From contig DASZGH010000084.1 of the NCBI GenBank assembly GCA_035938935.1, positions 10,731 through 74,730 of the forward strand: a stretch of DNA of 64,000 nucleotides. The letters are read 5' to 3'. This document shows positions 1-64,000 of the stretch, one piece after another; positions within the stretch are counted from its first letter, which is position 1, and each line of letters starts with the position of its first letter. The stretch comes from Solirubrobacteraceae bacterium. GTDB lineage: Bacteria > Actinomycetota > Thermoleophilia > Solirubrobacterales > Solirubrobacteraceae. The notes below the pieces were generated by a model. The model saw only the letters and a list, made by a program, of their open reading frames with translations, had not been told where the DNA came from and did not search any database. The translations under genes and the position numbers were made by a program.

Positions 1-217
1 CGGCGCCGTCGACCACGATCACGCGACGGCCGATCGCGAACGTCATCGTGGCCAGCGCCAGGGCGACGGCTTCGGGGGTAGCGCCCTCGCCCGTGAGGAC
101 CTCCACGCTGCCGGCGTCGCCCTCGGCTTCCGCCAGCGCCTTCAGGCGGGCGCGCCGCTCAGCAACAGCCCCGTGATCGTCGCCGTGGATGAGGTAGGCG
201 GGCTTGAGGGCGGGCAT
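1..217 (-). CDS. holA: DNA polymerase III delta subunit, N-terminal part (runs off window)
   Basis: Manual translation from ATG at 217: MPALKPAYLIHGDDHGAVAERRARL...TMTFAIGRRVIVVDGA, typical HolA N-terminus; directly downstream of leuS. Confidence 0.8.
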   Translation of the reverse strand, partial: MPALKPAYLIHGDDHGAVAERRARLKALAEAEGDAGSVEVLTGEGATPEAVALALATMTFAIGRRVIVVDGA

Positions 218-259
218 CAAAGACGAGTCTAGGCGAGCGTGCCGACAGCGCTCCCGGGC

Positions 260-2755
260 TCAGCGCACGACCAGATTCACCAGCCGCCCAGGCACCACGA
301 CTTCCTTGACGATCTCACACCCGTCGATGTGCGCTTGCACGTTCGGCGCGGCCAAACACAGCGCCTTCAACTGCTCAACGCCTGCATCCGACGGCGCCTG
401 CACTCGATCGCGTAGCTTGCCGTTGACCTGACAGACCAGCTCGTACTGGTCTCGCTCGAGCATCTCCGGCTCTGCCTGCGGCCACGGCTGCTCCCATACG
501 CGCTCGCCGGCGAGCATGTCGTACACCTCCGCCGAGATGTGGGGGGCAAACGGGAACAGCAGAGAGGCCGCCGTCATCAACCCGAAACGCAACACATCGA
601 CGTGCACCGTCTCGCGCATGCGCGAGCATTCGTTCAAGAGCTCCATCACCGCCGCGATTGCCGTGTTGAAGGCGAAGCGGCGCATGTCTTCTGAGACCTT
701 CTCGATCGCCCAGTGCGCCTTGCGGACAAGCGTCAGGTCATCTTCGTCGAACAACTCCGGCTCACCAAAACGCTCGGCCGGCGCCAACGGCTCCCCCGCC
801 GCCCGCTCGGCCGTCTCCGCCGCCAGGCGCCACAGCCGCGCCAAGAAGCGGTGCACGCCCTCCATGCCCTCGTCCGACCAGTCGGCGTCCTGGTCGGGCG
901 GGCCGATGAAGAGGATGTAACAGCGTGCGGTGTCGGCGCCGTAACGCTCGACGATCGACGCCGGGGAGACTACGTTGCCCTTGGACTTGGACATCTTCGC
1001 GCCGTCCTTGGTGACCATTCCCTGCGTGAACAGGGCGCTGAAGGGCTCTTGAAACTGGAGGTGGCCGAGGTCCGCCAACGCCTTGCAGAAGAAGCGCGCG
1101 TACATCAGGTGCAGGATCGCGTGCTCGACACCGCCGATGTACTGGTCGACCGGCATCCACATCCGCAGCGCGGCCGGGTCCCACGCCGCGTCTTCATTGC
1201 TTGCATCGCAGTAGCGCAGGAAGTACCAGGAGGAGTCCACGAACGTGTCCATCGTGTCGGTCTCCCGTCGCGCCGGCCCGCCGCACGAGGGGCACTCGGT
1301 GGTGACCCACTCCTCGGCGCCCGCCAGCGGGCTGTGGCCGCGCGGGGCGTAGTCCTCGATGTCGGGCAACACCACCGGCAGCTGCTCGACGGGGACGGGG
1401 TGCAGCCCGCAGGAGTCGCAATAGACGATCGGGATCGGACAGCCCCAGTAGCGCTGGCGCGATACCAGCCAGTCGCGCAGGCGGTAATTCACAGACGCAT
1501 GACCCTTGCCCTCGCGATCGAGCCACTGCACAATCGCGCGCAGGGCCTCGCGGTTGCCCATGCCGTCGAAGTCGGGGTGGCTATTCACCAGCTGGCCGTC
1601 GCCCGTGTACGGCAGGCCGTCCGCGTCTCCCCCCTCCTCGGGCTTGCCTTCGATCACGCGGCGGACCGGCAGGTCGTATGCGCGCGCGAACCCGTAGTCG
1701 CGCTCGTCGTGGCCCGGCACCGCCATGATCGCGCCCGTGCCGTACTCCATCAGCACGTAGTCGGCGACGTACATCGGAATCGACTCGCCATTGACCGGGT
1801 TGAGGACCGTGCGGCCGAGCGCGACGCCCGTCTTCGGCTTCTCGAGCGATCCGCGCTCCTCGCCCGACTCGGTCAAGGCATGGTTGACGTAATCGCGCAC
1901 CGCCTGCTCCTGCGGGGTGTCCTCCACCAAGCGCAACACGTCGGGGTGCTCGGGGGCCATCACGAAGAACGTCGCTCCAAACAAAGTGTCGGGGCGCGTC
2001 GTGAACACCGGGTAGTCGATCCCGAGCTCCTCGCAGTGGAAGGTGACCTCCGCGCCCTCGGAGCGGCCGATCCAGTTGCGCTGCATCGTCTTTACGTGCT
2101 CGGGCCAGTCGATGCCGTCCAGGTCTGCCAACAGGCGCTCGGCGTAGTCGGTTATGCGGAAGAACCACTGCTCGAGTTGCTTGACTTCGACCGTCGCCCC
2201 GCAGCGCTCGCAGCAGCCGTCCACGACCTGCTCGTTGGCCAGGACCGTCTGGTCGTTGGGGCACCACTTGACAGCGGCCTCGCGCCGGTAGGCCAAGCCC
2301 GCCTCGTACAGCTGCAGGAAGATCCACTGCGTCCAGCGGTAATAAGATGGTTCGTGCGTGCCCAGCTCGCGCGACCAGTCGATCGAGATGCCCCAGGAGC
2401 GGAACTGCCGTTGAAAGGAGGCGATCGACTCGGCCGTGGAGTCGCGCGGGTGCACGCCCGTCTTGATCGCGTGATTCTCGGCGGGCAGGCCGAAGGCGTC
2501 GTAGCCCATCGGGTGCAGAACGCGGTGGCCGGTGCGGCGGTGGAAGTGGGCGATCGCGTCGCCGACCGCGTATTTCTTCAGGTGGCCGATGTGCGGCTCG
2601 CCGCTTGGGTACGGCAGCATCTCGAGCACGTAGGAGGTGTCCTCGCGACGCTCGCCCTCGCCGGGGTCGTTGGCGACTTCCCAGGTGCGCTCCTTCGCCC
2701 ACACCCGCTGCCAGCGCGGCTCTATCTCGGACGGGTCGTAACGGCGCTCTGCCAT
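260..2755 (-). CDS. leuS: Leucine--tRNA ligase
   Basis: [11 protein letters not shown] and KMSKS motifs, editing domain with GTG...PGHDERD; start MAERRYDP at 2755. Confidence 0.97.
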
Positions 2756-2863
2756 TGGACAGCGCAGGTTAGCGACAGGCCCGCGCAGCCGACAGCGTCC
2801 GGGTCCGCACACATGCGGACCGGTCATCCATTGCCTCAGAACTTGTCGGACAGCCAGCAGACA

Positions 2864-3505
2864 TCAGGCGGACTGTTCGGCAAAACGCGAGTGGGCGCGC
2901 ACAACCTCCACGATCTCGACTGGCGCCTTTTGCGGCGAACCGGCATCGAACGGCGGCTCGGGGTCGTACTCGATGCCCAACTGGATCGCCTGGGCAAGCC
3001 GCTCCCCGCCGATGCGGGCGGCGAGCCCGAGCGCCATGTCGATCCCGGCGGTGACGCCCGCCGATGTGGCGAGCTTGCCGTCGAAGACGACGCGCTCGGG
3101 CACGGCGTCGACGCCGAGGGCGCGCAGCTGCTCGATCGCCTGCCAGTTGCTGGTGGCGCGTCTGCCATCGAGCAGGCCGGCGGCGGCGAGCACGAGCGAG
3201 CCGGTGCACACCGAAGTGGTCCACTTCGTCGTCTCGTGCACCTCGCGCAGCCACTCGTGCACCGGGCCGTCCTGCATCAGCGCCGACTGCCCGGGGCCGC
3301 CGGGGACGAGCACCAGCTCGGGGCTCGGCGTCTCCGCCAATCCCGCCTCCGCCATCAGCGTCAGCTGGCGCGTGTCGGTGCACACCGGGCCCGGCCGCTC
3401 GGCCACGAACGTCACGCGCGCGTCGGGCAGGCGGCTGAGCACCTCGTATGGGCCGACGGCATCTAGCGCCGTGAAGCGGTCGTACAGCAGGATCGCGATC
3501 TCCAT
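2864..3505 (-). CDS. DJ-1/PfpI family protein (isonitrile hydratase-like)
   Basis: FTALDAVGPYEVL, SVCTGS nucleophile elbow, TSAGVTAGID, IEYDPEPPF. Confidence 0.88.
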   Translation of the reverse strand: MEIAILLYDRFTALDAVGPYEVLSRLPDARVTFVAERPGPVCTDTRQLTLMAEAGLAETPSPELVLVPGGPGQSALMQDGPVHEWLREVHETTKWTTSVCTGSLVLAAAGLLDGRRATSNWQAIEQLRALGVDAVPERVVFDGKLATSAGVTAGIDMALGLAARIGGERLAQAIQLGIEYDPEPPFDAGSPQKAPVEIVEVVRAHSRFAEQSA

Positions 3506-3570
3506 TGTTCTCCGGCTCCTTGATGGTTGGATTTTGGCTTACTCGCAGCAGAACCGCGCACCGCTCCACG

Positions 3571-4581
3571 TCACGCGGCCACCGGTCCACCTCGCGCGTG
3601 CTCGCCTGGGTAAAAGCGGCGGCGGTACTCGGCCGGGCCGACCGCGAGCGCACGTAGGAAGGCGCGGCGCATCGTCTCGGGCGTACCGAAGCCACACACC
3701 CGCGCGATCTCGGCGACCGGGGCTTTGTCGTCCTCGAGCGCGCGGCGAGCGGCCTCCAGACGCACGCTCTCGACGTAGCGGGCCGGGGTCACGCCCGTCT
3801 CGGCGCGGAAGGAGCGCGCGAAGTGGCGCGGGGACATGTGCGCGCGCTCGGCCAGCGCCTCCACCGACAGGTCCCCGCCGGGGTGCTCGACGATGTGGCG
3901 GCGCACCTCGCGCAGCGGCTCGCGCACCGGCTCCTGCGCGGCGAGCGTCGCGCTGAACTGCGACTGGTTGCCGGGGCGGCGCAGGAACAGGACGAGGTGG
4001 CGCGCGATCGTCAGCGCCGCCTCGCGATCGAGGTCTTCCTCGACCAGCGCCAAGGCGAGATCCATGCCGGCCGTCACGCCCGCCGATGTCCACACGTTTC
4101 CGTCGCGCAGGTAGATCGGCTCCGGATCGACTCGCACCGCCGGATACAGGCGCGCGAGCTCGGCCGCCGAGGCCCAGTGCGTGGTGGCACGGCGGCCGTC
4201 GAGCAGGCCCGCCGCCGCCAGCAGGAACGCGCCGGTGCAGACCGAGGCCGTGCGCCGCGCTCGCCGCGAGGCGGCGGCGATCCACTCGAGCGTCGCGGGG
4301 TCGGCGCTGGCCGCGCGCGAGCCGTGGCCGCCAGCCAGGACCAGCGTGTCGATGCGTCGGGGGGCGTCGGCGAAGCCGTGGTGCGGCGTCAACTGCAGAC
4401 CACTCGACGTCTGCAGCGGCTTGCCGTCGCAGCTAACCACCACGACCTCGTAGCCACGGTCGGCGCGACCGGCCACCTCGATCAGCGTCTGCGCCGCCGA
4501 GAAGACCTCGAGCGGGCCGGTTACATCGAGGCTCTGGACCTGGGGAAAGGCGAGGATGGCGACGGTGCGCGGGGATGGCAT
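3571..4581 (-). CDS. GlxA-family transcriptional regulator (DJ-1 domain + AraC HTH)
   Basis: LDVTGPLEVF, SVCTGAF, TSAGVTAGMD, C-terminal AraC double HTH; upstream of its DJ-1 partner. Confidence 0.9.
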   Translation of the reverse strand: MPSPRTVAILAFPQVQSLDVTGPLEVFSAAQTLIEVAGRADRGYEVVVVSCDGKPLQTSSGLQLTPHHGFADAPRRIDTLVLAGGHGSRAASADPATLEWIAAASRRARRTASVCTGAFLLAAAGLLDGRRATTHWASAAELARLYPAVRVDPEPIYLRDGNVWTSAGVTAGMDLALALVEEDLDREAALTIARHLVLFLRRPGNQSQFSATLAAQEPVREPLREVRRHIVEHPGGDLSVEALAERAHMSPRHFARSFRAETGVTPARYVESVRLEAARRALEDDKAPVAEIARVCGFGTPETMRRAFLRALAVGPAEYRRRFYPGEHARGGPVAA

Positions 4582-4654
4582 GTAGCGATCATCCTCTGCA
4601 TCGATCCTGTCCGCAAGGACAGATATCCAACAATTCCTGCCAACACCAAATGGG

Positions 4655-6508
4655 TCAGCCGCGTGGCGCAGCGCTCACACGAGCGGCGCCAATCACGCCA
4701 CCCTGCGCGTCGAGCGCCTGCACGACCAGCACGGGCGGCGCGGCCGAGACCGCGATCGTCGTCTCAAAGCCCGCGCTCGAAACCGTCTTCAGAGGAGCCA
4801 ACCTGGACGCGTCCGGGCCGCCCAGCACTCGCCAGCCGGCGGTCGCGGTCGAGCCGTTCCAGCTGGCGCAGACAAGCGAGACCGCGCTAGACGAGCGGGG
4901 GGCCTGCACAGCTGTCGGGTGGGTCGCCGGGGTCGCACTCCACGTGTACTTGAACGCGGTGTAGGACTGGTACTTGGCCGGCATGCGAGCATCGAACAGC
5001 AGTTCGCCGGTCGCGCTGTATTCCGAAAGGTACGGTTCCTGCCCCCAGCCGACGAACCAGCTGCCATCCGGCAGCGGCTGGAAATCGCCCTGGCTGGGGA
5101 CGACCAGCGGCTTGGGGTGAGCGAAGCTCGAGACGAGCTTCGCTGTCATCGTCCTCGGGTCCAGGCGCAGGACGATCACGCGCGATTGCTTGTGCACCGC
5201 CGGGGTCGCGCCGTTATCGAAGAAGGAGACGGCGCCGGCGCCCTCGACGCGCAGGTCGTGCTGCCAGGCCGGGCTAGCGCCGGGACCCATCCGGAAACTC
5301 GATTCCTTGCCGCCGAGGCGCCAGACCACCTTGCCCGTGCTCGGGTCTATGAAGTAGCCCGCCCACGTGTTGCGCGAGTCGACGAGCAGGTGTTCCCCCG
5401 CTTCGGCGGCGACATTGATGTGAAACCAGTCCCACGGCGAGACTCGTGTGCCGTTCTTTTCCATCGGGACGTAGGAGTCGGACATCGACACGTGGTCCAG
5501 AGCGTGCCACTCGTAACGGACCAGGCCCGTCTTCAAGTCGACCTCCTGCAGCACGGTGTCGGCGACCGCTCCGTCGGCCGGGCCCCCGTAGTGGGAGAGG
5601 TCGCAGCGCACGGCGTCGAACACGGTGAACAGCGCCGTGCCGCGTGGGGCGATCTGGAAGGCGTGGAGGTCGGGCTCGTAGCCATTGCCGGCCCGCACGA
5701 CCTTGATCGTGCGGTAAGAGGTATCGGCGATCACGACCGCGCCATCGCGACGTCCACCGGAGACGTAGGGCTCCTGCCACCACGTCAACACCGGGCGGCC
5801 TTCGTAGCGCTGCACTCGCAGGTTGGCCGCCCTCTCCCCCTTCGGGATCGGCTTGAACCAGACCAGATGGCCCGCGCCGTCGATGATCATCGGGCCGTAC
5901 TGGCCCGGGCCCGCGTAGGGGGCGAGGAACACATACCCGGGCGCACGCGAGGGGCCGCGCGAGACCGTCACCGTCGGCGGGCGCAGGTCCGGGCGCGAGA
6001 CGAAATGCTGCAGTTCGCCGTACTTCGGCGGCGGCGGCGGCGGCGGCGGGGACTCCAGCGAGCGGCTGGTCGAGTCGCGCTCGGCGACTGTGAAACGCCA
6101 CGACACCGGCAGGCGCCGACCTGCACGCAGCAATGTGGCGCGCACGCTGACCTGCTCGCCCTGGTCGAAGAAACGGTCCGGCACGAAGCTGGCGCCATCA
6201 CCCTGCGAGTAGGCGAGCAGACGGCCCGTGTGCCGGCCGCTGCGCGAGCCGGTGACGCTCAGGTCGGCGATCTCGGTAGCCGGCACGCCCAGCAGGCTGA
6301 TCTGCGTTTCGTGCGAGGAGTCGCGCGTGTCCGGACCGGGCGAGACGGTCAGGGCGCCGCCGGCCAGCGCCGCGGAAGCGTTGAGCGTGCGCGGCGCGCA
6401 CGATGGCGCGGGATGCGCTCCGCCGGTCGAGCTGGCCACGGAGACGATCGCCACGACGGCGACGAGCGCCAGCACGCCGGCGCCAGCGCGGGCTCTGCGA
6501 GAGGGCAT
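4655..6508 (-). CDS. Secreted arylsulfotransferase (ASST)-family beta-propeller protein
   Basis: Signal peptide after MPSRR (6508); DWFHINV, WQHDLR, FFDNG, SQGDFQ motifs of ASST-like proteins. Confidence 0.75.
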   Translation of the reverse strand: MPSRRARAGAGVLALVAVVAIVSVASSTGGAHPAPSCAPRTLNASAALAGGALTVSPGPDTRDSSHETQISLLGVPATEIADLSVTGSRSGRHTGRLLAYSQGDGASFVPDRFFDQGEQVSVRATLLRAGRRLPVSWRFTVAERDSTSRSLESPPPPPPPPKYGELQHFVSRPDLRPPTVTVSRGPSRAPGYVFLAPYAGPGQYGPMIIDGAGHLVWFKPIPKGERAANLRVQRYEGRPVLTWWQEPYVSGGRRDGAVVIADTSYRTIKVVRAGNGYEPDLHAFQIAPRGTALFTVFDAVRCDLSHYGGPADGAVADTVLQEVDLKTGLVRYEWHALDHVSMSDSYVPMEKNGTRVSPWDWFHINVAAEAGEHLLVDSRNTWAGYFIDPSTGKVVWRLGGKESSFRMGPGASPAWQHDLRVEGAGAVSFFDNGATPAVHKQSRVIVLRLDPRTMTAKLVSSFAHPKPLVVPSQGDFQPLPDGSWFVGWGQEPYLSEYSATGELLFDARMPAKYQSYTAFKYTWSATPATHPTAVQAPRSSSAVSLVCASWNGSTATAGWRVLGGPDASRLAPLKTVSSAGFETTIAVSAAPPVLVVQALDAQGGVIGAARVSAAPRG

Positions 6509-6594
6509 CGGCAAGGCCGGCAAGGATACGCCGCCGCGCCGGCGGGAAGCGCCGTAGGAGACGCACGCGGCGAATCGACGGTTACCATCAACCG

Positions 6595-7533
6595 ATGGGC
6601 TTAGGCGACACCTCAGAGCGCGTCCGCAGCATCCTCGACGCGGCCGAGCGCGCCGCCCGCGAGCTGCGCGAGCGGGCCGAGCAGCGCGCCGCCGAGCGCA
6701 TCGCCGAGGCCGACCGCGCCGCCGCCAACCGCGTCGAGGCGGCAGAGCGCGAGGCCCAGGAGATCCTCGCCGACGCCCGCGCCCGGGCCGAGCAGGCACG
6801 CAACGAGGCATTGGCCGCCGTCGGCTCGATCCACGCGGAGGCAGAGAGCGCACTGTCGGGCGCCCGCGCGCAAGGCGCAGCGATCACCGTGGAGGCCGAC
6901 GAAAGCGCCCAGCGCACCGTCGAGGCCGCACGCGAGCGGGCCGAGCGCAATCTCGCTGAGGCCGGCGAGAAGGCCGAGCATGCGCTGGCAGACGCCCGCC
7001 AGCGGGCCGACCACACCATCGCCGCGGCGAACGAGCACGCCACACAGACACTCGACTCGGCGCGCGCGCAGGCCCAAGCCACCCTGGCTGCTGCCGAGGC
7101 ACGAGCCGAGAAGACGCTCAATGCCGCTGCCGAACGCGCTCAGCAGGCCACGGCGAACGCGGAGCGTGAGCTCGCCCGGCGTCAGGCCGACGCCAAGGAG
7201 AAGGCCGGCGAGACCCGCGCCAAGGCCCGCTCGGACGCCCGCGAGATCGTCGGCGAGGCGCACGCTCGCGCCCGCGAAGTCCTGCGCGACGGCGAGGAGG
7301 TCTCGCGCAACCTGCGTGACTTGTCGAGCTCGCTACGGACCAATGCCGAGCGGCTGATACGCGACGTGCGGCTGACGCACGGAAGCATGATCGCGCGCCT
7401 GGATCAGGCCGCGCCGGAGGCGGCGAAAACCAGGAGCCCAGTCGAGCAGAGCCGCAGCCCACGCCGGCGGGGCGGCGACCGCGATGAGCCCGGCGACGAT
7501 CTGGACGTGCCAGAGTTCGTTCCGCGTGGCTGA
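6595..7533 (+). CDS. Ala/Glu/Arg-rich coiled-coil protein (DivIVA/FilP-like) with acidic C-terminal peptide
   Basis: Heptad-like AE/AR repeats over about 250 aa; TACCAT -10 box 6 nt before ATG (leaderless); ends DDLDVPEFVPRG. Confidence 0.7.
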   Translation: MGLGDTSERVRSILDAAERAARELRERAEQRAAERIAEADRAAANRVEAAEREAQEILADARARAEQARNEALAAVGSIHAEAESALSGARAQGAAITVEADESAQRTVEAARERAERNLAEAGEKAEHALADARQRADHTIAAANEHATQTLDSARAQAQATLAAAEARAEKTLNAAAERAQQATANAERELARRQADAKEKAGETRAKARSDAREIVGEAHARAREVLRDGEEVSRNLRDLSSSLRTNAERLIRDVRLTHGSMIARLDQAAPEAAKTRSPVEQSRSPRRRGGDRDEPGDDLDVPEFVPRG

Positions 7534-7575
7534 TTGTCCTCGCGAAGCTCCCAGCCAACCCCCGCTCGAAGCCGA

Positions 7576-7581
7576 TAGAAT
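7576..7581 (+). promoter_or_regulatory. -10 box of tRNA-Ala promoter
   Basis: TAGAAT 10 nt upstream of mature tRNA 5' end. Confidence 0.55.
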
Positions 7582-7591
7582 CACGGTGCCT

Positions 7592-7664
<73 letters not shown>

Positions 7665-7777
7665 TCGCGGAAGGTCTTGCACGCGGTACCGTTCGAGCCT
7701 CTGAATGCAGGGAACCGCCACTCACGCGGCGTGTCAATCCGGTCGACGTTGATCGTGGATGCCGATATCCCTCGGCG

Positions 7778-8230
7778 CTATCTGTTGGCGAAGAACGACA
7801 GCAGGCAGGTGCCGAAGGTCAGTTCGCCGTCGTTATCGCGCTTGGTGCCTCCGACAGCGAAGACGATGTCCAGCCCCCCGGTCATCGTGTGACCCGCTTG
7901 GTGGATCGTCACTTTGACCGTCGAGACGCCGCCGCTGGTCTTTGGCGTGCTCTTGCCGACGATCCAGTTTGTGTAGCCGCCACGGCTCGTCGTGATCAGC
8001 TTCTGAGTGCCGGAGACGGTGATCGTGCCAGTGCCGCAACCTTCTTCGGGGCCCGGTGTCAAGCGGAGACCGGAGATCGACTTCTGGTTACGACCGACGG
8101 TGAAGCCACCCGTACTCCCGATCTTCCACTTGCCAGCCGCTGGACGCGGGGACGCCGAGCTCGCGAGCGCCACCACCGGAGCGATGACGGCGGGCGCGAG
8201 GACCATAGTGATAAGGCGTCCGGCACGCAT
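7778..8230 (-). CDS. Secreted hypothetical beta-rich protein
   Basis: N-terminal signal peptide, Gly/Thr-rich body, two Cys. Confidence 0.6.
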   Translation of the reverse strand: MRAGRLITMVLAPAVIAPVVALASSASPRPAAGKWKIGSTGGFTVGRNQKSISGLRLTPGPEEGCGTGTITVSGTQKLITTSRGGYTNWIVGKSTPKTSGGVSTVKVTIHQAGHTMTGGLDIVFAVGGTKRDNDGELTFGTCLLSFFANR

Positions 8231-8518
8231 TGGGCGAGTATATGTGGGCGGTCACGCAGTTCGCAAGGGCTGCTTGAGACACGCTGCTTACATCAGCCCG
8301 CCAGGCCAGACCCATTCCCGTCGAGCGAAATGCACTCTCCAGAACCCGCGCGTGGCGGTTCGCGTTAACTTCGGCTGGCTCCGCTGTGGCGAGCAGATGA
8401 TCGGCTTGTACTGCCGCTCCGGTGCCGAGACGTGATGAGTCGCGTGGCGTTCATTCCGGCGTAGGTCAGCCGTCTGCTGTACGGTTCGTCGGCTGGATTC
8501 GCTCTATAAGAACGAGAC

Positions 8519-9103
8519 ATGGCTACTCGAAAGACAAGCAAGAAGTCGCTGCTCAGCGGTAAGTCGCCGGTTCCTGCGGCTGTGCTAGCCGCCGTGATCG
8601 AGAGACCGGGCTACGGCTGGGACGTGGCTAATCGCGCCAAGCGTCGCTTGGGCTCGTCGTGGCGGATCGACCGGAAACACATCTACTCCTACCTAGAGCG
8701 CCTCGAAGACGACGGTCTGGTTCGGTCGCAGAGGGAGCCTGCCGGGCAGAGGGACGAAATGCGCGATGTCTACTACGCGACCGAGAAGGGCGAAGAAGCC
8801 CGCCGGGAGTGGCGCACGATGCCACTCAAACAGGGCGTCATCCCGACCGACTTGGACGTGCGGCTGCTGTTCTCGACCGAGGAGGACATCCCCGACCTCT
8901 TGGAGAGATTCGCTGAACGTGCGGAGCGGATTCTCGAAGAAATCGAGGACGCGGAAGCCGACGAGACGCCTCATGTTTCTTACCTGGCGCTGGTCATCAA
9001 CGCGCAGCGCGCGTCGGTGGAGCGGCGTTTGCGCGCTGAGCTGGAATGGCTGGAGGACACGCGGCGGGAACTTGAACTGGTGCGCGACCAGCTGAGTCGA
9101 TGA
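8519..9103 (+). CDS. PadR-family transcriptional regulator
   Basis: PGYGWDV...HIYSYLERLEDDGLV...YYATEKGEEARREW winged HTH plus helical C-terminus. Confidence 0.85.
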   Translation: MATRKTSKKSLLSGKSPVPAAVLAAVIERPGYGWDVANRAKRRLGSSWRIDRKHIYSYLERLEDDGLVRSQREPAGQRDEMRDVYYATEKGEEARREWRTMPLKQGVIPTDLDVRLLFSTEEDIPDLLERFAERAERILEEIEDAEADETPHVSYLALVINAQRASVERRLRAELEWLEDTRRELELVRDQLSR

Positions 9104-9837
9104 GCCTTCTGGCATTCCGAGGGGTGAGCAAGCGCTTCGTTGACGGTGGCGAGCAGATCACGGTCTTGGATCGCGTCTCTTTCGATATCGAGGCTGGCGA
9201 GACGGTGGGTTTGATCGCTTCGCGTCGAGGCGGCAAGACCACGCTGTTGAAGGTTGCTGCCGGCCTGATCGCGCCCGATGAGGGCAGTGTCTTATGGGAT
9301 GACGTGGAGCTGACGAGCATGAGCTGCGATGAGGTGGCGGTGACTCACCGCGAAGATGGCATCGCCTATGCCCGTGGCGACTGGCGCACTAGCCGTTCGA
9401 TGTCGGTCATGGATTTCATCACCGTCTCGCTGCATGGCGGTGTAGCGACCGGGCAAGAAGCCGAGGATCGCGCCGCCAAGACGCTTGAGCTGCTGGGCGC
9501 GGCACATCTGGCGCGCGGGCGCACGACCAAACTTGGCATGAGCGAGCGCTTGATCGTGGAGTTGGCGCGCGCGGTTGCGCACAAACCGCGCCTACTGCTG
9601 ATGGACGAGCCGGCGGTGCTGCGCAATCCCGACCACGCCAGGGAGTTCTACGAACTGCTGCGCTGCTTGCCGAAGAAGATCGGCTGTGCGCTCTTGATCG
9701 CCTCCGAAGAAATCGCGCCGCTGCGCGGCTGCAAACCGATGATGAACTTGTCTGACGGCAGGTTGACCTCGCCCACGAACAGGCGGAGGGTGATCGAGTT
9801 CCCCGGCGGTCGCTCGCCAGGGAATCGGGCGTCGTGA
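9100..9837 (+). CDS. ABC ATPase-like subunit with degenerate motifs
   Basis: Walker A ASRRGGKTT, signature LGMSE, Walker B LLLMDEP, H-loop ASEE; ATGA overlap with padR. Confidence 0.8.
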   Translation: MSLLAFRGVSKRFVDGGEQITVLDRVSFDIEAGETVGLIASRRGGKTTLLKVAAGLIAPDEGSVLWDDVELTSMSCDEVAVTHREDGIAYARGDWRTSRSMSVMDFITVSLHGGVATGQEAEDRAAKTLELLGAAHLARGRTTKLGMSERLIVELARAVAHKPRLLLMDEPAVLRNPDHAREFYELLRCLPKKIGCALLIASEEIAPLRGCKPMMNLSDGRLTSPTNRRRVIEFPGGRSPGNRAS

Positions 9838-10541
9838 GCACGCTTGAGCTACGGAGCGTTGTCAAGCGCTATGAGGGCGGTGGCGAGACGGTTCATGCGG
9901 TCGATGGGGTTTCGCTCACCGTCGAGTCGGGGGAGTTCGTGGCTCTGTACGGGCCAAGCGGCTCGGGCAAGACCACCCTCTTGATGTTGGCCGCGACGAT
10001 CAAGCTGCCTGACGCCGGCTCGGTCGTGTTCGGCAACCAGGAGCTGACCTGCCTGAGCGGCGACGAGCGCGCAAGATTCCGGCTTGAGAAGACGGGCATC
10101 GTCTTTCAGTCGTTTCACCTATCGCGTGGCGCGACCGCGCTTGAAAATGCGTGCATGAAGTTGTTTGCCACGGACGTGACGATCCGGCAAGCACGGGATA
10201 TGGCTCGGCCGTGGCTCGAGCGGTTGGGCCTTGGGGATCGTCTGGATCGCCGGCCGCCTGAAATGTCGATGGGGGAGCGTCAGCGAGTGGCTATTGCCCG
10301 AGCGCTGGCGAACAAACCGAGCATGTTGCTCGCCGATGAGCCGACCGGCAACCTCGATACCCGCCGCAGCCGGGAAGTCTTGGAGCTGCTGAGAGAGATT
10401 TGTGTCGAGGAGCGCATACCGGTCGTGCTGGTGACACATGACCCGCAGGCCACGGCCTATGTCAATCGCGTGCATACGCTGTGCGACGGCAAGCTCACGG
10501 ACGGCCTAGACCTCGATCTGCAAGTCCCGGTCTTGGGATGA
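9834..10541 (+). CDS. ABC transporter ATP-binding protein (LolD/MacB type)
   Basis: GPSGSGKTT, MSMGERQRVAIARAL, LLADEPTGNLD, VTHD. Confidence 0.92.
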   Translation: MSTLELRSVVKRYEGGGETVHAVDGVSLTVESGEFVALYGPSGSGKTTLLMLAATIKLPDAGSVVFGNQELTCLSGDERARFRLEKTGIVFQSFHLSRGATALENACMKLFATDVTIRQARDMARPWLERLGLGDRLDRRPPEMSMGERQRVAIARALANKPSMLLADEPTGNLDTRRSREVLELLREICVEERIPVVLVTHDPQATAYVNRVHTLCDGKLTDGLDLDLQVPVLG

Positions 10542-13111
10542 GACGCGCACCGCGCATCCCTACACGACCGCGCATCCTGGGGATGACGCCGGCCGGTTTG
10601 TACGCGCTCTACCGAGTGCATTGGCACACCAATCGCGGCTCCGAGCTGATGGCCGGCGCCGGCATCGCCATTGGCGTGTCGCTGGTGTTCGGCGTCCTGG
10701 TCGCCAACAGCAGCATCCTGGGATCGACTCGCGAAGCGATCAACGCCGTCAACGGTTCGGCGTCGCTTGCCCTTGTTGCGCGCTCGCCGGGGGGAGTCGA
10801 TCAGCAGCTCGCGCAGCGTGCCTCGGAACTGCCAGGCGTACAGACGGCCGTGCCGATCCTGCGCCAGAGCGCCGTCATCGAGGGGCCAAGAGGACACATG
10901 CTGGCGCAGCTCGTCGGCGTCAGTCCGCTCATCGTCAGCTTGCGTGGGGCGGCGGTCAAAGACCTTGGTGCTGGCGCGCGGCTGCTGGAAAACGGGGTCG
11001 GGTTGCCGTCGAGCGTGGCGGAAGCGGTCGGCGTCCAAGCCGAAGACAACGCGCGGCTGCTCGTCAACGGCAGCCCACATCTGCTTCGCGTGCAAGCAGT
11101 CCTCGACGCAGGCGCTATCGGTTCGCTGGCGTCGAGCCGGGTGGTCGTGATGCTCCTGGGCAATGCGCAGACGCTTGCCGGTATGCCGGGGCGCGTGACC
11201 CAAGTGCTCGTCAAAACGTATCCGGGTCGCGATAAGCAAGTCGAAGCTGAGTTGCAGCACTTGGCGGGAGGACGAGTCAATGTCGAGCCGGCCAACCACG
11301 AAATTGCGTTGGCCGAAACCGCCCTGACACCGACGAATCAGTCAACGAGCCTGTTTGCGGCGATCTCACTGATGGTTGGCTTTCTGCTGGCGTTCAACGC
11401 CATGCTGCTGACCATGCCCGACCGCCGCTGGCACATGGCGGAACTGCGCGAACAGACGTATACGTCGCGTCAAATCGTTGCCATCCTTGGTTCCCAGGCG
11501 CTTGTCCTGGGGATCGCGGCCTCCGTTGTCGGTGTGCTGGTCGGCTATGTCCTTGCCCGCACCGTCTTTGGGGCGGTGCCGAGCTACTTGGCGACGACGT
11601 TCCCGATCACCGGGCGTCAGTTAGTCAGCATCGTGCCGGTGATCGTCGCCTTCGCCTGCGGGGTGCTGGCGGCCTTCATGGCGGCGATGTCGCCGATCTT
11701 GGACTTGCGCAAGTACCGCGACGTTGACGCGATGATGAGCGAGCCGGGCGAGCCGGGCCAAAACATCACTGGCGAGATAGTGCGCGGGGTGGCTCTGCTG
11801 GGCGTGGCGATCGTGGTCGCCGCTACGCTCATGGTGCTGCTGGACTCGGGGTTGACCATCCTGGGCGGAGTGGCGCTCGCGCTCGCCACGCCTTGTTTCG
11901 TTCCCCTACTTTTTCGTGCAGCAACCGGCGTGCTCGGCTACGTCGCCCACAATTACCATGGGAAAATGTTGGCGGTGGCGGATATCGAATTGAAAGCGAC
12001 CGCCACTCGCTCGGTGGCGCTGGCGTGTATCACGGCGCTGGCGATCTACGGCTCCATCGCCGTCGGCGGGGCGCGCAGCGACCTGATCCACGGACTCGAC
12101 CAGGGCATATCGCAGCAGTGGCATTCGGCGGCGATTTGGATAACGCCGAACGAAAACATTCACGACACTGATAGCTTCGAGGCGCCTGGGGTGGCGTCGG
12201 TGGTTTCACGCACGGCCGGGATCGCGGCAGTCAGCGCCCGGCAGGGCTCCTTCTTGGACGTTGGCTCACACCGGCTTTGGGTACGCGCTGCACCCCCTGG
12301 CAACCCGGCGATGATCCTCTCTAGCCAACTTGAAGATGGCGCGCTCGCTCGCGCAGAGGCTCTGATGCGCCGACCCGGCTGGGCGACCGTATCGAGCGGC
12401 TTTGCTTCCGAACACGGGTTGCGGGTTGGTAGGTCGTTCACGTTGCCGACGCCATCGGGCGTCGTGCCGTTTCGTGTCGCGGCGATCACCACGAACATCG
12501 GATGGCCGCCTGGCACGATCACGCTCAACACCACGGACTACAGCCGCTATTGGCAGAGCGCCAACCCGACAACCCTAGCCGTCGATGTGAGGCCAGGCAC
12601 CATCCCCGCGGCGGGCGTGCGGGCCATCCGTCAGGCGCTCGGACCACGGACGGGGCTACGGGTGCAGACGGCCGACGAACGAATCGCCGAGGTGGAGGCG
12701 ACAGCGCGGCAGGGTCTGAGCATCCTCAACGACGTGTCCAACCTGCTGCTGCTGATCTCGGCCCTGGCGCTCGCCGCTGCGCTGACGGCGACGATCTATC
12801 AGAGACGCGGCCGGCTCGCCTCGCTCAAGGCTCAGGGCTATGTGCGCTGGCAGCTTTGGCGCGGCGTGCTGCTTGAGAGTGCCGTCGTGCTCGGGATCGG
12901 CTGTCTGGACGGCGCGATTCTCGGGTTGTACGGACACGCACTAGCAGACCACTATCTGCGCACAAATACAGGCTTTCCGGCACCGTTCAACATCGGCCTG
13001 GCGCAAATTGCGCTCACGCTGGTGATCGTCGCCGGAGCATCGCTGGTGGTCATCTCAATTCCGGGCTATTCGGCCGCTGGCATTGCCCCCGAGCTGAGCT
13101 TTCAGGAATGA
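10538..13111 (+). CDS. FtsX/MacB-like ABC permease (two repeats)
   Basis: Two sets of TM + large extracytoplasmic domain + 3 TM; ATGA overlap with the ATPase stop. Confidence 0.88.
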   Translation: MRRAPRIPTRPRILGMTPAGLYALYRVHWHTNRGSELMAGAGIAIGVSLVFGVLVANSSILGSTREAINAVNGSASLALVARSPGGVDQQLAQRASELPGVQTAVPILRQSAVIEGPRGHMLAQLVGVSPLIVSLRGAAVKDLGAGARLLENGVGLPSSVAEAVGVQAEDNARLLVNGSPHLLRVQAVLDAGAIGSLASSRVVVMLLGNAQTLAGMPGRVTQVLVKTYPGRDKQVEAELQHLAGGRVNVEPANHEIALAETALTPTNQSTSLFAAISLMVGFLLAFNAMLLTMPDRRWHMAELREQTYTSRQIVAILGSQALVLGIAASVVGVLVGYVLARTVFGAVPSYLATTFPITGRQLVSIVPVIVAFACGVLAAFMAAMSPILDLRKYRDVDAMMSEPGEPGQNITGEIVRGVALLGVAIVVAATLMVLLDSGLTILGGVALALATPCFVPLLFRAATGVLGYVAHNYHGKMLAVADIELKATATRSVALACITALAIYGSIAVGGARSDLIHGLDQGISQQWHSAAIWITPNENIHDTDSFEAPGVASVVSRTAGIAAVSARQGSFLDVGSHRLWVRAAPPGNPAMILSSQLEDGALARAEALMRRPGWATVSSGFASEHGLRVGRSFTLPTPSGVVPFRVAAITTNIGWPPGTITLNTTDYSRYWQSANPTTLAVDVRPGTIPAAGVRAIRQALGPRTGLRVQTADERIAEVEATARQGLSILNDVSNLLLLISALALAAALTATIYQRRGRLASLKAQGYVRWQLWRGVLLESAVVLGIGCLDGAILGLYGHALADHYLRTNTGFPAPFNIGLAQIALTLVIVAGASLVVISIPGYSAAGIAPELSFQE

Positions 13112-13159
13112 CCAGCCGAGCCGTGCGGCAGGCCGGGTACACACGCCACGCTGTTCGCT

Positions 13160-14248
13160 GTGAGATCTTCAACCGCGCGCAGTGTCGTCGCCTTCGTCTC
13201 GGCTGCCCGCCGTTACTGGCTTGGTGTCTTTCCGGTCGTCCGGCACGAGATTCGCCGGCTACACCGCTGTGCGCGTGGCATCCCCGACCCGGCGCTGCGC
13301 GCGCTGGCCTTCGACGCGCAGAAACGCAAGTGGGCAAGCCTTGAGGGCGCGGCGGCGTTCGCTGTCTTCACTCCCCGCTTAGGCCGCTTCTCCCTTGCCC
13401 GCCTGCTGGTTGACCTCCAAGGTGTCTTCGACTACGCCGACACGCTCATGGAGCAACCGAGTCGCTTTCCGGTCGCCAATGCTCGCCAGTTGCACAACGC
13501 CTTTGTTGTCGCCCTGCAACCCGAGCTGCCGCACGCTGACTACTACCGGCATCACGCGCAGCGTGACGACGGCGGCTACCTCGTCGAGCTGATCGACGGC
13601 TGCCGGGCGGCGATCTGCGCCCTGCCGTCCTACGCCGTCGTGGCAGATGTCGTGCTGCGTCATGCCTGGCGCATCGTCTTCTACCAGAGTCGGATCAACC
13701 TGGCGACCGCTGGCGATCATCCGGCGCTCGCCCGCTGGGCCAGCAAACAGCCGGCCGGCTCGCAGCTCAAGTGGTGGGAGCTGGGCGCGGCATGCGGCTC
13801 GTCGCTGGCGATCTTCGCGCACCTGGCGGCTGCCTCCGATCCAACCTTGACGCAGCGGGAGGTTGAGGCCATCGAGGCGCTGTACTGGCCGTGGGCCGAG
13901 GCGCTGCACATCATGCTCGACAGCCTCATCGACCGCGCCGAAGACTGCGCGACTGACCAGCTCAACCTACTCGACTACTACGCCTCGCAGGATGAAATGG
14001 TCGAACGGCTCGGCCTGTTGGCCTGCGAGATGGTCAGGCGGGCGGAGGCCGTGCCGCCGCATCATCGACTGATCCTGGCGGCAATGGTGGCGCTGTACCT
14101 TTCCGACGAGCAGGCGTGGACTCCCTCGGCTCGTCCGGCTACCGAACGCATCTTGGAAGCCACTGGCACGTTTGCCCGCCCGGCGCTGTTGCTACTGCGT
14201 CTGCGGCGCATGGCGCTCAGGTCCGAGCGAAATCTGATCGCGGCATAG
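13160..14248 (+). CDS. Tetraprenyl-beta-curcumene synthase (YtpB/DUF2600)-family terpene synthase
   Basis: FDYADTLMEQP acidic motif, DDGGYLVEL, WWELGAACGSSL, LHIMLDSLIDRAED, QLNLLDYY. Confidence 0.8.
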   Translation: MRSSTARSVVAFVSAARRYWLGVFPVVRHEIRRLHRCARGIPDPALRALAFDAQKRKWASLEGAAAFAVFTPRLGRFSLARLLVDLQGVFDYADTLMEQPSRFPVANARQLHNAFVVALQPELPHADYYRHHAQRDDGGYLVELIDGCRAAICALPSYAVVADVVLRHAWRIVFYQSRINLATAGDHPALARWASKQPAGSQLKWWELGAACGSSLAIFAHLAAASDPTLTQREVEAIEALYWPWAEALHIMLDSLIDRAEDCATDQLNLLDYYASQDEMVERLGLLACEMVRRAEAVPPHHRLILAAMVALYLSDEQAWTPSARPATERILEATGTFARPALLLLRLRRMALRSERNLIAA

Positions 14249-14307
14249 CCGCGTTGGGACTAGGGGCAGCGTAGCCTTTCCAAAGACTGAGACGCACTCC
14301 ATCATGC

Positions 14308-14583
14308 GTGGGCATGACGACAGATGGAGACAGCGAGAAACCGTCAGTCCGCCTCGGCCTTGAGGCGCTAGCGCAGTTCGAGAGCGCCGACGTCGAGCTC
14401 GACGGAACCGCCATCGGGCGACTGACGGGCGTGTCCTGCTCCACGGCGCGGGACTGCCTGGCTGACCTCTCGCGCTTTGGGTACGTCGTCGCCGGGGAGG
14501 ACGGGGGATATCGGCTGGTGGGGGACTCGCCGGGCGCACACGCTCGCCGTGATGGGGGCAGCTCGGCCGGCGCGTCGGCGTGA
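14308..14583 (+). CDS. Stand-alone IclR-type winged HTH protein
   Basis: SVRLGLEALAQF...IGRLTGVSCSTARDCLADLSRFGYV...GYRL. Confidence 0.65.
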   Translation: MGMTTDGDSEKPSVRLGLEALAQFESADVELDGTAIGRLTGVSCSTARDCLADLSRFGYVVAGEDGGYRLVGDSPGAHARRDGGSSAGASA

Positions 14584-15404
14584 GCCGAGCACCCTCTCAC
14601 AGCGGCAACGGTGGCAAGCGACAACCGCCTCATTCGACGCTGCTACGGCAGCCGCAGCCGTCGAAGTCATTGCAGGCGGCGATGGCGATTCCGCTCGTGT
14701 TCGCCCGACCCAGCCGAGCGTGCGGCGCGGCGGAAATGGCCGATCTCATCCGCCTCAGACCGGGCCGCGTCTTCGCGCGGCTCGGTCAGCCGCACCTATC
14801 CAGCGACGTGCTGGCGACGCGCCTTGCCGATCCCGGTGGCTCGTTGACTGCTGCGATGCAGAGGACGGAGCCGGTCCGAGAAGTCCTCGAGGAGCTATTC
14901 GAGGCGACCGGCTACACGGTCTGTATGGGCGCGCTCAATGACCGCAGCGTCGCCTACCTTCATCGACTCTACGGGCGTGACCGCGCTCAGCGTTTCATCA
15001 ATCAGGAAGTGAGTCTTGGCTCGCGCGCCCCGCTCTACTGCACGGCGCTCGGCAAGGCGCTGCTGGCGAGCTTGTCCGAGCCGTGGCGTCGCCGTCTACT
15101 GTCGCAAATCGACTTCATTCCGCAGGGGCCGCGCTCGTATGCCGCGGCGGATGAGCTGCTGGCCGAGCTGGCGACTTTGGATGACCAGGAGCCGGTCGTC
15201 AGCGATGAGGAGTACATCGCCGGCGCGCGCTCTATCGCGGTGTGCGTGCAGCGAACGCGTGACGAGCAGCCCATCGCCATTGACGTGACTGTGCCCGTCG
15301 AGGACTTCACGGTTCAAGAGCTGGTTGAGATGGTCGGGCCAAGTGTGAAGTACGCCGCGAACCGCATTGCGCAGATCGAGGCCAAAGGGCTACAGACCGA
15401 CTAG
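14580..15404 (+). CDS. IclR-family regulator with divergent HTH
   Basis: C-terminal effector domain GSRAPLYCTALGKALLA...DEEYIAGARSIAV; weak N-terminal SKSLQAAMAI...GAAEMAD. Confidence 0.8.
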   Translation: MSRAPSHSGNGGKRQPPHSTLLRQPQPSKSLQAAMAIPLVFARPSRACGAAEMADLIRLRPGRVFARLGQPHLSSDVLATRLADPGGSLTAAMQRTEPVREVLEELFEATGYTVCMGALNDRSVAYLHRLYGRDRAQRFINQEVSLGSRAPLYCTALGKALLASLSEPWRRRLLSQIDFIPQGPRSYAAADELLAELATLDDQEPVVSDEEYIAGARSIAVCVQRTRDEQPIAIDVTVPVEDFTVQELVEMVGPSVKYAANRIAQIEAKGLQTD

Positions 15405-15468
15405 CCGCGCCGGAACTAACGTCGGCATAGCCTTTTCACCAGCTTTCATCTGAGGCACGATCCAGCGC

Positions 15469-15966
15469 GTGACGAGCAAGGGGGACGCACCGAAAACGAT
15501 CGAGGCGCTTGACGCGGACGTGCTTCGCGCCCGCCGATCCGTAATCCTTGCCAAGCGGCGGGCGCGCAAACTCGCCAAACCGCTCTACATCAACACTAAG
15601 GCCGCGTGGCAAGGCGGGGTGGCCGGGCTAGCGTATGTCAGTGCCTCGCTCGGCGACCGCACAGCCCTGGTCGCCTGCGGTGGCCAGACCGAGGCGGAAC
15701 ACCATGCGCTGCTCATGGCGATGGTGGACGCCGAGGAATGCGAGCTGCCCGGCAATATCGAGTTCCGCTTGGACTCAGGCACCCTGGCCGATCTCGACGC
15801 CGGCCGGACACCCGAGCTGGTCGAGCTACGCAAACGGGTGATCGACATGCTTGCCCGCCATCCAGCGTGGAGATTGGAGTGGGTTGAGCGACGACGGAAC
15901 TGGATCGCCAGTGCTCCGGCACGACGGACGCTGAGTCAATGGGAGAACCACGCGGATGGGAGCTAA
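15469..15966 (+). CDS. RNase H-like fold protein, probably degenerate
   Basis: YINTKA...GLAYV, TEAEHHAL, EFRLDS, LEWVERRRN pattern parallels RNase HI. Confidence 0.55.
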   Translation: MTSKGDAPKTIEALDADVLRARRSVILAKRRARKLAKPLYINTKAAWQGGVAGLAYVSASLGDRTALVACGGQTEAEHHALLMAMVDAEECELPGNIEFRLDSGTLADLDAGRTPELVELRKRVIDMLARHPAWRLEWVERRRNWIASAPARRTLSQWENHADGS

Positions 15967-16030
15967 GGCTTCCTCGCTGCTCGACCTGGACGATGAGCAG
16001 AAACATCTTTCGCTAGTGTTCGATACCAGA

Positions 16031-16597
16031 ATGCGCCGCGCGCTCAGAACGGTTGCCGCAAGCCTCTTCGTGCTGAGCCTCGCCGGGGTGGCCGTAGCCG
16101 CCGAAACCGTCTCGGTCCACGTTCAACGCCGACTCTCAGTACGCAAGAACGTTCATGTCACGTTCCACGCACGGTCCCTGCCCGAAGGCGGCTACTACTA
16201 CGCGGTGATCGTGCTGAGGCCCTACAAGAAATACACGCAAACTCTGCCGCCACCCTGCGCGACGTCAAGCGACATGCAGCGCACGGACTACGGCTACCCA
16301 CAACCGAGCGGAGAAGTGGCACTGGCGCTCACGCCGGCCAAGTCCCGCACTGGGCATTGGTGTCCAGGCGGCCACTATCTCGGCGGGATCTACGCGGTTC
16401 CCCATGCGCCGCCTTGCGAAAGTGCCTATCCCTGTCACAGCGAACCGTACAAAGAACCCTGCGCTGGCGTTGCGCCCGGTTGCGTCGAGGGCGTCGTGGC
16501 GCGTCCAAAGGAATGGGCGTACCCCGAGGGCCTGCCGGGGCCACGAGTAAGTGGAACGACCATAGTCGGGTGCTTCGCCGTCAACTTCCATCCATAA
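16031..16597 (+). CDS. Secreted Cys/Pro-rich hypothetical protein
   Basis: Signal peptide MRRALRTVAASLFVLSLAGVAVAA; 7 Cys in mature part. Confidence 0.6.
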   Translation: MRRALRTVAASLFVLSLAGVAVAAETVSVHVQRRLSVRKNVHVTFHARSLPEGGYYYAVIVLRPYKKYTQTLPPPCATSSDMQRTDYGYPQPSGEVALALTPAKSRTGHWCPGGHYLGGIYAVPHAPPCESAYPCHSEPYKEPCAGVAPGCVEGVVARPKEWAYPEGLPGPRVSGTTIVGCFAVNFHP

Positions 16598-16622
16598 CCC
16601 CCCGGTTGGGTATGCTGCACCC

Positions 16623-16979
16623 GTGGCTTCCCCATCTCCGGTCATAACCAACCGCGAACGCCAACCCGGCGGCTGCCAGACCCCGCTCGTCGAGCCGGAC
16701 CTCTCAGCCGCCGAGGCCGCCCACCTGGCAACCCTCGCAAAGGCGCTGGCCGACCCAACCCGCCTACGGATCGTCGACGCTCTGCGCAAGGCCACCCCCG
16801 AGGCCGTCTGCCAGTGCGAGCTGCTGCCGCTGTTCGGCATCTCACAAGCGGCGCTTGCCAAACACCTGAAGGTGCTGATCGGCACCGGCCTGATCGGCGT
16901 CGAGCGGCGAGGGCTGTGGACCTACTACTTCGTCTCCGGAGAACCCCGCTGGGGGGAGCTTAGAGCGTGGCTGGACTGA
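16623..16979 (+). CDS. arsR: ArsR/SmtB-family repressor
   Basis: KALADPTRLRI, CQCEL, SKHLKVL-like helix, ERRGLWTYY; first gene of ars operon. Confidence 0.85.
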   Translation: MASPSPVITNRERQPGGCQTPLVEPDLSAAEAAHLATLAKALADPTRLRIVDALRKATPEAVCQCELLPLFGISQAALAKHLKVLIGTGLIGVERRGLWTYYFVSGEPRWGELRAWLD

Positions 16980-17019
16980 GCCCCACCGGCCGGATCGAAA
17001 CGCGCCGGAGCCACCTACG

Positions 17020-17760
17020 GTGACGCAGGCGCCCGACCTAGTGCGCCGCGCCGGCGCCGAGGCGCTCGGCGCCTTCGCGCTCGTGTTCGCCGGCTGCGGA
17101 GCAATCGTCACCGACGCCCACACCCACGGCACCCTCGGCGCGGTGGGCGTCAGTCTCGTGTTCGGGCTGGTGATCCTCGCCGCGATCGCCGCACTCGGGC
17201 ACGTCTCCGGGGCCCACTTCAATCCCGCCGTCACGCTCAGCTTCTTCCTCACACGCCACCTCCCCGGCCGCGATGCGCTCGCCTACCTGGCCGGACAGCT
17301 GGCCGGCGCCGTGCTCGCCGCGCTGCTGCTGTGGGCGATCTGGCCTGCGCAACCGGCCGACCTCGGCGCGACGGTGCCGAGCATCGCGGCCGGCCGCGCC
17401 GTGATTTTGGAGTGCGTGATGAGCGGGCTGTTGATGCTCGTGATCATCAGCGTCGCCACCGACACCCGCGCCGTCGGCGCTCCGGCCGCGCTCGCGATCG
17501 GGGCGACGATCGCGCTCGACGCGCTGTTCGGCGGACCGCTGACGGGAGCCTCGATGAACCCCGCGCGCTCGTTCGCGCCCGCGCTTGTGTCCGGCCAGTG
17601 GCGAGACTTCTGGGTGTACCTCGCCGGCCCGCTCATAGGCGCTCCCCTCGGCGCGCTGGCATACCAGCTCGTACGCGGCGAGCACCCTGGCCCGGCGCCA
17701 GCCGTGAGCGTCTCTGCGCCCGCGGCGAGCGTCTCGGTGTGCGCCGCCGAGGAAGCGTAG
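17020..17760 (+). CDS. MIP/aquaporin channel (arsenite efflux, AqpS-like)
   Basis: SGAHFNPAVT and SMNPARS NPA motifs; lies between arsR and arsC. Confidence 0.9.
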   Translation: MTQAPDLVRRAGAEALGAFALVFAGCGAIVTDAHTHGTLGAVGVSLVFGLVILAAIAALGHVSGAHFNPAVTLSFFLTRHLPGRDALAYLAGQLAGAVLAALLLWAIWPAQPADLGATVPSIAAGRAVILECVMSGLLMLVIISVATDTRAVGAPAALAIGATIALDALFGGPLTGASMNPARSFAPALVSGQWRDFWVYLAGPLIGAPLGALAYQLVRGEHPGPAPAVSVSAPAASVSVCAAEEA

Positions 17761-18231
17761 ATGGCCACCGTGCTGTTCGTCTGCCTGCACAACGCGGGAC
17801 GCTCGCAGATGAGCGCCGCGCTGCTGGAGCGCGAGTCCGCGGGTCGCCACATCGCTCTCTCCGCGGGCACGACACCCGCCGAGCGGGTCCACCCCGAGGT
17901 CGTCGAGGTGATGCGCGAGCTGGACATCGACCTGTCCGAGCGCCGCCCGCAACTGCTCACGCGCGAGCTTGCCGAGCAGGCGAACGTAGTTGTGACGATG
18001 GGCTGTGGAGACGAGTGCCCTTACATACCGGGCAAGCTCTACCTCGACTGGGACCTACCCGACCCGAAGGGCCGTCCGCTTGCCGAGGTTCGAGCGACCC
18101 GCGAGCAGATCGCGTCCAGAGTCCGCGCCCTCGTCAGTGAACTCGACGCGCCTGGGCGAACGTCACTAGTCGCGCCCGGTCCTCGTCCCACAGCTTCAGC
18201 GCAACAGCGCGGAGGCCGTCCCACAAGCTGA
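17761..18231 (+). CDS. arsC: Arsenate reductase, LMW-PTP fold
   Basis: CLHNAGRSQM P-loop, GCGDECP, DWDLPDP. Confidence 0.88.
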   Translation: MATVLFVCLHNAGRSQMSAALLERESAGRHIALSAGTTPAERVHPEVVEVMRELDIDLSERRPQLLTRELAEQANVVVTMGCGDECPYIPGKLYLDWDLPDPKGRPLAEVRATREQIASRVRALVSELDAPGRTSLVAPGPRPTASAQQRGGRPTS

Positions 18232-19216
18232 GCGTCGGCACGGCTTGGAAGACCGCGTTCTCCTCGTGGGCGCGGCGCAGGTTGTAGTTGGGGATGCGCG
18301 CGTTGAGGTGGTGGACGTGGTGGTAGCCGATGTTCCCGGTGGCGAAGCGAAGCGGCGCGGGCAGCTTCAGGTATGAGCTTCCGCGCAGCGCGGCGTCCGC
18401 GTAGTTCCATTTCTGGCCGCTCTCCCAGTAGGCGTCCTCGAACTGGTGCTGGACGTAGAACAGCCAGATCCCGATCGATCCGGCCATCAGGGCAGGCGGG
18501 CCTAGCACGAGCAGGTAGTCGCGCCAGCCGATCAGCCAGCACAGGCCACCGATGATCGCTGCGAGGGCCAGATCGGTGCCGATCACGCTGCGGCGCATGC
18601 GCGGACGCGCGTCGCGGGCGACGATGCGCGGGCCGACGATCATCGCGACGATCGGGCCCAAGCCGAACATGATCAGCGGGTTGCGCAGCAGCCGGTAGCC
18701 GAGCCGACGGCGCCACGGCAGCGCGCGATATTCGCTCACGGTCAGCGTGCGAATGTCACCCGTGCCGCGACGGTCGAGGTCGCCGGAGCTGGCGTGATGC
18801 ACGGCGTGGTCGTGGCGCCAGCGCACGAACGGCGAGTAGATCATCAGGCCCGTGAGAACTCCCAGCCACGCGTTGGCGCGCCGCGAGTGCAGGAACGAGC
18901 CATGCGTGCAGTCGTGAAAGACGATGAACGTCCGCACCAGGCAGACGGCCGCCGGGACGGCCACGGCGAGAGCCAGTAGGTAGGAGACTCCGAGCAGGTA
19001 GTAGATCGCGACCGACAGGCCAAGATACGGCAGAACGGATGTCGCCAGACACAGCAAGGCCCGCCGCCCGTCGGGCCTTGCATATGGCGCTAGCCGCTCG
19101 CGCCAAGCCGCGTGGTCGATTCGCTCGGCGCGAGCTACCACAGACCCGCTGCGAGGCTCGGCGCAGTCGGCGAGCCGCTCGCTTTGCGACACTGCGACGG
19201 ACGGCTCCCCTGGCAT
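18134..19216 (-). CDS. Fatty acid desaturase (Bacillus Des-like)
   Basis: His boxes HDCTH, HAVHH, HHVHH; start position approximate. Confidence 0.88.
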   Translation of the reverse strand: MPGEPSVAVSQSERLADCAEPRSGSVVARAERIDHAAWRERLAPYARPDGRRALLCLATSVLPYLGLSVAIYYLLGVSYLLALAVAVPAAVCLVRTFIVFHDCTHGSFLHSRRANAWLGVLTGLMIYSPFVRWRHDHAVHHASSGDLDRRGTGDIRTLTVSEYRALPWRRRLGYRLLRNPLIMFGLGPIVAMIVGPRIVARDARPRMRRSVIGTDLALAAIIGGLCWLIGWRDYLLVLGPPALMAGSIGIWLFYVQHQFEDAYWESGQKWNYADAALRGSSYLKLPAPLRFATGNIGYHHVHHLNARIPNYNLRRAHEENAVFQAVPTLSLWDGLRAVALKLWDEDRARLVTFAQARRVH

Positions 19217-19229
19217 GCGCTGTTCGCCC

Positions 19230-20528
<1,299 letters not shown>

Positions 20529-20721
20529 TAACTGCTCCTTTGGCTGCGCAATGGCTCCGCGCACGATTCGGAGGCTATGGCCGACCCGAACCGTTGCAAG
20601 CGGGACTCAAGCGAGCTGCCTCGTGGCCGAAGATCGACCACTGTCCGTGAAAGCTAGCAGATCGCCTGCACATCCGGTGAAGATGCCCCGCCTGCACACG
20701 CCGTTGCTCACGCTAAGCTGA

Positions 20722-20904
20722 GTGTACGTGCCAGGCCCCCAGCAGCTCCGTCAGCAGGAAAAGCGTGAAGAGAAGCTCGAGGACATTCGCGAGCAGGTGG
20801 CTCAGGGCAGGCTCGTCATCCGCCAGATGACGGCCGCCGAGCGCAAGCGTTTCCCACCACGCGAAGGCCCTCCGCCCCGCAGGGGCTCCGCGCGACGGCC
20901 ATGA
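20722..20904 (+). CDS. Small basic hypothetical protein (about 60 aa)
   Basis: EKREEKLEDIREQVAQGRLVIRQMTAAERKRFPP reads as a folded helical protein; divergent from the helicase. Confidence 0.55.
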   Translation: MYVPGPQQLRQQEKREEKLEDIREQVAQGRLVIRQMTAAERKRFPPREGPPPRRGSARRP

Positions 20905-21103
20905 TGGGGCTGCCGGACGCCGACTTCCATTGATCTCGTCAGCCTGACGATCACAACGCGGCGGCAGACGTCCCGAAGGGGTGTTGCCGCCACGTAATCG
21001 TGACGCGGTCGTTGCGAAGCAGTGACACGCGCGTTGCTGAATCGTGAACCGCGCGCTCGAACGCGAGCGCATAGGTTCGGAGGACGCGTTCTTAGATACG
21101 CGC

Positions 21104-21757
21104 TTATGCCGACGGGGGCACGGCCGCCACCTGCACGATGGGCACGTCCAGCTCCTCACGCAGGCGCCGCAACTGCTCGCGCTCCTGCCAGTGATCGACC
21201 TCATCGCCTGAGGTGACCACAATCACCTCATCCGCACCGAAGTCGCGTAGCTCGTCCTCGATCGACGCGGTGGGACTGGCATCGCCGATACGGCCGTGTG
21301 CCAGAAAGCCCTGCGTGCGCGCCCACGACAGCGAGCGCTCCAGGCGACGCCGGGCCTGGCGCATGCCCTCGTCGATGTCGGTGTAGGCGAGGTGCGTGCG
21401 CGAGCTAAGCACGGGAGCGAGCACGTCGAGCTCGACGTGCTCGTGATCGGCGCCGGCGATCCGCTCGCGCAACGCCTCCCCCTCCAGAGACTCGTTGGCC
21501 ACGACCAGGACGTGGCGCGCACTAGCGTTCGCGCCACGCGGGTGCGGCGCTTCGGCGGCCTCACGCAGCGGCTGGCGGCGCTCGTGGTCAGCCGAGCGCA
21601 GGTAGGCGCTCAGGGCAAGCAGCGCCATCGCGGCGAAGGCGACCACGCCGACAAGCGCCGTGCTGAGCAGGCCGATCACGACGGCCAGCCCCGCCAACGC
21701 GGCTATCGCGACCGTAAGACGGAAGGCGTCTGTCTCTGAACGGATCGGGAAGCGCAT
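21104..21757 (-). CDS. Membrane-anchored USP-like (HUP fold) protein
   Basis: Two N-terminal TMs, then HVLVVANE...GRIGDASP...DFGADEVIVVT. Confidence 0.6.
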   Translation of the reverse strand: MRFPIRSETDAFRLTVAIAALAGLAVVIGLLSTALVGVVAFAAMALLALSAYLRSADHERRQPLREAAEAPHPRGANASARHVLVVANESLEGEALRERIAGADHEHVELDVLAPVLSSRTHLAYTDIDEGMRQARRRLERSLSWARTQGFLAHGRIGDASPTASIEDELRDFGADEVIVVTSGDEVDHWQEREQLRRLREELDVPIVQVAAVPPSA

Positions 21758-21882
21758 TACCTAAATCTCCCTCCGATTCTCCGGCGCTCACTGATTACCC
21801 GATGCGAGTGCGGAGAAAACTGCTGTCACCCAGGAGCGGATACCCGCGGCCGGCCGGGACCGAATGGTCATCCCCGCCTGGC

Positions 21883-22641
21883 TCAGCCGCCCTCCGCGGG
21901 CTGGCTGGGCGCTCCGCCGATCGCGTTGATCATCCGCCGCCGCCGGGTGCGGATACGCTCGAAGCGCTCCCGGGAGCGCCGCATCCGCCGACCGTCGGGC
22001 GGGTAGCGCCAGCGCGCCCACGGCGACCCCGGCGCCGCCAGCCGCACGCTCCCCACGATCGAGAAGACCGGGACGAATACGCCCAGCAATCCCAGCAGCG
22101 GCTTGCCCTTGAGGATCGCTATCGCCGAGAAAGTCAGGTCGATCGCGATCGCGACCACGAGCGAGGTGATCGGCGTCGCGCGGTTGGAGAGGTCGAACGG
22201 CGCGATCCCGAGCACGACCAGGCCCCCGAGCAAGGTCGCTACGACTACGGCGTCAATCGAGGAACGGCCCTCCTTGGACCAGTAGACGTCTTCGAGATGT
22301 ATCCAAAGCGCGAACTCGTCCAGCGTCAAGCCGGCGCCGATCCCGAACAGCGCGGCGAGGATCTCGAGGCCTGGGCTGCGGGGTTGAAGGACGAAGTTCA
22401 GGAAGCCGGAGACCATCAGCAAGACGATCCCCCACACCAGGTGATGCAGGTGAAGCCCCCCTTTTGTCGTCACGCTGCCCGGCCACCAGGTGATCTTCGG
22501 GTTGCGGATCAGCCGCGCGCTCGTGCGGATGAACAGAAACGAGGCCAGGAACGCGCCGAGCAGGATGAAGCCTGCTCGCTGGCCGCGGTCGTCGAGGAAG
22601 TGCTGGGAGATCGCAAAGTTCAATTCCGCGGCGGCGAGCAT
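21883..22641 (-). CDS. Conserved actinobacterial integral membrane protein
   Basis: WWPGSV...LHLHHLVWG, LTLDEFALWIHLEDVYW; multiple TM helices. Confidence 0.7.
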   Translation of the reverse strand: MLAAAELNFAISQHFLDDRGQRAGFILLGAFLASFLFIRTSARLIRNPKITWWPGSVTTKGGLHLHHLVWGIVLLMVSGFLNFVLQPRSPGLEILAALFGIGAGLTLDEFALWIHLEDVYWSKEGRSSIDAVVVATLLGGLVVLGIAPFDLSNRATPITSLVVAIAIDLTFSAIAILKGKPLLGLLGVFVPVFSIVGSVRLAAPGSPWARWRYPPDGRRMRRSRERFERIRTRRRRMINAIGGAPSQPAEGG

Positions 22642-22685
22642 CTGAGGGCATTGTTACGCGCCTGTCCAATCGCGGCCAGGCCCGC

Positions 22686-23354
22686 TCAGGGCTGTGCGGC
22701 GGCCGCGGCGACCTGCGCCAGCAGGCCCTGCAGGAAGATGTCGACCATCTTCGGGTAAAGCGACTCGTCCAGTGCCGGCTCGATCAGGCGGTGCATCAAG
22801 AAGCCGTCAGCCATGAAGAAGGTCATCGCCGCCACCTCTTCGGGCGCGAGCGCCGGTTTGACGCCGTAGGAAGACGCCCAATGCTCGAACACCGCGGCCA
22901 TTCGCGCACGCAGCTCGCTCACACGAGCGGAGAGCTGCTCGCGAAACTGCGGGTGGCGCGCGGCCAGCGCCGCGAACTCCTGGTACAGGCGCGGCCACTC
23001 CAGGTCCGAGTTGGCATACGCCAGGAAACGCTCTGCCGCGTTGTGCGCTTCGGCCTCGGGCACACCGGCGCCCGGCATCGCGGCTTCCAGATCAGCCAGC
23101 GCAGTGGCGAACTTCTGCTCGAGCATCGCCAGGAACAGGTCCTGCTTGGAGTCGAAGTTGGCGTAGAACGCCCCCTTCGTGTAGCCGGCGTCGGCGGCGA
23201 TCGCGTCGATCGAGGCGCCCTGCATGCCGCGCCGGCAGATCAGGCGCGAAGCCGAGCGCAAGAGAGCGGCGCGCGTGGAGGCCTGGCGCTCTGCCCGCGT
23301 GGAAGATCCCTTGCCGATCTCCTTGCGGCGGGGACCGCGCGGCGCGACGTTCAA
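22686..23354 (-). CDS. TetR/AcrR-family regulator
   Basis: ASIDAIAADAGYTKGAFYANFDSKQDLF; overlaps P450 stop. Confidence 0.92.
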   Translation of the reverse strand: MNVAPRGPRRKEIGKGSSTRAERQASTRAALLRSASRLICRRGMQGASIDAIAADAGYTKGAFYANFDSKQDLFLAMLEQKFATALADLEAAMPGAGVPEAEAHNAAERFLAYANSDLEWPRLYQEFAALAARHPQFREQLSARVSELRARMAAVFEHWASSYGVKPALAPEEVAAMTFFMADGFLMHRLIEPALDESLYPKMVDIFLQGLLAQVAAAAAQP

Positions 23355-24766
23355 GCTACGAGCACCTCGGCGTCGCGCCCAGCCGGCACGGCTCCGACGC
23401 CCTCGCCGGCGCCCATACTCGCACCGGCCTCGACACCCGCATCCGAACGATGGCTGACGATCGCCTCGGCGTCGTGACGCGGCGTCTCGGTGATCGAGCG
23501 GCGCTGTACCGGCTCGGAGGCCATGCGCACCGGGGACAGCTCGCGGCGCAGCACTAGCTCGCGCAGGACGGTCTCCATCTCAAACTGCGCGAACGCGGCG
23601 CCCAGGCAGCGGCGCACGCCTCCACCGAACGGGATCCAGGTGTAGGTGCCCGGCGCTTTTCCGCCCTCAGACTCGATGAAGCGCTCGGGCAGGAACTCGT
23701 CCGGTCGCGGATAGATGTCGCCGCGGCGCTGCACCAAATAGATCGACGGCACGATCGAGGCGCCGGCCGGGAGCAGGCGGCCGCCGAACTCCATCGGTTC
23801 TGCCAGTTTGCGCAGGACGATCGAGATCACCGGGCGCAGGCGCAGGGTCTCCTGCACGACCGCCTTCAGGTACACCTCCTCGCCGGCGGCGACCTCCTCG
23901 CGCAGGCGCGCAAGCTTGTCCGGATGGCGGCACAGGCGCTCGATCGCCCACGACAGGGCGTTGGCGGTCGTCTCGTGACCGGCGACCAGCAGCGTCATCA
24001 GCTCGTCGCGCACCTCCACGTCGCTCATCTGAGAGCCGTCCTCGTGCGTCGCCTGCAGCAGCAGCGACATGATGTCCTCGCGCCCGGCCAAGTCGCCGGC
24101 GCCGCGGCGCTGCGCGATCTCCTCGTAAATCGGGGCGTCGACGGCATCCATCTCGCGGCGGAACAGGGGAAAACGCTGGAAGCGCTCGGAGCCGAGCGTA
24201 CCGAGGATCGCCATGTTCAGCGGGCTGGTCGAGAGGTCGAGGAAGTGGCGCAGACGCTCGCGCAGCAAGGCCATCCGCGGGCCCTCGACGACGCCGAACA
24301 CCGCGCGCAGGATGATCTCCAGCGTCAGCTCCTGCATGCGCGGGCGCAGCGGGTAGGGCTCGCCCAGCGGCCAGCGCTCGATCTCCTCGCCGGCGACCGT
24401 TGCCATCAGCTCGCCGTAGCGCTGCATGCGCGCGCCGTGAAACGGCGGCAGCAGCAGCTTGCGCTCGGAGAGATGGCGCTCGTCGTCTAGCAGCAACACC
24501 GAGTTGTAGCCGAGCACCGGCAGCAGGATGCGGTTGGCCTCACCGGCATGCAGCTTGGACGGGTCGCCGGTAAACGCCTGCTTGATCGTCTCGGGGTCGG
24601 AGGTGAGCACCCACGTGCCTTCGTTGGCGATCTTCAGCGTGAACATGTCGCCGAAGCGCGCCTGGCAGCTGTCCATCAGCCACTGTGCCTTGCGGATCCA
24701 GATCGCGGTCTGCAGCGCCCTCGGCATCCGCGGCCCCGGGGGCAGTTGAGCGACTTCGTTTCGCAT
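23351..24766 (-). CDS. Cytochrome P450
   Basis: AGHETT, ETLR, PERF, PFGGGVRRCLG. Confidence 0.95.
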   Translation of the reverse strand: MRNEVAQLPPGPRMPRALQTAIWIRKAQWLMDSCQARFGDMFTLKIANEGTWVLTSDPETIKQAFTGDPSKLHAGEANRILLPVLGYNSVLLLDDERHLSERKLLLPPFHGARMQRYGELMATVAGEEIERWPLGEPYPLRPRMQELTLEIILRAVFGVVEGPRMALLRERLRHFLDLSTSPLNMAILGTLGSERFQRFPLFRREMDAVDAPIYEEIAQRRGAGDLAGREDIMSLLLQATHEDGSQMSDVEVRDELMTLLVAGHETTANALSWAIERLCRHPDKLARLREEVAAGEEVYLKAVVQETLRLRPVISIVLRKLAEPMEFGGRLLPAGASIVPSIYLVQRRGDIYPRPDEFLPERFIESEGGKAPGTYTWIPFGGGVRRCLGAAFAQFEMETVLRELVLRRELSPVRMASEPVQRRSITETPRHDAEAIVSHRSDAGVEAGASMGAGEGVGAVPAGRDAEVLVA

Positions 24767-24800
24767 ACCGGACGGTATCCTTTCAGATACCGGACGGGAT
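24765..24800. promoter_or_regulatory. Tandem TetR-type operator palindromes
   Basis: ATACCG-GA-CGGTAT (24765-24778) and ATACCG-GA-CGGGAT (24787-24800); minus-strand TTGACA at 24805-24800. Confidence 0.65.
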
Positions 24801-24917
24801 GTCAAGTGGACTGTCCGCGGGTGCTGTCCACGGTCCGGCGCATGCGCTGCGCGGCGCCGGAGAAGCTGAGGACGATCGTACGCCAGCCTGTCCGTTGGCC
24901 CGGGTAGCCTGTCCTTC

Positions 24918-25494
24918 GTGGAGCTTACGCTGGCCATTTGGACGATCGGCCACTCCAACCATACGTTCGAGCGATTTGCGCAACTCTTGCACAGTGAGCA
25001 GATCGAGGTCGTCGTGGACGTGCGCTCGTACCCGTACTCGTGCTTCGCGCAGCACTTCAATCGCGAGCAGATCGAGAGCGCTCTCGGCGACAGGGGCATC
25101 CGCTATCTTCCTCGGAGAACAGCTCGGCGGGCGACCAACCAGCGACGAGCACTACGACGAGCAGGGAAGAGCGCTTTACGACCGGATGGCAGAGCAACCC
25201 TCTTTTCGTGCGGCCATACAGCGCCTGATCGACGGCGCTGGCAAGCACCGGGTGGCGCTGATGTGCAGCGAGGCCGATCCGCACGGCTGCCACCGCCGAC
25301 TGCTCGTGGGCAAGGTGCTCGCCGACAGCGGACTCCAGCTCCGTCATATCTTCGCTGACGAAACCGTCCTGATAGAGAACACTGTGCGCCTGCGCGCCGA
25401 CAGTCAGGAGACTCTGTTCGGCGAGGAGACGGCATGGAGATCTACACGATCGGTTTCACACAGACGACGGCTGAGCATTTCTTCGGCCGCCTGA
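24918..25494 (+). pseudogene. DUF488-family protein 1, frameshifted
   Basis: IWTIGHSNHT...VVDVRSYP...IRYL in one frame, FLGEQLGGRP...MCSEADPHGCHRR in another; apparent 2-nt loss near 25104-25110. Confidence 0.8.
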
Positions 25495-25870
25495 AGGCGG
25501 CCGGCGTCAAGCGCCTGCTCGACGTCCGGCTGAACAACTCCTCCCAGCTGGCCGGCTTCGCCAAGGCGCGAGACCTCGCCTACTTCGTGCGCGAACTGCT
25601 CGGCGCCAGCTACGAGCACGACCCCCAGTTGGCACCCACGCAAGAGATACTCGACGAGTACAAGAAGCGCAAAGGCGATTGGGAGGTCTACCAGCAGGCA
25701 TTCATGGACCTGATGTCCGCGCGCGAGATCGAGCGCACCCACTCACCCGCGCAGTTCGAAGTCCCCACCGCGTTGCTCTGCAGCTAGGCGACCGCCGAGC
25801 ACTGTCACCGCAGGCTCGTCTGCGAGTACCTGGCCGAACGGTGGCCGGACGTTCGGCGGTGCATCTTTGA
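25434..25870 (+). pseudogene. DUF488-family protein 2, nonsense codon plus frameshift
   Basis: IYTIGFT...LLDVRLNNSSQLAGFAK...LLCS-TAG(25785)-ATAEHCHRRLVCEYL; further shift before AVHL-TGA at 25870. Confidence 0.8.
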
Positions 25871-25957
25871 GACGCGCTGCATGCGAGGACCATCGCTTCT
25901 GGCCCGATCGGGCGAAAGCACTCGGTCAACTGAGCACAAACCGCTCGAGACGTTCTC

Positions 25958-26068
25958 ATGTTGGGTCTCTCGAGGGCCTTCGAAAAGGAAGGCGATGATC
26001 GCGCCCGCCATTGGCTTCAGGTCAACGGTATCTGTCTGGCTAACAGCCCGTTGGGCGATCTGCCGTAA
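25958..26068 (+). pseudogene. C-terminal remnant, probably of a dual-OB-fold partner gene
   Basis: Manual translation MLGLSRAFEKEGDDRARHWLQVNGICLANSPLGDLP*; resemblance recalled, not searched. Confidence 0.45.
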
Positions 26069-26141
26069 GTCCGTCTCAGAACCTGCAGCACCCCGGGATG
26101 CGGACGCATTGCAGGTTCTCGAGCGCGACATCCGTTCGCCG

Positions 26142-26675
26142 CTACAACTCCAAGCGCGCCTGAACTGCGCCGGACCCGTGCGCGGCCTCGTGCTCGAGCA
26201 GCCACACCTTGCGGTCCAGCCCTCCCCCGTAGCCGGTGAGGCTACCGTCGGCGCCTATCACGCGGTGGCAGGGAACGACAATCGCCACCGGATTGCGGCC
26301 GTTGGCAAGGCCCACGGCACGCGAGGCTTTGGGGTTGCCCACCCGGCGCGCGAGTTCGCCGTAGCTGATCGTCTCGCCGTAGGGGATCTCCTGGAGCTCG
26401 GCCCAGACGCGCTGCTGAAAGGGTGTGCCGCGCAAGTCGAGCTGGAGCTCGAAGGCCGTCAGCTCGCCGGCGAAGTACGCCTGCAGCTGTTCGACGGTCG
26501 GCGCGAGCACCGCGTCGTCGCGCTGCGCCGAGGCCGGGATTGCGGGGAAGTGGCGTTGCTCGTGCATGTGCACACCGGTGAGCAGCCCATCCTCGGCCGT
26601 GATCGTGAGCTCACCGATCGGGCTGTCCATTGAGGTGCTGAGCGTCCGTTGGGGGGTTGTCGTCATCGTGGTCAT
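26142..26675 (-). CDS. ogt: Methylated-DNA--protein-cysteine methyltransferase
   Basis: GTPFQQRVW, IPYGETISYG, VPCHRVIG active site. Confidence 0.95.
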   Translation of the reverse strand: MTTMTTTPQRTLSTSMDSPIGELTITAEDGLLTGVHMHEQRHFPAIPASAQRDDAVLAPTVEQLQAYFAGELTAFELQLDLRGTPFQQRVWAELQEIPYGETISYGELARRVGNPKASRAVGLANGRNPVAIVVPCHRVIGADGSLTGYGGGLDRKVWLLEHEAAHGSGAVQARLEL

Positions 26676-28213
26676 GCAGCCTCCTTCATGAGCGCGGCTC
26701 CCTGCGCGCGGGTGGCACGCGGAGGCCAATTGTTGATCGGATGTGCGGATGCGGACCAGAGGTACTGGACGGCGTAGGCGCGCCACGGTCGCCAGACCTG
26801 CGAGTGCATCTGCAGCCCTGCCGGCGACGCCGGCAACCCGAGCGCTTCGGCGGCGCGGCGCACGCCCAGGTCCGTAGCGGGAAAGGCGTCGGGATCCCCG
26901 AGCGCGCGCATGGCGATCACGCCCAGCGTCCACGGGCCGAAGCCGGGAAGCCCGCCAAGCACCGACAGCGCCTGCTCGCGGTCGCAACCGGGGTCAAGAG
27001 ACAGGCGCTCTTGGCTGAGCGCGTCGAGCAGCCAGCGCAGCGTGCGCATGCGGCTCGCCGGCATCGCCATTCGCACACCGGCGAGCGACTCGGGCGCCGG
27101 GAACAGGTGGGTCAGAGAGCCGCGGGAGTCGGTGAGCGGCTCGCCTCGCTCGACGACCATGCGCGCGGCGTGAGTGCGCGCGGCGGCGGTGGACACCTGC
27201 TGGCCGAGCACCGCGCGCACCGCCAGCTCGGCCCCGTCGACGCAACGGGGAACGCGGCGGCCTTCCGCTCGTGCCACCAGCGGGCGAAGCGCGGGATCGG
27301 CGCGCAGGCGCTCGTCTATCGCAGACGGGTCGGCGTCGAGATCGAGCAGCCAGCGGCAGCGGGCGATCGCGGTCGTCAGATCGCGCACGTCGGAGAGCGT
27401 GAGGTGGCAAGTCACGTGGTCCTCGCCCGGAGCCAGCTCGGCGATTCCCGGACCGCCCGGGAGGCGCAGCGTGCGCCGGTAGGTATCGCCGCGAACCTCC
27501 TCGACGCCCGGAACCGCGGTCGCGGCAAGGTGACCGAACAGGTTCTCGGGGTTCAGCGGCCGCCGAAACGGGAGCCGCAGGCTGAGCGTGCCAGCGGCTC
27601 CAGGTCGCACACTGCGACCAGTATCCGCCTGCTCGCGCGTGGAGACCCCGCGGCCAACCCGACAGCGCAACTCCGTCGGCGAGGAGGCGAACACGGCGCG
27701 AATGGTGTCGTTGAACTGGCGCACGCTGGAGAACCCGGCGGCAAACGCGACCTCTGTCATCGACAGCGCACTCATCTCGATCAGGACACGCGCGGTCTGC
27801 GCCCGCTGCGCCCGCGCGATCGCCAGCGGCCCCGCGCCGACCTCAGCCAACAGCATGCGCTGCAGCTGGCGCACGCTGTAGCCGAGTCGACTGGCCAGGC
27901 CGCCGACGCCCGCTCGATCGACCACGCCATCGGCGATCATGCGCATCGCGCGCGCCACCACGTCGGCGCGACCGTCCCACTCGGGCGACCCCGGCGAGGC
28001 GTCCGGACGGCAGCGCTTGCAAGCCCTGAAGCCGGCCTGCTGGGCCGCCGCGGCGGAGGGGTAGAAGCGCATGTTCTCCCGCTTGGGCGTGATCGCCGGA
28101 CAGCTCGGGCGGCAGTAGATCCCGGTTGAGGTGACCGCCCCGAAGAACCAGCCATCAAAGCGCGGATCGCGCGAAAGTGCGGCCTGATAACAGCGCTCGA
28201 AGTCCTCGATCAC
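26672..28213 (-). CDS. alkA: Ada-AlkA fusion (Ada Zn domain + AraC HTH + 3-methyladenine glycosylase)
   Basis: TGIYCRPSC, FRACKRCRP, AVLGQQVS, PGFGPWT, DAFPATDLG; GTG start at 28213. Confidence 0.92.
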   Translation of the reverse strand: MIEDFERCYQAALSRDPRFDGWFFGAVTSTGIYCRPSCPAITPKRENMRFYPSAAAAQQAGFRACKRCRPDASPGSPEWDGRADVVARAMRMIADGVVDRAGVGGLASRLGYSVRQLQRMLLAEVGAGPLAIARAQRAQTARVLIEMSALSMTEVAFAAGFSSVRQFNDTIRAVFASSPTELRCRVGRGVSTREQADTGRSVRPGAAGTLSLRLPFRRPLNPENLFGHLAATAVPGVEEVRGDTYRRTLRLPGGPGIAELAPGEDHVTCHLTLSDVRDLTTAIARCRWLLDLDADPSAIDERLRADPALRPLVARAEGRRVPRCVDGAELAVRAVLGQQVSTAAARTHAARMVVERGEPLTDSRGSLTHLFPAPESLAGVRMAMPASRMRTLRWLLDALSQERLSLDPGCDREQALSVLGGLPGFGPWTLGVIAMRALGDPDAFPATDLGVRRAAEALGLPASPAGLQMHSQVWRPWRAYAVQYLWSASAHPINNWPPRATRAQGAALMKEAA

Positions 28214-28349
28214 GCCTTCAGTCTTACTCACCGGCCGGCCGAAGTCCGGCGGAAATGCGACATGACCCTCTCGGCGTGCCTTCAGAAATCGGCGAGCAAT
28301 GTACAGCGCCGCGCCTTGGACGGTGGGGCGTCGTCCTAACGTGTCGGCA

Positions 28350-28682
28350 ATGCACGTAGAGCTTTTCTGGTGGGAGGGCTGCCCTTCGCACCCGAGGGCG
28401 CTGAGCGATCTGCGCACTGTGATGGTCGAACTCGGCCTAGATCCAGACAAGATCGAGTTGCAAGAGATCGAGACCGAGCAGGACGCGGTTCGCGATGGCT
28501 TCGTCGGCTCGCCCACAATCAGGATCGACGGCGCCGACGTCAGCCCGGTCGAGGGCGAGCCCTACGGCCTGACCTGCCGCGTCTACCATCGCCGCGACGG
28601 GCGGGTCTCCCCCACGCCCGACCCGACTGACCTGCGCGACGCGCTGCAAGCGGCTATGACAACCACCAGCGAGAGGAGCTGA
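28350..28682 (+). CDS. Small thioredoxin-fold protein (DUF2703-like)
   Basis: WEGCPSH, GFVGSPTIRIDG, LTCRVY. Confidence 0.7.
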   Translation: MHVELFWWEGCPSHPRALSDLRTVMVELGLDPDKIELQEIETEQDAVRDGFVGSPTIRIDGADVSPVEGEPYGLTCRVYHRRDGRVSPTPDPTDLRDALQAAMTTTSERS

Positions 28683-28683
28683 A

Positions 28684-29211
28684 GTGCCAGCCATCGACGA
28701 GCCCGCCCCCACGTTTGCGCTGCCCGACACTGAGGGCGCCCTTCACAGCCCGGGCGGCGCGGCGGCGACCGTCGTCGTGTTCACCTGCAACCACTGCCCC
28801 TACGCGCTTGCCTGGCACGAGCGGATCGTGGACGTGGCGCACGACTACGCGGCGCGCGACGTGAGCATGCTCGCCATCAATCCCAACGACGCCGAGCGCT
28901 ATCCGCGTGACTCGCTGGAGGCGATGCGCGAACGTGTCCGCGGCGGTGACTTCGACGGCGTTCCCTATCTGCACGACGGCTCACAAGCGGTAGCCCGCGC
29001 TTACGAGGCCAAGACCACCCCGGACGTCTTCGTGCTCGATGCCGCGGGCATCCTGCGCTACCGCGGCGCCCCGGACGCCGACTACGAGGACCCGAGCCAG
29101 AACGCGACTTGGTTGCGCGACGCGCTCGACGCGGTGTTGGATGGCCGTGCGCCCGAGAGGGCTAATACCGAGCCGATCGGCTGCTCGATCAAGTGGAAGA
29201 CGGAGAACTGA
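28684..29211 (+). CDS. AhpC/TSA-like thioredoxin-family protein
   Basis: FTCNHCPY, TPDVFV, YRGAPD, GCSIKWK. Confidence 0.88.
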   Translation: MPAIDEPAPTFALPDTEGALHSPGGAAATVVVFTCNHCPYALAWHERIVDVAHDYAARDVSMLAINPNDAERYPRDSLEAMRERVRGGDFDGVPYLHDGSQAVARAYEAKTTPDVFVLDAAGILRYRGAPDADYEDPSQNATWLRDALDAVLDGRAPERANTEPIGCSIKWKTEN

Positions 29212-29377
29212 GATCTTGTTGTAGCCTTTTTGCAATGACCATTCCGGAAGAGGTGCGTGATCGATTCCTGTCCGCCTCCAGCAGAATGGCGAGCGAGTGC
29301 GAACGGACCAAACAGAAAAAAGACACGGACACCGGGAACGCACACACGCCGCTGACGCCGTCGACGATCGAGACCGG

Positions 29378-30664
29378 TCAGCGCCGCTCGGCGATCACCT
29401 TCGCCCCCTTTGACGGCACCAGCACGATCGCCCGCCGGCTGGTGCGCTCCGGGCGCCGCTCGACCGGACGAAAGCGCAGCGCGCCTATCAGCTCCTCGAG
29501 CACGATTTTCGCCTCGAACTGAGCGAAGGACGCCCCGATACAGCGCCGCACCGATCCGCCGAACGGAAACCACGCCCCAGCCGGCGGCCTGACCTCGAGG
29601 AAGCGTGTCGGGTCAAACCGCCACGGGCGCGAATAGACGTCGGCGCGACGGTGCACCAGCAGCGTGATCGGCAGCACGTCGGTTCCCTGCGGCAACTCGT
29701 AGCCGGCGATCGTCAGCGGCTCGCGTAGCCGCCTCACGACGCCACCGGTCGGCGGGTGCAGACGCAGAGCCTCGGTTATCACCGCGTCGGTGAACGCCCC
29801 ACCCTCGCCGGCCAATCGCTCCTGGCTTGCCTGGTCGCGTGAGAGGTCGTGGATCGCCCACGAGAGCAGCGTGGCCGTCGTCTCGTGACCGGCCGTCAGC
29901 AGCGTCATCAGTTCGTCGCGCAACTCCAGGTCGGAGAGGCTCTCGCCGTGCTCGTCGACGGCCTGGATCAGCATCGAGAGGATGTCGTCGCGCTCGTCCA
30001 GATCGCCGAGCGCCCGCCGGCGGCCAATCTCGGCGATGATCTCGCGGTCCACCCGCGCCAGCTGACGGCGAAAGGCCGGCACCGATTCGAGTCGCTGCGG
30101 CCCGACCACGAAGAAGAACAGGACCCTGCGCATGTCGGTGAGCCAGGCGAGCATGTCGCGCAGCGCGTCGCCGAGCGCCCCCACCTGCTCGTCGTCCTGC
30201 ACGCCGAAGACGCAGCGCATGATTACCGCGAACGTGAGCTCCTGCATCCGCGGCAGCGCGGCAACCGGCTCGTGTAGCGGCCAGGCGGCGATCTGCTCGG
30301 CGGCGGCCGCCCGGATCGTGCGCTCGTAGGCGCGCATTCGATCGCCGTGAAACGGCGGCAGCACGATCCGGCGGCGGTGCAGGTGCTCCTCCCCGTCGAG
30401 CAGCAGCAGGTTGCGGGTGCCGAGCGCCGGGCTGAGCGCCTGGTTGGCGGCGCCCGAGTCCACCTGCTCCGGCCCGTGCGAGAACACTTCCCTGACCGCG
30501 TCGGGATGGGCGATCGCCACCCATTCTTCTCTGAGCAGGCGCAGCTTGAACACGTCTCCGTGACGTCGGTGAACGGCGGCGAAGAAGCCGTCCGGGTCGA
30601 GCGTGAAGCGCACCATGTCGAACAGCGAGCCGCGCGACTCGGGCAGGGCCTTGCTTGCCATCAC
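29378..30664 (-). CDS. Cytochrome P450
   Basis: AGHETT, EALR, PFGGSVRRCIG. Confidence 0.95.
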   Translation of the reverse strand: MMASKALPESRGSLFDMVRFTLDPDGFFAAVHRRHGDVFKLRLLREEWVAIAHPDAVREVFSHGPEQVDSGAANQALSPALGTRNLLLLDGEEHLHRRRIVLPPFHGDRMRAYERTIRAAAAEQIAAWPLHEPVAALPRMQELTFAVIMRCVFGVQDDEQVGALGDALRDMLAWLTDMRRVLFFFVVGPQRLESVPAFRRQLARVDREIIAEIGRRRALGDLDERDDILSMLIQAVDEHGESLSDLELRDELMTLLTAGHETTATLLSWAIHDLSRDQASQERLAGEGGAFTDAVITEALRLHPPTGGVVRRLREPLTIAGYELPQGTDVLPITLLVHRRADVYSRPWRFDPTRFLEVRPPAGAWFPFGGSVRRCIGASFAQFEAKIVLEELIGALRFRPVERRPERTSRRAIVLVPSKGAKVIAERR

Positions 30665-31593
30665 GCCGCCGCGCCGGCCATACGGCGCTTGCGCTCCGAG
30701 CGTCGCGAGAGCAGCGCGCCCCAGTCGGCGTCGTCCATCCGCGAGGGCTCTGTCTCCAGCAGAAACTCGCGCAGCACCGCAGCGAGCGCCTCAGGCTCTT
30801 CCAGGTGCGGGAAGTGCGCGGCGCCCGGGATCGTGCGAAAACGTGAGTGCGCCACCGCCTCGTGCGCGCGGCGGCCGTGGGCGAGCGGGATCGTGTTGTC
30901 GCGCTCGCCCCAGACGATCATTGTCGGCATCGACTCCAGCAGGTACAGGCGGTCGGTCGCGCTGACGCGCTGGCCGCGCACGTCGATCACCGAGCGCAGC
31001 GTCTGCAGGAACGCCTCACGCGCCTGCGGGCGCTCCAATGGGCGCAGCGCACGGGCGACGGCCTGCACGTAGATACCCTGGCGCACGCCGCGCGCACGCA
31101 GCCGGCTACCGGCGTCGTACACGGCGCCAAGCAGGCGCGGGTGCGCCGCCAGCGACAGAGCGGCCGACACTCCCGGCAGCGCGGCCGTGCGCAGCATCGG
31201 GCTGACCTCGTGGCCGAGACCGCCGCTTGAGACCAGTGCCAGGCGCTCGACGCGGGAGGGGAACTGATAGAAGAACTGCATCGCCACGCCGCCGCCGAGC
31301 GAGTGCCCGACCACGGTGGCGCGCTCGATGCCGAGCGCCGTGAGCAGGTCACGGATGCTGGCCGCATGAGCGCCAAGCGAGTAGTCGCCGCGCGGCGCGG
31401 CTGAGTCGCCGTGGCCGATCAGGTCGGGAGCGATGACCGTATGGTCGGCCTCCAGGTCGAGCGCGACCTGCTGCCAGTGGCTCGAGGAGTTGAGCATGCC
31501 ATGAACGAGCACGACCGCAGGCCCTTCGCCCGCCATGCGGTAGACGGCGCGACGGCCGTGCAGCTCGATCTGCCACTCCTCGAAGCTCGGCAC
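30661..31593 (-). CDS. Alpha/beta hydrolase
   Basis: LVHGM, PDLIGHGDS, GHSLGG, HFPH. Confidence 0.9.
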   Translation of the reverse strand: MPSFEEWQIELHGRRAVYRMAGEGPAVVLVHGMLNSSSHWQQVALDLEADHTVIAPDLIGHGDSAAPRGDYSLGAHAASIRDLLTALGIERATVVGHSLGGGVAMQFFYQFPSRVERLALVSSGGLGHEVSPMLRTAALPGVSAALSLAAHPRLLGAVYDAGSRLRARGVRQGIYVQAVARALRPLERPQAREAFLQTLRSVIDVRGQRVSATDRLYLLESMPTMIVWGERDNTIPLAHGRRAHEAVAHSRFRTIPGAAHFPHLEEPEALAAVLREFLLETEPSRMDDADWGALLSRRSERKRRMAGAAA

Positions 31594-31672
31594 TGACGAG
31601 CAACCCTACTAGCAAGCAAGCGAGGGCCAAGCGAGTGCCGCAACCCTCCACGCGCTAGGTAGCCTGATCCCG

Positions 31673-32197
31673 ATGAGCAAGACACGCTCTTTTCTGAACA
31701 TGCGCCTCACCGGCCTCGTGGCGGCCGCGGCCTGTTGCGCGCTACTGGCGGCCTGCGGCGGCTCCAAAAGCGCCACAACCGCGAGCACGACCACCGCCAC
31801 GAGTGCCACAACCGCGAGCACGCCGACGACCCCCGGCCAGGGCGCAAGCTCCAGCGGCACGTCGCGCGAAACGGCCCCAGGCGTCGTCCGCGCCTCGCAG
31901 GGAGGAGTGAGCGCGCGCCTGCAAGCGACCACCCACCACCCGCGTGTCAACGCTGCCTGGCCGATTTCCTTCACGGTCACAAGTCAGGGCACGGCCGCCA
32001 AAGCCGAAGTCGCCTATGAGTACCTGTTCGGCGGGCAGGTGGTCGCGCACCGTTCGCACTATCGCTTCACCGGCCACTTCCACGACCTCTTTCGCTGGCC
32101 CGCCTCCGCGGTCGGATATCCGCTGACCTTTAGAGCCGTGATAACTAACGGCGGCGCCACGCTCAACCTCGACTATCCCGTCCAGGTCGTCCGCTGA
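31673..32197 (+). CDS. Lipoprotein, hypothetical
   Basis: Lipobox LLAAC, Thr/Ser linker, beta-rich C-terminal domain; TAGCCT -10 box 7 nt upstream. Confidence 0.65.
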   Translation: MSKTRSFLNMRLTGLVAAAACCALLAACGGSKSATTASTTTATSATTASTPTTPGQGASSSGTSRETAPGVVRASQGGVSARLQATTHHPRVNAAWPISFTVTSQGTAAKAEVAYEYLFGGQVVAHRSHYRFTGHFHDLFRWPASAVGYPLTFRAVITNGGATLNLDYPVQVVR

Positions 32198-32239
32198 GCG
32201 CGGCCTGCGAGCGGCGCCAGCCTGGGATCGGTGAGGTCC

Positions 32240-32599
32240 TCAGGCGCTGGCGGCGTCCTGCGCGCGCTGCGCCGGCGCCTCGCCCCACAGTTGCTCAAGC
32301 CGGTAGAACTCGCGGGTGGCCGGCGTGAAGATGTGCACGACCACGTCTAGGTAGTCCATCAGAATCCAGTCGGCGCTCGCCAACCCCTCGACGCGGCGCG
32401 GGAGCAGGTCGTGCCCGTGCTTGAGGCCCTCGAGGATCGCGTCGTGGATCGCCTTGGTCTGGCGCTCGGTGTTGCCCGAGCAGATCACGAACCAGTCGGT
32501 GTACCCGAGCACTTCACGCAGGTCGATCTCGACCAGGTCGCCGGCCTTCTTATCCTCGGCGTAGCGGCGAATCTCGGCGAGCAGCTCTGCCGGGCTCAC
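32240..32599 (-). CDS. rsfS: Ribosome silencing factor
   Basis: DKKAGDLV, DWFVICSG, WILMDYLDVVVHIF, FYRLEQLW. Confidence 0.95.
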   Translation of the reverse strand: MSPAELLAEIRRYAEDKKAGDLVEIDLREVLGYTDWFVICSGNTERQTKAIHDAILEGLKHGHDLLPRRVEGLASADWILMDYLDVVVHIFTPATREFYRLEQLWGEAPAQRAQDAASA

Positions 32600-33303
32600 G
32601 ATCGCGCTCCCGCCGCACTGGAAGCCGGCCGGCGGCCGTAGAGTTCGTGCTCGTCGATGTAGGCCGCGAGCACGGGGCCGACCATCGAGTCGATCGGCTT
32701 TCCGGATGTCAGCGCGCGTCTGACTTGGGAGGAGGAGATGTCGCGAGGAGAGAACTCCAGAAACTCGTGCTCGCCGGCGCCAAGCGAGCTCAGCGCATCC
32801 ACGACCTGCGCTCGTGCGATCCCTTCGCGCTGTGCCACGGCGATCCGCGCGAGGCCCACGATCTCCCCCGGCTCGCGCCAGGAACCGAGCGTCACCGCCA
32901 TATCGGCGCCGAGGACCAGCGTCAGCTCTGCGTCGGGGTGGCTGTCATGGATGCTTCTCAGCGTATCGACCGTGTAGGACGGGCCAGGCCGCTGCAGCTC
33001 GAGCGTGCACACCTCGATCTGCGGCTCGCCGGCGCTTGCCAGCCGACACATCTGTGCGCGGTGCTCCGGGCCCGGGTCCCAGATCGCGGGCTTGTGCGGT
33101 GGAATCGATACCGGCATCAGCAGCACCCGGTCGAGTCCGAGCTCGCGCACCGCGGCCCGCGCCAGCTCGATGTGGCCGGTGTGCGGCGGGTTGAACATGC
33201 CGCCGAGGATCGCGACGCGGCGCGGAGCCCCGCCCGGCGCGATCGACTGGTCAGAGGATCGCGGCTGGGTGTCGGGCGCCGCCGGCTGCTCAGACGCGAA
33301 CGT
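32596..33303 (-). CDS. nadD: Nicotinate-nucleotide adenylyltransferase (start uncertain)
   Basis: RVAILGGMFNPPHTGH, SYTVDTL, LGAD, ISSSQVR; no ATG/GTG/TTG upstream of the motif, tentative ACG at 33303. Confidence 0.88.
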   Translation of the reverse strand, partial: TFASEQPAAPDTQPRSSDQSIAPGGAPRRVAILGGMFNPPHTGHIELARAAVRELGLDRVLLMPVSIPPHKPAIWDPGPEHRAQMCRLASAGEPQIEVCTLELQRPGPSYTVDTLRSIHDSHPDAELTLVLGADMAVTLGSWREPGEIVGLARIAVAQREGIARAQVVDALSSLGAGEHEFLEFSPRDISSSQVRRALTSGKPIDSMVGPVLAAYIDEHELYGRRPASSAAGARS

Positions 33304-34609
33304 GGCCGGAGCCCTCGACTAGGTACTTGAAGGTGCACAGCTCGCGCAGCCCGATCGGCCCGCGCGCGTGCAGCTTCTGGGTGGAGTTGCCGATCTCCGC
33401 GCCCATCCCGAACTCGCCCCCGTCGGTGAAGCGCGTGGAGGCGTTGACGTACACGCAGGCAGCGTCGACGCCGAGCTGGAAGGCGCGGGCGGAGGCAGTG
33501 TCGTTCGTGACGATCGCCTCGGAGTGCCCCGAGCCGTGACGGGCGATGTGCTCGATCGCGTCCTCCACGGAGTGGACGACACCCACGGCGAGCGTGAGCG
33601 CGAGGTACTCGGTGCCCCAGTCCGCGTCCGTGGCGGATCGGACGGAGCCTCGGATCGCCTGGATCCGCTCAGCGTCTCCGTCCTCTTCCAGGCTCTGGGC
33701 AAGGCGCTGGGCGCACTCCCACACCGGGCCGTCCGCACGCACCTCGACGCCCGCAGAGGCGAGGGCGGGTAGCAAGCCCTGCAGGACCTCGTCTGCGACC
33801 TGGCGGTGCACGAGCAGCGTCTCGGCCGCGTTGCACACCCCCGGGCGTTGTGTCTTCGCGTTCATCACGATCTCACGCGCCACGTCGAGGTCGGCGGAGG
33901 CGTCGACGTAGACGTGGCAGTTGCCCGACGCGGCGTAGATCACCGGCACGGTCGCGACGTCCTTGAGCGCCGCCTTCAGTCCCTCTCCCCCGCGCGGGAT
34001 CAGCAAGTCCACGACCCCCTCCTGCGTGGCCAGCTCGGCCAGCTCCTCACGCCCACCGCCGGCAACCAGGCCGATGCAGCCGTCGGGCAGCCCGGCGGAG
34101 ACCGCGGCCTCGGAGGCGATCGTGGCGAGTATGGCGTTGGAGTGGGCGGCGCTGGAGGAGCCGCGCAGCACGATCGCGTTACCTGACTTCAGACACAGCA
34201 CGGCGGCGTCGATCGTCACGTTCGGGCGCGCCTCGTAGACGACGGCGACGACTCCGAGCGGGACGCGCACCTTGCGGACGTCCAGGCCATTGGGCAGGCG
34301 CTGGCCGTCGATCACCTCGCCGACCGGGTCGCCGAGCGCGGCCACGGCCTCGACCGCGGCCGCTATCCCCTCCAGGCGCTCGGCGTCCAGGCCCAGCCGG
34401 TCGAGCAGGGCAGACCCTATATCCGCCTCGCGGCCGGCCTGCAGGTCAAGCTCATTGGCAGCGAGGATCTCGTCCTCGCGCGCGCGCAGCGCGGCGGCGA
34501 TCGCGCGCAGAGCGGCATTCTTGGTCGCGGTGTCGCACGCGGCCAGCGCTCGAGACGCGCTGCGGGCGCGCTCGCATACCTCCGCGACAGATGAGACCGT
34601 GACCGCCAT
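33290..34609 (-). CDS. proA: Gamma-glutamyl phosphate reductase
   Basis: YEARPNVT, GVCNAAETLL, GSGHSEAI, STQKLHARGP. Confidence 0.95.
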   Translation of the reverse strand: MAVTVSSVAEVCERARSASRALAACDTATKNAALRAIAAALRAREDEILAANELDLQAGREADIGSALLDRLGLDAERLEGIAAAVEAVAALGDPVGEVIDGQRLPNGLDVRKVRVPLGVVAVVYEARPNVTIDAAVLCLKSGNAIVLRGSSSAAHSNAILATIASEAAVSAGLPDGCIGLVAGGGREELAELATQEGVVDLLIPRGGEGLKAALKDVATVPVIYAASGNCHVYVDASADLDVAREIVMNAKTQRPGVCNAAETLLVHRQVADEVLQGLLPALASAGVEVRADGPVWECAQRLAQSLEEDGDAERIQAIRGSVRSATDADWGTEYLALTLAVGVVHSVEDAIEHIARHGSGHSEAIVTNDTASARAFQLGVDAACVYVNASTRFTDGGEFGMGAEIGNSTQKLHARGPIGLRELCTFKYLVEGSGHVRV

Positions 34610-34681
34610 CAGACCTACAGGGTACGACCCGAGCCGAGCACGGGCCACCGCCCCAACCACACATTGACCTTGCGGCGCCGC

Positions 34682-35809
34682 TTACGCGAGCACCATGTAG
34701 TCGCGGTGCACCGCCTCCTCAGTGGCGCGCGGCAGCACCTGCTGGACCGCTGCCGACTTCATTCCCATCACGCGGCGCAGCTCCGCCGCCGAGTAGCTGC
34801 AGATGCCCTTCGCAAGTGTCCGCCCGGCGAGCGCCGGCGCGTCGGGCTCGGCCGTGCTCGTGCGTTCGGCGATGTCGACCGCGTCGCCGGCCTCGAAGGA
34901 GCCGAGCACCTCGACGATGCCGACCGGCAACAGGCTCGTGCCCTGCACGCGCAGCGCGCGCGCCGCCCCCGCGTCGACCACGAGCGTGCCGTGACTCGGC
35001 TTGGCGTAGCGCAGCCACAGCTTGAACGAGGAGTGCCGCGACGCGCGCGGCGGGAAGTTGGTGCCCTCCATGTGGCCGGCGAGCACTGCCTCGAGCGCTC
35101 CTTCGCGCACGCCGTTGCAGATCACCGCGCGGATGCCGGCGGCCGTGGTCATGTCCGCCGCGACCACCTTCGAGCGCATCCCGCCCGAGCCGAGCGGCGA
35201 GGTGCTGTGGCCGACCTCGATCGCCTGCAGCGCCTCGAAGTCACTGACCTCGTGCACGAGGCGAGCATCGGGGTCCTGGCGCGGATCGGCGGTGTAGAGG
35301 CCGTCGATGTCTGTCAGCAGCACGAGCAGGTCGGCGGCGATCAGGATCGCCACCTGCGCGGCAAGGAAGTCGTTGTCGCCGAAGGAGATCTCGTCGGTGG
35401 CGGTGGTGTCGTTCTCGTTGATCACCGGCACGACCCCCCAATCGAGCAGCGTGCGCAGCGTCTGGCGCGCGTTCAGGTAGTGGGTGCGCGCGCTCATGTC
35501 CATGAACGTGAGCAGCACCTGCGCCGAGACGAGATCGCGCTCGCGCAGCAGCTCGTCGTAGACGCGGTAGAGCTTGCCCTGCCCGACGGCACTGGCGGCC
35601 TGCAGCTCCTGCACGGCACCCGGTCGCGCCGGCAGGCCCATGATCCGCACTCCGCGCGCGATCGCGCCCGAGGTGACGATCACGACCTCCCTGCCCTCGC
35701 CGCGCAGGCTCGTGACGACGTCGCAGATGCGCGCGAGCACGCGCTCACGCAGCTCGCCGTCCTCGTCGGCAACGATGCTCGAACCGAGCTTGATGACCAC
35801 GCGCTTCAT
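34682..35809 (-). CDS. proB: Glutamate 5-kinase
   Basis: KLGSS, NENDT, FGDND, GSGGMRSKV, C-terminal PUA domain. Confidence 0.95.
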   Translation of the reverse strand: MKRVVIKLGSSIVADEDGELRERVLARICDVVTSLRGEGREVVIVTSGAIARGVRIMGLPARPGAVQELQAASAVGQGKLYRVYDELLRERDLVSAQVLLTFMDMSARTHYLNARQTLRTLLDWGVVPVINENDTTATDEISFGDNDFLAAQVAILIAADLLVLLTDIDGLYTADPRQDPDARLVHEVSDFEALQAIEVGHSTSPLGSGGMRSKVVAADMTTAAGIRAVICNGVREGALEAVLAGHMEGTNFPPRASRHSSFKLWLRYAKPSHGTLVVDAGAARALRVQGTSLLPVGIVEVLGSFEAGDAVDIAERTSTAEPDAPALAGRTLAKGICSYSAAELRRVMGMKSAAVQQVLPRATEEAVHRDYMVLA

Positions 35810-35933
35810 CGAGCAGGAGCGTAGATGGTGAGCGCCTCGCTCGGATGTTGGGGGGATCTTCCTACTGATCGGGCGAACTGACCGCTCCCAAGAGCCACGC
35901 TCACGGGATGCCCACGCGCGTGCCCGCAGTGAG

Positions 35934-37286
35934 TCAAGGCGAGTCGTGGTCGGGATCGAGCTCGAACGCCACGCCGCCGATCGTCAGCTCGTCGCCCGCC
36001 TGGAAGCCGCGCGCCTGCAGGGCGCGTAGCACGCCGATCTTGCGCAGGCGCTCCTCCACGTATGCCAGGGCATCCTCGTTGTCGAGGTCGTGGCGGGCGA
36101 GCAGCCGCTCGATGCCGCGCCCACTCACGGCGTACTCGCCTGGGGCGACCTGCTCGACGGTGAAGCCACCCGGTCCGCTCGGGCGGAAGACCACGTGCTC
36201 GGCCAGCTCCAGCTCGGCCCGCTCGCCACCGCCAGCACCGGCGGACACAGAGACGCCCACCGGCTGCTGCTCCCGCGCGGGCACACGGTGAAGCAGCTCA
36301 GCCGCCAGCTCCTGGATGCCAAGGCCGGTCGCGCTCGATGTGGCCAGGACGGGCGTGTCCGGCAGGCGTCCGCGCCAGCGCGCCACCTGCTCGGCGACTC
36401 GCTCGGGCGCCAGCAGATCGGCCTTGGAGAGTGCCAATACCCGCGGCAGCGCCGCCAGCCGCGGATCGTGCGCGGCCAGCTCGTGCTCGATCGTCTCGTG
36501 GTTGGCCAGCGCGTCGGAGCTCACGCCGCCGGAGACCTCCGGCGCCAGGTCGAGCACGTGCACTAGCAGGCGCGTGCGCTCGACATGGGCCAGGAAGTCG
36601 TGTCCGAGCCCGGCCCCTTCGCTGGCGCCCTCAATCAGCCCCGGAATGTCGGCGATCACCAGCTGGCGCTCGTCGGATTCGAGCACGCCGAGAACGGGCG
36701 AGAGCGTCGTGAAGGGATAGTCGGCGACCTTCGGCGCCGCCCGCGTCAGTCGCGCGATCAGCGAGGACTTGCCGGCGTTGGGCAGCCCCACCAGGCCGAT
36801 GTCGGCCAGCAGCTTCAGCTGAAGCTCGATCCAGCCCTGCTCACCGGGCAGCCCGCGCTCGGCGAAGTGCGGAGCCTGTCGCGTCGGAGTGGCAAAGCGC
36901 TTGTTGCCCTTCCCGCCCGGCCCGCCCCGCGCCAGCAGCGCACGCTGCCCATCGGCAAGCAGCTCCCAGCGGCGCCCCAGCAGGTCGCCCTCGACTCCCT
37001 CGGCCTGAGTGCCGGGAGGCACTCGCACGAGCAAGGTCTGCCCGTCGGCGCCGTGGCGCAGCGCCCCTGCGCCGTGCCCGCCGCGCCCGGCTCGGTGGTG
37101 TGCCTTACGGCGAAAGCTCTGCAGGTCGCGCAGCGAGCTGTCGCAGACGAGCACGACATCGCCGCCCCGGCCGCCGTCACCACCGTCCGGCCCGCCGCGG
37201 GGAACGTGCGCTTCGCGACGGAAGCCGGCCGAGCCGTCCCCGCCGGCGCCGGCTTGCACTTCGATTCTGGCGCGGTCGTGGAGCGT
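35934..37286 (-). CDS. obgE: GTPase Obg (ACG at expected start position)
   Basis: GGPDGGDGGRGG, GLPNAGKSS, DYPFTT, DIPG; N-terminus x-LHDRARIEV starts at ACG 37286. Confidence 0.93.
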   Translation of the reverse strand, partial: TLHDRARIEVQAGAGGDGSAGFRREAHVPRGGPDGGDGGRGGDVVLVCDSSLRDLQSFRRKAHHRAGRGGHGAGALRHGADGQTLLVRVPPGTQAEGVEGDLLGRRWELLADGQRALLARGGPGGKGNKRFATPTRQAPHFAERGLPGEQGWIELQLKLLADIGLVGLPNAGKSSLIARLTRAAPKVADYPFTTLSPVLGVLESDERQLVIADIPGLIEGASEGAGLGHDFLAHVERTRLLVHVLDLAPEVSGGVSSDALANHETIEHELAAHDPRLAALPRVLALSKADLLAPERVAEQVARWRGRLPDTPVLATSSATGLGIQELAAELLHRVPAREQQPVGVSVSAGAGGGERAELELAEHVVFRPSGPGGFTVEQVAPGEYAVSGRGIERLLARHDLDNEDALAYVEERLRKIGVLRALQARGFQAGDELTIGGVAFELDPDHDSP

Positions 37287-37544
37287 TTATCGGTCCTGAG
37301 GTGCGACGCTCACGACCCGGCCGCGGCGGCCGGTCGTGAACTGGACGGTCCCGGCCGCGCGCGCGTACAGGGTGTCGTCCTTGCCGATCCCGACGCCGTC
37401 GCCCGGCTTGAAGCGGGTGCCGCGCTGGCGGACGATGATCTCGCCGCCGCTGACCGTCTGGCCGGCGAACGTCTTGACGCCGAGTCGCTGCGCGTTTGAG
37501 TCGCGCCCGTTGCGGCTCGATCCCAGCCCCTTCTTATGCGCCAT
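37287..37544 (-). CDS. rpmA: 50S ribosomal protein L27
   Basis: [24 protein letters not shown]. Confidence 0.98.
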
Positions 37545-37980
37545 CGGGTGTGTCCTCCTCCTTCGGCGCCGGCTGCTTGGCGGCGGCCTTCTTGGCGACA
37601 GCAGGCTTCTTGGCCGCGGCGGGCTTGGCAGCGACGGGCTTGGCCGCGACCTTCGGCGCAGCCTTGCTCACAGCGCCCATCGAGATGTTGGTCACCTCGA
37701 TCCTCGTCAGCTCCTGGCGGTGGCCCGTGCGGCGCTTGTAGCCGCGCTTGGGCTTGAACTTGAACACACGCAGCTTCTCACCGCGCTCGTGACCGATCAC
37801 CTTGGCGGTGACCTTAACCTTCTTCAGCCCGGCCGTGTCGAACACCGCGTCCTCGGAGCGGTAGAGGATCGGCTCGAGCGCGACGTCGGCGCCGGTCTCG
37901 GCGGGCAGGCGCTCGACGAGCAGCGTCTGGCCCCGCTCGACGCGGTACTGCTTGCCGCCGGTCTTGACGATCGCGTACAT
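37534..37980 (-). CDS. rplU: 50S ribosomal protein L21 with Ala/Lys-rich tail
   Basis: [14 protein letters not shown]...GHRQELT. Confidence 0.98.
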
Positions 37981-37983
37981 CTA

Positions 37984-38145
37984 GTGTCCCGAGTCAGAAA
38001 TTCGAAGAGGATTTGCCGAGCGATTGCGCGCGGCCTGACGTTCAACGGCGTCCGTGCGCGTGCCGGTAGCACGTGTGCGGACGCCGGGGGGCGTCAGACG
38101 CGTGCAGGCGCCGGGAAAGACCGTTGAATTTCTGACTCGGGACAC
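37984..38145. repeat. 162-bp rod-like palindromic element, copy 1
   Basis: Perfect 20-bp terminal IR GTGTCCCGAGTCAGAAATTC / GAATTTCTGACTCGGGACAC; interior pairs; homologous to 56959-57120. Confidence 0.85.
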
Positions 38146-38160
38146 CAGCTGTGATCCGTT

Positions 38161-40050
38161 CTACTCCGAGGTTGCCTGGGCCTTAGCAGCCGAACGGCGC
38201 CGTCCGCCTCGACGGCCACGGCGCCGTGCCCGTGATTGTAGGGGATCGCCCGCTGTGGGCGCGGCCTGGACGACCTCGCCGGCCTCGTCGAGCAGCAGCG
38301 CCGTTGCGGCGGTGCGACCGACCGTGTCGATCCTGACCATCCGTTTCTCGCCGACGTGGCCCGCCGCTCCCGCGATCGAGATGATGTAGCCGTCCAGCTT
38401 GGCGACGGCGTCGTCGACGTCGTACATGTGCGGCTCGACGATCTCGACCAGCACCTCGTCGCCCTCGCGGAAGGGCAGCGCCCGTTCTTCGACCTCCTCG
38501 CGCGTACCCTGGAAGGTGATCGCGAAGTGGTCGAGCGTGAGCCCTTCGGAGCCCTCGAAGTGAAACGACTTGCCCGTCTCGGCCTCCAGCGCGTGCAGCA
38601 CCCGCGAGCCCTGGCCGGTGAACTGGGCGGTGACGCGTGGGTTGATCTGCACCAGGAACGCCTCGTCCTCCGGATGCTCGGCCGCGACGTCGCGCAGGCG
38701 ACGCTCGAACTCGATCGCGATCGTCTCCTCCGAGCGAATCACCCCCTCGCCCTCGCAGGTCGGACAGGGTCGGCTCATGATCTCGCGCACGCCCTCGGTG
38801 ACGTTCTGGCGGGTCATCTCGACCAGCCCCAGCCTCGAGATCTCGGCGGTGAAGGTCTTGGTGCGGTCCTCGTCCAAGGCCTTGCGCAGCGTCTTCATGA
38901 CGGCGTCGCGGTTGCGCGCGCGCGCCATGTCGATGAAGTCGATCACGATGATGCCACCGATGTCGCGCAGGCGCAGCTGGTTGACGACCTCACCGGCGGC
39001 CTCGAGATTGGTCTTGGTGATCGTTTCCTCGAGGCCGGTGCCCTTGCCACGCCCTATGAACGAGCCGGAGTTGACGTCGATTACCGTCAGCGCCTCGGCG
39101 TAGTCGATCATCAGGTAGCCGCCGCTGGGCAGGTCCACGCGCCGCGACATCACCCCGGCGATCGCCTCGGTGACCTTGTAGGCGTCCAGCAGCGGCTCCT
39201 TGCCGTCCCACAGCTCCACCCGCTCGACCAGCTCGGGTGCGGTCCGCGCGAAGAACGAGACCAGCCGCTTGTGCTGCCCCTCGTCGTCGACGATCGCTCG
39301 CTCGAAGTGCTCGGAGAAGATGTCGCGCACGACTCGCACCGACAGGTCGGCCTCCTGGAAGACCATTGCCGGCGCCTGCGTGTCCTGCACCCGCTTCATC
39401 AGCACCTCGTGCAGCTTGTGCAGGTAGAGCAGCTCGCGCTCGAAATCCGCGCGCTGCGCCCCGTGCGCGGCGGTGCGCACGATCACGCCGCCGCCGCCGA
39501 TGTCGAGCTTGGCGGTCTGACGGCGCAGGCGCTCGCGCTCTTTGTCCTCCAGCCGCCGCGAGACGCCGACCCCCTCGCCAGAGGGCGCGTAGACCATGTA
39601 GCGACCCGCGATCGTCAGCTCCATCGACAGCCGCGCCCCCTTGGTCTTCAGGGGATCCTTGACGACCTGCACGACGATCTCCTGACCGGGTCCCAGCAGC
39701 TCCGCGATCTTGCGCCCGCCGCCGCGACCGCGCTTGGGCGCCTCGACGCCCGGCAGCACGATCTCATCGACGTGCAGGAACCCGTTCTTCTCCAGGCCGA
39801 TGTCGACGAACGCGGCCTCCAGCCCCGGCAGGACGTTGTCGACCTTGCCCTTGTAGATGTTGCCGACGATCGAGCGCCCGCCGCGGCGCTCGATGTAAAG
39901 CTCAGCTATCCGATAGCCGGCCCCCGGTCGAGCGCTCGTGCGGTTGCGCGAACCGCCGGAGGACTTCGAGGCGCCGGGGGTGCCGGCCGCCTCCAGAAGC
40001 GCCACGCGCGTCTCGGCGCGATCGACGCTGACAAGTACTTGCTTTCTCAA
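38161..40050 (-). CDS. rne: Rne/Rng ribonuclease with C-terminal TRAM-like domain
   Basis: VGNIYKGKV S1 domain, IDVNSG, RLRDIGGIIVIDFIDM, CPTCEGEG; TTG start. Confidence 0.92.
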   Translation of the reverse strand: MRKQVLVSVDRAETRVALLEAAGTPGASKSSGGSRNRTSARPGAGYRIAELYIERRGGRSIVGNIYKGKVDNVLPGLEAAFVDIGLEKNGFLHVDEIVLPGVEAPKRGRGGGRKIAELLGPGQEIVVQVVKDPLKTKGARLSMELTIAGRYMVYAPSGEGVGVSRRLEDKERERLRRQTAKLDIGGGGVIVRTAAHGAQRADFERELLYLHKLHEVLMKRVQDTQAPAMVFQEADLSVRVVRDIFSEHFERAIVDDEGQHKRLVSFFARTAPELVERVELWDGKEPLLDAYKVTEAIAGVMSRRVDLPSGGYLMIDYAEALTVIDVNSGSFIGRGKGTGLEETITKTNLEAAGEVVNQLRLRDIGGIIVIDFIDMARARNRDAVMKTLRKALDEDRTKTFTAEISRLGLVEMTRQNVTEGVREIMSRPCPTCEGEGVIRSEETIAIEFERRLRDVAAEHPEDEAFLVQINPRVTAQFTGQGSRVLHALEAETGKSFHFEGSEGLTLDHFAITFQGTREEVEERALPFREGDEVLVEIVEPHMYDVDDAVAKLDGYIISIAGAAGHVGEKRMVRIDTVGRTAATALLLDEAGEVVQAAPTAGDPLQSRARRRGRRGGRRRSAAKAQATSE

Positions 40051-40169
40051 TTTGATCCAGTCTTTCGGTGTGTGCGCCGGCTCGATCCCGCGCGGGCGCG
40101 CGCAGGACCGTGGCGGTCGCGGGCGCATCCAGGGCTGGTTGTGTGGGGATCTGGGCGGGCATTGTCTGT

Positions 40170-41372
40170 CTAGTAGCGGAGCACGCGGCCCTTCTCGGCA
40201 CGCGAGGCGCCTGCCTGGACGTAGATCGATTGCAGCAGACCCACGGCCAGGAGCGTCGTTATCACCGACGATCCGCCGTAGCTCATGAGCGGCAGGGTTA
40301 CGCCGGTGATGGGCATTATCCCAATCGACATCCCTACGTTCACGAACACCTGGAACATCAGCATAGCCACGACGCCGCCGGCAACCAGCGATCCGAACAG
40401 GTTCTTGGACATTGTCAGGATGCGAAGCGTGCGCCAGATCAGCAGCGCGTAGAGGGACAGGACGAGAGCGGCCCCGACGAACCCGTACTGCTCGCCGACC
40501 GCGGCGAAGATGAAGTCGGTGTGGTTCTCGGGCACGAAGTTGAGCTTGGTCTGGGTGGCGCTTTCGCCGCGGCCGGTCTTCTGACCTGCGCCGATCGCCA
40601 CCTTCGACTCCTCCTGCTGATATCCCTGCTTCTCGGGGTTGCTGGAGGGATGAAGGAAAGCCGTCAGGCGTTCTTCCTGGAAGGGTTTGAGCACGTGAAC
40701 GCCCGCCGCCGGGGCGGCCACGAACACGAACATGGCGGCTATCACCACAAGCGCGATCAGCCCCGCCAGCTGCCGCCAGGACGTCCCCGCCACAAACAGC
40801 AGCGTGAAGGCGATCACCATGTAGACCATCCCAGAGCCGAGGTCGGGCTGGGCGATCACGAACAGCGCCGGGACCGCGGCGGCGGCGATCACCCGCGCCG
40901 TCGTTCCCACTTGGCGCAACTGCCGGGAGCGCGCGACCAGGAGCGCCGACAGCGCGAGGATTAGCAGCACCTTTCCGATCTCAGAGGCCTGGAAGGAGAA
41001 CAGCGGGAAGTTGATCGCCCGCTGCGCCCCGTTCGCCGAATGCCCGAGCGCGAGCACCGCGAGGATGCTCACCACCAGCGCCGCATACACGCCATAAGCC
41101 ACGTGGCGAAAGCGCGAGTAGTCTATCCGCGAGAGCGCCACCATCAGGGCGAGCCCAACGATCAGGTAGACCGCCTGGCGGTCGACGTAGTAGCGCGGCT
41201 GACCCGCGATCAGGTGCTGTGTCGCAGCCCGCAGGGTCAGCAGCGAGCAGAGCCCGAGACCCAGCGCGGCGAGCGTGAGCAGCGGGTCCAACGGCAGGCG
41301 CAGCGTGTGTGTGCGCGGCAGCGCGACTTCGGCTGGCGCGGCGATCGGGCTGGCGGCGGGCGGCGGACTCAT
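40170..41372 (-). CDS. rodA: Rod shape-determining protein RodA
   Basis: FQASEIGK, QPDLGS, PENHTDFIF, LPLMSYGGSS. Confidence 0.93.
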   Translation of the reverse strand: MSPPPAASPIAAPAEVALPRTHTLRLPLDPLLTLAALGLGLCSLLTLRAATQHLIAGQPRYYVDRQAVYLIVGLALMVALSRIDYSRFRHVAYGVYAALVVSILAVLALGHSANGAQRAINFPLFSFQASEIGKVLLILALSALLVARSRQLRQVGTTARVIAAAAVPALFVIAQPDLGSGMVYMVIAFTLLFVAGTSWRQLAGLIALVVIAAMFVFVAAPAAGVHVLKPFQEERLTAFLHPSSNPEKQGYQQEESKVAIGAGQKTGRGESATQTKLNFVPENHTDFIFAAVGEQYGFVGAALVLSLYALLIWRTLRILTMSKNLFGSLVAGGVVAMLMFQVFVNVGMSIGIMPITGVTLPLMSYGGSSVITTLLAVGLLQSIYVQAGASRAEKGRVLRY

Positions 41373-41512
41373 GCACTCGTGGAGTCGATGGCGGAAGCGG
41401 GTGAGACCATCGGGGTCACGCGCCCTGCGGAGTTGATTGGGGCGCGAGTCGGAACGGCCGGCTCATGCGCTCGAGGAGTCGATGGGTATGCGGGTCGGAT
41501 CGGCGGGCTCAT
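41369..41512 (-). CDS. Possible 47-aa bridging ORF between mrdA and rodA
   Basis: ATGA overlap with mrdA stop and ATGA overlap with rodA start; low complexity. Confidence 0.3.
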   Translation of the reverse strand: MSPPIRPAYPSTPRAHEPAVPTRAPINSAGRVTPMVSPASAIDSTSA

Positions 41513-43683
41513 CTGGTCTTCGAGCTCCCTGCCACGTACTTCTCGGCCTGCCCGTACCACTTGGCGGCGATCAGGCGGGTTATGGGCGCAGCCGTTTCGG
41601 CGCCGAAGCCGCCCTGCTCAACGGTCGTGGCGATCACGATCGGGCGCGCGGAGTCGCCGATGTAGCACATGTACCACGACTGGTCTTCCTTGCCGTCGTG
41701 CTGGGCGGTGCCGGTCTTACCGAATACCGGATGGGCGGTCTGGTTCCAGCCGGCCCACACATCTGCGGAGGTGCCGCCGGGCTGCGAGGCCGCCTCGTGG
41801 ATACCCTGCATCACCAGCGAGAGGTCTTCGTGGTTGAGGTTTACGCGGCGCAGCGGCGGGAAGCTGAGCGCCTGCACGAGCGCGCCATTTGCGTCGTCGA
41901 TCTCCAGTCCCAGATGCGGGCGTGGGACCCAGCCGTGGCCTTCGTTCATGTAGGCGTTGGCGAGCGCCGAATAGGCCACCGCCATCTGTAGCGGATCGGT
42001 CAGCAGGTCGCCCTGGCCGACCGCCATCTGCATGTTGTAGCCGACGGTCCAGGGCGCCCCCGGTTCGGCCAACAGGTGGCAGGAGTGGCCTTTGCGGATG
42101 CACTCGGTTTCCAGGCGGTTTTGCCGCGCAAGCCACTGCCGGTCGGGGACGACGCCGGCGAATTCTTCTGGAAGGTCGATTTCCGAAGGGCTACCGACTC
42201 CGAGTTCGCGCGCCTTATTCTGGATGACGTTGCCGTGGCTGTTGGCGCGCTCGCCGACTTCGAAGAAGTAGGTGTCCGAGGACACCTTCAGCGCTTCCAC
42301 CAGCGCCATCGCCGGCAGCGCCGCCTTCCCGGCGTTGCAGAAGGGCTCCCCGCCGACGTTGATGCAGGGCCCCGGCCCGAACACTTCGTTGGGTGTGATC
42401 ACTCCCGCTTCCAGCGCCGCCATCGCGGTGATCGGCTTGAACGTCGAGCCGGTCGGGTACTGGCCGTCCACCGCTCTGTCGGTCAGGGCGCCGGCGCCTT
42501 CGATCAGCGACTTGTACTGCTGCTCGGTCAGCGGTTTGGCGAACTGGTTGGGGTTGAAGCTCGGGTAGGAGCCGATCGCGAGGATCTGCCCGCTGCGCGG
42601 TTCCATCGCCACGAACGCGCCTGCGTTGGCCGCCTTGCCACCGGCCTGCGCTTGGGCGATGCCTTCGCGTAGCGCCTTTTCGGCCTCCCGCTCGAGCCCG
42701 AGGTCGAGCGACAGGCGCAGGCTGTGCCCGGCCAGCGGTTCGGTCGCCGGCAGCGCGGTGGGAATCGGTTCGCCAGCGGCGTTGACCTGCACGTGCTGGG
42801 CTCCCGGCGTGCCTCGCAGGTAGCGGTCGTAGTAGTACTCGAGTCCCTCCTGGCCGACGACGGTCCCCTGCTGGACGCCGCGGAAGGCGGGCGTTTTCAG
42901 CTCTTTTTCTGAGACCTGCCCGACGTGCCCGAGCACCTGCGCGGCCATTTCGCCGTAGCGATAGTTTCTGATCGCGACCGGTTCCTGGCGGACTCCTGGA
43001 AATTCGTTGCTGCGCTCCGAGAGTACCGTCAAAGCGGCGCGGCCGGCGTCTTCCTTGATCGTGACCGGCGCGTAGGGAAGCTTGGTGATGCCGGCGATCA
43101 GGCGTTCGTCGATCAGCCGCGGGCTCAGCCGTATCACGGGGGCCAGGCGGTCGAATAGGTGCTGCGTGCTCGTCGCCGAGGCCGGCAGCGACGGGATCGG
43201 GACAAAGCGCAGGTGCGCCGCCTGGCCGCGGAGCGCGTGCAGCTCGGCGCGCTGCGCCCTCGTGATCGTCGGGCGGCCGCTGAGCTGGCTCTCGAATGCC
43301 TTCACGCGTTCGTGCGCTTCGGCGTATTCGTCCTGCGCCTTGGTCAGTGCTTCCTGATAGGAGGCCGCCTGTTCTCGAACCGCCGGCGGCAGCGAGCTGG
43401 GGATCAGCTGCACCGCGTTGGTCGTCAAGCTGGTGACGATCGGCCGGCCCGAGCGGTCGAGGATTTCTCCGCGCGGGGCCGGGATCGCAAGCACGCGCTG
43501 ATCGTTGACCTTGGCCTGGTGGACGTACTGTTCGCCGGTCAGGATCTGCAGGTACCAGAGCCGGAAGAAGATGATCGCGAACATCGCCAGCGCAAAGCTG
43601 CCGAGGATCGCGACGCGCAGCCCGAGCTGCGGCGGGAGCTGCCCGCGCGGCTCGCTCGGCTGCAGCCGCTCGATCGTGCTCAT
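41509..43683 (-). CDS. mrdA: Penicillin-binding protein 2
   Basis: APRGEILDR, GSTFKP (SxxK), SSD, GKTGT. Confidence 0.93.
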   Translation of the reverse strand: MSTIERLQPSEPRGQLPPQLGLRVAILGSFALAMFAIIFFRLWYLQILTGEQYVHQAKVNDQRVLAIPAPRGEILDRSGRPIVTSLTTNAVQLIPSSLPPAVREQAASYQEALTKAQDEYAEAHERVKAFESQLSGRPTITRAQRAELHALRGQAAHLRFVPIPSLPASATSTQHLFDRLAPVIRLSPRLIDERLIAGITKLPYAPVTIKEDAGRAALTVLSERSNEFPGVRQEPVAIRNYRYGEMAAQVLGHVGQVSEKELKTPAFRGVQQGTVVGQEGLEYYYDRYLRGTPGAQHVQVNAAGEPIPTALPATEPLAGHSLRLSLDLGLEREAEKALREGIAQAQAGGKAANAGAFVAMEPRSGQILAIGSYPSFNPNQFAKPLTEQQYKSLIEGAGALTDRAVDGQYPTGSTFKPITAMAALEAGVITPNEVFGPGPCINVGGEPFCNAGKAALPAMALVEALKVSSDTYFFEVGERANSHGNVIQNKARELGVGSPSEIDLPEEFAGVVPDRQWLARQNRLETECIRKGHSCHLLAEPGAPWTVGYNMQMAVGQGDLLTDPLQMAVAYSALANAYMNEGHGWVPRPHLGLEIDDANGALVQALSFPPLRRVNLNHEDLSLVMQGIHEAASQPGGTSADVWAGWNQTAHPVFGKTGTAQHDGKEDQSWYMCYIGDSARPIVIATTVEQGGFGAETAAPITRLIAAKWYGQAEKYVAGSSKTR

Positions 43684-44411
43684 CGCTCTCGCTCCGAGGC
43701 GCGCGTGAGCAGCCGCGAGCCAGAGGCCTTGGCGCGCGCAGAGCGTGAGCCGCTGCCCGTACTGCGCCCGCCGCCGCGCCCACCCCGGCTCGACGTCCGC
43801 GAAATCGGACTGAGCCCGCCGGTCGTATAGGCGCGCCGGCGCCGGCGGCGCGGGTCTTCGGACAGGCCGCCGATCAGGCAGCGGCGCACGAGCGCCCACA
43901 TCGGCAGCGCCAGCACGGCGTCGATCAGAACACCGATCACGATCTCACGCAGCAGCTCCAGGCTGACCGGCGCGTCAACGCCGAGTAGGAACTCGATCAG
44001 CGAATAGCCCACCATCGCACACGCCGCCGCGGCGGTGCCGACCAGCAGCGGCGTCAGCGCCGCCTGCGGGTCGCGCAGCTCGCGCAGCCTGCCAGCGCCG
44101 TAGCCGATCAGCGTGAACGTCAGCGAGGTGATCCCGAGCGTCTGCACCAGCGAGAGGTCGAGCAGCAGCCCGACCGCAAAGCCGGCGACCGCACCCACCA
44201 GCGAGCCACACAAAAGGCCCGTGAAGGCGACCAGCAGCGGCGAGAGGTCGACGCTGACGCCGAACACCGGCACCTCGGAGACGACGCCGATCTGCACGAA
44301 CACGACCACCACCGAGAGCACCGCCACGCGCCACAGCAGCGATCCGGGCAGCCAGGCGGCGCCAACCTGGGTGGCCGAGTCAAGCGTCGAGCGGGCCGGC
44401 GTCGCGCTCAT
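43680..44411 (-). CDS. mreD: Rod shape-determining protein MreD
   Basis: Multi-TM protein between mreC and mrdA. Confidence 0.85.
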   Translation of the reverse strand: MSATPARSTLDSATQVGAAWLPGSLLWRVAVLSVVVVFVQIGVVSEVPVFGVSVDLSPLLVAFTGLLCGSLVGAVAGFAVGLLLDLSLVQTLGITSLTFTLIGYGAGRLRELRDPQAALTPLLVGTAAAACAMVGYSLIEFLLGVDAPVSLELLREIVIGVLIDAVLALPMWALVRRCLIGGLSEDPRRRRRRAYTTGGLSPISRTSSRGGRGGGRSTGSGSRSARAKASGSRLLTRASERER

Positions 44412-45367
44412 CCGCTCGCTTCGGTCAAGGACACCTGCCCCCCACCGCCTTCTTCTTGTTCGCCGCCGCCTTCACGCGGGGCGAGGCTCGCGGCCGTGGC
44501 GCCGAGCGCGGCCGCGCGCGAGCCTGGCGGGGCTGTCAGCACTTGGACCACGTCCAGGTTGCGCAAATCCGCCAAAGGCGAGACGTTGACCGTACGGTAG
44601 GCGGACTGTTCGTTTTCGGAGGTGACCGTTCCGATCGGTATCCCCCTCGGGTACAGCGATTCGCCGCCGGCAACGACGGTGCCGGAGGTGACCACGTAGT
44701 CCCCCCGCGGCACCCGAGTGGGCGAGGAGAGAAAACGCATCAGCAGATGGCCCGGTTCGCCCACCTGCGGCTGCAACATCCCGACCGTCCCGGTGGTGCC
44801 AACGATCGCGCTGACTTCGACCGCGCTGTCGGTGATCAGACTGACAACCGCTCCGTCGGAGACGACGCGGGTGACCTTGCCGATCAGCCCTTCGCCGTCG
44901 ATCACCGGATCGTTCACGCGCACCCCGGCCGCAGAGCCGGCATCGATGCCGATCGTCGAATACCACACGTTCGGGGACTGGTAGACGACGGTCGCGCTGA
45001 CGGGTTTGTAGTCGGCGATGCCGAGGGTCTGGTCGAGGTGGTAGAGGTGGATCAGTTTGAAGTAGGTGCGCTGGTCGAGCTGGCGTTCGGTCAGCTGCCG
45101 GCGAGCGATCGCCAGCTGCTTTCGCAGCTGCTTGTTCTGGCTCTTGGCGTCAAGCGTGCTGCCAAACCAGCCGAACAGGTCGCGCACGGGCTTCAGCGCC
45201 TTGTTGGCGCCGTCCTGGATCGGCGAGACCACCGTCAGGAAGCCGTTCTGCAGCGAGTGCAACCCGCCGCTGGAGGCCTCGCCGAAGTAGGCGGTCAGGA
45301 GTATCAGCGAGAGCGCGACGAGCAGTGCGAGCACCGCGCGCCTGCGCCGGACCGTCTTGTCATACAC
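44408..45367 (-). CDS. mreC: Rod shape-determining protein MreC
   Basis: TM, coiled coil, GLIGKV, VVTSG, YPRGIPIG; GTG start at 45367. Confidence 0.9.
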   Translation of the reverse strand: MYDKTVRRRRAVLALLVALSLILLTAYFGEASSGGLHSLQNGFLTVVSPIQDGANKALKPVRDLFGWFGSTLDAKSQNKQLRKQLAIARRQLTERQLDQRTYFKLIHLYHLDQTLGIADYKPVSATVVYQSPNVWYSTIGIDAGSAAGVRVNDPVIDGEGLIGKVTRVVSDGAVVSLITDSAVEVSAIVGTTGTVGMLQPQVGEPGHLLMRFLSSPTRVPRGDYVVTSGTVVAGGESLYPRGIPIGTVTSENEQSAYRTVNVSPLADLRNLDVVQVLTAPPGSRAAALGATAASLAPREGGGEQEEGGGGQVSLTEASG

Positions 45368-45447
45368 CAGTAGCGACCTTCCGAAGTCTTGGCCTTTCAG
45401 GTTACTTGCGGGCCACGCCGGCTTGTGCCGGAGCGAGCGCCGCCGCG

Positions 45448-46596
<1,149 letters not shown>

Positions 46597-47157
46597 TTAG
46601 ATCAGGTCCGGGCGGAGATCGAGCAGCGTCGCGAGCGGCAGGCCGACAACGTTCTCGTAGTCGCCGACGATCTCGCGCACAAGCGCCGCCCCGGCACCCT
46701 GGATCGCGTAGCCGCCGGCCCGCTCGCGCCACTCGCCGCCGGCCACGTACCAGTCGATCATGCCCGGCGTCAGCTCGCGAAAACTCACTCTCGTGCACGC
46801 CACGGCCGTGCGCTCATCAGCGCCGTCCAGCAGCGCCAGCCCGCTCACGACAGTGTGCGTCGCCCCGCCAAGCGCCTGCAGCGTCTCACGCGCCTCACGC
46901 TCGCCAGCCGGCTTGCCGTAGATGCGGCCGTCCAACTCGACCAGCGTGTCCACTCCCAGCACCAATGCTTCGCAATGAGAGTCACGGACGGCGCGCGCCT
47001 TACGCAACGCGTTCCCGACCGCCACCGCCGCCGGCTCACCCTCGACCAGCTCGGGCACGCCGCTCGGCCGAACCTCGAAGGCGATACCTAGGCGCGCCAA
47101 GATCGCCCGGCGCTGCGGCGAGGCCGAGGCCAGGACGAGCGGCGGGCGCTCGCTCAC
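46597..47157 (-). CDS. maf: Maf nucleotide pyrophosphatase
   Basis: LASASPQRR, GVDTLV, GKP, AGGYAIQG, NVVGLP. Confidence 0.92.
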   Translation of the reverse strand: MSERPPLVLASASPQRRAILARLGIAFEVRPSGVPELVEGEPAAVAVGNALRKARAVRDSHCEALVLGVDTLVELDGRIYGKPAGEREARETLQALGGATHTVVSGLALLDGADERTAVACTRVSFRELTPGMIDWYVAGGEWRERAGGYAIQGAGAALVREIVGDYENVVGLPLATLLDLRPDLI

Positions 47158-47164
47158 GGCTCGC

Positions 47165-47572
47165 TCAGGCCAGCTCGGGGAAGAACAGCGCCACCTCGCG
47201 CGCCGCGGACTCCGCCGAGTCCGAGCCATGCACCATGTTCTGCCCCATCTCGATCGCGAAGTCGCCGCGAATCGAGCCGGGAACGGCCTCCAGCGGATTG
47301 GTCGCGCCGATCACCTGGCGCGCGGCCTTGACCGCGTCGGCGCCCTCCAGCACCATCGCCACGATCGGCCCGGAGGTGATGAACTGCACCAGCTCGCCGA
47401 AGAACGGCTTGGAGGCGTGCTCTGCGTAGTGGCGCTCGGCCAGCTCGACGGAGACCGTCATGTGGCGCAGAGCGACGACCCGCAGCCCCTTGCGCTCGAA
47501 GCGGGCGATTATCTCGCCCGTCAGCGAGCGGGCGAAGGCGTCGGGCTTGACGAGGATCAGCGTGCGGTCCAT
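47165..47572 (-). CDS. ndk: Nucleoside-diphosphate kinase
   Basis: [22 protein letters not shown]. Confidence 0.96.
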
Positions 47573-47636
47573 GCGCGTCCTTTGCGTTGGGTGATTGGAG
47601 AGTTCCGGCGAGCGCGGGAGAGTTCCGGCGCCGGCG

Positions 47637-48446
47637 TCAGTCGTTGGCGCCCGGGCGCGAGCGTCGCCGCTTGGGCGGCTCGGGCAGCGACTCGGGCTTG
47701 CCGTTCTGCTGAGCGCTCGTCGCCGGATCGGCCTCTGCCTCGCTCGCGGCCACCTGCTGTGGCGTCGTCTGCTCGGCCAGCAGCGAGGTGGCCTCGGGGG
47801 CGCTGGCCGATCGACGATCCCGTCGATCGACGATCGGTGCGCCGGCGCCGGCGCGGCGGCGCGTGGGCCGCTCGATCTCGATCGGCTCGACCTCGAGTTC
47901 GGTCGTCTCAGCCGGCTCCCGGATCGAACGCGAAGGCGGCTTAGAGGAGCGCCCGGTCGAGGCCTCCCGTTCCAGCCTGGATCGGCGCGCGGGCTTGGCC
48001 GCGGGCACCTCGGTCTCGCAGTAGGGGCAGATCGTCCAGGCGCGGTCAAGCGGGCGCGAGCAGTTGCTGCAGCGCTCCTTGAGCTTGCGCAGGCAGCTTG
48101 GACAGCGGACGAAGTCGCGCTCGATGCGGTAGTCGCAGTGCGGGCAGAGGCTGTGGTCGATCTCGTGCAGGCGAGCTTCGGCGGCCTGCAGATCGAGTTC
48201 GCGCTCGCGCACGTCCTCCAGGTACTCGGGCGGGCGAAGGATCATGTAGACGATCGTGCCCACGAACGGGAACAGCGAGGCGGCGGTGGCGCAGGCGATC
48301 AGCATCGGGTCGGCGATCCGCCGGCGCGCGTCGGCGTAGGTCCAGTAGACGAGCGAGCCGTACAGGACGACCAGGAACAGGATCAGCAGGTCGATCGCCA
48401 GGCTGAGGCCGCTGCTTTCGATTCCGAAGTATGCGATCGGTGGCAT
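47637..48446 (-). CDS. Membrane protein with double zinc ribbon and disordered tail
   Basis: Two TMs, CPHC/CPSC/CSNC/CPYC. Confidence 0.8.
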
Positions 48447-48646
48447 TGTTGGTGGCTAGCGAGTAGAGCGGCCGCGCTTACCGGCCGGTGCTCCCGGCCG
48501 TGTGCAATTTGATACCAGACCCGGCATCGAGCGCACGAGTTTAGTCGCTCGCACGCAGTTATCGTGATTCTGCCCCGCCGCCGCGGTTCCTGCCGGCGAT
48601 GCGCGGACGGGGTCGGCAGGCGGGCGAGCCCTCACACAGGGTCCTC

Positions 48647-48763
48647 TCACAGGAACAGGCGACCGAAGCCGTAGCCGGCCGCAAAGAAGACCAGGATCAC
48701 CAACGCCACGAACAGCGCCACGGCGCCGACCATCGCCAAGACAGAGGGGCCGTCGTCGTTCAT
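48647..48763 (-). CDS. 38-aa single-TM small protein (below ORF-track cut-off)
   Basis: MNDDGPSVLAMVGAVALFVALVILVFFAAGYGFGRLFL*; ATGA overlap with folC stop. Confidence 0.6.
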   Translation of the reverse strand: MNDDGPSVLAMVGAVALFVALVILVFFAAGYGFGRLFL

Positions 48764-50091
48764 GCCGTCCCCATCTTCTTGCAACCTGTCCGCGCCTCGC
48801 TCTCACGCGCGAGCAGATCGCCCACCAGGTACACCGAGCCGGTCGCGACGACGGCCGCGCCACCGCCGCGCGTCAGCGCCCACTCGCGCGCGCTCCGCAG
48901 AGCGCGCGCGGGGCTCGACTCGCAGACCGCCCGCTCGAAGCCGAGCTGGCGCGCCAGCGAGGCGAGCGCCGCCGGCGAGAGAGCGCGCGCGCTCGGGGGA
49001 GCGGTGAACCAGGCCCGCTGGAAGCGCGGGAGCAGCCGCGCGAGCATCGCGGCGGCGTCCTTGTCCTCGAGCACTCCCATCACCAGCGCGGCCTCGCGCC
49101 CGGCGAGCAGGTCGCCCAGCGCGTCGGCCAGCGCGTCGGCGGCGGGCGGATTGTGGGCGCCGTCGAGCACCGTCAGCGGGTCGTGGCCGACCACCTGCAG
49201 GCGGCCCGGCACCGAGACGCGCGCAGCGGCCGCGCGCACCTCCGACTCGCGCAGCTCGATCTGGGCTTGCTGCAGATACACCTCGGCGACGCGGCAAGCC
49301 AGTGCGAAGTTCTCGCGCTGGAACTCGCCCGGCGCAGCCAGTGCGAGCGCCGGCGAGGGCGGCTCGGCGAGGATCAGCTGCGCGCGGCGCTCGCTTGCCG
49401 CGGCGCTCGCCAGCTCCATCACCTCCTCCGGCAACCCGGCCGGCACGACCAGGGCCGAGCCCTCGCCGAGCACCGCCAGCTTCTCGGTGGCTATGTCGCG
49501 CACCGTCGGCCCAAGCCAGCGGGTGTGCTCCAGGCCGACGTTCGTCAGCGCCGCGACGCTGGAGTCGATCGCATTGGTGGCGTCAAAGCGCCCGCCGAGA
49601 CCGGCCTCGACGACGACGACCTGCACCTCGCGGCGCGCCAGCTCCCAGAAGGCGGCCGCGCTCATCAGCTCGAACTGGGTGACGTGATCGTCCTCGGCGA
49701 GCGTGCGGTTGACGCGCTCGGCGGCGTGCGCGGCGCGAGCGATCGCGGCCGCGAAGGCGTGTGTCTGGGCGTCTTGGCCTTCGACCTGCACGCGTTCGGC
49801 GTAGGAGACCAAGTGCGGCGAGGTGTAGCTGCCGACGCGCAGACCGTGGCCCTGAAGGATCGCGGCGATCATCCGCGTCGTCGAGGTCTTGCCGTTGGTG
49901 CCCACGATGTGGATGCTCTGAAAGCGCCGCTGCGGCGATCCGAGCGCGGTCATCATTCGCCGCATCCGGTCCAACCCGAAGCGCATGCCGAACAGCTCCA
50001 GCGAGCGCAGGTGACGCTCGGCGTGCTCGGGTGTCCACGCCGCGTCGGCGCGATCCCCACTGGTCATCGCCCGCGCAGCGCGGTCTCTCAT
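48760..50091 (-). CDS. folC: Folylpolyglutamate/dihydrofolate synthase
   Basis: GTNGKTST, TQFE, EAGLGGRFDATN, LDGAHN. Confidence 0.93.
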   Translation of the reverse strand: MRDRAARAMTSGDRADAAWTPEHAERHLRSLELFGMRFGLDRMRRMMTALGSPQRRFQSIHIVGTNGKTSTTRMIAAILQGHGLRVGSYTSPHLVSYAERVQVEGQDAQTHAFAAAIARAAHAAERVNRTLAEDDHVTQFELMSAAAFWELARREVQVVVVEAGLGGRFDATNAIDSSVAALTNVGLEHTRWLGPTVRDIATEKLAVLGEGSALVVPAGLPEEVMELASAAASERRAQLILAEPPSPALALAAPGEFQRENFALACRVAEVYLQQAQIELRESEVRAAAARVSVPGRLQVVGHDPLTVLDGAHNPPAADALADALGDLLAGREAALVMGVLEDKDAAAMLARLLPRFQRAWFTAPPSARALSPAALASLARQLGFERAVCESSPARALRSAREWALTRGGGAAVVATGSVYLVGDLLARESEARTGCKKMGTA

Positions 50092-52790
50092 AGCGCCTCC
50101 AGCTCCACTGTCAGCCGCCGCAGGCGCTCGCGCTCCCCCTCCACCACCGCCGCCGGCGCCTTGGCGAGGAAGCCGGGATTCTCGAGCTTGCCGCGTACGC
50201 GCTCGATCTCGGAGCGCAGCTTCTGCTCGGCTGCCGAGCGCCGCCGCTCGGCAGCGTCCAGGTCGAGCCCTTCGGCTGAGAGGATCTCGATCGTGCCGCC
50301 GGGGATCGCGACCGAAGCGACCGCCTGCCGCCGCGTGCTTGTCGCATCGCTCTGCACCGGCGGCGGCGACTGCGTGCCGGGCGTGTCAGTGTCCACCAGC
50401 GTCAATCGCGCCATGCGCGCGAGCAGCGGCGCGGTCGCCTCGTAGCCCGCGGCACACAGCCGCGCCGGGATGCTCGCCCCGGCACGCGCGCCAACCGAGT
50501 CGCGCCAACCGCGCACCGCGACCGTCGCCTCGATCGCGCGCTCGAGCTCGACCTCGGCTTCCAGGTCCGCGAGCGAGCCATCCGCGCGCGGATAGGCGCA
50601 GCCGGCAAGCAGCCCGTTAGAATCGTCGAGGTAGCGCCACAGCTCCTCGGTCACGAACGGGATCACGGGATGGGCCAGCGCGACCGTCTGGCGCAACACG
50701 TACAGCAGCGTCGCGGCGAGCGCTTCGCGCGACCGACAGTCCGCGTCGTCGCCTTCGCCGCCGTCGCGGTCTCCCAGCCGGTGCTTGACCAGCTCCAGAT
50801 ACCAGTCGCACAGCTCGCCGTAGACGAAGTCGTAGAGCCCGAGCGCGGCGTGGGAGAAGTCGTAGTCCTCGATCCGCGCGGCCGTGTCGGTCTCGATCTG
50901 CACCAGTCGCGAGAGGATCCAGCGGTCCTCGACCGTGCTCGGCAGCGGCTCGGGCTCGAGCTCGGCCGCAGCCTCTGCACCGAGGCTTGCGTGGACCCGC
51001 AGCAGGGCGAAGCGGGTCGCGTTGAACAGCTTGTTGGCGAGCGCCTGGCCCTGCTGGACCTTTTCCGCGGAATAGCGGACGTCCTGCGTCGAGGACATGG
51101 CCAGCAACCCGAAGCGCACGGCGTCGGCGCCGTGGCGCTCGATCTCCCGCAGCGGGTCGATGCCGGTCCCGAGCGACTTGGACATGCGCCGGCCGTCGGG
51201 TGCCTGAATGACCGAGTGGATGTAGACGTCGGAGAACGGCGGGCGGCCGGTCAGCTCAATCCCCATCATGATCATCCGCGCCACCCACAGGAACAGGATG
51301 TCGCGCGCCGTCGAGAGCACGTCGGTGGGATAGAAGGCCTGGAGCTCAGGCGTCTGCTCCGGCCAGCCCAGCGTCGCGAACGGCCACAGCGCCGAGGAGA
51401 ACCAGGTGTCGAGCACGTCCTCCTCCTGGCGCAGGCGTCCGCCGCACTCAGAGCAGCCGTCGGGCTCGCTCACCGCGACGTTGACGTGCGCGCACGTCTC
51501 GCAGTAGTAGACCGGGAGACGGTGGCCCCACCACAGCTGGCGCGAGATACACCACGGGCGGATCGCCGCCATCCAGTCCAGGTACACGCGCCGGTGGTTG
51601 TCGGGGACGATGCGCACATCGCCGTCGAGCACGGCTCGGATCGCCGGCTTTGAGAGCGCTGTCATGTCCATGAACCACTGCAGCGAGATCAGCGGCTCGA
51701 TCCGCTCCCCGGAACGATGGGAATAGGGGACTTCGTGCTCGTAGAGATCGCGAGCGACGATCCTGCCCTCCTCCTCCAGCGCGGCGACCACGGCCTCGCG
51801 CGCCTGCATCACCGCCAGCCCGGCGAAGCGCTCGCCCGCCTCCGCCGTCATGCGGCCATCCTCGCCGATCACCGAGACCTGGTCGAGGTCGTGACGGCGG
51901 CCGATCTCGAAGTCGTTGGGATCGTGCGCCGGGGTGATCTTCAGCTGCCCGGTGCCGAAGTCCATCTTCACGTACTCGTCGGCGACGATCGGCAGGTGGC
52001 GACCGACGAGCGGCAGGATTGCCTTGCGCCCCACCAGGTCGCGGTAGCGCTCGTCGTCGGGGTGCACGGCCACCGCGGTGTCGCCTAGCATCGTCTCCGG
52101 GCGCACGGTTGCGATCGTCACGCTACCGCCGCCGTCGAGGTCGTAGCGGATCGAGTACAGCGTGTCGGTCTCGCGCCGCTCCTGCACCTCCAGGTCGGAT
52201 ATAGCCGAGCGGCTGCCCGGGTCCCAGTTGACGATGTAGCGATCACGGTAGATCCAGCCCTTCTCATAGAGGCGCACGAACACGTCGGCCACCGCGCGGG
52301 CATAGCCCTCGTCGAGCGTGAAGCGCTCTTCGGCGTAGTCGCAGGAGGCGCCGAGTCGCTTGAACTGCTCGACGATCGTGTGCCCGTAGTGCTCGCGCCA
52401 CTCCCAGGCGCGCGCCACGAACGCCTCGCGCCCGATCTTATGACGGCTCGTACCCTCGGCGGCCAGCGCCTTCTCGACCTGGGCCTGCGTTGCGATGCCG
52501 GCGTGGTCGGTGCCGAGGATCCACTTCGTGCGCGAGCACGGCGAGAGCGCTGCTGCCTTCATCCGGTGGTAGCGAATCAGCACGTCCTGGATCGACCCGT
52601 TGAGCGCGTGCCCCATGTGCAGCGAGCCGGTGACGTTCGGCGGGGGTATCGCGATCGAATAGTTCTCGCACGCGTCGCCCTCCGGCGCCGGATGAAACAG
52701 CCCGCTGGCAAGCCAGCGCTCGAAGATCCGCGACTCGACCTCGGCCGGGTCGAAGCGGGTGCGGGTCTCGAGTTCTGCGATATCGCTCAT
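50088..52790 (-). CDS. valS: Valine--tRNA ligase
   Basis: PPPNVTGSLHMGH, WCISRQLWWGH, RMSKS, C-terminal coiled coil. Confidence 0.97.
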   Translation of the reverse strand: MSDIAELETRTRFDPAEVESRIFERWLASGLFHPAPEGDACENYSIAIPPPNVTGSLHMGHALNGSIQDVLIRYHRMKAAALSPCSRTKWILGTDHAGIATQAQVEKALAAEGTSRHKIGREAFVARAWEWREHYGHTIVEQFKRLGASCDYAEERFTLDEGYARAVADVFVRLYEKGWIYRDRYIVNWDPGSRSAISDLEVQERRETDTLYSIRYDLDGGGSVTIATVRPETMLGDTAVAVHPDDERYRDLVGRKAILPLVGRHLPIVADEYVKMDFGTGQLKITPAHDPNDFEIGRRHDLDQVSVIGEDGRMTAEAGERFAGLAVMQAREAVVAALEEEGRIVARDLYEHEVPYSHRSGERIEPLISLQWFMDMTALSKPAIRAVLDGDVRIVPDNHRRVYLDWMAAIRPWCISRQLWWGHRLPVYYCETCAHVNVAVSEPDGCSECGGRLRQEEDVLDTWFSSALWPFATLGWPEQTPELQAFYPTDVLSTARDILFLWVARMIMMGIELTGRPPFSDVYIHSVIQAPDGRRMSKSLGTGIDPLREIERHGADAVRFGLLAMSSTQDVRYSAEKVQQGQALANKLFNATRFALLRVHASLGAEAAAELEPEPLPSTVEDRWILSRLVQIETDTAARIEDYDFSHAALGLYDFVYGELCDWYLELVKHRLGDRDGGEGDDADCRSREALAATLLYVLRQTVALAHPVIPFVTEELWRYLDDSNGLLAGCAYPRADGSLADLEAEVELERAIEATVAVRGWRDSVGARAGASIPARLCAAGYEATAPLLARMARLTLVDTDTPGTQSPPPVQSDATSTRRQAVASVAIPGGTIEILSAEGLDLDAAERRRSAAEQKLRSEIERVRGKLENPGFLAKAPAAVVEGERERLRRLTVELEAL

Positions 52791-52844
52791 CGGAGCGATG
52801 AGTGTACGCGCGCGGTGGCGAGATCCTTGGGGTGGGCCCCTGCG

Positions 52845-53495
52845 CTACTGCGCCAGGCCGCCGAAGATCGCGAACGGCCGGGCGGGCGCTGTCACCTCTG
52901 CCCAGGCGTCCGAGGCGTCACCCTCGACCTCGATCTCGCTCTCCCCGGGCGCCTCGGCGCGCAGGCGCCCGGCCAGCGCGCGGGCGTCGTCCTCGTCGCG
53001 CGCGCCGAGCTGGACGTGGCGCCAGTGGCGTCGTAGCGGATAGCCCTCTGACTCCAGCCGCTCGGCGAATTCGCGGGCGTCGTGGTGGGTGGGAAGCGTC
53101 ACGCGCACTTCCCACTCGGGGTGGCCGGCCGCTTCTGACTCCTCGGTCTCTGTCTGCTCCAGCCGCTCATGCTCGATTGCGTGCTCGGCGGGCGTGGCGG
53201 GAAGCGGCGCCGAGCTGTCCTCCCAGCGCTCCTCCTCGGGGTGCCAGCGGCGGGCGGCGGGGGTCCCGTCTATTCCCAGCTTGGCGAGTGTCGCCTCGAG
53301 CGCCGCCTGGGCGCTGGTGGCGTCCTCGGCGGAGTCGGCGTACACGAACACGTGTCCGTGCTCATGGCTTACGGCCACGTGCTTGGGCGAGGGCACGTCG
53401 CCGAGCGCACCGCGCTGCAGCGACCCGAGCGCGTCGAGCAGCTCATGCGTTCGCTCGCGCGGAACTTCCACCTCGATGCGGAATTCGTCGTGCAC
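52845..53495 (-). CDS. Acidic hypothetical protein with two ferredoxin-like beta-alpha-beta repeats
   Basis: Good coding pattern; lies between clpX and valS. Confidence 0.65.
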   Translation of the reverse strand: MHDEFRIEVEVPRERTHELLDALGSLQRGALGDVPSPKHVAVSHEHGHVFVYADSAEDATSAQAALEATLAKLGIDGTPAARRWHPEEERWEDSSAPLPATPAEHAIEHERLEQTETEESEAAGHPEWEVRVTLPTHHDAREFAERLESEGYPLRRHWRHVQLGARDEDDARALAGRLRAEAPGESEIEVEGDASDAWAEVTAPARPFAIFGGLAQ

Positions 53496-53504
53496 GTCGG
53501 GCGG

Positions 53505-54785
<1,281 letters not shown>

Positions 54786-54820
54786 TTCGAGTCTCTCCTG
54801 TCGACCGCTTCCTACTCAGC

Positions 54821-55405
54821 CTAGTGTTCGGTGATGACTCGGTCGATGATTCCGTACTCCACGGCCTCTTCCGAGGACATGAAGTAGTCGCGCTCGGTGT
54901 CCTTGGAGACCTGGTCAAGCTTCTTGCCGGTGTGCTTGGCGATGATCTCATCCAGCCGTTTGCGCACGTCGATGATCTCCTTGGCGTGGATCTCGATGTC
55001 CGTCGCCTGCCCCTGGAAGCTCGATGAGACTTGGTGGATGAGGATCTTCGCGTTGGGCAGCGCCATCCGCTTGCCCTTGGCGCCGCCTGCCAAGAGCAGC
55101 GCTCCCATCGACATCGCGATGCCGACGCAGATCGTCTGCACGTCGGGCTTGATGAACTGCATCGTGTCGTAGATCGCAAGCCCGGCATAAACCGAGCCGC
55201 CGGGCGAGTTGACGTACAGCGAGACGTCCTTGGTGGGATCCTCGGACTCCAGGTGCAGAAGCTGGGCGACGATCAGGTTGGCGATCTGGTCGTCGACGGG
55301 CGTCCCTAGGAAGATGATGCGCTCGTTGAGCAAACGCGAGTAGATGTCAAAGGCGCGCTCGCCGCGTGAGGTCTGCTCGACGACCATCGGTACCAGGGGA
55401 CTCAT
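54821..55405 (-). CDS. clpP: Clp protease proteolytic subunit
   Basis: [22 protein letters not shown]. Confidence 0.97.
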
Positions 55406-55535
55406 GCTCTGCTCACTCTCGTCGCTTTGATCGTCGCTCTCACCGCAGCCCGGTCTCCCGCGCGGTCGTGGTCCTCGCTTCAGTTTCGCCTCGCCGCCCG
55501 GATTCCTCCTGCCCGCGAGCGAGCTCGTCTCAAGG

Positions 55536-56972
55536 CTAGCGGCCCGGAGTCCAAAGTCGCGCTGGCGGGGAATCGGACCCGCCCGCGAGCTCACCCGCGG
55601 CCGCGGCCTCCCGCTGCTCAGATTCCGGCGTCCACAGCTTCTCGCGCGCCTGGGCGAGCTCGACCGGGATCGGCTTTGCCTCGGCGGCGATCAGCTCGAC
55701 GGCCTGTCGCGCCGCCAAATCGTCGGTCAAATCCCCCAGTCGCCCATTGGCGCGCAACTGGTCGAGCACCCCTTGGGGTTGCAACCCCTCGCGCTCGGCC
55801 GTCGGCGCCACCGCATCGAGCAGCTCCTGCTCGCTCGGGACGATCTGCTCAGCCTCCACGATCGCCGCGATCACTGCTTCGCGACGCAGCGACTGCTCCG
55901 CCTCGGGCTGCAGCTCGGACAAAAGGTCGTCCTCGTCGCGCCCGGTGATCTTCAGGTACGCCTCGCGCGAGATGCCTCGATGCGAGAGCGAGTGCAGCAT
56001 CCGGCCCCACATCTCGCGCGCCTTGGCTCCCACCAGCGCCTCGGGCGTCTGCACCTGCGCCCCTGTGGCTGCGGCGTCCAGCGCCGCCTCGCGAAACTCG
56101 GCGTCCACCTGCTTTTCGACCGCCTCGCCGAGGCGCGCACGGATGTCCTCGCGCAGCTCCGCGACCGAGTCGAACCCCATGTCCACGGCGAAGTCCTCGT
56201 CCACCTCCGGCAGCAGCTTCTGCTTGATCTCCTTCGCCGTCACCGCGAACGTCGCATCGGCGCCGGCGAGCTCCTCGTTGGGATAATCGACGGGGAAGGT
56301 CGTCTCGATCGAGCGCGTCTCGCCCGCGGCGATCCCGGTCAGCCCCTCCTCGAAGCCGGGGATCAGGTTGCCTGAGCCGAGCTCGACCAGCTGGTCGCGG
56401 CCCTCGCCGCCCTCGAAGGGCTCGCCACCAGTCGAGCCGACGTAGTCGGCCACGACGAAATCGCCCGCCGCGGCCGGACGGTCGACCGTCTCCAGACGGG
56501 CCAGCCGCTCGCGCAGCCCGTCGATCTCGCGCGAGACCTCATCCTCGTCGACCGACGCATCGCGACGAGCGACCTCGAGGCCCTTGTACTGACCGAGCGT
56601 GGCGCGCGGAAGCACGCCGATCTCGATCGAGAACTGAAGCGCCGCCCCCTGCTTGGGCAGGTCAGCCAGGTCGAGCGTCGGGTCGCCGACCGTGGCGATG
56701 CCGGCGGCGTCGATCGCATCCGCGTACCAGTCGCCGAGCGTGTCGCGCACGGCCTCCTCGAGTACCGCCTCGCGGCCGACGCGCTGGATCACCAGCGGCG
56801 CCGGCACCTTGCCGCGGCGAAAGCCGGGGAACTTCATTTCGCGACCGAGCTGGCGCGCCTTGCGCTCAAGGCGCGACTCGATCTCGGCGGGCGCCACCTC
56901 GACCTGTACGCGCACCCGCGACTCGGGCAACTCTGTCACGGTCGTCTTCAGAGCGGTGGTGTCGGGAGTCAA
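55536..56972 (-). CDS. tig: Trigger factor; 5' end interrupted by palindromic element
   Basis: [13 protein letters not shown] domain (FEGG, IPGFEE, FPVDY); first in-frame start is a TTG inside the element stem. Confidence 0.93.
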
Positions 56973-57121
56973 GAGTTCGGTGAGGGTTTGCCGGGTGTAC
57001 GGGGGTGTCTGACGTTCCCCGTCGGACGTGCGCGTACCGGATAGTACGTGTGCGGACGAAGGGGGACGTCAGACGCGCCCAGACGCCGGCAAACGCCGCC
57101 GAACTCTTGACTCCCGACACC
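56958..57121. repeat. 162-164-bp rod-like palindromic element, copy 2
   Basis: Perfect 23-bp terminal IR GGTGTCGGGAGTCAAGAGTTCGG / CCGAACTCTTGACTCCCGACACC; near-continuous internal pairing. Confidence 0.88.
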
Positions 57122-57134
57122 CGGCACGGCTGCC

Positions 57135-57140
57135 ACGATA
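57135..57140 (-). promoter_or_regulatory. Putative -10 box of a leaderless tig transcript
   Basis: TATCGT, 7 nt, then GTG CCG on the minus strand just outside the element. Confidence 0.5.
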
Positions 57141-57254
57141 CCGTGCGCCGCGATGAGCAAGCGCGCATGCTGCCCGAGCCACGATCGCCCGAATCGGCGA
57201 TCGGCTCACCCTCTCGAGACGTGGCTGTGGACCGGCCCGGTCGGCCACCTGCTC

Positions 57255-57288
57255 GGAGGAGCGCTCGACTTCGCCGAAGCGCTCCTCC
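57255..57288 (-). terminator. GC-rich hairpin, possible terminator of the USP gene
   Basis: 11-bp stem GGAGGAGCGCT/AGCGCTCCTCC; no U-tract. Confidence 0.4.
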
Positions 57289-57324
57289 TCTATTACAGGG
57301 CTAGCCGAAGGGCTCGCTAGCTCG

Positions 57325-58002
57325 CTAAATCGTCGCCAGCGCGCCGCCGAAGGACAGCGTCCGACCGTGGGGCACCACCAGCACCGGGCAGGTGGCGATC
57401 TCGATCAGATTCTCGCTGGCCGCGCTGATCGACACGCGCCCGTCCTCTGCCTCCGGCCGCGAGCCGACCACCAGCGCGTCGACGCTGTGATGGTCAGCGG
57501 CCACGACCTCGGCGCCGAGCGCGCGGGCAAGCGCCTCGGCGGTCGCCTGCGCGCCTCCGTCGCCGACGACGCCGACGTTATGCACGCCGCCGCTCGCCTT
57601 GGCAAAGCCGGCCGGCGCGATCGCTACCGCGACCGGGCCGCCCTCGAGCAGGCGTTGCGCGGAGTTGCCGACGGCAACGTGGCCCTGGGCGGTATGGGAG
57701 TCAGAGCAGAACACGATCGCCTCGGCGCCGATGCGCTCGGCCAGGGCGCGCAGGCCGTCGGGCGTAGAGCGGTCGGTGATCACGTGGCGTGCGACCTCGC
57801 TGTCGCCGAGCAGCTCGGCCCCGCGCTGCAGCAGCTCCTCAGCCTCGTGCTGGGCGAGGATCTCGCGGCTGGTCTCCTCTTCGGGGGCGTGGCGGACATA
57901 GGCGAGTGAGACCTCGGCGCCTGCCTGAGCGAAGACGCGGCCGAGCGCGACCGCGTCGTCCTCGTTGTAGGTGCCGTCGTAAGAGATGACGATGTCGGAC
58001 AT
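57325..58002 (-). CDS. Universal stress protein (second domain shortened)
   Basis: IVISYDG, AIVFCS, GNSAQRLL, ALVVGS...CPVLVVP. Confidence 0.82.
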   Translation of the reverse strand: MSDIVISYDGTYNEDDAVALGRVFAQAGAEVSLAYVRHAPEEETSREILAQHEAEELLQRGAELLGDSEVARHVITDRSTPDGLRALAERIGAEAIVFCSDSHTAQGHVAVGNSAQRLLEGGPVAVAIAPAGFAKASGGVHNVGVVGDGGAQATAEALARALGAEVVAADHHSVDALVVGSRPEAEDGRVSISAASENLIEIATCPVLVVPHGRTLSFGGALATI

Positions 58003-58135
58003 TTGGGGCTCTTTCTCTTGTGCTTCGCCCGGCTGTGGGGCGCCGGCTGGATGGCGATCGTTCCTTGATGCACGATCTCGGTTTGGCTTCGCTATGAGTG
58101 TGCCCACCACCTGCCGCCGGCTCCACTCAACTTCG

Positions 58136-58150
58136 TTATCTGAGCTATAA
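58136..58150. promoter_or_regulatory. LysR-type T-N11-A box
   Basis: TTAT-CTGAGCT-ATAA palindrome between divergent usp and lysR genes. Confidence 0.55.
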
Positions 58151-58159
58151 GGAGCGCTA

Positions 58160-59125
58160 ATGCTCAACGTCGGGCGCTTGCGAGTGCTGGTCGAGGTCGC
58201 CGAGCGCGGCTCGTTCTCGGCCGCGGCCGAAGCTCTGTCCTACACGCAGTCTGCCGTCTCCCAACAGGTGGCGACGCTTGAGGCCGAAGCCGGCGTGACG
58301 CTGCTGGAGCGCCATGCGCGCGGCGTGCGTCTCACCCCCGCCGGGGGGGTGCTGCGCGAGCACGCCGAGGGGGTGCTCGCGCGTCTGGAGTCCGCCGAGG
58401 CCGAGCTGGCCGCGATCGCGGGGCTGCGCGCCGGCAGGCTGCGGATGGCTTCCTTCCCAACCGCCGGGGCGACGTTGATGCCGCTTGCGATCGCCACTTT
58501 CAAAGCGGCGCACCCTGATGTGCAGATGACACTGGCCGAGGGTGAGCCCGAGCAGATCGCACCGCGCCTACGCGCGGGCGAGCTCGATCTCGCGCTGCTG
58601 TTCGAGTTCGACGAGCCACTGGAGGGCATGGACAGCCTCAGCCGCGTCGAGCTGCTCTCAGACCCCATGTACCTGGCCCTGCCCGGCAAGCATCCGCTGG
58701 CGGGCAAGGGCGACCTGCGGCTGGAGGATCTGCGCGGCGAGGCGTGGGTGCAGACATCGCGCGAGAGCCCGTGCGCCCGCCACGTCGTGCGCTGCTGCCA
58801 CGCCGCCGGGTTCGAGCCGAACGTCGCGTTCGAGAGCGACGACTACCAGACGGTACAGGGGCTCGTGGCCGCCGGCGTCGGCGTCGCGCTGATTCCCGAG
58901 CTGGCTCTGTCGGTCGTGCGCGAGGACATCGCGATCAGGGCCCTCTCCCCTGCGCCGCCTCAGCGTCAGGTGTTCGCGGCCGCGCCCGCGGACGCGCGGC
59001 TGAGCCCGGCGACGCCGGCGATGATCGAGATTTTGAAGGAGGCGTCGCGCGGCTACGAGCACCAGGGGAAGCGCACGGCGCCCAGCTACGAGAGCCAGGG
59101 AAAGCGGACCTCCCCCAGCGTCTGA
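58160..59125 (+). CDS. LysR-family transcriptional regulator
   Basis: GSFSAAAEALSYTQSAVSQQV, RLTPAG, GELDLAL. Confidence 0.95.
   Translation: MLNVGRLRVLVEVAERGSFSAAAEALSYTQSAVSQQVATLEAEAGVTLLERHARGVRLTPAGGVLREHAEGVLARLESAEAELAAIAGLRAGRLRMASFPTAGATLMPLAIATFKAAHPDVQMTLAEGEPEQIAPRLRAGELDLALLFEFDEPLEGMDSLSRVELLSDPMYLALPGKHPLAGKGDLRLEDLRGEAWVQTSRESPCARHVVRCCHAAGFEPNVAFESDDYQTVQGLVAAGVGVALIPELALSVVREDIAIRALSPAPPQRQVFAAAPADARLSPATPAMIEILKEASRGYEHQGKRTAPSYESQGKRTSPSV
59053..59118. repeat. 33-bp imperfect tandem duplication at the lysR/murB overlap
   Basis: CTACGAGCACCAGGGGAAGCGCACGGCGCCCAG then CTACGAGAGCCAGGGAAAGCGGACCTCCCCCAG. Confidence 0.75.
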
Positions 59126-59994
59126 ACCTCGGGCTCGAGCTTGATCCCGAAGCGCTCGATTACACGCCTGCGCCCCTCATCCATCAGCGCGACGATCTCC
59201 GCAGTGCTAGCAGAGCCCGTGTTCTCGATGAAGTTGGCGTGCTTTGGCGAGAATCGCGCGCCGCCGATCTCGAGCCCGTTGCAGCCTGCCTCGGCCAGGA
59301 GCAGCCCCGCCGTCCGACCTATGGCACGGGAATCCTCCGGGTTCTTGAAGGTCGAGCCGAACGTCTTGATCCCCTGCGGCTGGGCCTCGTGGCGGCGCGA
59401 GCGCATCTGCGCAAGCGTGGCCTTGACCGTGTCCGGATCAGAGCCCGAGAGCGCGAAGCGAGCCCGCGCGACGATCTCCCCCTCTTGCAGATTGGAGCTG
59501 CGGTAAGCGAACCCGAGCTCGGCCGGCACCCGGCGAGTGGACCCTTGTGCGCTCACGATCAGGGCCCACTCCAATACGCGCGCGAGCTGGCCGCCGTAAG
59601 CGTTCGCGTTCATCCGCACCGCACCTCCGACGGTCCCCGGGATGTTGACGCCAAACTCGATCCCGGCCAGCCCCGCGCGCGCCGCCTCGGCGGCGACGGC
59701 CGGCAGTCGCACCCCTCCCCCGCACTCGATCGCCGCGCCGTCGCGCTCGATCCGCGCCAGCTCGCGGTCGAGCTTGAGCACGAGCCCGCGGACGCCCTCG
59801 TCAGCGACGAGCAAATTCGAGCCCGAGCCGACGACGCTTACCGCAGTCCGCTCGCCCGCGGCCCAGGCGACCAGCTCGGCCAGCTCGGCCTCGCTGCCGG
59901 CACGGGCGAACAGCTCGGCCGGCCCACCCGTACGAACTGTCGCCAGCCGCGCAAGCGGATAGCGCTCACGGACCGCCGCCGGGCGCACGCTCAC
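59086..59994 (-). CDS. murB: UDP-N-acetylmuramate dehydrogenase
   Basis: GSGSNLL, IPGTVGGA..MNA, FAYRSS, GSTFKNP, KHANF. Confidence 0.93.
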   Translation of the reverse strand: MSVRPAAVRERYPLARLATVRTGGPAELFARAGSEAELAELVAWAAGERTAVSVVGSGSNLLVADEGVRGLVLKLDRELARIERDGAAIECGGGVRLPAVAAEAARAGLAGIEFGVNIPGTVGGAVRMNANAYGGQLARVLEWALIVSAQGSTRRVPAELGFAYRSSNLQEGEIVARARFALSGSDPDTVKATLAQMRSRRHEAQPQGIKTFGSTFKNPEDSRAIGRTAGLLLAEAGCNGLEIGGARFSPKHANFIENTGSASTAEIVALMDEGRRRVIERFGIKLEPEVQTLGEVRFPWLS

Positions 59995-60046
59995 CGTCCG
60001 ACCCCCCAACTGGCCGCGGACGCAAGCCCGCGCCGGCAACGCCTGC

Positions 60047-61390
60047 TCACGCGACCAGCTCCCTTGCCAGCACGTCGACGTCGCCGGCGCCCATCACGAC
60101 ACACAGATCTCCGTCGCGCAGGACGCCTTCTAGCGCCGGCCGCGCCTGGGCGAAATCGGGCAGCCACAGCACCGGGCGCCCGTGCGCGCGCTCGGCCACG
60201 GCGCGCGCGATTGTCAGCCCGCTGACGCCGGGATGATCCTCAGCGCGCTCGCGCGCCGGATAGACGTCGAGCAGCACAACCACGTCGGCGTGCGCGAGCG
60301 CTTGCCCGAACTCGCGAGCGAGCATCGCCGTGCGCGAGTACAGGTGCGGCTGAAAGACGGCCACCAGCCGCCGCGGCGCGAGCGTACGCGCGGCTTGCAG
60401 CGTGGCCGCGACCTCGGTCGGGTGGTGGGCGTAGTCGTCGATCACGGCCGCCCCGGCAGCGCTCGTGCCGACGCGCTGGAAGCGCCGCCCAGCCCCGGAG
60501 AAACCGGCAAGCCAGGCCGGCGCGCGCCGCTCCTCGGCTCCCGCGAGGCAGGCTGCCTCCAGCGCCGCGGTGGCGTTGAGCGCGTTGTGGGCGCCGGGCA
60601 CGGACAGCGTCACCTGCTGCCCGCGCCAACGAAACTCGCTGCCGTGCGGGCCGGTCAACGGCGCGGCGACGTCGTAGACGATCGTGTTTGTCCCCGCCAG
60701 CGCGAGCGCCAGCAGGTCGGACCTATCCCACACGACGACTGCCTCGCTCGCGCGCGCCAGGAACGCGGCGAACGCCTCGCGCAGCTCGGCGAGCGAGCGA
60801 AAGCTCGCGTGATGATCGAGCTCGACGTTGGTCAGCACCGCGACCTGCACGCTCAACGAAAGCATCGAGCGGTCGGACTCGTCGGCCTCCACCACCAGCC
60901 ACTCGCCCTCGCTCCAGTGTGAGTTGGCCAGCCCCTCGCCGATCGCGCTGCCGATCAGCCAGCCGGGATCGAGCCCTTCGCCGCGCAGGATGTGGACGAT
61001 CATCGCCGCGGTCGTCGTCTTGCCGTGCGCGCCGGCGACCGCAATCGTGCGCCGCAGCGCGCTCAGTTCGCCCAGCAGCTCCGCCCGCGGCCGGTCGGGC
61101 AGCCGGCGCTCGCGCGCGGCCTGGCGCTCGGGGTTGTCGGAGGGGATAGCGCTTGAGTGGACGAGCTCGACGCCTTCGCCGGAGGGGAGGTTGCCCGCGT
61201 CGTGACCGATCGCCGCGTCGAGCACCCCCTCCTCGCGCAGGCGCGCGAGATACGGAGTCTCGGCGCGGTCGGAACCAGTCACGCTCGCGCCGAGCGCGTG
61301 CGCGGCGCGTGCGTAGCCGCTCATGCCGGCGCCGCCGACGCCGGCGAAGTGGATGCGGCGGCCGGTCCACGGCTTGCCGGCAGCAGTCAT
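60047..61390 (-). CDS. murC: UDP-N-acetylmuramate--L-alanine ligase
   Basis: GVGGAGMSG, GAHGKTTT, EADESD, DDYAHHPTE, FQPHLYSR. Confidence 0.95.
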   Translation of the reverse strand: MTAAGKPWTGRRIHFAGVGGAGMSGYARAAHALGASVTGSDRAETPYLARLREEGVLDAAIGHDAGNLPSGEGVELVHSSAIPSDNPERQAARERRLPDRPRAELLGELSALRRTIAVAGAHGKTTTAAMIVHILRGEGLDPGWLIGSAIGEGLANSHWSEGEWLVVEADESDRSMLSLSVQVAVLTNVELDHHASFRSLAELREAFAAFLARASEAVVVWDRSDLLALALAGTNTIVYDVAAPLTGPHGSEFRWRGQQVTLSVPGAHNALNATAALEAACLAGAEERRAPAWLAGFSGAGRRFQRVGTSAAGAAVIDDYAHHPTEVAATLQAARTLAPRRLVAVFQPHLYSRTAMLAREFGQALAHADVVVLLDVYPARERAEDHPGVSGLTIARAVAERAHGRPVLWLPDFAQARPALEGVLRDGDLCVVMGAGDVDVLARELVA

Positions 61391-61466
61391 CGGCCGTCCC
61401 GTCGGCAGTGAGGGTGAGCCGAGCAGGGCCGCTGGCCGACACCAGGAGCCGTTGCGCGGACCTCCT

Positions 61467-62534
61467 TCACGCCGCCGCTCGCATCAGCTCGGCGGCGATC
61501 TCGCGGGCGGCGTCAGGTCGCGCGAGCCGTCGCGAGACGGCAGCCATCGCCGCCAGCCTGGCCGGATTGGCGAGCAGCGCCGCCACCTCACGCGCAAGCC
61601 GAGCCGCGCTCAGCTCCTCGTCGGCGATCACGATCGCCGCGCCAGCGTCGGCCATCCAGCGTGCGTTGGCGGCCTGGTGGTCAGCCGCCGCGTGCGGATA
61701 GGGCACGAGGATCGCCGGCAGGCCGTAGGCGGCGATCTCGAACACGGAGCCACCCGCCCGCGCCACGACCAGGTCGCTGGCCGCCAGCGCTTCTGCGAAG
61801 CTCGCCAGGTCCAGATACTCGCGCAGGTCATAGCCCTTGCGCAGCAGCTTGGACGAGCACTCGGCGAAGTCGCGCCGCCCGCACACGTGCAGGACGTGAA
61901 AGTCGCCCTGCGCGAACGCCTCGATCGCCGCACGATTGATCGTGCGTGCCCCAAGCGAGCCGCCGAACACGAGTACACACGTCTCCTGCGCGCCGATGCT
62001 CAGCCGCTCACGCGCGGCCCCTCGCTCCGCGTCGGCGACCGGGATCGGCCTTCCCGTCACGCGGTAGCGCGGAGCCTCGCGACCCTCGATCGGAAAGGCG
62101 AGGCAGACGCGGCGCGCGAAGCGGGCGAGCAGGCGGTTGGTGATCCCCAGGTGGCTGTCGGCCTCGCTCAGCACCAGCGGGATGCGCCTGCTGACCGCGG
62201 CCAGGCCGACCGGCCCCGCAACGTAGCCACCAGCCCCCATCACGGCATCCGGGCGCAGCTCGCTCAGCAGCGCGCGTGCGCGCCAGAACGCGCTGGCGGC
62301 CTTGACCAACGCGCGCGCGGCTCGCAGCGGATGGCCGCGCGCGAGCCCTTCCACCGCTATCCGGCGCAGCGGATAGCCGGACGCTGTCACCAGCTCGACC
62401 TCGGCGCGCTCGCCGCCGATGAACGTGACCTGCGCTCCGTCAGCCCGTAGCGCGTCTGCCACCGCGAGCGCCGGCGCCACGTGCCCGGCCGTCCCCCCGG
62501 CGGCTATCGCGAATCGCTTGGCCTCTGTGCTCAC
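61467..62534 (-). CDS. murG: Undecaprenyl-PP-MurNAc-pentapeptide GlcNAc transferase
   Basis: GGTAGH, GGY, GGSLGA, RAGG, HQAANA. Confidence 0.95.
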   Translation of the reverse strand: MSTEAKRFAIAAGGTAGHVAPALAVADALRADGAQVTFIGGERAEVELVTASGYPLRRIAVEGLARGHPLRAARALVKAASAFWRARALLSELRPDAVMGAGGYVAGPVGLAAVSRRIPLVLSEADSHLGITNRLLARFARRVCLAFPIEGREAPRYRVTGRPIPVADAERGAARERLSIGAQETCVLVFGGSLGARTINRAAIEAFAQGDFHVLHVCGRRDFAECSSKLLRKGYDLREYLDLASFAEALAASDLVVARAGGSVFEIAAYGLPAILVPYPHAAADHQAANARWMADAGAAIVIADEELSAARLAREVAALLANPARLAAMAAVSRRLARPDAAREIAAELMRAAA

Positions 62535-63774
62535 GGCCCAATCCTGCCTGCTCGCGCGGCGGCGCGTCGGCCCAAGCCCGGCGGCGCGCAGGCGTTGTGA
62601 CAGCGCGCACGTGAGCGCTGCCGCCGGCCGCCACGTTGAGCAGCAGCCCCATCGCGGCGAGCGTGACGATCATGCTGCTCGACCCGTATGAGACGAGCGG
62701 CAGCGGCACTCCCGTGAGCGGCGCCAGCCCGAGCACAGCGAACACGTTCAGCAGCGCCTGGGAGACGATCAGCGAGGTCATGCCGACCGCTATCAGCGCG
62801 CTGTGCAGGCTGCGCGCGGCCTTGGCCGCGCGCAGGCCAGCGTAGGCGATCAGCCCGTACAGGAACAGGACGGCGGAGATGCCGATCACACCCAGCTCCT
62901 CGCCGATCACGGCGAGGATGAAGTCGGTGTGGGCCTCGGGGAGATAGAAGATCTTCTGCACCGACTGCCCGGGCCCGACCCCAAACAGCCCACCCGAGCC
63001 GATCGCGATCTGCCCCTGTACGGCCTGAAAGCCGCTGCCGGAGGCGTGCGCCCAGGGGTTAACGAAGGAGGTCAGACGCGCGCGGGCGTACGGCCGCGCG
63101 ATCGCGTACACGGCGACGATCGCAAACGCCCAGCCGAGGATGATCGCCAGGTTGCGACCCGGGATCCCGGCCGCGACGAGCAGCGCGCAGCTGGTGAAGG
63201 CGATGATCATTGCCGTGCCGATGTCCGGCTGGGTCGCGACGAGCAGACACGCCGCGCCAACGACCGCCAGCAGCGGTTTGAAAAGGTCGCGCAGTTCGTG
63301 CACGCGTGCGGGCCGGCGCGCCAGCAACGCGGCGCCGTAGAGGACCAGCGCGATCTTCAGCAGCTCGGAGGGCTGGAACTGCAGAGGCCCGGCTCCCAGC
63401 CACCGCTTGGCGCCGTTGACGCTGACGCCCAGGTGCGGGACGTGCACAGCCAGCACGAGCACGAACGAGACCGCCAGTAGCGGCCCGACCAGCGCCTGCA
63501 CGTGCGCGATCCCGTCGCGCGCCAACAAGCGCATCGCGACCAGCCCGAGCGCGCCGTAGATGACGAACTTGACCAGGTAGCCCGTGCCGCTGCCATGCCC
63601 CTGCAGCACTGTCGGCGCCGAGGATGAGCTGTAGACCATCACGGCGCCCAGCGCGAGCAGGCAGAGCGTGGCGGTGAGCAGCAGGTTGTACTCCAGCGAG
63701 ACGGCCGATCGCGAAGCCTTGCGAGCCCCCCGTGCGTGGGACTTGGGTCGCCGTGCGGCCGCCGCTGCTGGCAT
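62440..63774 (-). CDS. ftsW: Cell division SEDS protein FtsW
   Basis: GAKRWL, FQPSE, LPEAHTDFI, PLVSYGSSS; C-terminus overlaps murG. Confidence 0.93.
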   Translation of the reverse strand: MPAAAAARRPKSHARGARKASRSAVSLEYNLLLTATLCLLALGAVMVYSSSSAPTVLQGHGSGTGYLVKFVIYGALGLVAMRLLARDGIAHVQALVGPLLAVSFVLVLAVHVPHLGVSVNGAKRWLGAGPLQFQPSELLKIALVLYGAALLARRPARVHELRDLFKPLLAVVGAACLLVATQPDIGTAMIIAFTSCALLVAAGIPGRNLAIILGWAFAIVAVYAIARPYARARLTSFVNPWAHASGSGFQAVQGQIAIGSGGLFGVGPGQSVQKIFYLPEAHTDFILAVIGEELGVIGISAVLFLYGLIAYAGLRAAKAARSLHSALIAVGMTSLIVSQALLNVFAVLGLAPLTGVPLPLVSYGSSSMIVTLAAMGLLLNVAAGGSAHVRAVTTPARRRAWADAPPREQAGLGREHRGQAIRDSRRGDGRARGAGARGGRRATG

Positions 63775-63836
63775 CAGAGCCCACTTCGACGCGAGCGGCA
63801 AGATGCCTGCTCGGCCGGCGATGGCTGAGCGAGCGG

Positions 63837-64000
63837 CTACGCGGCTCCGACCAGCTCCCGGAACCGGTTCCCCCGCGCTTCGTAGTCGGCGAACTGGTCG
63901 AAGCTCGCGCAAGCCGGCGAGAGCAGCACCATCTCCCCTGCCTGCGCCCGCTCGCGAGCCTTCTCCACGGCGTGCTCCAGCGTCCCACACGACTCCACGG
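63837..64000 (-). CDS. murD: MurD, C-terminal end (partial)
   Basis: Manual translation ...[30 protein letters not shown]. Confidence 0.9.

What the first reader, a model, noticed from the sequence alone, without database searches (positions are those of the whole stretch)
6595..7533. Coiled-coil protein ending in an FtsZ-tail-like peptide (DDLDVPEFVPRG)
Seen: about 250 aa of Ala/Glu/Arg coiled coil, a basic disordered linker, then terminal DDLDVPEFVPRG. Known: actinobacterial FtsZ ends in a DDLDVPxF-type peptide that docks on SepF and other division partners. Inference: a non-tubulin filament carrying an FtsZ-tail mimic could compete for or recruit SepF, acting as a division scaffold or inhibitor. 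I know of no description of this architecture.
Basis: partly seen in the sequence, partly recalled or inferred. Interest (0 to 1): 0.62.

Follow-up and report, generated by a model that had tools for sequence, protein, structure and literature searches.

The report
Helical protein carrying second FtsZ's tail
A soil actinobacterium (Solirubrobacteraceae) encodes an undescribed rod-like helical protein that ends in the same short docking peptide as the organism's second FtsZ cell-division protein, so it probably shares that FtsZ's binding partner, though no binding has been tested.

Summary
Window 6595-7533 (+) encodes a 312-aa protein: about 270 residues of Ala/Arg/Glu-rich helix, a 28-residue basic disordered linker, and the terminal peptide DDLDVPEFVPRG.

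The tail is the best-conserved part of a family of at least 353 clusters; Pro306 and Phe308 are invariant, while the helical middle varies by 0-150 residues and the linker by 20-100.

The main refinement is which FtsZ the tail resembles. This class carries two FtsZ paralogues. The dcw-cluster FtsZ1 ends in DVPPFLR. FtsZ2 is N-terminally extended and ParA-coupled, and in this order it ends in D-V-P-E-F-x-P. The helical protein carries the FtsZ2 form. In the whole six-frame translation of the genome, [DE][VI]PEF[VILM]P occurs exactly twice, in FtsZ2 and in this protein, and both times it ends two residues before the stop.

The family is found only in Solirubrobacteraceae, in 78 of 151 genomes, so it looks like an accessory factor. 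No Pfam, NCBIfam, PDB or literature match describes it.

Most likely it docks through its tail onto the receptor of the FtsZ2 tail. SepF is the only known candidate in this genome, and FtsA is absent. Binding, oligomeric state and localisation are untested.

The parts
6583..6588 (+). TACCAT, a -10-like promoter box 6 nt upstream of the ATG; it suggests a leaderless mRNA
   Evidence: Read from the sequence. The same TAC[CG]AT box lies 6-10 nt before the start codon in L026, L027, L029, L009 and L008. It is also visible as a conserved 'YH'/'YD' two codons before the start in over-extended homologue calls.
6595..7533 (+). CDS of the helical tail-bearing protein (312 aa plus stop)
   Evidence: third-position GC 0.856; 49 homologues in the word-indexed search and 547 in the exhaustive search.
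6613..6780 (+). Conserved N-terminal helical block (residues about 7-62; invariant I13, A17, E18, A21, E29, R35, I36, E38, R41, R46, A49, A50, E53)
   Evidence: Alignment A1; helix at pLDDT above 90.
6781..7230 (+). Variable Ala/Glu/Arg helical insert (residues about 63-212); 0-150 residues long across homologues
   Evidence: Alignment A1 columns 200-345. This stretch is the source of the sub-threshold Apolipoprotein, DivIVA_Wag31 and ATP-synthase-b hits.
7231..7410 (+). Conserved C-terminal helical block (residues about 213-272; invariant R216, G233, L243, S246, N250, L254, D257, H262)
   Evidence: Alignments A1 and A4. Used alone as an HMM, it finds a single copy in 78 of 151 genomes of the family.
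7411..7494 (+). Basic, disordered linker (residues 273-300)
   Evidence: pLDDT below 50. Length varies from about 20 to 100 residues with no sequence conservation across homologues. The tail pattern lies 43-235 nt downstream of the C block in 37 genomes.
7495..7530 (+). FtsZ2-type C-terminal peptide DDLDVPEFVPRG (residues 301-312; P306 and F308 invariant, P310 at least 90% conserved)
   Evidence: It shares the core D-V-P-E-F-x-P with this genome's FtsZ2 (C105), ending two residues before the stop in both. It also matches FtsZ2 tails of relatives.

Best explanation
The gene encodes a cytoplasmic, elongated all-helical protein: a rod about 18-20 nm long, or a helical hairpin of about that length. 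A flexible basic linker of variable length ends in a short linear motif that is the docking peptide of the lineage's second FtsZ paralogue (FtsZ2). The most likely mechanism is motif sharing. The tail occupies the same pocket on the same receptor as the FtsZ2 tail. This would bring the helical protein to sites where FtsZ2 is anchored, where it could act as co-scaffold or cross-linker. At high levels it could instead compete with FtsZ2 for the anchor. SepF is the leading candidate receptor. It is the only known FtsZ-tail binder encoded here, FtsA is absent, and Corynebacterium SepF grips the DLDV segment and the conserved Pro of its FtsZ tail. The strongly conserved N- and C-terminal helical blocks would hold the protein's own function, such as self-association or a second partner. 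The gene is present in only about half of the family's genomes, so it is an accessory modulator, not a core component. Shown: architecture, conservation, motif identity with FtsZ2, phyletic nesting. Inferred: any binding, the receptor's identity, oligomerisation, localisation, and whether the effect is positive or negative.
For: 1. Tail conservation. In 29 aligned homologues P306 and F308 are invariant and P310 is at least 90% conserved, while the middle and the linker vary freely. Of 40 further 50%-identity representatives read, all but two (one without the motif at its end, one with IPEY) end in [DE][VI]P[ED]F.
2. Motif identity with FtsZ2. This genome has FtsZ1 ...DDEIDVPPFLR, FtsZ2 ...SDRDVPEFMPNF and this protein ...DDLDVPEFVPRG. 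Baekduia soli has FtsZ1 ...DDDIDIPPFLR, FtsZ2 ...AADLDVPEFLPRR and the homologue ...DEDFDVPEFVPGRR. FtsZ2 of other families in the order ends ...GDLDVPEFIPRR...SIDVPEFVPGR...ELDVPEFVPGK and ...ELEVPEFVPGG.
3. Specificity. [DE][VI]PEF[VILM]P occurs only twice in the six-frame genome, both times ending two residues before a stop.
4. Family-wide enrichment. The matching DNA pattern gives 202 hits against 18 in the reversed control across 151 genomes of the family.
5. Derived character. The P-E-F-x-P form is confined to this order: 15 of 22 genomes of sister families have a hit, while hits in other orders are near control level, and the long FtsZ ORFs read there have canonical tails. The helical protein occurs only inside that order, in family f1.
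6. FtsZ-like layout of structured part, disordered variable linker and terminal peptide.
7. [quoted passage not shown]
8. SepF is the essential FtsZ anchor in actinobacteria lacking FtsA and binds the DLDV segment and the conserved Pro of the FtsZ tail (PMC8178401).
Against: No interaction was tested or modelled; the tools here could not model a complex. The gene is not next to any division gene. It sits in a housekeeping stretch, leuS - DJ-1/AraC regulator - this gene ... rsfS-nadD-proA-proB-obg. FtsZ1-type and FtsZ2-type tails differ consistently while only one sepF exists, which argues for a second, unknown receptor, or at least weakens SepF specifically. The protein is missing from about half of the family's genomes although FtsZ2 is universal, so FtsZ2 does not need it. 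The two AlphaFold2 models disagree: a hairpin for the 312-aa protein and a single 145-residue helix for a 172-aa homologue. Shape and oligomeric state are therefore open.
Confidence: 0.55

Rival explanations
1. The shared peptide is a proteolysis or turnover signal, not a scaffold-docking motif. In this reading both FtsZ2 and the helical protein are delivered by their tails to the same unfoldase or protease, as the E. coli FtsZ C-terminus is one of the ClpXP recognition sites.
For: The motif is C-terminal, exposed on a disordered linker and shared by two otherwise unrelated proteins. Literature found (PMC3983244) places a ClpXP recognition site at the E. coli FtsZ C-terminus.
Against: The conserved positions (acidic-x-acidic, V/I, P, x, F, hydrophobic) are those used by FtsZ tails for partner docking (PMC8178401). 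Nothing here links the motif to Clp. FtsZ1 would then need a separate explanation for its different conserved tail.
Confidence: 0.1
2. The tail is an independent short linear motif for a partner unrelated to FtsZ biology, and its likeness to the FtsZ2 tail is convergent or coincidental.
For: The motif is short, with 7 defined residues. The gene has no division-gene neighbours. Acidic-Pro-Phe tails exist in other systems, for example the SSB C-terminus (my own knowledge).
Against: The match extends to the derived, order-specific P-E-F-x-P form, to the acidic residues before it and to the distance from the stop codon. The family arose only inside the lineage whose FtsZ2 already had that form. 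Unlike the SSB tail, the Phe is not the terminal residue.
Confidence: 0.15
3. It is simply a DivIVA/Wag31-like or ATP-synthase-b/V-ATPase-stalk-like coiled-coil protein, as some database names say, and the tail has no particular role.
For: Source names on homologues include 'vacuolar-type H+-ATPase subunit H', 'F0F1-type ATP synthase subunit b' and 'DivIVA'. There are weak hits to DivIVA_Wag31 (40 bits), ATP synthase b (35 bits) and Pfam DivIVA (15.8 bits).
Against: All hits are far below the curated cut-offs (260, 131 and 28 bits) and fall in the variable Ala/Glu/Arg insert, so they reflect composition. There is no DivIVA N-terminal domain, no transmembrane helix and no atp-operon context. 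True DivIVA proteins of sister families (L015, L016) lack the tail. The tail is the most conserved element.
Confidence: 0.05

Closest known systems
C-terminal tail of bacterial FtsZ (disordered C-terminal linker plus conserved C-terminal peptide, consensus D-[IV]-P-x-F-[LIM]; docks on SepF, FtsA, ZipA, ZapD, MinC and others)
   Same: It has the same three-part end: a structured body, a disordered linker of variable length and sequence, then a conserved acidic-[VI]-P-x-F-hydrophobic peptide at the extreme C-terminus. Pro and Phe are invariant. The peptide is identical in its core to the tail of this lineage's own FtsZ2.
   Different: The body is an Ala/Arg/Glu helical rod, not a tubulin/FtsZ GTPase. 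It has no Tubulin or FtsZ_C domain, so it is not an FtsZ.
Coiled-coil FtsZ-associated proteins (ZapA/ZapB, EzrA, GpsB, DivIVA/Wag31, SepIVA)
   Same: It is a cytoplasmic, elongated helical protein plausibly linked to the division machinery.
   Different: It has no sequence or fold match to any of them. Those proteins bind FtsZ or its partners through folded domains, and none is described as carrying FtsZ's own docking peptide (my own knowledge; literature searches found none).
Corynebacterium glutamicum SepF-FtsZ tail complex (6SAT/6SCP; tail peptide DDLDVPSFLQ)
   Same: The tail here (DDLDVPEFVPRG) matches that peptide at DDLDVP-F. This genome's SepF core aligns to those chains.
   Different: The residues after Phe differ (V-P-R-G against L-Q), and the residue between Pro and Phe is Glu. 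Binding to this organism's SepF is untested.
Haloarchaeal FtsZ1/FtsZ2 with SepF
   Same: It is a two-FtsZ system with a single SepF, in which tail recognition decides which paralogue is anchored.
   Different: It is a different domain of life with a different tail motif (GID). No third, non-FtsZ tail-bearing protein is described there (PMC8178401).

Membership tests
FtsZ conserved C-terminal peptide (as a motif class) | Lies at the extreme C-terminus, after an intrinsically disordered linker of variable length | tested here: met
   Residues 301-312 follow a linker with pLDDT below 50. The linker is 20-100 residues long and unconserved across homologues.
FtsZ conserved C-terminal peptide (as a motif class) | Consensus acidic-x-acidic-[IV]-P-x-F-hydrophobic, with near-invariant Pro and Phe | tested here: met
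   The peptide is DDLDVPEFV. P306 and F308 are invariant in 29 sequences, and the motif is kept in all but 2 of 40 further representatives.
FtsZ conserved C-terminal peptide (as a motif class) | Matches the tail of the FtsZ of the same organism | tested here: met
   The core DVPEFxP is shared with FtsZ2 of the same genome and with FtsZ2 of Baekduia soli and four other genomes. The match to FtsZ1 (DVPPFLR) is weaker.
FtsZ conserved C-terminal peptide (as a motif class) | Binds an FtsZ-tail receptor (SepF, FtsA, ...) | not testable with these tools
   No complex prediction or experiment was available. SepF is present and FtsA is absent.
FtsZ/tubulin family | Tubulin/FtsZ GTPase domain (PF00091) and FtsZ_C domain (PF12327) | tested here: not met
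   P0001 has no such hit, whereas FtsZ2 (P0051) scores 150.6 and 106.7 bits.
DivIVA (PF05103; NF050102 DivIVA_Wag31) | N-terminal DivIVA domain scoring above the curated cut-off | tested here: not met
   Pfam gives 15.8 bits against a cut-off of 28, at residues 188-248. NCBIfam gives 40.3 bits against 260, at residues 90-192. True DivIVA proteins of sister families begin FT[IF]xRKGYDxxEV and lack the tail.
F-type ATP synthase subunit b / V-type ATPase stalk subunits (E, G, H) | Score above cut-off, N-terminal membrane anchor (subunit b), and a gene in an ATPase operon | tested here: not met
   Best score is 35.5 bits against a cut-off of 131. The N-terminus MGLGDTSERV is not hydrophobic. Neighbours are a DJ-1/AraC regulator, an arylsulfotransferase-like gene and tRNA-Ala.
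Scy/FilP-type actinobacterial coiled-coil cytoskeleton (PF28068, NF041483) | Score above cut-off and the characteristic long repeat architecture | tested here: not met
   NF041483 gives 10.4 bits against 1040. PF28068 is on record for only 3 of 49 homologues and was not reproduced by the scan.
SSB-type acidic C-terminal tail (D-D-D-I-P-F at the very end) | Phe is the terminal residue, and an OB-fold body is present | tested here: not met
   Four residues follow Phe308, and the body is helical.

The most novel reading that the evidence does not exclude
Solirubrobacterales may run a second, FtsZ2-centred cytoskeletal module, made of a ParA-like ATPase and an N-terminally tagged FtsZ2 whose tail has diverged from that of the division FtsZ1. 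In this reading, Solirubrobacteraceae then evolved a dedicated rod-shaped protein that carries FtsZ2's own docking peptide. It would be a natural, chromosomally encoded FtsZ-tail mimic on a cytoskeleton-like body. As a multivalent co-scaffold or decoy, it would tune how much FtsZ2 is anchored, through a receptor that tells FtsZ2-type tails from FtsZ1-type tails.
Probability: 0.3. Interest if true: 0.8.

Novelty: new variant of a known kind. Interest (0 to 1): 0.66.

Why it matters
FtsZ's C-terminal peptide is the hub through which the division ring is anchored and regulated. In the literature I searched, only FtsZ itself carries it. A conserved non-FtsZ protein with the same peptide would show that the hub can be shared or competed for by motif mimicry, which would be a simple regulatory principle. 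It would also be a ready-made natural probe for finding what reads the tail of the poorly understood second FtsZ of the Thermoleophilia. That class is abundant in soil, and I found no cell-division study of it in the held library. The prediction can be tested directly with peptides and one or two purified proteins.

Tried and rejected
1. Family assignment. Pfam, NCBIfam and PHROGs gave only sub-threshold, compositional hits. PF28068 ('Scy'), on record for three homologues, was not reproduced.
2. Structure-based assignment. Foldseek against the PDB gave no hit at E <= 0.001, only generic long helical hairpins: chemoreceptor signalling domain, Smc coiled coil, RipA N-terminal coil. A profile search against PDB sequences gave a designed helical bundle and V-ATPase subunit G at E of about 0.002-0.009.
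3. 'Conserved base plus variable tip' hairpin model. The 312-aa model is a hairpin, but a 172-aa homologue is predicted as one continuous helix. I do not rely on the hairpin.
4. Gene-neighbourhood link to division. None was found; the synteny is housekeeping.
5. Whole-protein HMM across the class. Low-complexity candidates saturated the first-look filter (13 scored of 30-60), so absences were unreliable. I replaced it with a 64-residue C-block model, for which all or most candidates (up to 41 per genome) were scored.
6. Python access to loci of other genomes.
7. Literature. No paper in the held library contains 'DVPEF' with FtsZ, discusses FtsZ in Thermoleophilia, or describes a non-FtsZ carrier of the FtsZ C-terminal peptide.
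8. SSB-like tail and membrane-targeting helix were considered and rejected on sequence: the Phe is not terminal, and the peptide is acidic, not amphipathic.

Full report
**1. What is there**

Window 6595-7533 (+) is an intact ORF of 312 codons plus stop. It ends ...RRRGGDRDEPGDDLDVPEFVPRG. Residues 1-272 are 27.6% Ala, 14.7% Arg and 13.6% Glu, and third-position GC is 0.856, as expected for a real gene in this roughly 70% GC genome.

AlphaFold2, run with a 29-sequence alignment, predicts helices 3-125 and 128-272 at pLDDT about 90. Residues 273-300 are disordered, with pLDDT below 50.

The longer in-frame extension from 6403 is Arg-rich and overlaps the divergent arylsulfotransferase-like gene. 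The start at 6595 is supported by TACCAT at 6583-6588, 6 nt before the ATG. The same TAC[CG]AT box lies 6-10 nt before the start in five homologous loci. That is the layout of a leaderless actinobacterial mRNA; this last point is an inference from general knowledge.

tRNA-Ala(GGC) follows at 7591-7666.

**2. No known family**

Pfam, NCBIfam and PHROGs give only sub-threshold hits:

| Model | Score (bits) | Cut-off (bits) |
|---|---|---|
| Apolipoprotein | 19 | 90 |
| Pfam DivIVA | 15.8 | 28 |
| NCBIfam DivIVA_Wag31 | 40 | 260 |
| ATP synthase subunit b | 35 | 131 |
| Scy | 10 | 1040 |

These hits lie mostly in the variable Ala/Glu/Arg stretch, so they reflect composition. Foldseek against the PDB gives nothing at E <= 0.001, only generic long helical pairs. 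A profile search against PDB sequences gives nothing meaningful. Database names on homologues ('V-ATPase subunit H', 'ATP synthase b', 'DivIVA', 'hypothetical') are of the same compositional kind.

**3. The family and its conservation pattern**

A word-indexed search found 49 homologues. An exhaustive HMM search of 1.84 billion cluster representatives found 547 at E <= 1e-3, 353 at E <= 1e-10 and 118 at E <= 1e-30. The alignment shows five zones:

- a strongly conserved N-terminal helical block, with 13 invariant positions between residues 13 and 53;
- a helical insert of 0-150 residues;
- a strongly conserved C-terminal helical block (R216, G233, L243, S246, N250, L254, D257, H262 invariant);
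- an unconserved linker of about 20-100 residues;
- the terminal peptide [DE]-[LF]-[DE]-[VI]-P-[ED]-F-x-P, with P306 and F308 invariant and P310 at least 90% conserved.

Of 40 further representatives read, 38 keep the [DE][VI]P[ED]F motif. One lacks it at its end, one has IPEY, and one carries two copies in tandem. The tail is the most constrained element.

**4. Which FtsZ tail?**

The genome (2.8 Mb, 113 contigs; the window is C84:10731-74730) encodes two FtsZ paralogues.

- FtsZ1 (C59, 361 aa) lies downstream of an ORF I take to be ftsQ (not checked) and ends ...EIGDDEIDVPPFLR.
- FtsZ2 (C105, about 510 aa) has a roughly 155-residue N-terminal extension and ends ...VSDRDVPEFMPNF.
- Their cores are 55% identical.

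The helical protein's DVPEFVP matches the FtsZ2 form. In the complete six-frame translation (5.59 million residues), [DE][VI]PEF[VILM]P occurs exactly twice, in these two proteins, and both times it ends two residues before the stop. With a looser motif, only FtsZ1, FtsZ2 and this protein score among 19,015 ORFs.

The same pattern holds elsewhere:

| Genome | FtsZ1 tail | FtsZ2 tail | Homologue tail |
|---|---|---|---|
| Baekduia soli | DDDIDIPPFLR | AADLDVPEFLPRR | DEDFDVPEFVPGRR |
| G169 (sister family) | not read | GDLDVPEFIPRR | none found |
| G119 (sister family) | not read | SIDVPEFVPGR | none found |
| G194 (sister family) | not read | ELDVPEFVPGK | none found |
| G179 (sister family) | not read | ELEVPEFVPGG | none found |

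The sister-family FtsZ2 tails are indistinguishable from the helical family's own tails (DLDVPEFVPRG, DFEVPEFVPGRR, ELEVPEFIPRG). More than 120 close FtsZ2 clusters exist; all 17 that were read end in SD[RMLE][DE]VPEFIPNF.

**5. Phyletic nesting**

- Two FtsZ paralogues are present in nearly all of 201 sampled genomes of the class.
- A DNA pattern for [DE][LIVMF]P[DE]F[LIVMF]P gives 202 hits against 18 in the reversed-pattern control across 151 genomes of the own family. Hits per genome: 74 genomes with one, 53 with two, 7 with three or more, 17 with none.
- In the class-wide sample, all 14 own-family genomes have at least one hit and 7 have two or more. In 15 of the 22 sister-family genomes the hit is of the [DE]VP[ED]F type; four of these were checked and are FtsZ2.
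- Other orders are near control level, apart from an unrelated ELPDFLP motif. The long FtsZ ORFs read in other orders have canonical tails: LDVPSFLRDD, LEIPPFIRQ..., LEVPPFLR, LELPPFLRR.
- A specific 64-residue HMM of the C block finds the helical protein, almost always single-copy, in 78 of 151 genomes of the family. That is 49 of 95 high-quality genomes and 33 of 51 genera.
- Of the 52 hits that can be cross-checked, 37 have the strict tail pattern 43-235 nt downstream on the same strand. The rest belong to clades with variant tails such as VPEFHPGRR, which the pattern cannot match.
- Whole-protein hits in sister families are true DivIVA proteins without the tail.

So the P-E-F-x-P tail is a derived character of FtsZ2 in this order. 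The helical protein arose, or acquired the tail, inside that lineage, and it is dispensable in many members.

**6. Candidate receptor**

The genome has one SepF (173 aa). It has an N-terminal amphipathic helix, and its core aligns to solved SepF structures including 6SAT. There is no FtsA above cut-off; the best hit is MreB, at window 45448-46494.

In actinobacteria lacking FtsA, SepF is the essential FtsZ anchor. In the Corynebacterium complex it grips the DLDV segment of the tail, and the near-universal Pro directs the rest to the dimer interface (PMC8178401).

The present tail, DDLDVPEFVPRG, contains DLDV, P and F in the same spacing. SepF is thus the leading candidate. However, the consistent difference between FtsZ1-type and FtsZ2-type tails, with a single sepF, is equally compatible with a second, unknown receptor.

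**7. Context**

The gene lies in a conserved housekeeping stretch: lepA - murJ - rpsT - holA - leuS - DJ-1/AraC regulator - this gene ... rsfS - nadD - proA - proB - obg. No division gene is adjacent. In this genome an arylsulfotransferase-like gene is inserted between the regulator and the gene.

FtsZ2 sits elsewhere, overlapping the end of a ParA/MipZ-like ATPase gene and next to a divergent ArsA-like ATPase gene. That arrangement is conserved in relatives. Earlier notes of this scan report the same coupling on other genomes; I treat them as leads and confirmed the arrangement independently here.

**8. Mechanism**

Shown: the architecture, the conservation pattern, identity of the tail with the FtsZ2 tail, its uniqueness in the genome, and the phyletic nesting.

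Inferred: the tail docks on the receptor of the FtsZ2 tail. The helical body, probably oligomeric, would then be recruited to FtsZ2 anchoring sites as a co-scaffold, or would compete with FtsZ2 for them.

The shape is uncertain. The 312-aa model is a hairpin, but a 172-aa homologue is modelled as a single 145-residue helix.

Rivals are a shared degradation signal, an unrelated partner with a convergent motif, or a generic coiled-coil protein. I rate these at 0.10, 0.15 and 0.05.

**9. Novelty**

No match was found in curated families, solved structures or the held literature. Earlier AI notes of this scan report FtsZ-tail-like peptides on unrelated proteins in other phyla. They are unchecked leads, but they suggest the phenomenon may recur.

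I file this as a new variant of a known kind, namely an FtsZ-hub accessory protein, with an unprecedented means of plugging in. Interest is 0.66.

Noticed in passing
Own genome contig C105:5093-7385 (outside the window; locus L002 covers part of it): The second ftsZ (FtsZ2) overlaps the stop of a ParA/MipZ-like ATPase gene by about 14 nt. FtsZ2 begins with a near-invariant peptide, KRASMREGPLAALFRKTE, followed by a roughly 140-residue disordered extension. A divergent ArsA-like ATPase gene lies upstream. The arrangement is conserved in relatives (L032, L033). Two FtsZ paralogues occur in almost all of 201 genomes of the class.
   Followed up: partly
window 6583-6597: A conserved TAC[CG]AT box lies 6-10 nt before the start codon in this gene and in five homologous loci. 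This suggests a leaderless transcript. Three loci also share a TTGC(G/A)G box about 19 nt further upstream.
   Followed up: partly
window 4655-6508 (-): A secreted arylsulfotransferase-like protein (PF14269, 163 bits) with a poly-Pro stretch sits between the DJ-1/AraC regulator (3571-4581, -) and the helical-protein gene. In syntenic loci L027 and L029 the regulator and the gene are direct neighbours, so this gene looks like an insertion.
   Followed up: no
window 7591-7666 and 8000-16000: tRNA-Ala(GGC) lies 58 nt after the stop codon. The following roughly 8 kb (PadR, ABC ATPases, FtsX-like permease and further genes) has lower GC (0.63-0.66 against 0.69-0.71). This is compatible with an island inserted next to the tRNA.
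   Followed up: no
window 7778-8230 (-): A 150-aa ORF has a lipoprotein-like N-terminus (MRAGRLITMVLAPAVIAPVVALASSAS...) and no Pfam match.
   Followed up: no
window 45448-46494 (-): This is MreB (PF06723, 506 bits). The organism therefore has an MreB-based elongation system besides two FtsZ paralogues and one SepF, and no FtsA.
   Followed up: yes
Protein P0207 (361 aa, metagenomic homologue): It carries two copies of the tail motif in tandem at its end (...DELGVPDFISIGNATERDFDIPEFLS), a naturally bivalent variant.
   Followed up: no
Pattern hits in other genomes of the class (e.g. G003:C2:572208, G115:C1:2083595, G089:C1:1009402): A recurrent E-L-P-D-F-L-P coding motif (GAGCTGCCCGACTTCCTGCC) appears once per genome in many families of the class, but not in this genome. 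The protein that holds it was not identified.
   Followed up: no

Follow-up and report, generated by a model that had tools for sequence, protein, structure and literature searches.

A 162-bp palindromic element, probably an IS630-type MITE, at gene junctions of Solirubrobacterales-like soil bacteria

The gene for ribosomal protein L21, rplU, in a 64-kb stretch of DNA from a Solirubrobacteraceae bacterium (the window; 68.8% G+C, part of a 108-kb soil-metagenome contig) is preceded almost directly by a palindrome of 162 nt, and a second palindrome of the same length stands in front of tig. The question raised by this locus is what such an element is and how it came to lie at translation starts. 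An earlier note, made from the sequence of the window alone, had regarded the two as members of a new-looking family, either a non-autonomous mobile hairpin directed to the 5' ends of highly expressed genes or a structured RNA.

Two palindromes at the starts of rplU and tig

Copy A (37984-38145) and copy B (56959-57120), each 162 nt long, lie in the same orientation and end in GTGTC...GACAC; they are 75% identical over 164 alignment columns, and all the internal blocks named in the earlier note are common to both. Within the first 20 nt they differ at five positions (6, 7, 14, 15 and 17), every one of which is mirrored on the opposite arm (pairs 6/158, 7/157, 14/150, 15/149 and 17/147), so that the description given in that note holds pair by pair. 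Each copy is predicted to form a nearly continuous hairpin, with folding energies of -125.1 kcal/mol on the plus strand (z = -13.9 against shuffles) and -97.8 kcal/mol on the minus strand for copy A, and of -137.1 and -108.7 kcal/mol, respectively, for copy B. The internal mismatches are indeed mostly G-T on the plus strand, with seven G·U pairs per copy there against two to three on the minus strand. No third copy was found in the window, and none in the 9.7 kb to its left, which gives a total of two in 74 kb of the source contig.

Palindromic chimeras can be created by an assembler, and some assemblies do end contigs in the middle of the hairpin (X2 records 9 and 16). An artefact is contradicted, however, by an independent run, in which a 3038-nt contig crosses copy B with no difference and every sampled 31-mer of copy A, its junctions included, is present, as well as by the related copies in eight other contigs; its probability may be taken as negligible.

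The genes on either side of both copies are encoded on the minus strand, which is the mRNA-sense strand of the elements. At copy A the order is the RNase E/G gene (rne), the element, rplU and then rpmA and obg; at copy B it is a usp-family gene, the element, tig and then clpP. Copy A is separated by 15 nt from the rne stop codon (38161-38163) and, as had been noted, by 3 nt from the rplU ATG (37978-37980). Its terminal inverted repeats occupy 37984-38004 on the rplU side (GTGTCCCGAGTCAGAAATTCG) and 38126-38145 on the rne side, the latter repeating the former in inverted form over 20 nt without a mismatch. The rplU product (37534-37980, 148 aa) matches the Pfam profile Ribosomal_L21p over residues 1-99 and carries beyond this domain a C-terminal tail of about 45 residues rich in Ala, Lys and Pro.

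Copy B likewise lies at a translation start, with 8 nt between it and the codon aligned to the trigger factor start, and its terminal repeats are found at 56959-56978 on the tig side (GTGTCGGGAGTCAAGAGTTC, one mismatch to the IS-end consensus given below) and at 57101-57120 on the usp side (matching that consensus). The usual trigger factor start is a CTG in the window (56949-56951, minus strand), the Trigger_N profile positions 2-143 corresponding to residues 2-145 counted from it, and a relative without the element has a TTG at this position (X3 record 17). An in-frame TTG within the inverted repeat (56970-56972, minus strand), 21 nt upstream of the CTG, is a candidate start, and copy B may now provide the start codon of tig, adding seven residues. 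The 204-nt spacer upstream of copy B (57121-57324) contains a 10-bp G+C-rich inverted repeat (GGAGGAGCGC...GCGCTCCTCC) about 40 nt past the usp-family stop, with no U-tract after it. The sole Rfam match of the window is a tRNA gene at 7592-7664 (64.7 bits).

Terminal repeats, target sites and empty alleles

When plasmids were searched by BLAST with copy A, a single short match appeared, at four places in a Cupriavidus megaplasmid (NZ_CP073678). The matched sequence is the end of a 1163-bp IS (L007) flanked by C-TA and TA-G, and all 21 nt of this end (GTGTCCCGAGTCAGAAATTCG) are identical in the rplU-side terminus of copy A. The IS codes for a 361-aa protein with four HTH domains (HTH_23/28/29/32) and a DDE_3 domain, which has more than 8000 database relatives, many of them named 'IS630 family transposase' by NCBI. 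Four more related IS from metagenomes and MAGs (L008-L011; ends such as GTGTAGTGAGTTAGAAGTTC), 1163 bp long where measured, stand each at a different site between CTA and TAG, so that all five IS copies at five sites read C-TA, IS, TA-G. The consensus of the IS ends (GTGTNNNGAGTYARARNTTC) matches only the four termini of copies A and B in the 64 kb, with 0-1 mismatch and with none at the rplU-side end of copy A, as compared with 0.06 matches expected by chance. Furthermore, the transposase frame of the IS extends into the repeat (...RISDSGH), its TAG stop being completed by the target TA and a G, and copy A has the same terminal codons followed by TAG.

The likeness of the 1163-bp IS to the element comprises the ends (GTGT...GAGTYAGAARTTC), the C-TA and TA-G flanks, and a terminal frame that runs through ...RISDSGH to the last CAC and takes its stop from the target; the IS differs in being autonomous, with its 361-aa transposase, and in its proteobacterial or other hosts. 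An exact match to known IS ends had been named in the earlier note as an argument against novelty, and with 21 of 21 nt in common the element cannot be called new in kind.

Similarity between the element and these IS ends after about 21-25 nt, and the 110-nt core has no significant similarity to them; a common origin of the core with subterminal parts of the IS was considered and rejected, with one marginal score among 48 comparisons. At 162 bp the element is too small for a transposase, and it has no internal transposase homology. A tblastn search of the 64-kb window with the IS630 transposase found no such gene, the only matching residues being the eight encoded by the repeat, so the earlier statement that the window holds no cognate enzyme stands. 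No transposase with matching ends was found in the 74 kb of source contig (including the 9.7 kb beyond the window) or on L001 or L003, the contigs of two further copies. It counts against an IS630 origin that the IS with matching ends are proteobacterial whereas the host of the element is Solirubrobacterales-like.

Several terminal types occur among the copies (GTGTCCCGAG..., GTGGTTCATCC..., GTGTCCTGCG... and GTGGTCCTTCC...), and these are variants of one repeat architecture, consisting of GTG, a variable middle and GAARTTC. The 'compensatory' terminal stems are thus the two inverted repeats of an IS630-type transposon, changed in pairs because one transposase reads both. The mirrored changes reported earlier are thus real, but as they fall in transposase recognition repeats they are on their own no proof of RNA structure. 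Soil contigs aligned on L003:2476-2637 (X1 records 1 and 5; X3 records 14, 15 and 20) agree with the type II ends over the outermost 35-44 nt and differ from there on, one of them continuing as ...TCGTGCCTGAGCCTTGGGCGGCGACGAAGC; these contigs, which have just the ends in common, may be candidates for a full-length IS or for a second MITE family. BLAST of the type II ends and of loose-end extensions against plasmids gave no match, nor did a protein-database search with a guessed transposase C-terminus for these ends, an approximate query.

Copies elsewhere were sought by exact-pattern scans of genomes and metagenomes, which proved too strict (one true match each, the copies on L001 and L003, and four chance matches), and by a profile of the GTG-frame translations of the window copies, searched against 1.84 billion representative proteins. 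The latter returned 11 clusters of predicted 'proteins' of 52-68 aa, or fusions, that are translations of the element. Altogether eleven full copies were recovered, dispersed at unrelated loci on seven metagenome contigs and one MAG contig, while two scans of viral contigs revealed no copy; further copies with other terminal sequences were seen at the loose ends of metagenome contigs. The junctions occupied include rne-rplU, usp-tig, rpsL-rpsG (L014) and hrcA-dnaJ (L019); other copies lie upstream of an fhaA-like gene in a Solirubrobacteraceae MAG (L001), at a NUDIX-ASCH gene junction of a metagenome contig (L003), upstream of an ABC-transporter ATPase gene (L017) and, as a second copy in the 20-kb stretch of L019, at an ABC ATPase-permease junction, where it is uncalled as a gene and was found by a nucleotide HMM. 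A preference for the 5' ends of highly expressed genes, as proposed in the earlier note, is too specific in view of the fhaA, ASCH and ABC-transporter hosts.

The hairpin tip is variable: in a copy aligned on L003:2549-2559 (X1 record 2, X2 record 8) 57 letters replace 9, the ends are GAG...CTC and TA stands on both sides, and copies I and J (L017:5482-5658 and L018:105-281) carry a 15-nt loop insertion that brings them to 177 nt. One predicted protein (P0126, 211 aa) opens with 47 residues that derive from a copy of the element and lead in frame into a longer product. Upstream of the hrcA-dnaJ copy, L019:1-7660 contains Replic_Relax, TraG/T4SS-coupling-protein-like and SSB genes, and this block resembles an integrative conjugative or mobilisable element.

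The flanking dinucleotide of the 11 copies is TA or TG. The two flanks agree in six of them (TA/TA in D, G and J; TG/TG in F, I and K) and differ in A and H (TG/TA) and in L (TA/TG); on the plus strand the flanks of the window copies are degenerate, with TA/CA in A and TG/CC in B. Copy A stands between CTA and CAG on the plus strand: its TA (37982-37983), one copy of the duplicated target, lies within CTAG and on the mRNA strand forms part of the TAG immediately 5' of the rplU ATG, and its CA (38146-38147; TG on the mRNA strand) is the degenerate second copy. A 2-bp target duplication, for which the earlier note had recommended a search, is therefore present, as the TA on both sides of D, G and J and the CTAG in the empty allele of copy A also show. 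The target is a TA or TG dinucleotide, preferably within CTAG.

Such sites are scarce in the window, with 790 TA against 1558 expected and 47 CTAG against 184 expected from base composition; some of the CTAG coincide with TAG stops of minus-strand genes, for example at 40170, 54821 and 55536. In the pre-insertion spacers of copies A, C and D, TA occurs just two or three times, at the stop codon upstream and at the target itself. Since TA is rare in a genome of 69% G+C and, in the spacers examined, is found mostly at stops or next to starts, copies gather at stop-start junctions (TAGTG, TAATG, TGATG, TAG-ATG), presumably because the few harmless targets lie there, and not on account of high expression of the genes. 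Adjacency to a start codon is accordingly a weak sign of targeting, two to three TA sites being all that the spacers offer.

Sites without the element were searched for by aligning contigs of four soil metagenomes to both loci at 80-88% likeness. They were found in relatives at both A and B, with precise boundaries and with flanks 90-100% identical to the window. At copy A, one contig (X3 record 23), with flank mismatches of 0/61 and 2/90, has an intact CTAG precisely at the insertion point (CAT-CTAG-TGTGATCC), and another (X4 record 26) links 37982 with 38160, the right flank of the window itself lying between them; in more distant relatives the rne-rplU spacer is just about 5-40 nt. Copy B is missing from three contigs, in which 56950/56953 is followed by 57121/57132; one of these is 94% identical across tig. 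Two copies only and no empty alleles, which the earlier note would have taken as evidence against mobility, are thus not what was found. In metatranscriptome contigs of relatives (window 37400-38700; X5, X6, X15 and X21) the end of rne is joined straight to rplU, from which it follows that rne and rplU-rpmA are co-transcribed in this group. The core of the element is covered by contigs from RNA libraries. Among metatranscriptome contigs rplU is much more abundant than rne.

These data bear directly on the structured-RNA alternative of the earlier note, according to which the element would be an immobile, conserved cis-regulatory leader of ribosome-related genes, such as an r-protein leader, a thermosensor or a riboswitch-like RNA. 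Its position directly 5' of rplU and tig and its strong fold with covariation would suit such a leader, but the element is missing from near-identical and close relatives at both sites, stands equally at fhaA, ASCH, ABC-transporter and hrcA-dnaJ loci, has the repeats of a transposon at its ends and matches no Rfam family (Rfam 15 at gathering and E-value thresholds; best element score 19 bits against a gathering score of 75). The empty sites refute it, and we consider a leader RNA highly improbable. The non-autonomous mobile hairpin of the earlier note, by contrast, agrees with the empty sites, the dispersed copies and the transposon-type ends. With a probability of about 0.85, the element is a 162-bp non-coding IS630-type MITE whose surviving copies lie at stop-start junctions and form a hairpin in operon mRNA; ends matching an IS, TA duplication, presence/absence polymorphism at A and B, and dispersed copies without transposase homology are the features by which an IS630-family-derived MITE is recognized.

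According to this proposal, the 20-21-bp terminal inverted repeats (GTG...CAC) would be bound and cut by an IS630-family DDE transposase acting in trans, which would excise the element and paste it into TA, sometimes TG, preferably in CTAG, with duplication of the dinucleotide. Insertions inside genes would presumably be lost, leaving survivors at the stop-start junctions of co-directional genes, and the element would be transcribed within the operon mRNA and form a long hairpin there, with possible effects on translation of the downstream gene and on RNase III processing.

Orientation, strand asymmetry and the open frame

Cut-and-paste transposition of an element with symmetrical ends does not predict a uniform orientation, strand-asymmetric mismatches or compensatory changes in the interior, yet all three are seen. 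All eleven full copies, and a twelfth known from contig ends, have co-directional neighbours and present the same strand in the mRNA; five of the twelve, plus one probable, were found without ORF calls. The antisense strand folds better by 17-45 kcal/mol in 11 of 11 copies, which extends to all of them what had been said of the window copies, and its G·U pairs number 4-16, as compared with 0-4 for the sense strand; the folding difference is obtained also with DNA energy parameters. Comparison of the two arms gives 98 mismatches that read A·C in the mRNA and G·U in the antisense strand, as against 17 of the reverse kind and 79 transversions. Of 49 pairs in the interior outside the repeats, 5 have changed in both partners, and pairing is found in 94% of cells in four sequences, a result reached by 1 of 500 shuffles. 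ERIC elements have orientation-dependent effects on mRNA stability, yet their copies occur in both orientations.

A mutation bias linked to replication or transcription was examined as the cause of the asymmetry and rejected: the G/C skew of the elements is +0.15 to +0.16 on the plus strand of the window, against a window background of -0.011, and the usual deamination bias of coding or leading strands predicts the opposite skew.

The better fold of the antisense strand in every copy, its surplus of G·U pairs (both with the values just given, and the former with DNA parameters as well) and the uniform orientation would also be understandable if that strand were the functional form, either as a single-stranded DNA hairpin moved by an HUH/Y1 enzyme, as in REP/RAYT, REPIN or the IS200/IS605-derived PATE, or as an antisense small RNA. 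Against this, the ends match a DDE (IS630) element and not REP or IS200, the 2-bp TA/TG duplication is a trait of DDE elements that HUH elements do not make, no GTAG-type REP motif and no RAYT/TnpA were seen, and the neighbouring gene tables contain no HUH gene adjoining any copy. In genes that run with replication, moreover, the exposed single strand is the sense strand, and an internal promoter would be unable to yield the whole hairpin. Transversions disrupt pairing on either strand, and there are almost as many of them as of sense A·C mismatches (79 against 98). Such a pattern would agree better with selection for a weaker mRNA hairpin, together with loss of flipped insertions (the orientation with the stabler mRNA hairpin), than with an antisense structure being preserved. 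A functional antisense strand is accordingly quite unlikely, and the 20-nt repeats of DDE type with their 2-bp duplication place the element outside REP/REPIN.

Other functions were tried on the sequence and discarded. A hairpin that bridges a Shine-Dalgarno site to the AUG does not apply, as no such site lies upstream of the A, B or D element; an outward promoter or a leaderless -10 box in the element end finds no fit in the sequence; and an intrinsic terminator lacks a U-tract on both strands. For 6S RNA, a retron msd and an integron attC, the central bubble, a reverse transcriptase and the R'/R'' motifs, respectively, are absent.

The 15 nt upstream of the rplU AUG are predicted to be fully paired with the element in place and 57% unpaired in the reconstructed empty allele; with rplU essential, some unfolding is therefore needed, by translation, RNase III cleavage or helicases. 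Nine of thirteen copies have 162 nt (54 codons), two have 177 nt and two, including copy C, have 161 nt, and indels of 1 nt occur as compensating pairs at different sites. The GTG...CAC frame is open on the sense strand in 9 of 11 copies and on the antisense strand in 8 of 11.

One addition to the MITE explanation, possible but rather doubtful, is that the MITE has been exapted and that ribosomes translate a 54-codon 'relay' frame, which would maintain translational coupling and melt the hairpin. This frame would start at the first GTG or at a start overlapping the upstream stop, and its own stop, supplied by the duplicated target, would overlap or abut the next start. Such arrangements do exist, at the downstream side in A (TAG ATG), D and G (TAGTG), F and I (TGATG) and E (ATGA) and at the upstream side in F, G, H, I, K and L, where the upstream stop overlaps the start of the relay frame; 162 and 177 are both multiples of three despite the 1-nt indels, and the pairing predicted 5' of the rplU AUG would need to be opened. 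The frame is, however, open nearly as often on the antisense strand, has no coding-type GC3 and, stops being rare at such G+C, would be open over 54 codons with a chance of about 0.33. Ascertainment is biased, seven of the 11 copies having been found by way of ORF calls; the frame of copy B continues out of frame into tig, copy C has 161 nt, and the overlaps are largely expected from insertion into the TA or TG of existing stop-start overlaps.

Known elements of this kind and significance

MITEs of bacteria measure 100-200 bp, have inverted repeats and terminal TA, and give transcripts that form long stem-loops, and several families contain open reading frames (PMC2229807; PMC10969869). The nearest parallel in argument is RUP, a small, non-coding, intergenic stem-loop with IS630-like inverted repeats that inserts at TA; it was assigned to IS630-Spn1 from the similarity of its ends and the TA target, the same two arguments as used here for the 162-bp element (PMC2229807). 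RUP is 107 bp long and occurs in about 108 copies per genome of a low-G+C Firmicute; unlike RUP, the 162-bp element is palindromic throughout, comes from high-G+C soil Actinobacteria and has no cognate IS in the host DNA examined.

The Correia/NEMIS elements of Neisseria, 100-155 bp long with 24-26-bp inverted repeats and TA duplication, are co-transcribed with their neighbours, and RNase III cuts their RNA hairpin, altering neighbour expression (PMC2229807; PMC10969869). They probably offer the best model for the action of the present element within an operon, a likeness of function in which RNase III processing would be the shared step. They differ in having an IHF site, promoter-like ends and an unknown transposase, and a uniform orientation and strand-asymmetric mismatches are not described for them in two reviews (PMC2229807; PMC10969869). 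The ERIC/IRU and RPE elements likewise are long imperfect palindromes of 105-150 bp that are transcribed and contain open reading frames, and RPEs are read in frame inside genes (PMC2229807; PMC10969869). RPEs, however, insert within coding sequences, unlike the MITE, and ERIC/IRU and RPE are separate families with short or different ends. A literature search found no report that ties an element such as the present one to Solirubrobacterales; the family is undescribed, but the element is of a known kind.

The finding adds an undescribed IS630-type family to poorly studied soil Actinobacteria, the Solirubrobacterales, and provides a polymorphic marker between near-identical strains. It also calls for caution in annotation, since gene callers turn the MITE into 'proteins' of 52-68 aa or at times attach it to a genuine gene. 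A hairpin of about -100 kcal/mol is tolerated 0-3 nt before the starts of essential genes (rplU, rpsG and dnaJ), and translational coupling or re-initiation over a structured insert becomes directly testable. Beyond the assignment, three properties keep the family interesting: its copies all face one way, their hairpins have decayed asymmetrically between the strands (98:17), and at operon junctions a length of 54 codons is conserved. Together these suggest that selection acts on the way in which an operon mRNA copes with the insertion. The family may even be 'translationally transparent', with stop-start overlaps rebuilt on either side by the GTG...CAC ends and the duplicated TA or TG, a length that is a multiple of three and survival in the orientation weakened by A·C mismatches, although we would sooner doubt this than assume it. 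Ribosomes that finish the upstream gene would in that case traverse the hairpin in the 54-codon relay frame and start again at the downstream gene. If true, it would be a transposon adapted to tightly coupled operons, including those of ribosomal proteins.

Follow-up and report, generated by a model that had tools for sequence, protein, structure and literature searches.

The window, i.e., the whole stretch of 64,000 nucleotides that was analysed, comes from a soil actinobacterium and carries on its minus strand the trigger factor gene tig within the gene order usp-tig-clpP-clpX. Read on this strand, the start of the gene consists of TATCGT, seven nucleotides, GTG, CCG, a palindromic sequence of 164 bp, and then ACC GCT CTG AAG ACG ACC GTG. 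The palindromic sequence (copy A) is one of two related copies in the window; the other (copy B) lies between rne and rplU. The coordinates of all features are given in Table 1.

Table 1. Features of the tig and rplU loci (positions within the window)
Feature	Position	Strand	Remarks
-10-like box TATCGT	57135-57140	-	7 nt 5' of the native tig start; leaderless-type promoter; read directly
Native tig start GTG	57125-57127	-	aligns with GTG/ATG starts in every relative; now the start of the uORF
uORF made by the insertion	56969-57127	-	GTG, 52 codons (VPGVGSQEF...GKPSPNS), stop TGA 56971-56969
Insertion, copy A	56958-57121	.	164 bp missing from L001-L004; profile search E = 3e-47; alignment A3
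Copy A, element proper	56959-57120	.	162 bp, GTG...CAC; plus one pairing-extending flanking base per side
Copy A, promoter-proximal arm	57099-57121	.	23 bp
Copy A, tig-proximal arm	56958-56980	.	23 bp; TTGA stop/start overlap inside it on the mRNA strand
TTG, candidate restart codon	56970-56972	-	tig frame; overlaps the uORF stop (TTGA 56972-56969)
tig (trigger factor) ORF from TTG	55536-56972	-	478 aa, intact
Copy B	37984-38145	.	162 bp; flanks TA 37982-37983 and CA 38146-38147; fills the rne-rplU spacer
Copy B, relay mini-ORF	37981-38145	-	GTG 38145-38143, 54 codons, TAG 37983-37981; VSRVRNST...SDSGH*MYAIV
rplU (ribosomal protein L21)	37534-37980	-	Pfam Ribosomal_L21p on relatives; ATG 37980-37978 directly after the relay TAG

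The best matches of the tig product are 94% identical and contain the Pfam domains Trigger_N, FKBP_C, and Trigger_C. There is no frameshift or stop across 474 codons. The dN/dS ratio relative to the homolog L001 is 0.17, equal to the value between pairs of relatives that have no insertion. Nine amino-acid changes are unique to the window branch and four to L001; this difference is not significant, and neither the relative-rate test nor the dN/dS test gave a significant signal of decay in tig. Upstream of the native start, TATCGT-N7-GTG has the form of a leaderless promoter, namely a TANNNT box located 6-8 nt before a start codon that has no Shine-Dalgarno (SD) sequence. Judging by these motifs, the tig start is probably leaderless.

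The original prediction placed a 164-bp palindromic element within tig after codon 2, and all the features it described are present in the sequence. It also foresaw an empty allele with a particular junction. This allele was found by aligning the 5' ends of tig from relatives: L001 and L002 (94% amino acid identity), L003, and L004 read ...GGTATCGTGGCAGCC GTG CCA GCY GCN CTG AAG..., are exactly 164 bp shorter, and retain both TATCGT-N7-GTG and the usp-tig-clpP-clpX synteny. The block CTCATCGCGGCGCACGGTATCGTGGCAGCCGTGCC with the -10 box is invariant across the four relatives. It is recognisable in many more, where over-extended gene calls translate it as ...HGIVAA[M/V]P..., and in dozens of remoter relatives tig begins with MP[TVA].... 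The arms of copy A form a perfect 23-bp inverted repeat, GGTGTCGGGAGTCAAGAGTTCGG / CCGAACTCTTGACTCCCGACACC, which had 0 matches in 100 shuffles. The mRNA-sense fold has an energy of -115.9 kcal/mol (z = -11.5). The comparison with relatives thus supports a true insertion into a probably leaderless tig, directly behind its second codon.

The core of the insertion is shared by 13 loci in Solirubrobacteraceae metagenomes, i.e., by the tig copy and 12 further ones. One of these loci, L019, is a near-duplicate contig, and the analysis below covers the 11 copies with both ends available. Scans with the core pattern gave one locus in a genome collection that does not include the source genome and four loci in metagenomes; no family member was found in viral contigs and plasmids, and these core-pattern scans turned up no autonomous partner whose ends match. 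Further partial copies occur in contigs of the sequencing runs X1 and X2. The element proper is 162 nt long in 10 of 11 copies, running from GTG to CAC over 54 codons. Its flanks are perfect TA/TA or TG/TG dinucleotides in six of 11 copies (five and one, respectively) and differ by one base in three more, while copy C has TA/CC and no duplication. At palindromic CTAG sites a duplication of 2 bp, of 4 bp, or of zero length predicts an identical empty site. The terminal 14 bases are paired at 12-14 positions in all 11 copies, and the perfect arms are 14-23 bp long. Among 75 consensus pairs, 23 are maintained through two-sided changes. The outer arms are wholly different among subtypes, whereas the core is conserved. 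The ends of the element in the family read GTGTCCCGAGTC or GTGGTTCATCCTGG. SD-like motifs in the distal arm (GGGA/AGGA, 5-12 nt before the next start) were considered and set aside, being inconsistent among subtypes and absent from copy A.

The hairpin on the mRNA strand has an energy of -109 to -116 kcal/mol. In at least 10 of 11 copies the antisense strand holds the stronger hairpin, by 20-40 kcal/mol, owing to G.U pairs. Among copies found by the DNA pattern the mRNA hairpin is the weaker one in five of six, which is not significant, and the other copies were found through the peptide of that strand and are therefore biased.

[quoted passage not shown] The family described here has the CTAG sites, the terminal inverted repeats, and the lack of a transposase gene: its only ORF has 54 codons, and the six called examples have no Pfam match on record. 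The TA/TA flanks of five copies may be such a duplication. The small size, the dispersed copies, and the existence of filled and empty sites are also those of a MITE. The family departs from the usual pattern in that its core is conserved and its outer arms are divergent, which is the reverse of what MITEs show, and in that TG/TG flanks also occur and copy A has no duplicated flank at all. By its sequence characters, then, the insertion in tig represents one copy of a near-palindromic, non-autonomous, MITE-like mobile element of Solirubrobacteraceae that is 162 bp long. The insertion and its membership in this family are the part of the explanation that we hold as nearly certain.

The idea that the element inserts at gene starts did not survive the comparison of copies. 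What typical copies share is a position within an operon, at a TA or TG where the stop of one gene meets the start of another; examples are rpsL-rpsG, rne-rplU, and smc with the gene after it. The tig copy is exceptional. The junctions are cTAGTG ... CACTAGtg in L013 and L016, rpsL TAATG ... CACTGAtg rpsG in L015, smc TAGTG ... TAG-CC-ATG in L006, and TAGTG ... TAG-G-TTG in L007; the downstream junction is ... CACTAGTG in L008 and ... TAGATG rplU in copy B. The stop and start codons meet at both ends in L013, L015, L016, L006, and L007 and at the downstream end in L008, L017, L018, and B. The overlaps at these copies include the -1 forms TAGTG, TAATG, and TGATG. At the rplU locus, only about 20 nt separate the rne stop from the L21 ATG in relatives, and three empty rplU sites were found. 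CTAG is four-fold depleted in the window (47 observed, 184 expected). Its availability was also tried as a reason for the location of copies at gene boundaries and was rejected: the classification of sites was unreliable, as it came from a crude gene caller covering 62% of the window.

The frame that runs from the element GTG to the downstream stop (the relay frame) is open in all ten copies of 162 nt, while stops interrupt most of the remaining sense frames. Under a neutral simulation, the joint P for this arrangement is about 0.013, although half of the copies that back the open frame came from ORF calls and bias the count; for the five copies found by the DNA pattern alone P is about 0.07. 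Reinitiation depends on overlaps of -4 or -1 and no longer occurs once the distance exceeds roughly 20-38 nt (PMC6728339; PMC10666635). Given this limit, an unbroken spacer of 164 nt placed between rpsL and rpsG, or in front of rplU, would carry a high cost if no relay bridged it. At the usual sites the GTG beginning, the exact length of 54 codons, and the duplicated dinucleotide that rebuilds the stop would act together. The stop of the upstream gene overlaps the element GTG, from which an open frame of 54 codons crosses the element to a stop that overlaps the next start or lies directly beside it. Ribosomes would terminate and reinitiate twice in succession and thereby pass from one gene to the next. 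As copies lie between essential co-transcribed genes and have a spanning open frame with overlaps at its ends, ribosomes probably cross their hairpins. We consider such a relay function of the typical copies slightly more probable than its absence.

A broader suggestion, which we consider less likely than not, is that the family is "translation-transparent". Selection would keep the 54 codons, the GTG start, and the open relay frame (on both strands in most copies). This would allow the element to colonise -1 overlaps, even that of rpsL-rpsG, with operon coupling unbroken. The tig uORF and its TTGA would then be a second mode of tolerance, and the hairpin of the opposite strand might be a single-stranded DNA form used in mobility.

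Copy A departs from this pattern. It was inserted within a probably leaderless gene rather than between co-transcribed genes, is entered in a different frame, and is flanked by GG and CA, without the duplicated dinucleotide usual in the family. Target duplications of 2 bp and 4 bp and shifted boundaries were compared with the empty alleles, and none yields a direct repeat. Since copy A has neither the duplication nor the relay frame, the design of the family is not directly applicable to it. It is best read as an off-target and probably recent insertion into codon 3 of tig.

Translation confirmed the claim that the native GTG frame runs for 52 codons to a TGA overlapping a TTG in the tig frame. 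Within the element, tig's own frame is closed by TGA 57071-57069, and this TTG is the first canonical start thereafter. The arrangement of frames is not remarkable in statistical terms: the TGA that ends the uORF and the TTG in frame with tig amount to one and the same condition, which has a chance of one in three. The TTGA is a -4 overlap, which has the geometry of termination-reinitiation. The TTG restart is peculiar to the arm variant of copy A; the corresponding bases in other copies are CTGA or CGAC. Neither a consensus scan nor direct reading found an SD or -10-like motif 5' of the TTG. As the TTG is also inside the 23-bp stem, independent initiation there is unlikely, and a ribosome coming from upstream is favoured.

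The tig mRNA would still begin at the native GUG. A ribosome would load on this 5' end, with least difficulty while the distal arm is still untranscribed, and read the element in frame 2 over 52 codons, melting the hairpin on its way. It would terminate at the UGA in the distal arm and reinitiate at the overlapping UUG. The product would be a trigger factor starting with MTPDTTALK rather than M/V-P-x-ALK. Residues 2-4 and the N-terminal length of trigger factor vary between relatives, so the three extra residues should be tolerated. The leaderless transcription start, the translation of the uORF, and the reinitiation at the UUG are the points that we infer. Several considerations weigh against this restart: the very stable stem from 7 nt past the 5' GUG should hinder later ribosome loading once it has folded, UUG is a weak restart codon, and the coincidence of frames has a one-in-three prior. 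The restart is the most likely route of tig expression, and we propose it tentatively, below an even chance. The family lends it indirect support through the copies that separate essential co-transcribed genes and have a spanning open frame with stop/start overlaps at its ends. Taken together, the relay in the family and the restart in tig make up the best explanation overall, which falls just short of being as probable as all the others combined.

The serious rival is that the insertion created a young null or strongly hypomorphic tig allele. In this case the gene would have been cut off from its start and would yield little trigger factor or none, and its ORF would still look intact only because the insertion happened recently in a gene that, as in E. 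coli, is not essential. The filled form occurs in runs X1 and X2 only, with the nearest relatives (94% identity) empty, and the arms are perfect over 23 of 23 positions. The allele is perhaps too young to have decayed, and the intact ORF is therefore no proof of function. The start of the stem at +7 of a leaderless mRNA, a TTG with no SD before it, and the slight, non-significant excess of amino-acid changes on the window branch (9 vs 4) fit a loss of expression as well, and the downstream clpP and clpX are separate genes that need not rely on tig translation. On the other hand, family copies stand directly before the essential rplU and rpsG without killing them, so these hairpins are not absolute blocks. 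The dN/dS of 0.17 over 474 codons free of frameshifts and stops also speaks against a null allele, as does the fact that a ribosome leaving the native start can enter one frame only, the stop of which forms a -4 overlap with a start codon in frame. We judge a null allele unlikely, though deserving serious attention.

Processing of the RNA is a weaker alternative. A double-strand-specific RNase of the RNase III type would cut the hairpin, and translation would start from the UUG, from CUG 56951, or from GUG 56939; a variant is the removal or bypass of the element at the RNA level like an intervening sequence, as first proposed. The long, almost perfect mRNA stem (-109 to -116 kcal/mol) would suit such an enzyme, which binds or cuts Correia elements (PMC2649163). 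Typical copies finish 0-5 nt before start codons, and a cut at the stem base would thus leave near-leaderless mRNAs. However, cleavage without rejoining takes away the native tig start, the mRNA carries the weaker of the two hairpins, and the conserved open frame of 54 codons with its rebuilt overlaps would be unneeded. An open relay frame also points to translation across the element rather than to its excision. The intervening-sequence variant gained no support: Rfam has no family for the element (region searched at E <= 1, whole window at the gathering score; one tRNA otherwise), and there is no match to an intron, a ribozyme, or the catalytic core of a self-splicing intron. Overall, RNA processing seems improbable.

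It is still less probable that the element brings its own promoter, e.g., TACTAT at 57046-57041, whose transcript would contain only the distal half of the palindrome and leave the TTG unpaired. This motif matches TANNNT and arises from an extra apical-loop base, a 1-nt insertion peculiar to copy A, and Correia elements are able to create promoters (PMC2649163). Yet a consensus scan of 56700-57500 on both strands found no promoter-like site or terminator, the leader of about 60 nt would still have no initiation signal or SD before the TTG, and the motif is absent from the other copies that precede essential genes. Finally, palindromes break assemblies, the X2 contigs terminate within the element, and copy B has no spanning contig at >= 97% identity, but a chimeric or mis-assembled palindrome is scarcely credible given the identical assembly of the filled tig allele in the two runs (a single 3038-bp X1 contig that covers the whole tig/element region and differs at 0 positions, and a pair of overlapping X2 contigs that agree) and the presence of the 162-bp unit at 12 other loci from unrelated samples.

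Several known systems resemble the family in part. In the summary given by PMC3184786, the mycobacterial interspersed repetitive unit (MIRU; Supply et al. 1997) is an actinobacterial repeat within polycistronic operons, with known filled and empty sites, G+C-rich internal inverted repeats, and a small ORF that overlaps the stop of the gene before it and the start of the gene after it. The Solirubrobacteraceae family is likewise operon-internal and has a relay mini-ORF overlapping the stop and start of its neighbours. MIRU are 40-100 bp long, often tandem (VNTR), and have weak terminal repeats and tetranucleotide direct repeats, whereas the present element is a single long hairpin of 162 bp with perfect arms and an apparent 2-bp TA/TG duplication. 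It has no sequence similarity to MIRU, which occur in Mycobacterium, and its host class (Thermoleophilia) is a different one. Rickettsia palindromic elements are, like copy A, palindromes inside protein-coding genes; they are about 150 bp long, do not destroy these genes, insert in frame, and are translated within the host protein (PMC10969869), whereas the 164 bp of copy A equal 2 modulo 3 and bring a TGA into the host frame, so that a stop and a restart would be needed.

Correia repeat-enclosed elements of Neisseria are similar in size (100-160 bp), terminal inverted repeats, conserved core, and TA ends, and they are co-transcribed with neighbouring genes and change their expression (PMC2649163). 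They differ in making promoters at their ends, binding IHF, and being RNase III substrates (PMC2649163), whereas here no TANNNT is suitably spaced from the flanking starts and the promoter scan gave 0 sites; a relay ORF or targeting of stop/start junctions is not described for them. Overlapping native gene pairs have the same ATGA/GTGA (-4) and TAGTG/TAATG/TGATG (-1) forms as the ends of typical copies (PMC6728339; PMC10666635). In the present family, by contrast, it is a mobile element that creates or duplicates the overlaps, and TTGA is outside the common forms listed in these two papers.

If the relay works, a selfish element can occupy the most constrained intergenic sites of a compact genome. 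It would colonise the overlapping junctions of ribosomal and cell-division operons by making a second copy of the junction and spanning the distance with a frame that ribosomes can translate. The family would also be a natural test case for termination-reinitiation across a very stable hairpin and for leaderless initiation beside strong structure in a little-studied actinobacterial class. The only metatranscriptome with this organism, X3, covers it thinly: a single 151-nt contig, identical in sequence, falls in tig, and elements A and B have none. For annotation, the element explains spurious 54-aa "hypothetical proteins" in Solirubrobacteraceae assemblies, over-extended or mis-started neighbouring genes, and assembly breaks at palindromes.

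The protein of the window ORF is the trigger factor (Tig) of a Solirubrobacteraceae bacterium. Most of 120 relatives start with MP[T/V/A], and in relatives with over-extended gene calls the preceding ...HGIVAA[M/V]P... is the translated CAC GGT ATC GTG GCA GCC, i.e., the block with the TATCGT box. DNA was compared for the four closest relatives (L001 and L002 with 94% amino acid identity, L003 and L004 with 86-88%); the LysR-usp-tig-clpP-clpX neighbourhood is common to the window, L001, and L002. All four lack the element, read GGTATCGTGGCAGCC GTG CCA GCY GCN CTG AAG, and are exactly 164 bp shorter. The predicted junction is thus found in empty alleles, and the 164-bp unit in tig (copy A) was inserted behind codon 2 in a lineage-specific event. 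The -10 box and its 7-nt spacing to GTG are conserved as well, and the 35 bp 5' of the tig start are invariant among the aligned relatives. We take such a box and spacing to be the signature of a leaderless gene, as in actinobacterial promoters, with a TSS that is only predicted. Everything that the original prediction had read in the sequence (unit, arms, frames, and TTGA overlap) was correct on re-reading.

Features of the tig locus (window coordinates) and gene junctions occupied by copies of the element
Feature	Location	Strand	Details
TATCGT, -10-like box	57140-57135	minus	direct reading
Native tig start GTG	57127-57125	minus	7 nt after TATCGT; CCG next
Inserted unit, 164 bp (copy A)	57121-56958	minus-strand reading	between CCG and ACC GCT CTG AAG ACG ACC GTG
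TGA of tig frame inside copy A	57071-57069	minus
uORF (frame from native tig GTG)	stop TGA 56971-56969	minus	52 open codons
TTG overlapping uORF stop	56972-56970	minus
Trigger-factor ORF from TTG	to 55536	minus	478 aa
Copy B	37984-38145; between rne and rplU		downstream TAG-ATG
L005 (copy C)	between kinase and FhaA-like gene
L006	between smc and next gene		TAG-TG ... TAG-CC-ATG
L018/L019	between smc and next gene
L007			TAG-TG ... TAG-G-TTG
L008			downstream CAC-TAG-TG
L013	between NMT1-family gene and response regulator		c-TAG-TG ... CAC-TAG-tg
L015	between rpsL and rpsG		TAA-TG ... CAC-TGA-tg
L016			c-TAG-TG ... CAC-TAG-tg
L017	between unknown gene and MlaD-family gene

One 3-kb contig from run X1 and a pair of overlapping contigs from run X2 carry the filled tig allele without a single difference, and its junctions were found only in these two among the runs searched. 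Therefore the filled allele is real but rare, and probably young. Both runs also contain a far more abundant relative (contig depth of about 64 and 47 vs 10 and 8 for the window strain). It matches the flanks of window 56865-57214 with 160 vs 348 letters between them; its spacer is different and probably lacks the element.

Pattern scans yielded a single locus from a Solirubrobacteraceae MAG (L005) and four from metagenomes (L006-L009). Six further called mini-ORFs emerged when the peptide encoded by the element served as query; they lie on seven loci (L013-L019), L019 being a near-duplicate of L018. No plasmid or viral contig matched the element. Contigs of X1 and X2 hold partial copies with both arm types. 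We compared 11 copies with both ends, oriented by the sense of the neighbouring genes. The element proper, from GTG to CAC, is 162 nt long in ten of them and 161 nt in L005. Five copies are flanked by TA/TA and one (L015) by TG/TG; in three the flanking dinucleotides are off by one base, and copy A (GG/CA) and L005 (TA/CC) have unrelated flanks. The inner core is conserved across the family, and the outer arms, which pair in every case, fall into two or more unrelated types (GTGTCCCGAGTC... and GTGGTTCATCCTGG...). RNAalifold gives 75 pairs, 23 of them maintained through changes on both sides. One given strand folds 20-40 kcal/mol better in all 11 copies because of its G.U pairs (7-12 vs 1-4 on the other strand), several of which are invariant across the family. 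Relative to the neighbouring genes, this more stable strand is the antisense one in 10 of 11 copies. The structure may be important as single-stranded DNA or antisense RNA; alternatively, insertions that leave the mRNA with the weaker hairpin may have a better chance of survival.

All copies except copy A lie where co-directional genes are separated by a very short spacer, and the sequences of these typical junctions share one recurring pattern. The last stop base of the upstream gene is the first base of the element GTG (or of an ATG made from the flank), and exactly 54 codons on the stop is rebuilt by the duplicated dinucleotide, having one base in common with the downstream start or lying 0-4 nt before it. 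TAGTG, TAATG, TGATG, and ATGA/GTGA are configurations for reinitiation by post-termination ribosomes, and coupling falls steeply by 13-14 nt to become nearly nil by 20-38 nt (PMC6728339; PMC10666635). A 164-nt hairpin in such a junction should therefore break the coupling unless translation bridges it. For this reason we interpret the 54-codon frame as a relay, and we lean slightly towards its acting as one between the genes around typical copies. The ten 162-nt copies all have an open relay frame, and the other two sense frames have stops in 14 of 20 cases. Counting both strands, non-relay frames (four per copy) are open in only 1 of 20 cases among the five 162-nt copies that came from the DNA pattern. 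Neutral simulation from the family consensus gave a joint probability of about 0.013 (about 0.07 for the five copies not derived from ORF calls); the indication of selection on the relay frame is suggestive, whereas the junction geometry is directly observed.

L015 (1049-2138), with the exact rpsL (S12)-rpsG (S7) position, TAATG and TGATG overlaps, and the TG/TG duplication, offers the clearest example of an insertion within an essential, tightly coupled junction. Copy C (L005 1276-1300, 161 nt) has lost the relay frame by a 1-nt deletion and presents a chain of ATGA overlaps: its GTG frame ends at the TGA of GGATGAAC, an overlapping ATG opens a 5-codon ORF (ATG AAC CAC CCG AGA TGA), and the TGA of this ORF in turn overlaps the start codon (ATG) of the FhaA-like gene. 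A further copy, in X1/X2 contigs matching window 57046-57120, continues with TAG-GAGG-CACGGTCG-ATG and so ends directly before an ordinary Shine-Dalgarno-led start.

Copy A is atypical in lying inside a coding region. Its ends are perfect 23-bp inverted arms (0 matches in shuffles of the window), and its gene-sense RNA folds at -115.9 kcal/mol (z = -11.5). Since the ends are G...C, not TA...TA, no TAG is formed. The native tig start enters copy A in element frame 2 rather than in the relay frame and runs into the TGA of the distal arm (TGACT is a feature of that arm type); the third reading frame has no stop over the full length. The base before this TGA is T in copy A, resulting in TTGA; the corresponding sequence is CTGA in copies B and L009 and CGAC in L006. 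The TTG restart codon is thus a property of copy A's arm variant, and, as it is mirrored in the other arm, it was probably there before insertion. The apical loop of copy A has one extra base (GGATAGTAC vs GG-TAGTAC in other copies; 57041-57046), so that the gene strand reads TACTAT and the opposite strand GATAGT.

Neither the promoter scan nor direct reading detected an SD or a -10-like box 5' of TTG, which is also buried in the 23-bp stem, so ribosomes are unlikely to start there on their own. One that comes from the uORF, in contrast, would already have melted the stem and would terminate on top of TTG. The family shows in addition that essential genes downstream of such hairpins can be expressed. 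The tig ORF is intact, with dN/dS of 0.17 against L001 (0.16-0.27 for empty-allele pairs); private amino acid changes number 9 on the window branch vs 4, a difference that is not significant. N-terminal length and residues 2-4 vary among trigger-factor relatives, so the predicted MTPDTTALK should be tolerated. On these grounds we tentatively take termination-reinitiation at TTGA as the most likely route of tig expression.

The main alternative to restart is a null or weak tig allele. We consider it a serious but somewhat less likely reading, and count in its favour that the insertion is rare and young, that the stem starts as early as +7 in a leaderless mRNA, that UUG is a weak start, and that tig is dispensable in model bacteria. 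RNase III-type processing of the hairpin, by analogy with Correia elements (PMC2649163), is distinctly improbable, as it leaves the relay frame unexplained and would lose the native start. Removal of the element at RNA level, which the original prediction had allowed for, gained no support: no Rfam family matched the element. Still less probable is that the copy-A-specific TACTAT acts as a promoter, because nothing appeared there in the promoter scan and the resulting leader would carry no initiation signal. Mis-assembly as the source of the palindrome is contradicted by two runs and 12 other loci and can practically be dismissed.

The element is MITE-like in anatomy and mobility and, by analogy, MIRU-like in its relation to neighbouring genes. 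Membership was rejected for MIRU (the size and tandem structure are absent), RPE (RPE-type in-frame translation is absent), and Correia elements (promoter creation is absent). For its mobility the natural suspect is presumably a transposase of the IS630/Tc1 type, which duplicates TA; scans with the core pattern brought up no partner for the element, and copy A, in contrast to such TA duplication, has no duplication. Notable features are the exact 54-codon GTG-to-stop design, which duplicates a -1 overlap, the strand-specific hairpin, and the presence of the element in junctions such as rpsL-rpsG. The tig insertion is also of note, as an experiment of nature on restart within a leaderless gene.

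Between the Usp-like gene and the tig promoter lies a G+C-rich hairpin at 57255-57288 (GGAGGAGCGCT, 12-nt loop, AGCGCTCCTCC), invariant in all four relatives within a variable spacer. An identical RNA contig of metatranscriptome X3 spans 57213-57363. It probably serves as the usp terminator or in regulation. Elsewhere in the window, a tRNA gene (7592-7664) is followed by a block at about 8000-16000 with G+C of 63-66% vs about 70% and with genes on the plus strand that have lower GC3 and more CTAG/TA. The block looks like an island integrated beside the tRNA. Both CTAG and TA are depleted in the window as a whole, CTAG about 4-fold (47 observed, 184 expected) and TA about 2-fold (790 observed, 1557 expected). 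Several of the CTAGs fall on stop codons (tig 55536, clpP 54821, and 40170).
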